Shown in pieces: positions 1-64,000 of a stretch of DNA of 64,000 nt. Under the pieces are notes generated by a model. The model was given only the letters and a program-made list of their open reading frames with translations, did no database searches and was not told where the DNA came from. The stretch spans positions 12,152,001 through 12,216,000 of the forward strand of contig CM069164.1 of NCBI GenBank assembly GCA_035221665.1. The letters run 5' to 3'. Positions within the stretch are counted from its first letter, which is position 1. Every line of letters starts with the position of its first letter. Position numbers and translations under genes: made by a program. The DNA comes from Okamejei kenojei. Lineage: Eukaryota.

Positions 1-12600: not shown

Positions 12601-14429
12601 AATAGAATAGAGGTCTCAACCTCTAAATTGTATGTATCTAAACTAACACTTATTATTGTTCGCATGAAGCTGAGCTCTAAGCTGCAACTAGTATAGGGTT
12701 CCATCCCAGTGCAGCATGCAGATAAATCATTCTGGAATATTACTTCAGCAAAGTTTAGCCACAACTGGAGCATATGTGCTTCCGAGCCACTGAAGCAAGT
12801 GACCATAAAATACACTAATTACTGGAAGTTATGGTCAGTGAGTGATTGATAGCCCTCTGCGAGGCAACTTCCTCATTTCTGGTCCTATGACAGGGCTCAT
12901 CCGGCACATGGCAATTATTAATTCATGACCCTCCCCTAAGGCACAAGTACCTTTACTCTTCTCATTCCCCTACTTCCAATGTTACTGCAAACTGCAATTA
13001 ACGGCAGATCACAATTTCATCTGTGTTTTGGCACCTCTGGAAGATGGTGCACCATTGAACTATTTTGAATGTTTGGCATATATCCCTGGCTTTATTGTAA
13101 TGTATCATTTTGAGGCTTATTGCTGCCAACTTAATTTTTACACAGGTTTTATTTTGCGATTTTTAACCTTTTGATCTACATAAGGTTGGCACTTGTAAAA
13201 GAGGCTTGACAGTTATTTTGTTTATTGCTGCCCCTAAATGTTAATGTGGATGGCCTCTAGTCGAACAGCTGCTGTTAATACCATGGCCATAGCTATGTAT
13301 TACAGGCATCTGCTACACTGTGAGATTGAGCTGCCAGGAGAATTTTAACCCTTTCTGGAGCAATGATTAGTTACACTTTTGTCAAAACCACAAGGATTAT
13401 ATTTTAACTAAAAATCTGATAATCTTTGTTTCTGCTTCCTTGAAAAAAAAGGCATGCTGTTATTATTAAATTATCTAAAATGTGTGATTTCAGACTGAGT
13501 AGCAGTACAATTATAAATGGCATCAGTATCCTTATGGGCAAGGTACCAGAGAATGTAAATACCCACAGCATCTCATCTACTAAAATGTGAACATATTTTA
13601 AAGGCAATTACTCTTCTATTTTCAGCTGTAATTAGGAGGTAACTTATCATAATGTGATCAGCTTAAATGGGAGATGGCATAAATCCCTGACACAGTTATG
13701 TGTTTGAAGAACTTAATTTAGCATTGTGAAAGCAATGCTGTACCTTTCCTGAAAGGGACCAAGTGCTTGTACTAACTATAATGATGGAACATGTAAGCTT
13801 CATTCTGGAATGGGGGCAAACTTTTGAGTTCATTAAATGTACTGTATTGGTTATTGCCTTGAGGTTTAATTAACTCTCTGTCCCCTATTTCTCACAGAAC
13901 GTTTGCATGTGTGCACTATATATAGCCAGAACCAACTTAGAAGATGATTAAAAATCCATGGTATTAAAAGGACCAATCCTTTACAAAATATTCTACTTGA
14001 TTTATTAATTTTTTTGTTAAAAACAGATACTTAATGTCCCTGCTCCCCAGAGTAATTAATTTTTTTTCCGAAAAAGCAATTTTGAAAAAGCTTTAGATCA
14101 TGATTCTACCTCAGTCTAATTGGACCTGTGGGCAGGTAGGTGAAAACATGCAGTTGCGCAGAAGATGAATAGGCCACTTGGTCCAACACTTTGTAGACCC
14201 GTTTCATTATTGAAATAACAATACTCTCTAAAAGACAGAATCCCTGCACTTCCATAGATAATCTCAGTAATGACACGACTGTCCATATTCCCAAGTTACA
14301 TTCTGGACAAATATCATGCATAGTAATATGGACCCTGGCCGTTTATGGTTGGAATTGTGGTTTGCAACCATTTCCATCTTACCTGGTTGGTGATTCATGC
14401 TGCAATTAGCTCTAAGCAATTCTAGTTAC

Positions 14430-14740
14430 TATTTAGCCTAATTTAGAGATACGTTATGGAAACAGACCCTTCGCCCCACTGAGTCCATGCAGAATATCGA
14501 TCACCTATTCATACACTTGTTCTACACACTTCCTACACCCTAGGGGCAATTTACAGAGGCCAATTAACCTACAAACCTGCACATCTTTGACACATGGATG
14601 GAAACCAGAGCAGTTGGAGGAAACCCATACAGTCACAGTGAGAATGTGCAAACTCCGCAAAGACAGCACTCGAGATCAGGATCGAACCTGGGTCTCTGGG
14701 GCTGTGAGGCCGCAGCTCTACAAGCTGAACCACTGTGCCA
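14430..14740 (-). mobile_element. tRNA-derived V-SINE (HE1-like)
   Basis: B-box GGTTCGATCC at 14679-14688 (minus strand), V-core and LINE-like tail. Confidence 0.85.
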
Positions 14741-16559
14741 TCAAATCTAGTTATGAGCAACATAGGAACACCTGTTCCAAAAAGATAAATTGCACACTTC
14801 TTACCCAATATCTATGTCCAAAAATGTGACTGACTATGAGAACCAATTTGTTACATTGGAAGTGCTTTGGAAAATTAAGAGGTTGTTAAAAGTCCAAACT
14901 GAATAACATTTTGTTTAAAGGTGAAGAATTTCTACAAGGTATAAGTTTTCAAACATTCTTTGCACTATGTTAGAAAAGATCAATTGCAAGCTGGTGGCGG
15001 ACTGTGCTGGGGATGCAAATCAACATGCAATAAAGATAAGTTATATAACAGGGAAGTATCTATTCTACATGCAAATACTGCATTAAAATATGGCTTCTGT
15101 TTATAATGATTACGACAGGGATCCCGCGAGAAACACAGCTGGCATGTTAAAGCTGTTTCCTCATATCTCCACTGTTTTATATTTTTTAATTCCCTTTCTA
15201 AAAAGTAAAACTTAATTTTGGTAAAAACATTAAAAAAACAATAAAACTATCGACAAGCCGCAAGTGTGGCTTCATTTAATATTAATTTAAATGTTGTGGC
15301 ATATGCACTGCACGGAATATTTGCCAGCATACAATAATAAAGCAATCCAATTGTTGGAAAGAGACAAACAAGTACTGCTTTTTGTTTAAATATATTACTA
15401 ATCAATGTACAAAAGGTTTCATTTATGCAATTATGACTATTACTGATCTTAAATCACTAATCAGATTTAAATTTGCCACATCTGAATTCACAATTTGCCA
15501 TATTGTCTAACATATTGATCAGCACTGGCCGAAAGTCTATTTGGGTCCACTTGAACTCACAACCACGTGGGCTAATAATGAAGTGTTTCATATTACATTC
15601 TATTCAAATCCAATCTAGGTTTAAGAAAATTATGTTATAAATACGTAATAATTTCTGTAAGTTTATCTTTGCATCATTTGCAAATTAGTGACGAATTATC
15701 AATTATAGCCAGATGGTACGTGCGAGGAGCTTCATGAAATCTTCAGAGTTTTTACTGAAGTATATCTAAAAATATTCATGGGAAAAGCAGCTGGGAATGC
15801 GACACAATTGATGGATTTTCTGTAATTGTTGGAATAAAGTTCAGCACAAATGTCTGTGCAGACAACAGATTTAGCATTACTTGGAAAATTTCACGTGGTC
15901 TACAGCTTTCAATGTACCGCCTGGTGAACCTCAGAATTAACAGATTTGGAGGTCTGTTTCAGTAAGTGAATACTGGAAAAGGGACTGAATTATGCATGTT
16001 GTATTTGAATTTGATATACCGAACAAATGATTTACTATCTCCTATCTCCTTCGCTCCTTAGATGCTGCTGCACCCGCTGAGTTTCTCCAGCCTTTTGTAT
16101 ACCCTCGAATGATTTACTATGCTGTTATATTGCAGGTACATATTTGGGATACTCTTGCTAAAAACACAAATGTTACTACTAATCTTCGTATTAGTCTATG
16201 GTCAGGCAAGGGGCCAAATCTCTGTTTTGACACAAATGCATAAGCATGCAGAGTTTTAATCTTTTGCATTCTAACATAGGTCAAATTTCACATTAGCGAA
16301 ATGTTGAAAGTGAACTTTTATACATAATGACATTTTAAGTATTTTTAAGTAGCTAACAAATAACTGACATATCTATGCAGATACTGCAGCTCCTTGAGAT
16401 CTGAAACCTTGTGAATCCATCTCCTTGAGGTTCTTGTGCTTTGCTAGAATTCAATCTAGCTGATTTAATTTCCTCATTACTTTATTTATTCATGTTGTTA
16501 CAAAGATGATTAATTTAATTTTGATGCAAACTCTTTCTCAAAATCCCATGTAAAGTCAT

Positions 16560-17110
16560 TGTGGCATAGAGTGGAATCAGGCCTTTCGGCCGTGCCGACT
16601 GTGACTTCCCTTCTAACCTAGTCCCATTTACCCGCATTTGGCCCATATCCCTCCGAAACTAGTCTAAGTCTGAAGAAGGGTTCCGACGTGAAACAACATC
16701 TATCCATGTTCTCCAGGGATGCTGCCTGATCTGCTGAGTTACTCCATGCACATGTCCAAATATCTTTGAAATGTTGTTATTGTATCTGTCTCAACTACTT
16801 CCTCTGGCATCTCATGCCATGTACCCACCACTCACTGTGCGAAAAAGTAGCACCTTAGCTTCCTGTTAAATCCCATCTCACCTTAAACCTATGCCCTCTA
16901 CTTCTTGATTTCCTTACCCTGGGTGAAAGACTCTGTGCATTCACCATGTTTATGTCTGTTGTGATTTTATACATATCTATAAGATCACTATTCAGCCTCT
17001 TACACTCCAGGAATAAAGTCCTAGCCTGCCCAGCGGCTCCCTATAATCCAGGCCCTCAAGTCCCGGCAACATCCTCGTAAATCTTCTCTGCATCCTTTCC
17101 ATCTTAACAA
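16560..17110 (-). mobile_element. CR1-type LINE 3' fragment with a Penelope-derived insert (16665-16746)
   Basis: caggcctttcggcc ... gcatttggcccatatccctc ... cggcaacatcctcgtaaatcttctctgc. Confidence 0.75.
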
Positions 17111-17816
17111 CACAACTCACCCAATGATACAAGTATTTGTGACTGAAGTGAGGCCCAGTATCATATTACAAATACTGATACCAGTAAATTTACTGAATGT
17201 TCAGTGCAGATGTTTTGGGTATATTGTTTAATTAAATCTCTATTTTGCATGTTATTTACCATAATCATTTGCCCCTTCTTTGGCTCAAAAGGAACAAGTT
17301 CTTTGTTTTGAATTGGTTTTCAAAAATATATTTTGTTAATATGGTGGTTAAAATTTAAGCATGCTATAGAAATATTTTTTGATTCAGCCAATTGGATTAC
17401 AGCTTTTCTTTTTTGCAGTGCTTAGTTATTGATAGTTTTATCTTTAAACAAAAATGACATTTTATTTGCTTTAAGTTAACAATTTCTTTAAAGACATATC
17501 AATCAAATAGATTAGAATAATTTATGACTTTTGCCAGCAAGAGGCAGAAAAGGTTTTAAACCCAGTTCACAGAAATGAATTAAAAAAGGATTAATGTACT
17601 CATTGAGGACAGAAGGATTGGTCAACGTTATTGTAAGTGCAATACATTAGGAGTGCAAAGCAATGCTTCGTCATTTTGATACCAGTGAAGGTATTGAAAA
17701 TACCATTTGCAATGTAGAAAGTTTAGCGATATCCTAGCCCAGAGTAACACAAAACATGCTATTCGTTTTTTTCCAGCAATATCACCACAACTGAATGGCT
17801 GAGAATCTCTCGAAGA

Positions 17817-18050
17817 ATCATAGAGTCATACAGTGTGGAAACAGGCCCTTCGGCCCAACTTGTCCACACCAACCAACATGTGCTATCTACACTGGTCCCA
17901 CCTGCCTGCATTTGGCCCATATCCCTCGAAACCTGTCCTTTCCATGTACCTGCCTAAATGATTCTTAAACACTGCGATAGTACCTGCCTCAACTGGTTAT
18001 TTTAAAATCTTTCCCCCTTAACCCTTAACTTATGTCCTTTGGTCCTTTTC
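17817..18050 (-). mobile_element. CR1-type LINE 3' end
   Basis: atcatagagtcatacagtgtggaaacaggcccttcggcccaact tail signature. Confidence 0.75.
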
Positions 18051-18522
18051 TTATAATCCTTTTACATTAATTTATTAAATAACAATGAAGGGCCACATAC
18101 CCATTAAAAAGCAGAAAATAACGTCCTTTAAATTAGTTTTAGCAGTAAGGCTAACCTTGGAACAGAGAGCATATTTCCTCGTAAGGCATAAACCAGTATA
18201 GCCACAGATTTAGTTCATCTCAAAATCCCTGGAATTATGCAAGAAAAAAAAATCCTGTTTCCAAATGTTATTTAGTGAATCTTACTGGAAAGTGTGTGTA
18301 TATGTGTATATATTAATATCAAACAATACTGTACTGCAGATGCACTAAAACTGAAACAAAATAGAATATCCTGGAAATGTTCAGCAAGTTAGGCAGTGGG
18401 GAGCGAAAAAGTTACTGTTAATGTAGATGACCGTTTATTCTGATGACAGTTGGATCAGGCTATGCTGTGATGGAATTAGCAGTTGAATAGTATGTCAGCA
18501 TACATCATGTATGCTGACATAC

Positions 18523-18810
18523 CGCTATAGGAAGGATGGCGTTGCTATAGGAAGTATGTCATTAAGCTAGAAAGCGTGCAGAGATTTATGAGGATGTAGT
18601 CGGGAGGGTCAGAGCTATAGGGAGAGATTCGGCAGGCTAGGATTCCTCGGAGAACAGGAAGCGGAGGGGTGATCTTATAGAGGTGTATAAAATCATGAGG
18701 AGAATAGATAGGGTGAATGTACAGAGTCTTTTACCTAGAGTAGGGGGCATTTTGGTCTGCATCGGCAAGTTGGCCCGAAGGGCCTGTTTCCATTGCTGTA
18801 TGACTGTGTG
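18523..18810 (+). mobile_element. CR1-type LINE 3' fragment
   Basis: RGDLIEVYKIMRRIDRVNVQSLLP followed by the ggcccgaagggcctgtttcc tail. Confidence 0.75.
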
Positions 18811-19987
18811 TCTATATCAGCTCAGAAGTAAAGAATGGGAATTTGGTGAAGCCTTCCGAGTTGCGGGTGCACAACAAGTATCATTGCCTACTGCGAATGG
18901 CAAATGAAAAGATGAAAAACAGAAAAAGGGCCTTTTTAAAACATTAGTGGTAACATATTTTCTTTAGACAAGTTGTGAAAATGTATACACAAATACTCAT
19001 GTTATGCATAATCTGCAAATTAACATTATTAATTAGAGAGGAAACAAACAATCTGATTTTGGAATTTGCCTCATTCTTGGAAACATTTTCTAAAATGAAT
19101 CATTTGTGCACTCTGCTTTCAATTGTCACACTTCAACTGGTAGCTGCTGACATAAATGAATTGACACTAACACTGTGTCTATTATCTCTCTACCTCAATT
19201 GTTGGAGCTACTTTGATGGCAGTGACCTTGTCAGTCTTTTTTGCCTGTTACTCACCTATCTCAAGACAATTTTTCCTGCTGAAACCTTTGTCCTTGCCTA
19301 CTCTACTCACTGTATCACTCAAACTGCTTCAATAAAAAAAACATCATGTTGAAGGGGCCCTCTGAGGAACAACTGACATGCCAATTAACAAAATACAACA
19401 AAGCCAAATTGTTCTGTGCACCTTACTCCGGAGACAATGACTTGTGACAAAAATTAAGGGGCACAGAATGAAAAAGAACTGTAAAGATAGAAGAGACACA
19501 GGAGAGATTTACTGCCATATCTGATACTTTCAGTTAAATCAACTACATTATTTGAATTTCTTTAGAAGAAAAAATATCAAACCAATCTTTGCATTACAAA
19601 CTGGGAATAGATGGGAGAAATAAAAGCAGGAAAAAAAACAATGGACAAGAAAAACTATTAAGTAAGTAGCATCCTCCGTTGTCACAAGAGCTGAAATTAC
19701 TGCTTGTAATAGGGAGGAACATACACTTAGGAGCCAACACCCAGAGCTGCTGACAGGAAAAGAGTCTTTACCTCGTGGTTACATATCTCGGGAAATCATA
19801 GATTGTGCGCAGGCAATTCAATGAAGTTAGGCTTTCTATTAAGCAGTGTAAACTTTTACTGCATGGGTACCACATTTCTCAGTCCACTACTATAATAATT
19901 AACATATTTCAAATAAAATGTTAATGCCAGCAATAAATGGTATGAACATATTTGTACCAGTTTCATCTAAACAACTTCATTATTATT

Positions 19988-20178
19988 TTGGAGTAATTCA
20001 GCGGGACAGGCAACATCTCTGGAGAGATGGGCGAAGTTTCGGGTCAAGACTTCTTCAGACTGAAAACGAAACGTCGCCCATTCCTTCTCTCCAGAGATGC
20101 TGTCTGTCCCGCTGAGTTAATCCAGCATTTTGTGTCTACCTTCGATTTAAACCAGCATCTGCAGTTCTTTCCTACACA
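19988..20178. repeat. Penelope pLTR-derived inverted (tail-to-tail) repeat
   Basis: gagtaattcagcgggacaggcaacatctctggagag is the reverse complement of ctctccagagatgctgtctgtcccgctgagttaatc. Confidence 0.75.
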
Positions 20179-20814
20179 TCATTATTATTTGGTCCTTTCT
20201 TAAGCTAATTACATACTGTACAGTAGATTTCCAGTTATTATATACATATTTAAGCTTCTTAATTTTCTCCTAAAGCTGGTTGTGTCCAGTGAAATTATGC
20301 ACTGGATGTGGCTACATAAGTTTGACACACTTATTGGATTAGTTATTGGTACTTAGATGTCAGACACTGGCAAAAGGAACAATTTGAGGTAATTGAGGGA
20401 ATCAAACAAAAATGGTTTTAGGACAACTTTAAATAGATTGATTGAACTATTTTTTTTCTGGATTGGGTTACTGGTTCCAATGAATCAAATAAATCTGCTG
20501 GCAAAAGTAACTTAAACATACAATTATGGATCCCAGTGGATTATGTTTACACTTCCTCTCTGGGGCATCTTTAAGCATGTACCTGTGAGGATAAGAGACA
20601 ATGATGGCAAGTTTTGGGATGAGATATTGTAAATTCAGTGAAAAACAAAAAGGAAGCACATGTAAAAATTAGGATGCTGAAATCAGACAATTCCTTGAGG
20701 AATATAAAGGAAGCAGGAAAAAAACTTAAAGAATAAATTAGGGGAGCTACAAAGAGGCCAGAAAATGTCCTTAAAAGATAAGATTAAGGAGAATCTTAAG
20801 GAATTAAATATGTA

Positions 20815-22688
20815 CAGTGCCTTCCATAATGTTTGGGACAAAGACTCATCATTTATTTATTTGCCTCTGTACTCAACAATTTGACATTTATAATTAAAAA
20901 AAAATCACATGTGGTTAACGTGCACATTGTCAGATTTTATTAAAGGGTATTTGTATACATTTTGGTTTCACCATGTAGAAATTACAGCTGTGTTTATACA
21001 TCGTCCCCCCATTTCAGGGCACCATAATGTTTGGGATGCATGGCTTCACAGGCGTTTGTAATTGCTCAGGTGTGTTTAATTGCCTCCTTAATGCAGGAAT
21101 AAGAGAGCTCTCAGCACCTAGTTTTTCCTCCAGTCTATCACCTTTGGAAACTTTTAATAGCTGTTTATCAACATGAGGACCAAAGTTGTGCCAATGAAAG
21201 TCAAAGAGCCATTCTGAGACTGAGAAACAAGAATAAAACTGTTGGAGACATCAGCCTAAACCTTAGGCCTACCTAAATCAACTGTTTGGAACATAATTAA
21301 CAAGCAAGAGAGCACTGGTGAGCTTACTAATCGCAAAGGGACTGGCAGGCCAAGGAAGACCTCCACAGCTGATGACAGACAAATTCGCTCTGTAATAAAG
21401 CAAAACCCACAAACACCTGTCTGAGTGATCAGAAACACTCTTCAGGAGTGGATTTGTCAATGACCGCTATCCGCAGAAGACTTCATGGAAAGAAATACAG
21501 AGGCTACACTGCAAGATGCAAACATAAGAAGTACTTAAAACAGCAAACACTGTTCTGGAAAAAGGTCTTGTGGACAGATGAGATGAAGATTAACTTATAT
21601 CAGAGTGATGGCAAGAGCAAAGTATAGCGGAGAGAAGGAACTGCCCAAGATCCAAGGCATACCACCTCATCTGTGAAACACGTTGGTGGGGGTGTTATGG
21701 CCTGAGCAAGGTACTAGTTCGCTTATCTTAATTGATGATACAACTGCTGATGGTAGTAGCATAATGAATTCTGAAGTGTATAGACACATCCTATGTGCCC
21801 AGGTTCAAACAAATGCCTCAAAACGCAATGGCTGGCAGTTCAGTCTACAGCAAGACAATGATCCCAAACATACTGTTAAAGCAACAAAGGAGTTTTTCAA
21901 AGCTAAAAATTAGTCAACTCTTGAGTGACCAAGTTAATCACCCGCTTGAGCATGTCTTTTATATGCTGAAGAGAAAACTGAAGGGGACGAGCCCCCAAAA
22001 CAAGCATAAGCTAAAGATGGCTGCAATACAGGCCTGGCAGAGCATCACCAGAGAAGACACCCAGCAACTGTTGATGTCCATGAATCGCAGACTTGAAGCA
22101 GTCATTGCATGCAAAGGATAAGTTCCAGAACAAGGGGTCACAGTCTAAGGATAAGGGATGAGGAAAACATTTTTCACACAGAGAGTGGTGAGTCTCTGGA
22201 ATTATCTGCCACGGAAGGTAGTTGAGGCCAGTTCATTGGCTATATTTAAGAGGGAGTTAGATGTGGCCCTTGTGGCTAAAGGGATCAGGGGGTATGGAGA
22301 GAAGGCAGGTACAGGATACTGAGTTGGATGATCAGCCATGATCATATTGAATGGCGGTGCAGGCTCGAAGGGCCGAATGGCCTACTCCTGCACCTATTTT
22401 CTATGTTTTTATGATATGCAACAAAATATGAAACATGACTACTTTCATTTACATTACATTGCTGTGTCCCAAACATGATGGTGCCCCTGGGGGGGGGGGG
22501 GGATATGTATAAACACGGCTGTAATTTCTACATGGTGAAACCAAAATGCATGAAAATATCCTCTAATAAAATCTGACAATGTGCACTTTAACCACATGTA
22601 ATTCTTTCTATTACAAATCTCAAATTGTGGAGTACAGAGGCAAATAAATAAATTATGGGTCTTTGTCCAAACATTATGGAGGGCACTG
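20815..22688 (+). mobile_element. Second copy of the same Tc1 family, TA TSD, decayed, carrying a LINE insert
   Basis: TA|cagtgccttccataatgtttgggaca ... tgtccaaacattatggagggcactg|TA. Transposase fragments WTDE, QQDNDPKHT and MLKRKLKGTSPQNKHKLKMAAIQAW. Confidence 0.93.
22121..22412 (+). mobile_element. CR1/HER1-type LINE 3' end inserted into the Tc1 transposase 3' end
   Basis: Typical 3' region (cacagagagtggtgagtctctggaa ... gggccgaatggcctactcctgcacctattttctatgtt) interrupts the Tc1 sequence aaaggata|tgcaac, with GATA duplicated. Confidence 0.85.
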
Positions 22689-23896
22689 TATATTAGGAGC
22701 AAGAAGGTAGATAGGAATAGGAAAATCTCCCTAAGGTTGGGGACGACAGAAATAGCGGTAGAGTTGTGGATATTGAGGAAGGTTCTCAAAGGATACAACA
22801 GGATATAGATCATTTGGAAAAAAGGATGGAGAAATGGGAGATGGCGGTTAATTCCGACAAGGATGAGGTGATTCATTTTGGGAGGTCAAATGTAAGGGGC
22901 AAGAATAGTCCTAAGACAGGACCCTTGGGGGCATTGATGTACAGAGGAATATTTGGATACAAGTCCACAACTCTATGAAACACAAGTAGATAGAGTGGCA
23001 TAAAGGGCATTCAATTTGTTTGTCTTTGTTGGTTCAAGCTTTGGGTATAAAAGCGTCAATACATGTTGCAAATGTAAAAAACTGATTTGGCCACATGTGG
23101 AGCACTGTGTACAGTTCTGATGCCACACTACAGGGAGAATGTGGAGACTTTGGACGGGTAGCAAAAGAGGTTTATCAGGTTTTTCCCTAGGATTGGAGTG
23201 TATTAGGTCAAAGGTTGGACAAATTGTGATCGTTTTTTCTAGAGTGTCAATGGCTGAGGGGCAAACTGATAAAGGTTTTTAACATTATGAGAGGGATACA
23301 TAGGATCTTTCTCCAAGGGTGGAAATGTAAAATTCTCATGGGCATATGTTTAAGGCGAGCGGGGGAAAGTTATAAAGAGATGTGTGAGAAAAGGGTTTTT
23401 TTTACACAAAGAGTGGTAAATTTCTGAAACATACCGTCAGGGGAGGTGGGAGAAGATATGATAGCAACAAATAAGAGGCATTTCGGCAGATAAGGGATTA
23501 TGAGGCAAGTTGATACAATAGTATCTGCATTTGTCAAATTATCTGCATTTGTCAATTTATTCTGAAAACATGTAACATTTGAAAAATAACAGAAGAATAA
23601 TTTGAGTTATCTTTAATGAGTAATCTGATAGCTAATATGCACACACTGTGATTTTTAAGTATCCACTTTTTGCTGAAGTATTTCCAGACAATTTTTGTCC
23701 ATCCTAGGAGATACTGAGGGGAGGGTATATGAAAAGGTTGTCAAGTGTAGTGTGATTGACCCCGTGGATATGGACTTTTCATAACATTTTAATAAAATTA
23801 TAGAGAACAATAATGGCAATCAAATTAACTGGATAGTAGCTGCATGCAAATGGAGAGAAAACAGGATTTCCATTTGGAATGATAGAGAGTATAAAA

Positions 23897-24024
23897 TCAA
23901 GTCAAGAGAGTTTATTGTCATGTGTGCCAGATAGGACAATGAAATTCTTGCATTTGCTGCAGCACAACAGAATATTGTAGGCATAAATACAGATCAGATC
24001 AGTGTGTCCATATACCATAGTATG

Positions 24025-24105
<81 letters not shown>

Positions 24106-24597
24106 ACACATGAATAAACAGATAAAGTGCAATAGGCTGTTATAGTTCAGAGTTTGATAGAAGTTGTGTTTAATAGTCTGATGATTGTGGGGAAGTAGCT
24201 GTCCTGTTCCTGAACCTGGATGTTGAAGATTTCAGGCTCCTGTATCTTCTATCTGATGGCAGCGGAGAGATGAGTGTGTGGCCAAGATGGTGTGGGTCCT
24301 TGATGATGCTGGCAGCCTTTTTGAGGCAGCAACTGCCATAGTTCCCCTCGAGGGTAGGGAGGTCAGATCGAATGATGGACTGGGCAGTGTTTCCAACTTT
24401 TTGCAGGCTTTTCCGCTCCTGGACGCTCAGGTTGCCGTACCAAACCATGATGCAACCGGTCAGCATGCTCTCTACTGTGCAGCTGTAGGAGTTCGAGAGA
24501 GTCCTCCTTGACATACCAACTCTCCATAATCTTCTCCGGAAGTAGAGGCGCTGATGTGCTTTCTTTATGATTGCATCAGTGTTCTATGACCAGGAGA
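23897..24597 (-). mobile_element. Rex1/Babar-type LINE 3' fragment
   Basis: ORF 24170-24514 (SCTVESMLTGCIMVWYGN ... LPSDRRYRS) is homologous to the 35-kb copy, with the same 3' UTR. Confidence 0.86.
24031..24102. repeat. (TA)36 microsatellite inside the Rex1 3' UTR
   Basis: Perfect TA dinucleotide run. Confidence 0.97.
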
Positions 24598-27500
24598 TCG
24601 GCCCCTATCTCTTTGTGTTGCCACATTCAGAGAGCTGTGGATTTGCAACCCAAGATCCCTCTGTGCATCAGTACTCTAAAGGGTCTTGCTATTTATTGTA
24701 CTTTTATCTTACATTTGTCCTCACGCTTGTCTGTATTAAACTCCATCTGCCATTTCTACATCCAATTTCCAAATTATGTATATTCTGCTGTTTCTTTTGA
24801 CAACCTTCCTCACTCTTCACAATTCTACCAATGGGGATTTACCTTTTCCCTAACTATCCTTTTGCTCTTAATTTAAGTAAGACGTTTCTCAAGATTCTCT
24901 ATGAAATGATATTGGCATTAAAACTATTTCAGCCTTAGATATATATTAACAACCATGGCCTTGAGAAGGATTCCAAAGATTGCAAGTTAAAAAAAGTTGC
25001 CAACAGCAAGGTAGATATTAGCAGCTTTCAGGAGGACATGGACAAGAATGGTAAAACATGACTGATAAAAAATAATTAAGGTAAGTGAGAATTAGTAAGG
25101 GAAAATAAACTATATGGTGCCTTTCTAAAGAAATGCAGAAACAAAGAACTAGGAGTGCATGTCCGCAAAGCTCTGAGGGCGATGTTTAATGGAAAAGTAG
25201 TATTTTGATCACGTAATTAAGGAAAAATAATTTCCAGTGATTAGGTTGATATTCACAACACTATCGAGTAAAACCATTTTCATATGAATTGCCATGATCT
25301 GGAATTGTGATACTGTGAATGAGACAAATATAATGGCAACTGAAAAAAAGATGTAATTTTGGAATGAGGATTTTCTGGCAACCATCACTTATTTCTCATC
25401 CCTAAACTGAGTGACTTATTGCGCATTTCAGAAAGGAGTCAAAGTCAGCATTGCAGCAAGTTAGCAAGAGGGCTAGACTGTGTAAGGATGATAGATTTCC
25501 TTCATTAAAGATCCAGAAAATATCTTGTTTTAATCCAGTTGTCATATCAGAGTTTATTTTCAGATTTACTAAACTGAATTTAAATTTGTTGCACGATTTG
25601 AATTATTAATTCAGGCCACTGGATTAAGAGCACAATGCTGCTGACCTCTTAGAAAGGAGTTCACTGGCTAACAAAACAATACAAATATGGCCTCATAAAA
25701 GCTGTACTACATTTTATCACCTCCTTATTTAAGAGCGCCATCCTTTCCCATAAATCCCAATGTTTTATTTACTTTTAAATACTGCAACACAAGTTCTAAT
25801 GGCCTATTTATTGATCAAAATCTTCCAGTATCTCTCTTGCTTTTTTCAGAGGTCAAGCACATTAGCATTTCATCAACAATCCCAGTTCCTCTGCTGAATA
25901 TCAGAACTATTCAGCTTCCCACACTGAACTCCATCTGTCATTACCCCCTTCTTCCAGCACCCATCCCAGCACTTTTCCTTGTGCCCCATCGGGTCACACC
26001 TATTTCTCCCCTCTCCCATCCACATTCCTTCCTCTGACTTCATAATTTGCAACTCTTGAATCCTTTTGTTTCACCCGTTTTTTTATCTGACAATCTATTT
26101 TGTAAACCAGCATCTACAGTTCCTTGTTTCTCCATCTGCCATCACTCTGTCCAAAACCTTTCCAATTAGGTCTGCTTGGATTATTGCTAACAGATTTTTG
26201 GCCACATCACTCAACTTGTGACTAATATTTTGCATAAAGCTATATGTGTTTTAAGGTATATCCAGATTTGCACATGTAACTGTCCATGATTTTGTGCCCC
26301 AATTTCATTACACATTTGGGATATCTTGGAATATCCAAAGAACACAGACTCATTGAAGATTAGTTTAGTTTATTGCAAAATAATTGCAGATTTCTTTAAA
26401 GAATTCAAGATGGATAGACTTCTGGTCAATATTAATTCAAGAGGTATAAACTGAAACTTAAGTGATATAAAGGAAATCAAAACTGCATTATTTTTATTAA
26501 TTTCTAATCATTGCTATTGACTGAAGACTGCTATAATATTTCAGTAGAATTACAGTATTGCAGAACTCGCAGGCCAACATTATGGGGTTTTGTTCTAAAA
26601 TCTAAGGCAGGCATTCTTCATAATATAGAAAAGATACCAAATGGCTATACCTGCTAATACCTCAAAATTTAAACTGTAGTACATGCAGTAGTGAATGGCT
26701 CGGCTGAATTATTTCAATATAATAGAAACAATAGGCTATTTAATATAACACTAAAATTACAATATATCCAAAACATAAACCAAAATTTACATCAAAAAGC
26801 ATATTCAGCCTGAATAATACAGCATTGTTTCAAGTTTGAGCACATATGTGGAAATTATAATTTGTTAATAAGGGCTTGCCTTAGGTTCATAAACAGGCAC
26901 TTACCATTAATTAGTATTTTAAATAAATGCTTCCTTTAATGTGATTTATGAAGGCAAGAAACGTGCTAAAAACAGCCACGGAAGGTGAACTTCTGGCTAT
27001 TATTTGCCTCAGAACTGTAATCAATCTATTAGCCTGACGTACTGTAATTGCCTGATTTAATTTCAGAAGAATATGAATTTCAGTACCAGTGGACATAAAT
27101 GTGCAAAACAAAATTAAATGGAGTAACTCAATAGAATAAATAACACTGAATTGCAGTTATACTTAGCTCTTTATCGAATCCTATTCGGGCATCTAAACTA
27201 ATGTTTTGTCAGTTGAATGGAACAGTATCACAGAATGACCATGTGCAATATACAGCGCAAGTATGCACTAGCAACCAGTGAAGTGAAGTAACTGAAAGGT
27301 TCAATGCCTAACAATAAATTGAAACCTTAGAAACAAGTAAACTTGAGATACTCCTGAGATACCTGACATTTAAGCCGATCAGTTCCTGTGAAGGCTTTAA
27401 ATGATTGGCGGACATTACTAATAATGCAAAATCCATAATCCCAAAATTTGTTTATTTTCCCTTAAGATTAACACTATACATTGACTGTAACCTGCATTGC

Positions 27501-28294
27501 AAATGCAAGCAAATATTTTTTCAGACCAAATTAAGAAAATAATCCTCTCTGCTTCGAAACTAAACAATACTGTTTGCAAACATGTTTGACGCCAGTTTTT
27601 GTATCTGGGCTGTCACCAAGATTGTTTATTTACATTTCCATGCAAACTGTCTCAGTTCATTTGCTGCTGACACCACAATCATCCATGCCTTTGTTACCTT
27701 TAGTCATCCAATTCCAAAATACTAATTTCCACAATTATATGATCATTCAAAACTCTGTTGCCCGACTTACACCAAATCTTGATGCCATGCTTGTTGCTGA
27801 CTTTGCATGCATTGATTCCAAAATTTTGATTTTCAAATTCTTTTATGGTCTTACACCTCCATCACTCAAACGATCTCCAACAAAATATTTGCATTCGTCC
27901 TATTCTGGCCCCTTGTTCTTGTGTGATTATAATTGTTCTATTATTGGTACCTGCGATTCAGTTACCAGTAATAGCGATCAAATCAAACTCTGAAATTACA
28001 CCTACAAACCTCTTTTTCCATCAGGAAGATATAGCTTTGACCAAGGTTTTGGTAATCTTCCTCAAGCTTCAATTTATTGTTCAATATTGATTCTGCAGAC
28101 CTATTTGGGACTTTGTTAAGCCAAAAGGTATGCAAAAAGAAAAGAAAAACAACAGATCTGTATTCATAAAGCATCTTACCACATTTCACAAGGAATCCCA
28201 AAATAACAAAGCTTCTGAATGCTACACTGCAAGAATTCTGAATTTTTAGTGTGTCCAGATTCCCATTCTTGGATTGGAATCAGAAATCAAGATT

Positions 28295-28500
28295 CTAGAG
28301 TAACAATCAATCTACTGAAGGAACTCATTGGATTGAGCAGCATCTGTGGGTAAAAAGGAATGGTCCATCAGGACCTGATGTTTGATCTCAACACAAAAAC
28401 ATTTAGCATTCCTTTCTAATCACAGATGCTGCTCAAACTGTTGAATTCCTGCAACAGATTGTTTGTTCTAGATTCCAGCATCCACAGTATCCTGTGTCTC
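28295..28500. repeat. Older Penelope-derived inverted repeat
   Basis: ttgagcagcatctgtg ... cacagatgctgctcaa arms, with the family 3' end ccagcatccacagt. Confidence 0.6.
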
Positions 28501-28876
28501 CAAAAGATTGTGATTTTGTCCACAGCTTAAGTGCAGAGAAAAATTAACAATTTTCTATATTATTCACTCTACCTACTGGAGGTGGATCAAAATCAGAGAA
28601 CTAACCTGGGCTGAGATCAGACACTTCCTGGTAGGCTGGGAACTTTCGCATTCTCCCTAGAAGACTTTGTCATGTAAGAGGGAACAGTTCTACAATACAC
28701 TCTAGCTCCCTGTGATTTACCCAAGTAAATCATGTCTATTTACAGCCTCCATCCTTGCTGTCCTCAAGCCAAGATTCTAATTTTGCAATTTAAAGACAGA
28801 ATGGAAAAATGAGCCAATAAAGAGAGTAGAACATTCTTGTTCTTAGATGTACCAGATAAACAGATGTTTCACTAAC

Positions 28877-28948
28877 CTCCATAAAAGATATTCCAAAACT
28901 CCACACATCTGAATGTATTCCGTACTGTTCTCCCGCTATCCTTTCTGG
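28877..28948 (-). CDS. MAP2K5: MAP2K5 coding exon (~exon 16), PERIAGEQYGIHSDVWSFGISFME
   Basis: 72 nt, CAG acceptor, GTTAGT donor; APE and DVWS motifs. Confidence 0.97.
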
Positions 28949-30424
28949 CTGTAAACAAATATAAGAGCTGTTTAAGGGCTACATGTCTGAATCATGATCA
29001 AAAAACCCAACTGCATTGATTTCATTTTATGTATTTTCATTTCACTTAAATATATAAATCCTCCTATTTAATAAATTAAACATTACCACCTATATTGCGT
29101 TTGCTTCATGAGAAGAAGCAAAGGGACTGCACACTTGCAGCCTTCACCAAAGCTGTTCTAATGCCAAGCTCTACGAGGCAGACGAAAGAATCCATTTGAT
29201 TTTTACTCTGACTCTCAGGAGGAACCACAAATCTGTGTCCCATTATGGTGCAGATGCAGCAATGTTAAAGCTTTAATGAGGAATTTACACATCATTTACA
29301 TCATTCAGTTAATACCGCCACTTTAAATTCTTAAATGTAGTTTATCTATGAAAGTAAATATGGAACTTTAAATATAATATAAATTTTGCTAGTAGAGATC
29401 TTAAAAGTAGTGAATTACAACGGGTTCCAACTACTTTTTCAAAATTGCTGTAATAATTAGCATGTTACTAGAGGTGGACTGATGACAGTATTAATCATCA
29501 GTTTGTGATATGATCAGTGGTTCATTAATGGTTTGTCTGGTCTGCTGGAATCTAACTTGCTGTAAAGGAAAAATATTTGAAACAGCCACAGAAGACTCTC
29601 AGTTTTCTAGGTGATGATCCAAAATCAAACATCAGTTTCAAGCATTGGCAAAGAATAGGTTGAAATGCAAAGTTTTATTTTTTTCTTTCTATATAAAGCA
29701 GATCGTTTTTAATTGCATCAAGGAAATAAAAGCATTCCTATGCCTTTTCAAGCACTAATCTGGCCACTGAATGTTTATTGTTTTATAAGAAATGTATCAG
29801 AAACATCCAAGTAATAGAATAGAATGCCTCGGCAATGATAAAAAAAAATCAAATTAAATCTGCTGTTTTACAAGAAGGATGAGAAAATATGCAACCAGTT
29901 GTAATTATAGATTCTCCCACTACAGAGTACGTTCAAAACCTAATTTACATTAACCTTCAGGTTATATGATTAAATAAAGCAGTTTTTCCCATTCAATTAC
30001 ACAGCGATAATTGGCTATAATCAACAGTAATGAAGGGCAAAAGGGTAACCCAATAAATGCAAAACTACATTTTAAGTTCTTTGGAAGTATAAAAAAAAAC
30101 TCAGCAATCAATTGTTAAATGGAAGAGTTAGGGGTTCTAACATCTTCAATTATCCTTCAATTTTCTTGTGCATAACATATGTATGAGGAAAGGCTGCAAT
30201 TCTATCGGTAATCAGTGCTGTGATAAGGGATTTTCCACTCCCAACCTGAATTTGGCCGATTCTATTCTCCCTCAATCCCTTAATTTTGAATCAGATCACA
30301 GTTCACCTGCTTGATTTTAGGATTTAGATTAGGAAGTGCTTATATACACAATATTATTATCTATGGAGTTGTTACAGATGGAAATAAGAAAAACATTAAA
30401 TGTGAATGAGCTTAAAAGTCGGAG

Positions 30425-30975
30425 AGCCATTCAGCATGGAAACAGGTTCTTCGGCCCAACCGGACTGTGCTGGCCATCAAGCCAATAACACAGGTAGACA
30501 AAAATGCTGGAGAAACTCAGCGGGTGAGGCTGCATCTATGGAGCGAAGGAAATAGGCAATGTTTCGGGTCGAGACCCATCAGACTGATGTGAGGGTGGGG
30601 GAAGGGGCGCGAAGAAGAAAGGAAGAGGCGGAGACAGTGGGCTGAGGGAGAACTAGGAAGGGGAGGAGAAAGCTGGGACTACCTTAAATTAGAGAAGTCA
30701 ATGTTCATACCGCTGGGGTGGAAACTGCCCAAGCGAAATATGAGGTGCTGCTACTCCAATTTGCGATGGGCCTCACTCTGGCCATGGCGGATTCGGAATG
30801 GGAAGTCATATATAACGCTGATCCAATAGTTCTACCATTGTTATTCTCCCCGCATTCCTATTAACCTACCAAAGCTCACATCTTTGGGAAGTGAGAAATT
30901 ACCACAGCACCTAGGGGAAACCCACGTGGTCAAAGGGAGAATGTGCAAAGAAAACCAGAGATCTGCATTGGAATT
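30425..30975 (-). mobile_element. V-SINE interrupted by a Penelope-like fragment
   Basis: SINE tail at 30425-30490 and V-core at 30810-30975 flank the insert. Confidence 0.65.
30490..30806 (-). mobile_element. Penelope-like element 3' fragment (GIY-YIG C-terminus plus pLTR)
   Basis: Minus strand encodes HGQSEAHRKLE*QHLIFRLGSFHPSGMNIDFSNLR* (E..I..L....P.G.N motif of PLE endonucleases). It is followed by a pyrimidine-rich tract and the ggtctcgacccgaaac hairpin motif. Confidence 0.8.
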
Positions 30976-31189
30976 AACATTCTACTAACTATATAGAAAA
31001 AGGTTTATGATAAATCTGTTTATTATATAGCAGGACACCAATAAAAATACAGAGAGTACAGGGGAGAATTGAAAACTAAAATACGGTCATAGAGAATAGA
31101 TCATACAGCCAATCTTTTCTAAACATATGAATATGAAAAGGAGAGTCCAAAACAGAATTGTAATTGCAGTCACCTGTATCTATATCCAC

Positions 31190-31910
31190 CCCGTGTTCCT
31201 TTGCTTTACCCGCCAGGCCGCTCGCATTAATAAGTGCAATTTAAATTAAGTCCTTCCTCACTCCTGCCATGCTCATGCCTATTTTATCCACTGAACTATC
31301 TTTCACCACCATCCACACTGACTTCCAGCCTCTGCTCTGCATAGGTTCCTGTCCCCCTGCCAATCTCGTTTGAAACCACCTGTTTAGCATCAGCGAAGTT
31401 GCCTGCTAGGGCACTGGTTCACCTCCTGTTCAGATGCAATCCATACCACTTATGCAGGTCACCTCTGCCCCAGAAGAGATCCCAATTTTCCAGAAATTGG
31501 AATCCCTGCCCCCTGCACCAACTTCTCAGCCACACATTCATTTTTCCTATCTTCCAGTTCGGACCCTCACTAGCATGTGGCACTGGAAGTAATCTAGAGA
31601 GCAATACTTTGGAGGTCCTGCTTGTTAACCTTTTATCTAACTCACTATACTCATTTCGCAGTACCTTATTCCTTTTCCTTCCCAGCCTCGCCCTTGAAAA
31701 TGCAAATGCAGTTGCTCCGAGACATCCAGGACCTTGGGATGCAACACGCCATCCTGGAGTTTCGACTACTGCCGCCTATTCTCTCCTAACTAAAGAGTCA
31801 ACCAATCACTATGGCTCTGAATGACATTATCCTTCCCTGCTGTGTCTCAGAGCGAGGCTCAGTGCCACAGCCATGTCGCTCAACCCCGATGTGTCATTCG
31901 CCTCCCCCAC
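31190..31910 (-). mobile_element. CR1 LINE ORF1 (SGNH esterase-like) fragment
   Basis: SRLLPVPHASEGPNWKIGKMNVWLRSWCRGQGFQFLENWDLFWGRGDLHKWYGLHLNRR resembles the CR1 ORF1 esterase C-terminus (GLHL motif). Confidence 0.78.
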
Positions 31911-31939
31911 AGCATGCAACTTCCTTATTTAAATAAGGG

Positions 31940-32490
31940 TCATATATGTTTCGGAGAGATTTCACAAAGGTTCACTGGGCTGATTCCTGGGATGAAGAGG
32001 TTACCTTCTGAGGAAAGCTTGAACAGGCAAGACGAATAAAGACTTATTCAAGTTCTAATAACAATAAATCTTGTTCAAATATTTTTAGAAGGCCTGAGAG
32101 GATAGGTACTAAGGAAATGCATTAGCCTCCAATGCACATTTAAATAAGGGGCCTGGGTGCTGGGGGGGGGGGGGGGGGGGGGGACGACGACGACACACGA
32201 CACATTACAGTTGAACAATTGTACCAGTAAGGTAATGCTTATCCTTGAGGCAGAATGCAGATCCAGTTTCAGAAGAGAACGCCCATTAATGACTGAGATG
32301 AGAGAATTGTTCTCTCAGAGAGTCATAGAGTTTTGGAATCCTCCACATCAGAGAGCCATGGAGGCTGAATCATACTGAAGAATTAGACAGACAGATTTTT
32401 GGTTTGCTGGGTAATGGTAAGCAGATAAGAAATTGAAGGCAAGGTTGAGACCAGATCAACTGTGATCTTAATGGATCTTAATGGATGGCA
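31940..32490 (+). mobile_element. CR1-type LINE ORF2 3' fragment
   Basis: QRFTGLIPGMKRLPSEESL and ELFSQRVIEFWN motifs. Confidence 0.72.
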
Positions 32491-34992
32491 GAGCTGGCGC
32501 TTTTTTAATTCTGACATTTTGTACAATGATTCAAGATGTCTTACCATCATCTTCAATTGGGAATGGGCAATAACTGCCAGACATTCCACTTGCGCCCACA
32601 CTCTGAGATTATGAATACAATTCATTGAATTACTTTATCCGTTACAGGTTACATTGGGGTACACATCAGTACCATTCATTTATTTGAAAACAGTATCAGC
32701 TATCAAGGTCCTGTTCTAGAATTAAAAAAAAAAATCATTTTCAAAATCTGAATGCTAGAACCACTGTCACCAGCCATCTCTTGACCTGCCCAAGTATTGC
32801 AGAGATTACCCCGTGACCACCTGCAGTCTTTCTGTTCTTTTTGGGGATACATCTGTATTAGTGGCCTCCTTCCCAAATAATAAATGAGGTTGGAAATATG
32901 TCCTTCATCGAATTACAAGTACACGATTCATATCTCCTCTAGTGAAGGGTACAGCATGGCGCCTAAATCATGGTGACTCTTGAGTACTGGCTCAGTGTGG
33001 TCAACTATCTTACACTCTTATACTTAATATGATTGTGCCTATTGTATAGTGGGATTGAAATTGCATGCAAAAAAATAATTTCAATGTACATAGGTACACA
33101 TGCCAATAAATTACCATTGAACCACTTTTGCAGACATTTAACAGAGCTTATTCTCAAACTTAATTTTGCCCATATTTATAATGTAAATAAGTTTGTATCA
33201 GTATAATCTTTGGGATAATATACATTTTAAATAACGTGCACTTTTGCATGATGTAAAGGCTTCGATGTCAGTTCAAAATCAAGCAAGCACCACTTTTGGG
33301 GTCTACGATGACTATAAATAAGACTATATGTAAGCCTTATTACTGTGTACGTAGTACAGGTCAACTACGTACACAGATTTACAGATTTCAATATAAGTAA
33401 ATGTTGTCTCTAATTAAAATATAATTTATGTGTTTTTGGGTGTGAAAATATAAATATAAACATTGGTTGAACTTGTTTGATACAACACTGTCTGACAAAT
33501 TACAAAGAAAAGCAGGGTAATTTGATTAATGGGCAAAGGCATCTTTAAGCTGGATTTTCATGAGCTATTCTTCACTCAAAGCAGAAAATAAATTCCATCC
33601 AATTAAGACACTGTTGCAAAAGCCATTGTACAAAAAGAGACTTATGTGTTTGAAGTAAGCTTTACAGACTTGCCCAGCTGTGCTTTTTTCCTTTAATAAA
33701 CAATATTAGGATTAGATTGTGAGAAAGACTATATTAGTACTTGCAGAAATGGGCAGGACAGAAAAATATCACTTGATAAACATGCCAGTGCGCAACACCT
33801 CCTTCTTGTCTAATTAAACTTACTAAAAGATTGTCCCCATCTAAATAATAAATTAATATTGGGTGTTGGTTGCTCTATCATTTCAATGCTGTAACATGAT
33901 TCTCTATATTGAGCTGAAAAATAGCTTTGTTTTGTTGTAGATAGAGAGTTTTTTCTTGAACACCATCTTTTTCCACAGATTGCTAGCTGAATACAATTTG
34001 TTTTTCATTTTAAATGTCCTCTCCACCCATGAAGTTAACTCACTCCCAATTATCCAATATTTATCTCGACGCCCACAGCTAGTTAATTGTGGGGAGATGT
34101 GACAATTGTGGTTCAAAATATACCCTCCAAATAGACAGTGGTTACTGGCTAGCCATCAGGATTAGAGAGATATAACTGATTTTTCATTCTGTATATAAGG
34201 GTCAATTGTTGTACCCCTGCTGAGAGGTCAATACAGCCTGGAGACCGAATATTGAAATCTTCCTGTAAATAAAGATCTTTGGCACCAGATAAACGCGCTG
34301 AGCCATGGGAAAGAGCCTGAGATGCTCAGAAAAAAGAAACCGTTAAATCACATGGTTCTTAATATGCTCTAAGCAGTCTGTCTGTGTTTCCCACAATAAA
34401 CTGCACACTGCGTGTTTAGCATCAAGGATGCAGAACATTGTGGGTAAAGGAAGAGACAGAAAATTAATTAATTGAAAACACACGTTAAAGAACTGGGTTA
34501 AATACACAGTCTCATAAGCTTTGAAAAACAAAGTTTATTTCAAGATATGCCAGCCCATCCTTGTTCAAAGACTCCTGCAGCCTTCATGAATATATATTGG
34601 TATATTATTTTTCATTTTGATTTATGGAGGTATACTATTCAGATTTATTTAGAAATTTAACATTCCAAAAATTAGCTCATAATGTATGCATATATGTCAT
34701 CAAAAGTTGATACAATTATTTTCTAGTATATAAAAGGGCAACAAAGTAATTTACAAGACTTCAGAAATTTGACCCGTCTGGCCATTTTGTGGCCTGATGC
34801 TGTAATTACACTACAATAGCTGGAAAAGGAAAATTAAGTGGTAAGTGTTGACGCAAAAACTTGGATTCATAAAGGTTATATAGAATGGAAACATTCCAAC
34901 TCATCCATGCCGACCAAGTTGCCTACCTGAGCTAAAATTATCGGGCATTTGCGAGTTTTTGGGAATTATTGTACCTGTCTCAATGCCTTTTA

Positions 34993-35836
34993 TGGTGCCA
35001 GCACAATAACCATTGTCAGCACAATAACCATTGTGCCAATGGTGTCAGCACAATAACCTGGCCCTCAACACCAGCAAAACCAAGGAACTGATTGTGGACT
35101 TTGGAAGGAGTAGGATGGGGACCCACAGCCCCGTTTATATCAACGGTTGAAAGGGTCACGAGCTTCAAATTCCTGGGCGTGCACATCTCCAAAGATCTTT
35201 CCTGGTCCGAGAACAATGATGCAATTATCAAGAAAGCACATCAGCGCCTCTACTTCCTGAGATTACCGGAGAGTCGGTTTGTCAAGGAGGACTCTCTCTA
35301 ACTTCTACAGGTGCACAGTAGAGAGCATGCTGACCGGTTGCATCGTGGCTTGGTTCGGCAACTTGAGCGCCCTGGAGAGGAAAAGACTACCAAAAGTAGT
35401 AAACACTGCCCAGTCTATCATCGGCTCTGACCTTCCTTCCATCGAGGGATTCTATCGCAGTCGCTGCCTCAAAAAGGCTGGCAGTATCATCAAAGTGTGT
35501 GGCCCGCACCATCCTGGCATCACACTCATTTCCCTGCTACCTTCAGGTAGAAGGTACAGAAGCCTGAAGACTGCAATGACGAGGTTCAGGAATAACTACT
35601 TCCCCACAGCCATCAGGCTATTAAATTTAGTTCGGACAAAGCTCTGAACATTAATAGCCCATTATCTGTTATTTGCACTTTATCAGTTTATTTATTCATG
35701 TGTGTATATATTTATATAATGGTATATGGACACGCTGATCTGTATTCATGCCTACTATGTTCTGTTGTGCTGAAGCAAAGCAAGAATTTCATTGTCCTAT
35801 CAGGGACGAATGACAATAAATTCACTTGAACTTGAA
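34993..35836 (+). mobile_element. Rex1/Babar-type LINE, 5'-truncated
   Basis: HNNLALNTSKTKELIVDF, FKFLGVHISKDLSWS, KKAHQRLYFLR and FYRCTVESMLTGCI ... LLPSGRRYRS ... YFPTAIRLLN. AATAAA plus (cttgaa)n tail; ctttta direct repeat on both flanks. Confidence 0.88.
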
Positions 35837-36874
35837 CTTTTAAATGTAGCCTCACCCATTCTTTTCCACCCACAAAACAAAATTATAATTAAAGATTAGA
35901 AAATAACATTTTTAAAGGGATCTGAGAGGCAACTTTTTCACACACAAGATAGGGGCATAAGAAGGAGCCACCTCTGGCATTCCGCATACGCACTATCCTC
36001 TGAAAAAGTTGCCCCTCAGGTCCCCTTTAAAATATTACCCTCTCAATTTTAATTATGATTTAGTTTTAAGGGTGTAAAACATAATAACTCTGTAAAAATA
36101 AGCAAACTTACAATACATTGGTAAATGATATGTACGTACAAAAAATTATGATAACAGATAGAATTTGCGGATGTGTATATACACACTATACAAAACATTT
36201 AATAAGAGAAAGAGAACTGGTAATAACAGTATGGTTTTGATTTGAATATATGGGAATAAGACACATTTCAAAACAGCACGGTTGTCTCTTTCCAACACCA
36301 TAAATAAGAATGAAACATCTGGGTGCCCAATCTGTAGGTTGAAGCAAGACAGACATCTGCGGGAGCAAACACGATTCCTACTCAGTCTGAACAAGGATGG
36401 AGGCTGAGGATGTATAGTCTTGTAAAATAATGATTTATTTGTTATTAATCTCTATTGTATTCCTTTCCTGGGTCACTGGCTTGCAAATTTAAAAGTGTTA
36501 CAAGTGCACAAGGAAGCTGACAAATTTGCAGATAAAAAAACAGATTTCATCAGCGACTGCATTATCTTCAATGTTGAGCAATGAAAGCTGTAGAATCGAG
36601 AAAAATACACAACCTGTATTTTTAAAATCTGGATGCCCACACAGCATGTCTCTGCAAATTAGTTATGTATTTAGCACAGGCTGATTGCATTCTTTCCCGC
36701 ACTTATATATAACTATTAAATTTCACTTGTAAAAGTAGCATACAGAGTTAGAAAATAAATTGAAACAATGTATTCTGTGATTGCCTTAAGAAATACAATA
36801 CTGTCCAATTTATACAGGCATTATTGGGAAAGGCTTTGTTCTGTAACACTTGTAACATCAGTGGATTTACTCAC

Positions 36875-36925
36875 CGCCATATATGCATTTGTTCCCACGT
36901 ATGTTTTTGCTATCGAATTCACCAG
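36875..36925 (-). CDS. MAP2K5: MAP2K5 coding exon (~exon 15), LVNSIAKTYVGTNAYMA
   Basis: 51 nt, CAG acceptor, GTGAGT donor; activation-loop S-x-x-x-T. Confidence 0.97.
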
Positions 36926-37884
36926 CTGCAAGAGAAAAGTGACATGTAGTTATGGTCTAGATAGGAATTATCAATGATGAATATATGCATCCCTATGTCA
37001 AGTCTGAAATAGGGATATGATGAATAAAAGGTGACAGGCTCAGCCACATATACAGGATACAAACTCCTTGCTCACGCTTGATCTGATCCCACAGAATCTC
37101 ATGGGGTCCAGAGTTGACGTGAGGACATTCCACGCCCATTCTCTCCTGATCAGATCTCATTAGGCTCCCACCCCTAACAAACCTGCTCATACCCACGCTT
37201 GTGATGGAAGAGCTGCATCATTGAAAAGGTATGGTATAATAAATAAGACAATAGTCAAGGCTGTTGTTCTGTCCTTGTGAGATTGCTCTCCCAATTTTGG
37301 CACAAATCCCGGTGAATCAACCAGTTTTATGTCCCCTTGTCTGCTTTCATTTTCTAATTTTTGTGTTTTGATACAATTGAGTGTCTCGCAGCCATTTCAG
37401 AGAAAAGTCAAGAACCTAATTTGATGTTGAGTCACTGGCAGGATAGACTGGGCAAGGTCAACACATTTCATTCCCTAAAGGACATCTGAAAACCACATGA
37501 GTTTTTATGCCAATCTACCTAATCCTTCTATGGTCACCATCACCAATACAAGCCTTTTATTTAAGATTTAGTTAATTAAATGAACTTAAGTTTGTCAGCA
37601 GCCATGCTGAGATGCAAACTCAAATTTCTAGGTCATTACTCCATACTTATGGATCACAACTACAGTAACATCATAACCATACATTGTAACCTTACTCTTG
37701 TAAGCCACTGCGCTTTAAACTTGTCTTAAACAGAAAATGATGTTGGGGCAGAGAGGAGAAGAGGTATCCAGGAACATGATGATATTTCAGCCAACTGTAA
37801 TAACTGCTTAACCATTGAGGTTTGTGGATTGGGAATAGCAGAACAAGAAGAAAAGGGCAAACTAACCTAAGCATACTAGAAACA

Positions 37885-37970
37885 ACACAAAATGCTGGAG
37901 TAATTCAGCGGGTCAGGCAACATCTCTGGAAATGCTGCCTGATCCACTGAGTTACTCCAGCAATGTGTGT
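37885..37970. repeat. Penelope-derived 86-nt hairpin
   Basis: 39-nt arms with 33/39 Watson-Crick matches and an 8-nt loop. Confidence 0.8.
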
Positions 37971-38544
37971 CATTTTTTGATTCCTATAGTATTCCCATAG
38001 AAACAAGTTCTAAGAGTTTACAAGTTCATTGTTTCTATAGGCATACTAGAGTTAATCGAGTATTGAAAGAAGTGCAAAAAAGGAATTAAGGAGGAAATAT
38101 TAGATTTATAGAGAGAGTAAAAGAGAACAAAAACACAGGAACACAAAAGAGAAAAGTAAAAGTAAAAATGAAAAACATTAAAAATTAAAAAATCTCTAAG
38201 GAAAATTTACTACATCCATGATACTACCTTCTATGATAAGTTATTAATTAGGATTACTTTAATCATTGTATTGTTCAGATTGCTCAGTGGAAACCAAAAT
38301 ATTCTATGGCAAGCATAGTGCATCCTTAAAATGTAAATACTTTGAGTACTTACAAGAAATGAAGTTTTTTGAGTGGGTGAGCTGCCAATATCATGCTGCT
38401 AATAGCAGCGTGACGGAAATCACCCAAAGCTAGCTGTAGACCTGCTCAATTTACATATCTTAGTTATTTTGTCAGCAAATTCAGGACAAAGGTGCTGGAA
38501 GCATGCAAGTTTAAGGAAAAATTTATGATGGAAGTCATACAGTT

Positions 38545-38980
38545 ACCAAAATGAAACCTGGATTAGAGGATATTCACTACAGATAGAGGTTGGACAGACT
38601 TGAATTGTTTTCTCTGGAATGACAGATGTTGCAGATCTTGATAGAAGTCTATAAAAATGTGAGATGAATAAAGTCAGAACCTTATTCCCCAAAATGGAAA
38701 AAATCAAATACAAGAGGGCATATTTTTAAGGTGAGAGGTGAAAGATTTAAAGGAGATGTGCAGGGCAAGTTTTTTTTTTACACGGTGGTTGGTGTGTGCT
38801 TGGATCATGCTGCCCAGGGTTGTGGTTGATGCAAATGCAAGAGTGGCATTTAGACATTTTGGATAGGCATATAGATACACAGGGAAAGGAAGGGTATGGA
38901 TTATGTGCAGGCAGATAAGACATGGTCGGCATCATGTCCAGCACAGATGTGGCCAAAGGGTTTCCTCTGCTATACTGTTG
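38545..38980 (+). mobile_element. CR1-type LINE 3' fragment
   Basis: gagaggttggacagacttgaattgttttctctgga ... tttaaaggagatgtgcagggcaagttttttt. Confidence 0.72.
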
Positions 38981-39659
38981 AGATTTGGTTCAGTTGAAAT
39001 TTGTGCAAAATGGTGTTTGAAAAGTTTGCCCCTCCTGGTCATGTTCCCAATATAGGACTAGTGAAGGTGAGCCCAGCCATTTACTGAGTGTGAACAGTTA
39101 AAGCTGAGGCACAGGAGCATGGCATCCAGCAGTGCACATCATAGAAGTCCCTTCACGCACTCTGTACATGCATTTGTCCACGACAACACTGGCAGACTTC
39201 TGAACATCCCATCTTCACAAAGAGGATGTACTCCATAATGTTACGTGGTATTACAAATGTGCTACTTGGGATATTTTCAGTACAGATCTGGCAGCTCCCT
39301 TGAGGTGCCATGATCCATCAGCTTTAGCAGTTGACCATCACAATCAGTTGCCTCATGGCTCAGTGCGTTCCTCACTCCACCATTACCATTAAGCAAGGAG
39401 CTTGTTAGGAGCAGTAAATAGAAAAACTGAAGGTGATGGAAAACCAGAATAAAAACAGAACATATTCAATCTAAGTATTAATTCTGTTTGTCTTTCCGCA
39501 GACACTGGTTGATCAGTCGGACGTTTCCACAACATATAAAAATTATGAGGTGTCAACCTTGTGAAGCTGCAATGCAGGTCTACCAATGAAAACAGCGATT
39601 TCACAATAAACAGTAGATTAGACCCGTACAATCCTTTCACATCTTGATACTAATGGTAG

Positions 39660-39995
39660 TGGACAATGAAACCGTTGGAGGAGGACCCTCGGCCAATATC
39701 CTCATTCTCAAAGAAGGCAGAGGTCAGCATTTGAGTGGTAACGAAGAGGCTGAAGTATTGCAAACAAATTAAGCCAGACGCTTGAAAGAAATTATCCACC
39801 TCAGCTTTCTCTTAAGATCCCCACCATCACAATTCAATTCAATGAAAGCCACGTGATATCAAACAAATGACTGAGTGCACTGGATACAACCAAGGCTATG
39901 GGATCAGAAAACATCTCTGTAGTACTGAAGAACATCACTCCAGAACTAGTTGCACCTCTACCCTAACTGCTCAATAACGGCTACAACAGGAAATG
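39660..39995 (+). mobile_element. CR1/L2-type RT fragment
   Basis: Reads approximately LSALDTTKAMGSENI ... VLKNITPELVAPL, typical of the pre-RT region. Confidence 0.6.
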
Positions 39996-41131
39996 TTGTC
40001 CATCTGTAGGCCATAAACAAGACTAATCGAAAATGTCGAATTAGGATTTCCAGATCAGCATCTTTACAGATTTTTAACTTTCATCTGGGTCTCAGGGTAC
40101 TAAAGGGAAATGTAAACAATCTTCCTCTACATCTGCCTTCAAAATCAATACCTAATGAAACAGATAACTGCAATCAATCAACAGCTGGAGGCTTGGTGTT
40201 ACATGTTTCGCACAGTGGCTTGGAAATCACCAGAGTACCAAAGTATTTTGCCAGTCATCTTTGACAAGTAAAAGCCATGAATCTCTACCAAACAGACAGA
40301 AAATCTTCCCATAAATTAGATTATACAGCCTGTAGCTGAAGCACAATGTTTAAACATTAAAATTATGTTTTATATTTTCCTAAAATATTTGAAAATTGGT
40401 GGAATACGTGAAAGCAGAAATAACTCCATGACCTTCAAATCAGCGTGGCTATAAAAAAAAACTTCTTTCACCCCGTTACAAAAGCAAGAACCGCTTATAA
40501 CAAAGTCAGTTTTCTGAATATCTCAGTCTGAACAAATTTTTCCGTCACAGGGGACCAGCATGCTAGCATGACATGAGATGTCTGCTTATACACTGACAAA
40601 ATGGAGAACATAAAATGCACTGGGGAGAATAGACTTTGACAACTTTTAATATACCACTGACCTTCTATTTCTTCAAAATCTTTGACTGAGTAAAAAGGGC
40701 GACTGCAATTCAAATCAACACCAAAGCAAGCTCACAGGTCACCACCACAACTGTCTCAAGGGCCAAAAATGGAAATTAATTAAATTTTGTGCATCGCCTT
40801 GTAAATGCCCGCCACTATTGTTGATTTCCACATTAATTTTTATTGCAGGCCTCCACAGTTCCCCAGACACGGCATGCGCTCTGCCCTTCCTATTGTCTGG
40901 CTAAACATTTCATATCAAATACGCATTTCAATGAACTGTTCTATTTTTAAATAGTAATTACAATATCAGCAATTTTTTCTGTCATTAAACAATGAACAAT
41001 CATACACTGATGAAGGAAAGTCACTCAGAGATTAAATGTGAATAAATCTCTCCCCGAGCTGGGTGCCTCTGTTGTGGATCTCTTTGACTTGTGGCCAGGT
41101 GATTTGAATAAAGATGTCCCCCTGAGCGTAC

Positions 41132-41205
41132 CTGGGTGCTCACTCCAAAATCGCACAGCTTGACCTGTCCTCGTGTGTTCACCAGCATATTAGAGGGTTT
41201 GACAT
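41132..41205 (-). CDS. MAP2K5: MAP2K5 coding exon (~exon 14), (D)[24 protein letters not shown]
   Basis: 74 nt, CAG acceptor, GTACGC donor; catalytic loop and DFG motif. Confidence 0.97.
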
Positions 41206-42064
41206 CTGCAAAGGGACAAAAATAGGAGGCAGAAACAATCCCTTATAAAAGCACCTCAGAATTTAATGATTCTGTAATTACAGCTATGACTCAGTAATGC
41301 AGAGGATGAAAGCAACACAAAGGCTATATAGATTGAAGCGACAAGCTTTGCACCTGCTGCACACATGTACAATGCCCCTGAATAACAAGTATCAGAAAAG
41401 GTTTTTCAAATCAGCGAATATTTTCATTACAACATTTAGTCACAAAATAAAATTGTATCATTTAATTAATATCATAAGATCGTTGATGTCACAAAAAAGA
41501 TTTATCCTGCATCATTTTTTAAAAAGTACATTACATTATTGTTAATGATTTATCAAAGAGCTCTGCTGGAGGTCCTTACCTCGATTTTGGCAGCATCTCT
41601 CTCCTGCAAGGCATCGGTTCAACCACAGTATAATGCAGGAGGGAGCTGTCAATTCTGAGCTAGAAACTTTCAACAGAGCTCTAGAAGCAAAAGTAACCAA
41701 TAAGCCTTAAAAGCATTTCAGCTTCATTCATATCAATTGTGAACTTTGCTCTGAAGTTTCTTTGAAGAGTTGTAGCTAATATCATCAGCAGGAAGTGGCT
41801 TGAACTCTTGTTACTAAATTCAATATTATGAGGCAACTGGAATAAACAGACAAAGTCATTTATCCCAGGTGCTTCAATTTCAACTCTGCATGTTAATTTA
41901 TCTCTTTCATATAAGGCTGAAGGGTAACTTTAAGCTGATTCTTCTAATGTAGTAACCATTGCTAAGAGTTCAACAAAAATATCGAACAACAGAAACAAAC
42001 AAAAGGGATGCTCAAGCTAATGGTAACACTTTGTAGCCTGTTATTTTTAGCAAGTATTCTGCAA

Positions 42065-42373
42065 CAGGCAGCTAACGAGTGACAGGCGGGTTCCATTTTC
42101 ACAGACGTCCATCGGTGGATTTTGCCCGTTGGTTCGAAAATTCACAAAAATCACTTGACATGGTCATCATACCTCCACATTATTGCAATGAATAACACAC
42201 AGATAGGAAAGAACAATTATTAAAAATGGAGAGAGAAGGGAAGCTAGTTCTGTCGTATGATGTATGTATGCACATACTGCCGTATAGAGGTATGTACCTA
42301 CATTGTACTTTTTAGTTTAATAATATTATGGAAGCTCGCTTAAATTAGGTGTTCGTAACCCAGGGACGGCCTG
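42065..42373. mobile_element. Possible non-autonomous pogo/Tigger-like DNA transposon
   Basis: Right end gttcgtaacccagggacggcctg resembles Tigger-type TIRs; the left end caggcagc...taacga is degenerate. Confidence 0.45.
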
Positions 42374-44354
42374 CATAGTGAAACTCATGCTTTCGAATTA
42401 TCTCTGCTAACCTTTAAATGCAAACAAGTTAATTTCACCACCTCATGTTTAACTGAGATATAATTTTAAATTACCGGTTCTCCTCCCTCCTTTCCCATAA
42501 TGTTCAGTAAATAGATGTCCTGGGCAATGCAGTGTTTTGATATGCCAAAGTGTGACTGATCTTACAATGAGAGCGCATGTCCACCAACTGATCTTTTGGT
42601 TGGGTGAAAAAGAATAAAGCAAGGAGTGGGATGTATAACGTGTATGTAAGTCTAGAGAGCAAGATAAGAATTCTGGACACCATAAATGTCAAGAGCAATC
42701 CTCAGACCACACTAAAACTGTTCAGGGATGTACACCTAATAATTATGCAAGATGATTTCATTCATCGGCTATTTTATCCAGATTTTCACCCACTGGTTTT
42801 TCTGGAGTTACTGACACAGAGAATTATGGCAGAGAATTAATTATATGATGGGATCTGGTGCGCCTTTTGACTGATGTAATCTCACCGTGCAAAAACATTG
42901 GTAATTTACTAGAATAAAAGGCATGAACTTCCTGGGGCCAACAGCATTGGGTGATTTTCCAAGGTTATATCAAAATTATCTCATCACCAATAAGATGTAC
43001 CGGTTTTGTTTGGGCTTAGGTCAGCATTTCTTGACATTAGTGACGCTAAGACATAATATGGATATAATGCCTAATCGCCACAGCTGAGGTGCAGTTGCTC
43101 TGTTGATGTAACAGGGTATTTGAGAAACAGCGCCATCACTGTTCATTTTTAAAATAAAAGTTGCAATCGTCTATTTGTTTATCCCAGTCTTTGCAGAGAA
43201 TCTGCTAGAACTGATGAACCTATCAAGATTATTTTATAGGATGCTATATTTCCTACTAAATAGTTTGATAATTAATTTGATATTTTAACAACTACTTCAC
43301 TGCATTAAATTATAGGAACATAGTAGCTTACTCAGAAAAAATCTGACATCCAAGTTACACAAATGCATGAGAAACCAAGGGCAAAGGTAAATTAAATTAG
43401 AGCAAAATCACTGAAAATACGACTTCTGAAACAAGAGTTTGAGGTTCCTTCCACCTAGAGCTGTAAGCACCTGTGGAGTAATATATCCTCTATATGTCAG
43501 GCAGCAGAAAGACCTGAAGGTGAATTTAACAGAAGCAACAGTGCTGCCCTATGACTTTAAAGTATTTGAAACTCAGAAAACAATGAAATATCTCATCATC
43601 CCTGGCATATGAATACAAGAATGCATAGCCTCACATGAAATGCGATTACATTTTAATTTGATGCTAACCATATTCAGTTTTAAGTTAAAAGAGTGAAAGT
43701 AAATCAAGTATAGCACTTTGTGTCCTTTTGTGTAATAACCAGCATCTACAGTTCCTTGTTTTTACACATATTAATACACAGTGAAAGGAAATAAAATATC
43801 TTACACACAAGTATTTTTTATAGAGATTCAGCACCCAAGTATGAATCAGCTGTGGTTTTGAAAGCTTGTAAATATAGCTGGCGCCAGTTGATGGAGAAAT
43901 GGCTAATGTGGCGGATTAGATCAATACTGATGAGCTTGGATTAATGGGAATGATCTGATAAATGAGGCAAGTTCATTTCCACCAAAGTGTCTCAATTAAT
44001 AGGCTTCAAATCAAAATGATGTTTTAAAATAAAGCCTGTATATACAGTTATAGTCATACAACAAGAAGTGGCCCATCAACCACCTTATTGCCCTCTACAC
44101 TAGTCCCATTTATCCGTATTCGGCAAAGCAGAGACAATATTACTGGAACTCACATTTCTCTGAACACCAAAAGGAGTTTGAAATGGGTAAATATTCCTGG
44201 TTATTCCTGACTGATGTGTGACAGATAATTGTAGGATTAGGATCATTTGTGATATCTGTCAGTCCGCTGCCATTTGAAATATTTCATTGGCTTATTCAAC
44301 GCTTCATGAACTGAGCGAATCATTGGCCTCGAAGGATGATTGTATAGCAACAAA

Positions 44355-44640
44355 GAATCAGGCCTTTGGCCAACATATATGACTATGAAACACAATTTTA
44401 TTCTCCTCATATTCCCACTCAAATTCTGCCACTCACCTACACACTAGGAGCAATTACCATGGCCAATCAACTTACCAAGCTTCAGTTCTTGTGGATGCGG
44501 AAAGACAACTGGCACAGCTGAGGAAACTTGTCTGGCCACAGGTAGACCGTGCAAAGTCCACACAGTAGCACCAGAAGTCAGGATTGAACCTGGCTCACAG
44601 GAGCTGTGAGGCAGCAGCTCGAACCGTTACACCACCACTA
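44355..44640 (-). mobile_element. tRNA-derived V-SINE, diverged
   Basis: ggattgaacc B-box and V-core remnants. Confidence 0.75.
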
Positions 44641-44920
44641 ACATTGTTATTAAAACATTATCTTTTCATGCCACAGCCCAATTCCATTATTATAACTGCT
44701 GAATACAAATGAGCTACTGCGACAAAAACTGATTTAGCTATGCATTTAGTTATTTACAATAGCTCCAAGCAAAGGTATTTAAGATTGTTGACATCAGTGA
44801 GTTGAAAACCAGTTTTGTATTTATCCGTCATCTGAATTATTTTGAGCTACCAGATTAAGCTATCAGAGGGAAGTCAATTATATATTTCATTTAAAAGGCT
44901 TAACAAAAAGTATTACCCAC

Positions 44921-44969
44921 CACGGTGCAAAATCTTTAGGCTCCACAGATAGGTAAGGCCTTTCACAAC
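44921..44969 (-). CDS. MAP2K5: MAP2K5 coding exon (~exon 13), VVKGLTYLWSLKILHR(D)
   Basis: 49 nt, strong polypyrimidine tract plus CAG acceptor, GTGGGT donor. Confidence 0.96.
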
Positions 44970-46474
44970 CTGGAAAATGAAGAAAAGAAAAAAACATTAC
45001 AATTTACCCAGCCACCCTTCACAATCTCGAATTTAAGGAACACTAATTCTACAGTATCTGCAGAAAAAAAACTGTAGAGATTCAGTTAGATTCAAAAAAG
45101 TCGGATAAAGCTAATAATTCAGAAGTTCACATGATAACAATGAATGCCAACACCTGCAGTAATTCTCAAAATATAGCAATGATACAGGATTTGTACAGGA
45201 TTTATCCTTTCTACCTTGTATTATTACTGACATTTTGGAAACTTTTTTTTTTTTGTTTTTCTTCATAAATCTAGATCCAAAATTATAACAAAACTTCTCT
45301 CAATTCACAGAAGGTGAACTGAGGTGAGCAAATGAAATCTATTTTGTCTGTAAAGCAGGATCTTCTTAATTAGTTTTTTCTGATATTAAACTAAAATATA
45401 AAATAACACATCCACTCTTGAAAGGCTGGCATTTGATATACTGAGTCTTTGACTTATTCAGACTACATCAGCAGCAGTTTTTTTGCATAGCATCAAAAAC
45501 AAAGTAAGCTGCTATGAATGCATAATGCTATTCATCTTTGCCAAAAATTGTTACATTGCTTTTCTAGACATATAAGGTTGATGGGTTTTGAGAAAACCTG
45601 ATGCCCACTCAGAGTTGATGAGGTCTGTTGCTGTGTCACTCTATTTACGTTCCAGTGCCATTCAAGATAATCACACCCATGTCTGTGCTCTGAAACGCTG
45701 GGGATTTATTTTAACAAAATGGTCTAAATGGCTGGGTGTATTTTGATTATGCCAGACCCTACTGAATAAACAGCAACTGTATACAGCCAACACAGCAAAT
45801 GTTATGACACATTCTGGAAGGGTTAAGCAACGTCCAATTCATGTAGGTTAAAACAAGCTTGACCTGGCAAGACTCTAGTGATGCAGTACACAATACTGCT
45901 TGGCCTTTAATGTTATACCTGAAGCTGAAGCATGCAGATTGTGCTTGTGTTTTTATACATTTTGTCTCAGGTGTTTAGAAACAGCATTTTCTCTAAATTG
46001 AATTTTCTAATATAAATTATAAGTAGTAACAACCATTTTTTACCTTTTTTACATTGAAGGGAACATGCCAAAAAAAGCTGACCAAAATGTGTGCTCAGCT
46101 AACTTAAAACTTTAATTTCATAAAATTATTCAAATCTGTTTTCAATTATTTCCCTGCTTTATGACATATATATTGTATCAATGTGAAAATCCTTCAAATT
46201 CAAGGTAACTTGTATAACGTTTGGTGTGCACAAACTCCTAAAAACGTACAATGAAAGAAGAATCAGTGATTGCATGCTCTTGCCCCAAGTATTTGTCCTT
46301 GGATTTTTTGTTTGCATTGTATGGAAGTCTAAGGAGCATTAGAAGATGAACAAGCTCAGAGAAGAAAGCAGGTAGGAAAGGCAGAGATGAGAAGCTTATG
46401 AGATGGAGCACTTTGTATAGATTAAATGTAACTGAACATAAATTAAAATGTTATATGAAGGGGTCATGGCCTCA

Positions 46475-47530
46475 GAAAAGCATAGCATATAGAACAGTAC
46501 AGTGCAGGAACAGGCCCTTCAGCCCACAATGTCTGTATGAACATGTTAAACTGATCTCATCTTCCTGCAGGTGATTCATATCTCTCCATTCCTTCATATA
46601 CATGTGCCTATCTCGAAGCCTCTTAAACACCACTTTCGTATCTACCTCCAACACCACTCTCAGCAGCATGTTTCAGACACCCACCACTTTCTGGGTAAAA
46701 AATGTGCTCCTCACATCTCCTTTAGTTTAATTTATTGTCACGTGTACTGAGGTACAGTGACAAGCTTATGTTGCATGCTAACCAGTCTGTGAAAGACGAC
46801 ACATGATTACAATCGAGCCATCCACAATGGATACATGATAAAAGGAATAACATTTTGTGCAAGATACAGTCCAGTAAAGTCTGATAAAAGATAGTCCGAG
46901 GATCTCCAATAAGATAGTGGCTCAGGACTGCTCTTTAGTTGTTGATAGGGTGATTCAGTTGCCTGTTAACAGCTGGGAAGAAACAGGCCCTGAATCTGGA
47001 GGTGTATGGTTTCTGTACCTCTTACGTGATGGTGAGGGGAGCAGAGGGAGTGACCGGGGTGAGACTCGTTCTTGATTACTCTGGTGGCCTTGCCGAAGCA
47101 GCATGAAGTGTAAATGGAGTGAATGGAAGGGAGCTTGGTTTGTGTGATGGTCTGTGCTGTATCCACGATTTTCTGTGATTTCTTGCAGTCGGATGGAGCT
47201 GTTCCCAGACCATCTGTGCTGCTTTCTATGATGCATCAGTAGATGTTGGTGAGAGTTTATGGAGACATGCCGAACATTCTAAGACTTCTAAGGAAGCAAG
47301 CCTTTAATCTTTATCCCTCTGATCTTAAAGCTCTGCCCTTTTGTCTTTAACATTTCCACCCTAGGAAAAAGGTTCTGACTGTCTACCGTATCAATGCCTC
47401 CCACAAATCTATATACTTCTATCAGGTTTCCCCTCATTCTCTTACACGCAAGAGAAAGCAATCCAAGTTTGTCCAACCTCACCTTACAGCTAATAGCCTC
47501 TATTCCAGGCAACTTTCTGGAAAACCTCTT
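46475..47530 (-). mobile_element. CR1-type LINE 3' fragment (host of the Rex1 insert)
   Basis: ORFs RLDKLGLLSLACKRMRGNLIEVYRFVGGIDTVDSQNLFP and VVFKRLRDRHM, followed by a typical 3' tail. Confidence 0.8.
46725..47298 (-). mobile_element. Rex1/Babar-type LINE 3' fragment nested in a CR1 3' fragment
   Basis: TAQTITQTKLPSIHSIYTSCC ... HPGHSL. ccttta on both flanks, and the host CR1 sequence resumes after it. Confidence 0.75.
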
Positions 47531-47826
47531 CAGCACAGAAAGGACGTATATGCCTGAGGAAAAGTTCTTGAGAAATAACCATTTAATTTGAGTGAGATAA
47601 CACACATGGAGTCAAAACAAATGTGGCATGGAGATCTGCCATGAACTAAGTGAACAGCAGAATAGGCTCAAGGGGCAGGAGTAGCCCATCCCTAGGGTTG
47701 GAGAACAAGGGAATGCACACGTCATCCATTTGCCTTTATAAAGTCACACGTTATTGTTAAACATTATCTATTTTAATATTTTTATTTTTTATCTGAATTG
47801 CAAAATGTACAATTTTGGAGACAGTA

Positions 47827-48430
47827 TGGGCCTGTCCCACTTAGGCGACTGCAGGATCCTATGCAGTCGCCATGTGGTCGCTACTCTCCATGGCGGCTTC
47901 ATTATGGTCGTCACTAATTTTTCAACATGTTGAAACGTTTGCGACAACCATAATGAGGCCGTGACTAGTTCCCAGAATGTGGGAACTCCTCACACCATGA
48001 AGGCGACTCCCCGGAAACCACCTGTGGCAACCATGTGGTGACTGCATATTCTCCTGCAGTCGCCTAAAAAGTCGCCTAAGTCGGAATGTTGAAAAATTAG
48101 CGGCGCCCAGAATGAAGCCACCATGGAGAATAGGAAGAATTCTCATGCCGTAGGTGGGTCGCCAGGAGGTCCTAGTGGGTTGCCAGGAGGTTGAAGGTTC
48201 TCGTAGGTTGTAGCCGGTGCTGACCGGTGAATTTCATAGGTTCACTGGGGAAAAAAAACGTAAGCAGTAGTTTTCAGAACCAAGGATAACCGACCGGTAA
48301 TATTAAATGTCCGCCGAGCTTCACAGCCGTGTATCTCTGGCTGCATTCTGTTGCACTCTGACAGTCGCCGTTCCAGCTGCCGGTTTTTCAGGTTTTTCAC
48401 CTGAAAAATAGCCTAAGTGGGACAGGCCCA
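47827..48430. mobile_element. PIF/Harbinger-type MITE (604 bp, composite)
   Basis: 20-bp TIR tgggcctgtcccacttaggc; flanks GTA and TTA; CpG-rich interior. Confidence 0.85.
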
Positions 48431-48911
48431 TTAATGTTCTGTGCAACTTGGGTTGCAGTAATGAAAGATTAAAAAAAAATAAAGCTCCACAGTGTCACTA
48501 CTGGTGGAGTATGTAATTGCAAGGGCAATTTTCATTAAAACCTGAACACATAATGTGATGTGGGTAAAATGTTCACTTAGTGGCTATAGTGTAGGCAAAC
48601 ACATCATCTTCACTTTCTCAATAGCTCAACTGGATTTCAACAATAAAATTTGCAACCAATTTCTAAATGCAGCAGAGCTAAGGAGGTCAATGTATTTCAA
48701 TATTTATTCTAAATATTGAACGCAAAGCTTTTAAAAAAAAAACAAATATCAATTTTGCACAGTTGCCTTTGATCCTTAACAACGTTGCTCAAAATAGTAG
48801 TGGATATTTTTAAGTATTTCAAAAAGAGCAATGTAAACCTATTAAAGAGCAATATCAATAGTGGACTGTTACAAACAGCGTTCATTGATACATGCAATAT
48901 AACTTGATTCA

Positions 48912-49060
48912 TGTTGGACATTTGGACAGGTACATGGATAGGAAAAGTTTAGAGGGATATGGGTCAAATGTGGGCAGGTGGGACAAGTGTAGATGGGCCA
49001 TCTTGGTTGGCATGGGCAAGTTGGGCCGAAAGGCTTGTTTCCATGCTGTTATAACTGTTT
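48912..49060 (+). mobile_element. CR1-type LINE 3' end
   Basis: ttggacaggtacatggataggaaaagtttagagggatatggg ... gttgggccgaaaggcttgtttccatgctgt. Confidence 0.75.
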
Positions 49061-51327
49061 GGAGAGACAAGTGACTGAAGAATAAGGCAAGAAAATAGGA
49101 CATTTGTTGTACCTATGGGAAAAGTCCCTGTTTACATAATAGCCTTTTCTTGTACAAAACTTCAACTGTTCTGTTTAAAAAATAAAATTCCATGATGCAA
49201 TCTCGGGATAATTTAACCTTATAAATCAGAATATACAATTATAATTTGTTAAGATCTATTAGGCATAAGGAACCCACCAGAAGCTGTCTGATGTCCGCAC
49301 CATAATGGCCAAATACTAGTTTAGAAGGTGTTTCATAAACCACCATGCTTTGGAACACTGTTTTTGAAATTCTACTGAACTGTGTAAAATAAGAAAATAT
49401 TTTAGAGCTGTACTAAATGGATAGTTTAGTTGTCTCTACCAGACAGTAGCAAAGTCTACAAAAGTATCAGAGTTAAAAAGTGTTATATTGGACGATACGT
49501 TTCATGGTCACTGGGGATTTTCTGACCTTACTTTGTTTGCCACGGTGGTCAGAGGAGAATTTCCCAAGTTCCTTGCTCTCCTGAACTGATATTATAAAAA
49601 TTTGTTTCTCTACTTATCTCGAGAGATTATATGCCTGCTGGTATTGGGAGTTAAAGGGATAATGATGTCTAATTGCAAAATGACTGCATAAGACCAGCAC
49701 GGTGGACCAGTTACTTTGCTCTTGTCCGTCACATATTTACATTCAATTGCACATCACATTGGTGTTACGTTCTTGCATAAAGTAAATTTCTGCAGTACTT
49801 TGTGACATGCTGTGAAAAATGGAGCTGGAACTGCAGAACAGACTGTGCATACCATGATAAATGTAATTCTGCAATGCAAAGCAGATGGAAATTTACTGAC
49901 ATTTATTAATAAATTCCCAAAACAGTACACTGGAAATAGAATGCAACGGGAGAAGATTGGAACATTTCTTGGTATGTTCTAAAATAGCTGGCTAGCTATT
50001 GTCTGTGGTGGCTATGTCTACCTATATCTAGCTATGTCTGAGGTAGCTGTCTAAAATAAACAAAATAGGCAACTAAATGGAAATCATACAATTCAGATCA
50101 AAAATGAAAAATCTTTATTTCCTACTGTTATAAAATAAAAAAAAATAGAAGTACAAATAAGATTGACTGTAAATTTTAAATATATTAAGAATGTATGTGA
50201 CGATAATATTTTCTTTTTGTATTGCTTTGATTTTATATTTCTTCTTAATATGTAATTACTTCTAATAAAAATATTTTACACAAAAATGAAAAAAACTTGG
50301 TTTATGTTGCATAACCCCCTATTCCCCAAAGCATTTTAGTCAATGAAGCAGTTTGAAAAAGTAGGCACCAAAGTATTCACATGTTAAAAACTGCCAAAAA
50401 CACATGTGGTTTAAAAGTAAAATTCTCTCTGGATTAAAGTACCCTGAATTTATTGGGTTAAAGGAGAATGAATTGTAATATTTAATCATGGGAAAGTTTA
50501 TAAAAGCCAAGTGACCATGACTAAGACGTAATTTTATTCCCCTAACACTGTAACTAAAATTAAGCGATAGTTATCTCCAATCCCTCCTTCTTTCTCAGTA
50601 TTAAATACTTCCAATGCATTAGTGGAATAATGTATGATGATAGGTTTAATTGATCAAATGTTTGCAAAAACTAGTATATCCATCTTTCCAAACAATTCCT
50701 ATGTCAAATTATGATGTAGAGACACACAAAAATGTGTACTCTTCACATGAAACAACAAAAGATTTTTCAGCATGGAAGCATTCCTTTGAGAACAAATAGT
50801 AAGTGTGGGTGTTAATACTCCACAAGTGAAGTCGACTCCTATCTACGTATTCTTTGCTTTACAGCACATTTTCTATTTCACAATCTCTCCTGCATTTGTC
50901 AGTTTTTCTTTTGTAAGTGCCAAACCCATTTACCTCAACCATTTCCTGTGGTAGGAAATTAGTTTACAACCCCTCTCACAAAACAAATGTATCCTTATTT
51001 CCCTAATGGATTTATTAGTAATTACCAATGTATTTCTCTGCCCGATGATATTCCTCAATGTATTTCTCTCCAGAATTTAGATTCTCCCAGAACTGAAAAT
51101 ATTCTCTAAATTTCGCCATTCAAAATTTTATGACAAGCTTTTTTTCCCCTTTTTCTATCCCAAATGTATTAATAACCTATTGGAGGTCAGTCTCTTATTG
51201 TACCGATTTTGCAATCTTTCTTTTGTTAAAAAAAATGAGGTAGAATAGGTATTTTATACTTTACGCATTTCACTGCAAGTTTATGTTGCTCATCCTATTC
51301 CTTCCCCTCATTTCCCTTTGTTGTGTA

Positions 51328-52945
51328 CAGTGGCTTGCAAAAGTATTCATACCCCTTGAATTTTTCCACATTTTGTCATGTCACAACCACAAACGTAAAT
51401 GTATTTGTTTGGGATTTTATGTGATAGACCAACATAAAGTGGTGCATAATTGAGAAGTGGAAGGGAAATGATACATGGTTTCCAAATTTTATTACAAATA
51501 ATAAACTGAAAAGTGTGGCGTGCAAAGGTATTCAGCCCCCTGATTCAATAATATGTAGAACCACCTTTTGCTGCAATTACAGCTGCAAGTCTTTTGGGGT
51601 ATGTCTCTACCAGCTTTGCACATCTAGAGACTGAAATTTCTGCCCATTCTTCTTTGCAAAATAGCTCAAGCTCAGTCAGATTGGATGGAGAGCATCTGTG
51701 AACAGCAATTTACAAGTCTTGCCAGAGATTCTCAATTGGATTTAGGTCTGGACTTTGACTGGGCCATTCTAACACATGAATATGCTTTGATCTAAACCAT
51801 TCCATTGTAGCTCTGGCTGTATGTTTAGGGTCGTTGGCCTGCTGGAAGGTGAATCTCCGCCCCAGTCTCAAGTCTTTTGCAGACTTTAACAGGTTTTCTT
51901 CCAAGATTGCCTTGTATTTGGCTCCATCCATCTTCCCATCAACCCTGACCAGCTTCCCTGTCCCTGCTGAAGAAAAGCATCCCCACAGCATGATGCCGCC
52001 ACCACCATTTTTCACAGTGGGGATGGTGTGTTCAGGGTGATGTGCAGTGTTAGTTTTTGCCACACATAGCGTTTTCCATTTAGGCCAAAAACTTCATGTT
52101 TGGTCTCACCAGACCAGAGCACCTTCCTCCACATGTTTGCTGTGTCTCCCACATGGCTTGTGGCAAATTGCAAATGGGACTTCTTATGGCTTTGTTTCAA
52201 CAATGGCTTTCTTCATGCCACTCTTCCATAAAGGACTGATTTGTGGAGTGCACGACAAATAGTTGTTCTGTGGACAGATTCTCCCACCTGAGCTGTGGAT
52301 CTCTGCAGCTCCTCCAGAATTACCATGGGCCTCTTGGCTGCTTCTCTGATCAATGCTCTCCTTGCCCGGCCTGTCAGTTTAGGTGGACGGCCATGTCTTG
52401 GTAGGTTTGCAGTTGTGCCATACTCTTTCCATTTTCGGATGATGGATTGAACAGTGCTCCGTGAGATGTTCAAAGCTTGGGATATTATTTTATAACCTAA
52501 CCCTGCTTTAAACATTCTCCACAACTTTATCCCTGACCTGTCTGGTGTGTTCCTTGGGCTTCATGATGCTGTTTGTTCAATAATGTTCTCTAACAAACCT
52601 CTGAGGCCTTCACAGAACAGCTGTATTTATACTGAGATTAGATTACGCACAAGTGGACTCTATTTACTAATTAGGTGACTTCTGAAGGCAATTGGTTGCA
52701 CTGGATTTTATTTAGGGGTATCAGAGTAAAGGGGGCTGAATACTTTTGCACGCCACACTTTCAGTTTTTTATTTGTAAAAAAATTTGAAAACCATGTATC
52801 ATTTTCCTTCCACTTCACAATTATGCGCCACTTTGTATTGGTCTATCACATAAAATCCCAATAAAAAAATACATTTACGTTTGTGGTTGTAACGTGACAA
52901 AATGTGGAAAAGTTCAAGGGGTATGAATACTTTTGCAAGCCACTG
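51328..52945 (-). mobile_element. Passport-like Tc1 transposon, full length (1618 bp), TA TSD
   Basis: TA|cagtggcttgcaaaagtattcataccccttga ... tcaaggggtatgaatacttttgcaagccactg|TA. TIRs of ~215 bp with inner DR gcaaaagtattcagcccc. Confidence 0.93.
51545..52564 (-). pseudogene. Disrupted Passport-like DD34E transposase
   Basis: MKPKEHTRQVRDKVV ... IIRKWKEYGTTANLPRHGRPPKL ... WSGETK ... [16 protein letters not shown] ... FQQANDPKH ... [15 protein letters not shown] ... AAKGGSTYY*. Contains frameshifts and stops, and both catalytic Asp positions are altered (SGE, QAN). Confidence 0.9.
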
Positions 52946-53639
52946 TATGTGTCTATAGAACAGTTTATGTACAAAATTCCGTGATAATTTAATTTTGCAA
53001 TTCCTGTTTACCCATGCAATGATATTTTTTAAACGTTTTTACTAAGTTTCTTGTATCTATTATGTCTTTTCCCTCAGATGTAACATTTTCCAATGTTTTG
53101 TTCTTTGACGTGTCACTGTAGATCTGATCTTACTGTATTGGGATCAATGATACAAAGATGCTCTTCTACTCTTCTTACAGGATAAGTGATTCTTCGTAGA
53201 CTTCCTATATCTTTGAGCAACAAATCATGGTCCAAGTATGCAAATTAGCAGAAAATTAGATATGTTTTTTTTATATAGCCCAAAAAAACAATGAAAGGAT
53301 TGAATAGGTAGCCAGAGAATTTAAGATAACTCCTCTTCTGGTGTCACAGATTTTTTAAATACATGAATATTTAAAGTTTATAGATTTGTGTGAGAAAATA
53401 AAATCCACTATTCTAACATTTGCTAATTACATAAAGGGGAATTGTATTGTTAAAACATTCCTATTACTATAATTAGTACAATAAGAAGTGATCAGTGAAA
53501 ATGCTCCTGCTTGTTTAGGAAATATTGTATGTGCACTAAATGTTATTTACTAAATATGTAACTTGAACAAAAATTGTTTTGTTTGATTACTTCAAATGTT
53601 CAGTTTTCGTTGTAATAATATTGAGGTTACTAAGTAAAA

Positions 53640-54045
53640 TACAAAATGCAGGCGAAACTTGGCAGGACAGACAGCATTTGTGGTGGGTTTAGATAGGTGA
53701 CGTTTCAGATTGGGATGGTTCAGACTGAAGAAGGGTCTTGACCTGAAACATTCCCTATTCATTCCCTGCCTGAGCTGCTGAGTTAAGGGCCTGTCCCACT
53801 TTCACGACCTAATTCACGACCTTTTTTACTCGTGGATATTTTTCATCATGCTAGAAAAATGCCCCGACCTACTTGATGCCACGACTAGCATCACGGCCTG
53901 CTATGACCTACAGACAACCTCCTACGACCATGCTGCGAGTATGAGTCAAGGGCAAACTCGGCAGAGGTCGTGAAAGTGGGACAGGCCCTTTACGGAGTTT
54001 GTGTTTTGCTCAAGATTCTTGCATCTGCAGTTCCTTGTATTTCCA
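53640..54045. repeat. Penelope pLTR-derived inverted repeat interrupted by a MITE
   Basis: ctgaagaagggtcttgacctgaaacattcc ... ctgcctgagctgctgagtta|MITE| ... gcatctgcagttccttg. Confidence 0.7.
53786..53989. mobile_element. PIF/Harbinger-type MITE (204 bp)
   Basis: Perfect 25-bp TIR agggcctgtcccactttcacgacct with TTA target duplication on both sides. Confidence 0.88.
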
Positions 54046-55778
54046 ATGGTGATTACTGCATTGAAATGATAATTCCAAGAATAGGGTGTAAAGGGAAGCA
54101 CATAAATTAAATAGAATAAATATACCATTCTGTCCCATTTTGAGAACAGTCTTCTAATGTCTTGAGTTCTTTAGGGCTTACAGCTCACATAGATGAACAG
54201 TGAGTCAATAAAACTGTCCAAAGTTGTCAATAAAGAACAGATATGTCAAAACAAGAGTAGCACCTTAAAAAAAACATTTACCCGAAAATATTTCATGTGT
54301 GTGCTGAGTTGGTAATTGGTAGTCACTAAGAGAGAACAAGTAAGATGCACTGACACTAGAACTTTTGTTTGCCGACTCAATAATCAATATGTGTATTTAA
54401 ATACTTCCATTTTGGCTTTGCAAATATATGATCTCATAAAATTATACATTAAATTACTGCAGTAACAAGCAAATCATGACCAATTTACTGACAAAAGCCA
54501 ATTTTCAAAGGGAAGCTCCGTTGCCTTGGGCAGTTTCCAAAGATAATTACAGGACTTTGTGAAAATGAAGGTCTGTGAATTAGAATGAACTGAGACTAAT
54601 AGCTGTCGATGTTTGATCACTTGGATTTAAATTAATTGTCACTACAAGGGATAATGAATGTCAGAATAAGACTGCCAATGTGGAAAAAAATGCAACCTAT
54701 AATTAAGTGCTCTAAATTGCAGAGCTTTTCCCCGATCCTTAAAATGATCACATCTATTCTTATTAAAAAAATAAAACAATAAAATGCTAGATGAAAGAAA
54801 AACCACCACCAGAATAACAAATCTTTTAGATTTTAGTTTTCAGCCAACTGGCCATTAGAAATTGATTTCACTTTCCAAATTATAAATAAAAAGCACTCTC
54901 AAAATAATAGTTTTAAATATTTTACAAACTTGCTTTATTTAAAACACATTGATGAAAGTTGTACTCTAGTAATGCAAATAAATCTGATAGAAGCATAGTA
55001 AGTGATTTTGGAAAAGGCAGATAATTGTTTTGCTATTTTAAGTTCTCTTTCCCTGAGTAAGACTTTGGTGGTCTTGATTAGGGGTCATTGATAGAAGTAA
55101 TAGTTAGAGATGCTCATAAATATTAGTTTTCTAAAACAGTATCCCTTTTCAATGATCACCTGGGTTTCAAATGCACCAGGTGACCACAAAAGTGTGATCA
55201 GACAGACTGAAAAACAAGATGAAGAGTAAGTAGAGACTGTGATAAAGGTGTCAATAATGTGGGAAACTAAAGCTGAATCCAGAATTATTTCAAGTGGCTT
55301 CGTTTTCAAAAATTATTTTAGGCCGAGAACTAAAGATAGCATGAAGCCTATCAAGGCATTGTCTGCTTCGACCTGCAGTAAAAATAGTAAGAATAGCAAA
55401 GTAACCCCCCAATATAAATGCTGCAAAACTACAGTTAGTTTGCACTCCACTACGAGGGGTCTAATGACAGGATGCAGTTGGGAAATCACCAGCAAAGAGT
55501 AGCCACAAATATTGCATACTGGCACTTTGGAAGCGGAAGCCAGCTGTATACCTTGAAACTACCGTCACCCACTTGAAATGGTTTAGATGTTGAACACCAC
55601 TATTAAATCACATCTTAATTTTTTATTTACTCAAAGAAGCTTTTGTATTGGCGAATTTCCACATTCCAGGACCCAACTTGTACACCTCTTGTGCATTCCT
55701 CAAATGCCTTGATACCCTTCTTAAGTGTGTCTTACAAAAAATGCATCATCGCTTTAACAGAAAATGATGTACTACTTA

Positions 55779-56350
55779 TCTATCTATATACTATTAAAGG
55801 TCTAGACATGTTTGTCTGTCTGTCTGTGATCTCAGGACTACGCCAAAACAGTACACAATAGCGCAAAATGTTTTGCAGAATCTTACTCAGCTTTTTCCCG
55901 TGGTCGTTCGTATCAAGTTTCTTCACATTTGATGTTATATTTCACATTTCAATTATTGATATTTCAAGGTTAAAAAGCCAACTTTAACAAGATTTTTACT
56001 GTTAAAATCCTTGCTGCACCAGCTTCCATCAGACTTTGATACAAAGTTGTAATACAGGAACACTCTGTGCTTCCACCAAGTTTTCACCTGAATGGGATAT
56101 CACAGTCATCCATCCAACTTTTGCAACAATGTTGCCATCATACAACACTTACTCCAGTTCCTGCTTCAACAGGAGGGGGAGGGTGAATTGCCATTGAAAT
56201 TGGCAGGCAGGGGAAGAGCAATTGGATTTTTTTTTAAGTCCAGTGCTTGGGAGGCAGGGGAATGTTGGAATCTTACATTGGGGAACGCATTGCATTGGGG
56301 GCCCAGGCCTCCTGTGTGACAGGGACCCGTTGGTGTCCCAGTTTGTCTAG
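55779..56350 (+). mobile_element. Non-autonomous Helitron
   Basis: Begins A|TCTATCTATATACTATTAAA and ends with the GC hairpin gggaccc-gtt-ggtgtccc (56322-56339), then CTAG|T. No TIR or TSD. Confidence 0.75.
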
Positions 56351-57994
56351 TTTTAAATAAAAGGAACTTCATTAAAGTTGACAGAAACTTTATTGCACCT
56401 TTAATGTGTACCTGTTTTACAAGGGTAACAATACCATATATCGATTAGTAAACAGTTTATATTTCTTCAAATAATACTGAGTTGACACAATATTAACAAT
56501 TAATGTATCAATATGTTTCAATGCACAAGTCCATTTTGACACAAATCTGAAACGGGCCATTCCTGTTCATTAATAATAAGCAGAGGACGTTTGTTATATT
56601 TTTAGTCTGAATATCATAGATATTATCATATGTTATGGTATATTTCTTGTACAATTGTGTCACAGAAGGAATTTAAAGAAGGATTAATGGAAATTATGTT
56701 CCTCCGATTTGAAACAAAATCGTACTAGAATCTACAACTATTTTGCAAAAACACACCACATGGGCACTAGTGAACTAATTCTATACTGTTAGAAGAGAAA
56801 TATTGGAAGAAAGAATGGATTGAAGATTCCAGATACAGCATTGTAACCTTTTCTCCCATACATAGGTTTTGCATTTCCCCAATGGGCACTATGCATTGCT
56901 GAATTAACATTTATTTTCCAATGCACACAATATCATCACAATATGCACACATTTCTTATCCCCTTCCAAACCAACATTCATTATGCATTTTAAAAAAAAT
57001 CCAAAAGAAATATTCAAATCATAATGATCTTATCATGGACTGAGAGTGCCAACTCTTTAAAAAATCCATTCTACATCCTACAGTTAAAGTTTATATGCCT
57101 CTTTTAATGGTACATTAAAGGCCAAATACAGTAGAAATTCATCTTAACTAGTACATAGGAAAAGGTGTTTGGATCCCATGACTTTTTAATGCTGAAGTCG
57201 TGTTTTAAAACATTAGAACACAAAGTCTGCAACGTCACATTCAATTGGTGAAGCAGAATAAAAAGATTGACTTGCATTCGCATAGCATCTTTCATGGATG
57301 TCGCAAAGCTTTAATTACTAATGAAATAATTTTAACCTGACTTTTAATTTAAGCAACATAACCTCCATAGGAAGCGAGTCTGACACTTATAGTAGGCTAC
57401 AGGATCTTCAACCAGCTAAGCACTATCACATAGTAGACAACTGGGAGATTGGGAATTTGCAGAATGGCAAATCACAAGCACAAAAATAAATGTCCTAACT
57501 CCCTGAAATGCAGAATCCCTTGAGTACATTTCACCTTGTAAAGCCAACCAATGAAAGATTATACTACTATGTGGTGTTTAGGCTCTAATAATAAGTCACA
57601 CTTACCGCTGCTCTTACGGCTTCCTTTGCAAATGAAGAGTTCAGGTACGGGCAGAAAAGGTTTTTAAAAACAAACTCTATTAGGATGTCCCCAACCAGCC
57701 CAGAATTATAGAAGTGTTACATCTAATTACTTTTACAAGACTTACCTGTAATCTTTAGCCAGTTAACCGTGTCTACAATTCCAAACATCCCCCAGGCTAT
57801 GATAATATGCAAATTGCAATTTGTGTCTGTCACCCAAGATTCTTCTGGGTGTGTATAAAGATAACATATATACAAAATAAATAACTTAATCATTTCTGGT
57901 ATCATGATCATATTCCTGAATTCAGTCTATTCAAAATAAAATCTGCATATTTATCAAGATATGTCAACATAAAATAAAAAATATTCAAACTTAC

Positions 57995-58056
57995 TGCAAC
58001 AGAGATTCTGCCCAGTACGTGCTCGGGAATCTTTCTATATACATCCAAAGAGCCTC
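57995..58056 (-). CDS. MAP2K5: MAP2K5 coding exon (~exon 12), (G)GSLDVYRKIPEHVLGRISVA
   Basis: 62 nt, TAG acceptor, GTAAGT donor, phase 1/0. Confidence 0.97.
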
Positions 58057-58624
58057 CTAAAGAAAATAATAACAAAGGGGAAAATATGTTAAATGAAGAT
58101 TATTACAATCAACTGTAAATTTCTTAATTAAATTGCTTTTGTATTCGTGACTAAGTGATATACTGGAGAACTCTATCTGGTTCAAGGTCAAGTATAACAG
58201 CCAATTACTTAAGGCTTAGGGATATTTAAAAAAACGACTATTTCCAATTTTAAATAATCAGTAATTAGGTCTTATGCTTCTAATCAAATACCAGCTAACA
58301 CATTTAAACAACAGAACTGACATTTTTGAAATATTTGTTTAAATGTAGTCATACTATTAAGAACTCACTGCTATACCATCATTTTTCTTGAATAAAGGCA
58401 CACCGAACACATAGGCTTGTTGCCAATCAACTAAGTCGTAATGGGCTACTGCAAAAGCACTCTTGTGTTTGATGAGATAGAACATTTCCACCAATAGAGG
58501 AATAAGTATGATAAAAGTGATCCATCAGGAAAGCAATTCCAAAGTATTTGGACAGTATGAAAAAAAACATTTATACTCCAGAACATACACCAAAGGGATT
58601 AAAAAAATAAACAGCTAGGTGGTC

Positions 58625-58769
58625 TCTTCTTCTTCTTCTTGCGTATGGCATGCACAGCCTAAAGTTGTAAGACAACTTGCTCTATTTGATCTTATTGGAT
58701 TGTGCACGCCGGGTTGATTGCATTTGTCGAAACAGGGCGGACCACGTGAAGGTTGCAATCTTCCACCCC
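58625..58769 (-). mobile_element. Short non-autonomous non-LTR retroposon (Ingi/Vingi- or RTE-type inferred) with a 5' ribozyme and (GAA)n tail
   Basis: Ends ...CCATACGC(AAG)5 on the minus strand. Flanked by an imperfect 13-bp direct repeat, cagctaggtggtc (58612-58624) and tagcttggtggac (58770-58782). No tRNA head. Confidence 0.65.
58716..58769 (-). ncRNA. Putative minimal HDV-like (CPEB3-type) self-cleaving ribozyme
   Basis: The minus strand reads GGGGUGG AA GAUUGCA ACC UUCACGU GGU CCGCCCU GU UUCGA CAAA UGCAAUC. This gives P1 of 7 bp with a G1.U wobble, a perfect 7-bp P2, a 3-bp P3, L3 UUCACGU, J1/4 GU and J4/2 CAAA, with P4 reduced to a UUCG loop. Helix order matches the HDV nested double pseudoknot. 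Confidence 0.75.
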
Positions 58770-59962
58770 TAGCTTGGTGGACAATCAACCTATTATCCGA
58801 GGAGGAAATTAATATATCATCATTAAAGAGGATACTGGTAGGGCAGTATCTTTTGAAGATGAAACCATGCTCAGATAAGCATCAATATCTGTGCAAAATC
58901 TAGTTTGATTACAACTCCAGTTTGGGAGGTAGCCCTAAGGAGCTATACCTGCAGATTGTGGCATCATCTGACAAATCATATGTCCAGCATTGGCCACTGC
59001 CTATGGAGTCATGCTGTAGACTCCATAGAATTATACTCTGGACCCGAGTATGCCCATGGTACCTTATAGCACAGAAGAAGTCAATGCCTCTGAAACAATA
59101 TTCCCAGCGTAGGCTGTGCTTGTAAAATCATAACACCAGTATGGATCCTGCGTCTGAAACTGCACTCCCAGTGGGGGAGTGGAACCATATCCCCAGCATC
59201 ATTGGTGCTACTGAAACCATAACCATTCACAGTGCCACTGGGTCTGCACTCGCAGTCATATTAAATCAATGCCTCACTGCAGGACAAAATGACCTAAATG
59301 ATTGGAAATGCTATGTAAAAAAAAAGTACCATTTATCTTTCTAGATGCCCAAAAATATAAACAACCAATGGATAAGTCCCAAATATTTAACTGTTTTGCA
59401 TGTTATTTAGCTGTCTATCCTGAACATAACACCTACAGGTATTCAATGAATATTGTTTAGATTTTGCACACCCAATGCAGAAATCCCACAACCCTAACTA
59501 ACCTATCGGCTTTGAATCCATTACAATCATGAAACCTTTTCTCAAGGCACCCACGAATCCTTTAAGCTATATTCCAAATTGAAATGTTGCCTATTTGCCA
59601 TCCAAGTAGGTTTCAGCTAATAGTTCAAGTGGCATAAAATCTAGCTATATTCACTGATAAGCTGCAGGGCTGCTGTGGATTTAGGTGTGGCAGATTATTG
59701 TTGAAAAAGTGAAACGGCATTTTTAGTAGCACATTGCAATACAGAATCTGTGGTTAGATTATTTTTCTCCGAAGCATTCCAATGCATTTGTGTCCTCGTT
59801 TTTTCGAGTTTTCATTTACATACCCTGACAGAAACGAACATATCATGAATGCTGCTAGATTTTGCACATGCCCAAGAGCTTACAACATAAGCATGAAACA
59901 ACACCCATGTTCATTCGAGGCCATATAAATATTCTGACGTTTAAAATAATCCTCAAACTCAC

Positions 59963-60044
59963 CATCCATGAATTCTGTACATATTGATATCCTGTTTTCC
60001 ACGAAAAATGCGCCATAAAATCCTATTATATATGATGAGTCACA
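59963..60044 (-). CDS. MAP2K5: MAP2K5 coding exon (~exon 11), [27 protein letters not shown](G)
   Basis: 82 nt, CAG acceptor, GTGAGT donor; follows a 105-bp intron. Confidence 0.97.
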
Positions 60045-60149
60045 CTGTAATCATTTAAGTGAAAAAAAGGACATTTTACTGAATAATTGTACAATTTTGA
60101 ACAATTCAAAAACAAAGTTAAAATTTGCAATCTGGTGATGCAAAATTAC

Positions 60150-60218
60150 CTTATAAAGAATTTCTAATTCAGACATAATTTGTTTTTGAAGCTCCAGTGT
60201 AATGTCTAAGGGAATAAC
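60150..60218 (-). CDS. MAP2K5: MAP2K5 coding exon (~exon 10), VIPLDITLELQKQIMSELEILYK
   Basis: 69 nt, CAG acceptor, GTAATT donor, phase 0/0; contains the alphaC helix. Confidence 0.96.
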
Positions 60219-61049
60219 CTGGAAGAAAATTACATGTTAGTCATATGGTAACTTTCTAAAAATTGTGACTTTAAAATATTATTAGCTTGGAAATCTAGTG
60301 TGCCCTGATGGACTCGGTGACTGTTGCAGCTTCATTCTTTCACCCCTTTCAGTCATGGGCCTTCCAGCTCAAACTTCAGTACTATTGAGAGCATTTCCAT
60401 ATTTAAAAGTGTCTTTCCTGGGACTGACACTGGGTCTGGAAGTTCAGTAAGAGAGAGGATTGGGATCTGTTGACTGAGCATTCTGCCCTGGAGTCAAAAT
60501 GGTGAGTAAGATAAATAGTTGAGGGATTAGAGAATGGGGTACCTGACTGATAGACTGGGAATATGAAATTGGGCGAGTGGAATGGGGGTGGTGGGTGGCA
60601 GCCTGGCTGAAAGACCGGGACAGGATGAGGTGTATCACTGAAAGATTGGGTTCATCCTGTGATGAAGGGAACAATAAGCAGATATTGGATTCAAGGGTCT
60701 GGAATCTTGGTGAATTGATGAAATTGGGAGCCAAGTAAAATATCAAGAGGCACATGGGGTTAGTGATTGGGCCTGAAGAGCCAAGGGCAACATTGGGACT
60801 ATGTATTGCCTTGGTGTGATCCCAATTTGGCATTGTATTTATTTGTGCTAATCTCAAGAATGGTTAACAATAATCAGTCCGAAGTCAAGGGTCTAATTTG
60901 TCCACTCAATAGGGAACACAGTCACCTTGTATGATAATTAGAGCACAAGATTGAATCACTCTGAAAATGCTCCATTACACAACCCATTTAAAAACATAAT
61001 TATTCGATTGTAATTCTCAGCCAATATACCATACAGTAGATAAATGTAT

Positions 61050-61425
61050 ATTTGTATTAGTTTATTGTTGTCATGTGTACCAAGATACATTGATAGTTTT
61101 GTTTATGTTATCCAGTCAAATCAGATTATGCATGGGTACAATGAAGCTAAACACAAATGCAACAGGAAATGCAAAGAGAAAAGTGCTAGTGCAGAATACC
61201 GTATTACAATATTATATTGTGACAGTTACAGAAAAAGTGCAGATCAAAAGATGTACAAGGTTCACGATGAGATAATTGGAAAATCTGTACTACACCCTTA
61301 TGGGAAAACTATTCAGTAGTCTGATAACTGTAGGATAGAAGCTGTTCATAGAATCTGGCAGTTCATGCTTTTAAGCTTTTGACTATTCTGCCTGACAGGA
61401 GGACAGGAGAAGAGGATATGACCAG
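61050..61425 (-). mobile_element. Older Rex1-like 3' fragment
   Basis: tttattgttgtcatgtgtacc ... ttcagtagtctgataactgtaggatagaagctgttc, similar to the 46.7-kb element. Confidence 0.6.
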
Positions 61426-61609
61426 TGAAAATGTCCCTGATATGCTTCTATTATTTATGCACATACTGGTATCAATTACATGTTTTAAAATTTAGCAATC
61501 ATAGCAATTGTGTAGGTGGCCAAATACTGAACTAACCCACGAGTCAATGGTTTAAGAGACATTTAAGAGTGAGATAAGGATAGAATTGGCATAAATTGTT
61601 CAAGCAAGC

Positions 61610-62070
61610 GTTCAAGTGAATTTACTGTCATGTGTCCCTGATAGGACAATGAAATTCTTGCTTTGCTTCAGCACACAGAACATAGTAGGCATTTACTACA
61701 AAACAGATCAGTGTGTCCATATACCATAATATAAATATATAAACACATGAATAAATAAACTGATAAAGTGCAAATAACAGATAATGGGTTATTAATAATC
61801 AGAGTTTTGTCCGAGCCAGGTTTAATAGCCTGATGGCTGTCTGGAAGTAGCTATTTCTGAACCTGGTTTTTGCAGTCTTCAGGCTCCTGTACCTTCTACC
61901 TGAAGGTAGCAGGAAGATGAGTGTGTGGCCAGGATGGTGTGGGTCTTTGATGATACTGCCAGCCTTTTTGTGGCAGCGACTGCGATAAATCCCCTCGATA
62001 GAAGGAAGGTCAGAGCCGATGATGGATTGGGCAGTGTTTACTACTTTTTGTAGTCTTTTCCTCTCCAGGG
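61610..62070 (-). mobile_element. Rex1/Babar-type LINE 3' fragment
   Basis: Close to the reverse complement of 35370-35836. Confidence 0.85.
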
Positions 62071-62074
62071 CACT

Positions 62075-62410
62075 GTGTGAATTGTGAAGCCAGAGGAAGG
62101 AATATAGGTGGAAGAAGATAGGGGGGGGGGGGGGGGGGGGGAGAAATGAGTGTGCAGCATTATATCCTTATGGCACACTTTTGTCCAACCATCAGCTTAC
62201 CTCCCACCTCACCTCTATCCACCTGTCACTTGCCAGGCTTTGTCTCATCCCCTCGGTTCTCACTTTCTCCCATTAGTATAGTCTGTCTAAAGAAGAATCC
62301 CAACACTAAACATCACCCATCCATGTTTTCCACAGATGCTGCCTGACCTGCTGAATTATTCCAGCACTGTGAGTTTTTTGTCAACCCGCATCTGCAGTTC
62401 CTTGTGTCTA
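62075..62410 (+). repeat. Penelope-derived fragment
   Basis: Pyrimidine-rich tract, then ctaaagaagaatcccaacactaaacatcacc ... gatgctgcctgacctgctg ... gcatctgcagttccttgtgtcta. Confidence 0.65.
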
Positions 62411-63224
62411 CTAGTTTCAGACAGATCAAAGTACCTCTTTTACTGAGTTGATGATCTTTCAGCAGCAGTCAATATTTGTTTGGGTTTGTGTCCCTGAAAA
62501 TAGCCGATGGATCATTAAATTCTGTTTAAATGCTGCTCAGAGATCAAGGATCATGGTATCCTCTTCCAGACTTCTTGCCAAATGCAAAGACCACTAGGAT
62601 GTGGATGATCGACCCACATGCACTGCAGCACTCTCAAAGGCAGCGCACAGTGGAAGTGTGACATCAGCAGGCATTGATGTGGAGAGCCACTCTCAAAAAT
62701 GGCCAGGTGAAGTATTTGTGCTTCTTTCTGAATTCTGGGTGATGAGACATTCTGCAGTGATTTTGACAGTCAGCTCGAAGAAGTTATCCAACAGAATTCA
62801 CTGCTTCTATTTATTATGTAACATAAATGGAAATAAGATTTGGATGAGGTGGTAGCGCAATAGAAAAGTCTGTAAGATTATGCCACAGCAAGGAACTATT
62901 TGGTCCTTTAAGTTCATGTTGACTCTTTGCACAGCAAATCTGTCTCATTCTTCTGCTTTTTCCTCACACCCCTGAAATTGATTTTCCTTTAAGTGTCTAG
63001 GCTTGATGAATCTTCAGCAATAACATAGGAAGAGGGTTCCAGATCATTACCACTCTCTGCATAGCAAAATATTCATCACATGTCCCATGTTTATTTTGCC
63101 CATCAATTTAAAACTGTTTCCTCAATATTTGAGCCTTCCACTAATGGGACAGCTTAGATTTACTTTATTGAACTCAATCATAATCTTATACACCCCTATG
63201 AAGTCTCCTCTCAGTCTTCTCTGC

Positions 63225-63455
63225 GCCAAGTCTGTGCATTCTCCCTGTGTTTCCTCCCACTTGCCAAAGATGCATGAGTTAGTAGGTAAATTAAGTCTGT
63301 AAACTTCCTCTAGTATGTAGGTGAGGATAGAATCTTGAGGATATCGAAGAGACTAATGGGGATAAGGGGATTAATGAAGGAATAGTGGAAATGGTTGGTT
63401 GATGATGCACATGGACTAGATGGGCTGAAGGGCCTGTTTATGTTCTGTATCTCAC
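63225..63455 (+). mobile_element. V-SINE, 5'-truncated
   Basis: gcattctccctgtgtttcctcccac ... tgggctgaagggcctgttt. Confidence 0.7.
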
Positions 63456-63569
63456 TTTAACTAATTTACTGGAAAAAGAGATGATTAAAACGCAAGTTTG
63501 TCTGGTTCAAGTGAAATGTAGCTCATCAGAAAAGAATTTGTAATTAAAACAGAAATTAACAGAGGCCAA

Positions 63570-63740
63570 TTCACTGGATGTTTGCAAGAGAGTTAGATAA
63601 AGCTCTTAGGGCTACGGAATCAGGGGATATGGGAAGAGAGCAGTAATAGGGTACTGATTTTGGATGATCAACCATGATCATGTTAAATGGTTTGAATGGC
63701 TGAATGGCCTACCCCTGCACCTATTTTCTATGTTTCTAAA
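63570..63740 (+). mobile_element. CR1/HER1-type LINE 3' end
   Basis: Same 3' end as 22121-22412 (ggcctacccctgcacctattttctatgtttcta). Confidence 0.75.
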
Positions 63741-64000
63741 GCTTAAAAGATAAAAATTCATTGGAGCTAAAGAAATTCTGAGGCAAAACAGCATATAACT
63801 GGTTAACTTGACACACAAAAGCCTTCATTTCTTTTTAAATGGTGGGGGACATATTTGAGATCATATGAAAACCCATTTTTTACCTCGCTGTAGGGGGATT
63901 TATAAAAAGCAGCTCCAAATTGACTAGTAACTGTAATATCCTGCTGCCAAGGAAAATTTAAAACCACATACTTGTGAATCAATAGTCATTCGCCAACAAA

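Follow-up and report, generated by a model that had tools for sequence, protein, structure and literature searches.

The window, i.e., the whole 64,000-nt stretch of DNA analysed here, carries on its minus strand a 145-nt element which is probably a non-autonomous offshoot of a Vingi-type LINE that arose by internal deletion, is released by a ribozyme, and is mobilized by the LINE. In it, the two ends of the LINE are joined and have been amplified as a unit, with target-site duplications (TSDs) of 10–14 bp, in at least two subfamilies, and with the 5′ end fixed at G1 of a predicted HDV-like ribozyme. An autonomous LINE with both termini, about 3.1 kb long and with a single ORF, was found in the same genome; the initial annotation of the window had supposed a bipartite derivative of an Ingi/Vingi- or RTE-like LINE, and while the Vingi-type partner bears out the former, an RTE origin is not favored.

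Architecture of the element

As initially annotated, the element starts exactly at the predicted cleavage site (58769) and runs down to 58625, terminating in (AAG)5, a tail also common to the LINE, and it is bracketed by a 13-bp direct repeat (Table 1); within the inner 11 bp of this repeat, identity is 9/11. Its build is tRNA-less and bipartite: nt 1 to ~77 of the LINE are followed by a linker of ~23 nt, the last ~29 nt of the LINE, and (AAG)n. The linker contains a short duplication of 5′UTR sequence and the 5′ arm of a 7-bp hairpin. A small-RNA (tRNA, 7SL, or 5S) SINE head with Pol III boxes was looked for in the element and not found; judged by consensus patterns, the element strand has no exact B box and no A box within one mismatch, and a tRNA scan of the 64-kb window found none. 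The CpGs noted earlier as retained number six.

Table 1. Positions of the element and its parts in the window
Feature	Position	Strand	Remark
Target-site duplication, 5′ copy	58770..58782	(−)	13 bp, 10/13 identical
Predicted HDV-like ribozyme, nt 1–54	58716..58769	(−)	descriptor match
P1, 7 bp	58763–58769 with 58734–58740	(−)	opens with a G1-U wobble
J1/2, 2 nt	58761–58762	(−)	
P2, 7 bp	58754–58760 with 58716–58722	(−)	
P3, 3 bp	58751–58753 with 58741–58743	(−)	
L3, 7 nt	58744–58750	(−)	
P1.1, single C-G pair	58748 with 58733	(−)	
P4 remnant, 1 bp and tetraloop	58727–58732	(−)	
Catalytic-position C, first of J4/2	58726	(−)	
Segment common with the 5′ end of the autonomous Vingi-type LINE (nt 1–~77)	58693..58769	(−)	
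10-bp stem, 5′ arm	58701..58710	(−)	in LINE 5′UTR, 6 nt beyond ribozyme
Middle segment without LINE counterpart	58670..58692	(−)	best matches at most 10 nt, 3 natural LINE copies
7-bp hairpin across the junction	58662..58678	(−)	short element only
Segment common with LINE 3′ end	58641..58669	(−)	last codons, stop codon, ~18-nt 3′UTR
LINE ORF stop codon inside element	58659–58661	(−)	
10-bp stem, 3′ arm	58647..58656	(−)	in LINE 3′UTR
(AAG)n tail	58625..58640	(−)	common with LINE
Target-site duplication, 3′ copy	58612..58624	(−)	

Both helices proposed by the initial annotation, the stem of 10 bp and the hairpin of 7 bp, are present in the MFE fold, and the 3′ 73 nt of the element have a folding z of −3.14 (0/200 shuffles equally good); the entire element (−1.01) and the isolated head (+1.77) score weakly, in keeping with a pseudoknot, a kind of fold outside the reach of ViennaRNA, which was used here. 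The 5′ arm of the 10-bp stem is LINE 5′UTR, and the stem is best read as a pairing of 5′UTR with 3′UTR. The LINE-derived 3′ part comprises the last ~29 nt and the tail only. The 3′ stem-loop had been assigned the role of recruiting the reverse transcriptase (RT) of the LINE, but the 5′ arm of the 7-bp hairpin is missing from the LINE; therefore, this hairpin is not an inherited RT-recognition signal and, judged from the alignment, arose in the miniature.

An empty orthologous site was not seen in sequencing-run contigs of the related organisms B, C, and D; the insertion is present in B, where both junctions are crossed, and probably in C, and is not bridged in D.

A family of short copies

The element belongs to a multicopy family, as had been suspected: a 20-mer from its 3′ end has 9,113 exact matches (4,495 + 4,618) in the 2.76 Gb of genome searched, the reversed pattern none. 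Given the per-site decay, less than half of the copies should match the 20-mer exactly and the family is therefore estimated at roughly 20,000 copies, a few hundred LINE ends counted in. A sample of 92 copies was chosen by the 3′ motif alone (the first 92 among 100 matches listed, all on contig C1, at 90 loci). The predicted pile-up of 5′ ends at G1 is evident in it, 86 of the 92 copies beginning within 6 nt (77 alignments start at nt 1 and nine at nt 2–6); six are 5′-truncated, at nt 8, 16, 17, 36, 84, and 109. TSDs, mostly 10–14 bp long, accompany 69/92 copies as compared to 5/92 with swapped flanks, and the base preceding G1 is T in 48 of the 86 full-length copies. These fall into two subfamilies (34/86 and 52/86), diverging at non-CpG sites by 4.5% and 4.1%, respectively, from their own majority sequence. 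Selection on individual copies was considered and rejected, as the core decays (121/3,496 sites, 3.5%) like the 3′ half (82/2,625, 3.1%). With non-CpG divergence of ~4%, and the sampled partner copies broken, the family seems to have ceased to be active.

In four sequencing runs, contigs depart from the element at 58769, and runs of three related organisms contain thousands of family-bearing contigs with loose ends concentrated at this position. Miniatures were also seen within their own partner LINE, in the same orientation (L233:1999-2137; L292:308-435).

The autonomous partner

In sequencing run X15 (assembled contigs, whose RNA origin is a guess), eight contigs leave the element at 58669 with one common alternative sequence, which reads in frame to the stop codon of the element. 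A LINE-specific 3′ motif has 423 genome matches with at most one mismatch, which are LINE 3′ ends, and two natural near-full-length copies of about 3.1 kb were obtained (L283, L285); this LINE family is called V1. Its ORF encodes APE and RT domains (Pfam) and a zinc knuckle of the pattern CxC...H...C at the C-terminus; the closest database protein, 1,019 aa long, is 69% identical, and an RNase H domain is listed for none of the best 120 database hits. This agrees with the description of Vingi as having a single ORF with APE and RT and being without RNase H (PMC13708176 and PMC3894237, both in part). In a 19-row RT tree, which contains no named Vingi, Ingi, or RTE protein, V1, the families V2–V4 described below, and database relatives stand apart (99/99) from the rows that resemble Nimb, CR1, and L2.

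A search with Pfam PF14529 and 20 follow-up regions yielded Nimb-, CR1-, and L2-like LINEs, none of them head-bearing; the Nimb-like LINE was rejected as partner since it has an (AAG)n end too, yet a different 3′ end. An abundant two-ORF LINE with an (AAG)n tail was observed repeatedly (L061-L090, L121, L136; an open frame of 1,276 aa in L072), which we take to be Nimb/I-like with an RNase H-like region.

The predicted ribozyme

HDV-like ribozymes are defined by a nested double pseudoknot with the cleavage site at the first nucleotide of P1 (PMC4908430, in part), and this is the arrangement (P1, P2, P3, P1.1, cleavage at the first nucleotide of P1) which an HDV-topology descriptor finds at the head of the element. 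The descriptor, built from general HDV features and after the element had been inspected, gave one match in 128 kb (the window, two strands), exactly at 58769, and none in a Markov-1 null of 5 Mb; every core pair is intact in the window copy. No HDV-family match was obtained in a scan with Rfam 15 at E ≤ 5. The family varies widely in primary sequence, and the catalytic C is the first position of J4/2 (PMC10879173).

This C (C44) is kept in 79/86 full-length copies and recurs in family V4 and its miniature (see below), and the core is intact in 32/86 by the strict and in 43/86 by a relaxed descriptor. At nt 32, 18 of 19 LINE heads have A and 70 of 86 miniatures G, a change from U-A to U-G with pairing kept; subfamily differences at nt 8 and nt 45 fall in the unpaired J1/2 and J4/2. 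Changes between LINE and miniature, and between subfamilies, avoid breakage of pairs, and what supports the HDV-like fold is the comparison between lineages, individual copies decaying neutrally; upkeep of the fold presumably operates in the source lineage. The heads of V1 and V4 differ in P1, P2, L3, and P4 with pairing preserved according to the descriptor, and families of divergent sequence retain the catalytic-position C, the G1-U pair, and L3. By eye, Vingi-2_Gav (5′ end as given in the PMC5786205 supplement, in part) has the same fold and the same L3. In another HDV-like scaffold a J1/2 of 1 nt left little activity and one of 3–7 nt more (PMC4908430, in part); by analogy, cleavage here may be slow because J1/2 has 2 nt only. 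The near-minimal 54-nt head is, as modelled, a natural eukaryotic candidate HDV-like ribozyme.

Further Vingi-like families and a second miniature

A protein search of the genome revealed four further Vingi-like families, V2 (L304, L318), V3 (L307, L316, L317), V4 (L306:144-3360, L310, L320, L321), and V5 (L313). V4 is very young (copies 98.6–99.3% identical), and its head (L306) passes the descriptor with P1, P2, and L3 different from those of V1 and with a real P4. The heads of V2 and V3 fail the descriptor; by eye, that of V3 fits except at the P1.1 G and has a long P4 region, that of V2 fits in P1, P3, and L3 only, P2 and J4/2 not being clear, and that of V5 is degraded. Related to V4 is a miniature of ~195 nt with its own TSDs and an (AAG)n tail (L370-L377, e.g., L371:34-240 on the plus strand); seven of eight copies pass the descriptor, with a compensatory pair change in P4, and a query with its head gave 1,043 first-look candidates. 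It is a second, independent short element headed by a predicted ribozyme.

Inverted heads and a possible pairing of the LINE ends

Of 47 V1 LINE copies selected for their 3′ end, ten have an inverted piece that lies at the truncation point or close to it, and in seven of the ten this piece is the 5′ head. The outer ends of five of these inverted heads lie at nt 61, 72, 76, 76, and 80, with 2–2.7 kb missing; under uniform breakpoints about 0.07 of 10 would be expected in such a 20-nt window. For V4, inverted heads on truncated bodies were found in 6/9 partial-head copies checked, in a non-random sample of listed matches that covered a 117-nt query in part, and they end at nt 84, 89, 90, 90, 91, and 104. 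Most of the ends in both families fall 3–15 nt beyond a short arm (V1 nt 62–69, V4 nt 71–77), which is complementary to the tail-adjacent 3′UTR. Head-to-head fusions with 5′-truncated LINE bodies were observed at L205, L206, L222, L229, L238, L250, and L251, and further at L378, L380-L382, L384, and L385, with clustered outer ends; at L386, nt 1–59 are joined to nt 2972 of V4.

A lone 95-nt V4 derivative with a TSD (L383:263-365) has nt 1–76 joined to the last 19 nt, so that its junction links the two arms; the end pairing is retained in the V4-related miniature. In a duplex test, the 50 nt following the ribozyme were matched against the last 20, 25, or 30 nt, with windows of the element body as control: p was 0.017 for V4, 0.07–0.20 for V3, and 0.72–0.88 for V2 (0.03–0.065 by Fisher over the three), and 0.02–0.10 for V1, the source of the pairing idea. 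Formal support for end pairing from these sequences is marginal. It is possible, although we put it at rather less than even, that Vingi-type RNA loops by pairing of the 5′ arm with the 3′UTR and that the helix governs both integration and the birth of miniatures. An arm of 7–10 nt just past the 5′ ribozyme would pair with the tail-adjacent 3′UTR, closing the loop and keeping the 5′ end at the insertion site; the sequence behind the arm would become a hot spot of priming at the second nick, giving inverted heads on truncated copies, and the RT might jump from arm to arm, giving bipartite miniatures. Protein binding to a 5′ structure, described for R2 (PMC6765202, in part), could yield inversions without base pairing, and miniature RNAs could be the source of some of the inverted heads of V1, although the sequence of these heads follows the LINE type. 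If true, the end helix would explain why few LINE clades yield derivatives with internal deletions, which PMC5786205 (in part) leaves unanswered, and would offer a rule for designing gene-writing templates based on Vingi.

Origin and mobilization

A sense copy within a read-through transcript would cut itself 5′ of G1 by means of its HDV-like ribozyme; the LINE protein would bind the terminal sequence of the short RNA and nick the target, most often one ending in T, and priming in the tail would be followed by copying of the RNA up to G1. That the V1 protein mobilizes the short element in trans seems very likely, and release from read-through transcripts by self-cleavage likely. An internal Pol II promoter within the first ~77 nt, like Pr77 of L1Tc/NARTc, might instead define the 5′ end, the origin of the element being unchanged and the ribozyme fold being slow, secondary, or chiefly a protein-binding structure. 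A promoter starting at +1 would lead to an identical 5′ pile-up and an RNA of 135 nt is easily copied in full, both of which weaken the case for a ribozyme-set end; the head of the related L1Tc is promoter and ribozyme both (PMC3383444, in part), the common 5′ segment is here likewise ~77 nt, and J1/2 and P4 are very short. We nevertheless regard the promoter as the unlikely option, since the element ends exactly on G1 of the fold and since the catalytic-position C, G1-U, and L3 are conserved across sequence-divergent families; the two roles are not mutually exclusive.

The C-terminal CxC...H...C knuckle of the partner speaks against its belonging to RTE or another single-ORF clade rather than to Vingi, which we consider very improbable; RTE elements are not known to have this knuckle. 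The ORF of ~1,000 aa and the length of 3.1 kb, compared to 3,128 bp for Vingi-2_Gav (PMC5786205, in part), as well as the resemblance of the head to that of Vingi-2_Gav, point the same way, even though RTE elements also have a single ORF, are RNase H-less, and are a source of bipartite derivatives (PMC5786205, in part), and named Vingi and RTE proteins are absent from the tree. Scarcely credible is a chance reading of the HDV-like fold in an ordinary SINE-like repeat: Rfam has no match and thermodynamic folding does not favor the fold, but the descriptor is silent on the null sequence, matches exactly at the element boundary, and is accompanied by covariation across families.

Further searches and other repeats

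Among the 36 + 68 open frames of the window, Pfam revealed no host exon; a sub-threshold match to HlyIII (PAQR-like; 2247–2621, plus strand, E 0.0013) may be an exon or chance. Tc1/mariner-type transposon copies, in which long inverted repeats and pieces of a transposase are seen, lie at 7071–8709, 20810–22693, and 51326–52947, and self-comparison of the window revealed local inverted repeats of 70–220 bp at 19989–20124, 28302–28467, 35862–36079, 37885–37970, and 47894–47961. Viral contigs gave no motif match and no relative; a motif scan of metagenomes gave two matches, to the 20-mer only, which were taken as chance. The scan of prokaryote genomes turned up 47 loci, fragmentary and contaminant-like; both ends were present in none of them, and none passed the descriptor. 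Vingi-like RT fragments in prokaryote genome bins (L323-L326, L339; 37–47% identity to P0001) are probably eukaryotic contamination.

Relation to known systems

Ribozyme-headed, internally deleted elements are already known as a kind (R2 SIDEs, NARTc), and the skate family is one more ribozyme-headed SIDE, very abundant and in a large genome with dispersed repeats, about one-third of its copies still having an intact predicted core. Possibly new are the predicted HDV-like ribozymes on Vingi 5′ ends, which would extend such heads to Vingi-type LINEs, and the putative end-to-end helix, next to which the inverted heads on truncated LINE copies have their ends; a literature search found the family, Vingi ribozymes, and end pairing not described, although Dfam, Repbase, or patents may contain them. 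The miniature delimits the smallest cis sequences needed by the Vingi protein, 77 + 29 nt. Kojima et al. 2011 is reportedly the source cited for non-autonomous, internally deleted derivatives of Vingi-1_EE. Like the skate element, these combine the 5′ and 3′ termini of a Vingi-type LINE that has a single ORF and no RNase H, and are without an ORF and without a tRNA head (PMC5786205, in part); family and host are different. The same source, in the part seen, lists R1, R2, R4, RTE, Ingi, plus LOA as clades with ribozymes, Vingi being absent from this list, and reports bipartite non-autonomous LINEs for RTE, Ingi, Vingi, and R2 (PMC5786205). Vingi is under development for the insertion of genes by means of donor RNAs lying between its two UTRs (PMC13708176, in part).

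R2 SIDEs and R2/R1 SIDEs likewise combine an HDV-like head with a LINE 3′ end and are mobilized in trans, the model for R2 SIDEs being co-transcription and self-cleavage; they are rare, rDNA-specific, and have a large ribozyme (PMC3414825, in part), whereas the present element is dispersed, has ~20,000 copies, an APE-type partner, and a predicted core of 54 nt. NARTc, RIME, and SIDER of trypanosomatids, from the sister clade Ingi/L1Tc, are dispersed short deleted derivatives with a ribozyme head of ~77 nt (PMC4035085, in part); there, the partner has RNase H and ribozyme activity is demonstrated, while the skate ribozyme, compared by description, is a predicted one. Minimal HDV-like or theta ribozymes likewise have no real P4, a short J1/2, and C as the first position of J4/2, but stem from metagenomes and phages, where they often lie beside tRNAs (PMC10879173); the head described here, by contrast, belongs to a multicopy retroposon in a eukaryotic genome of 2.76 Gb.
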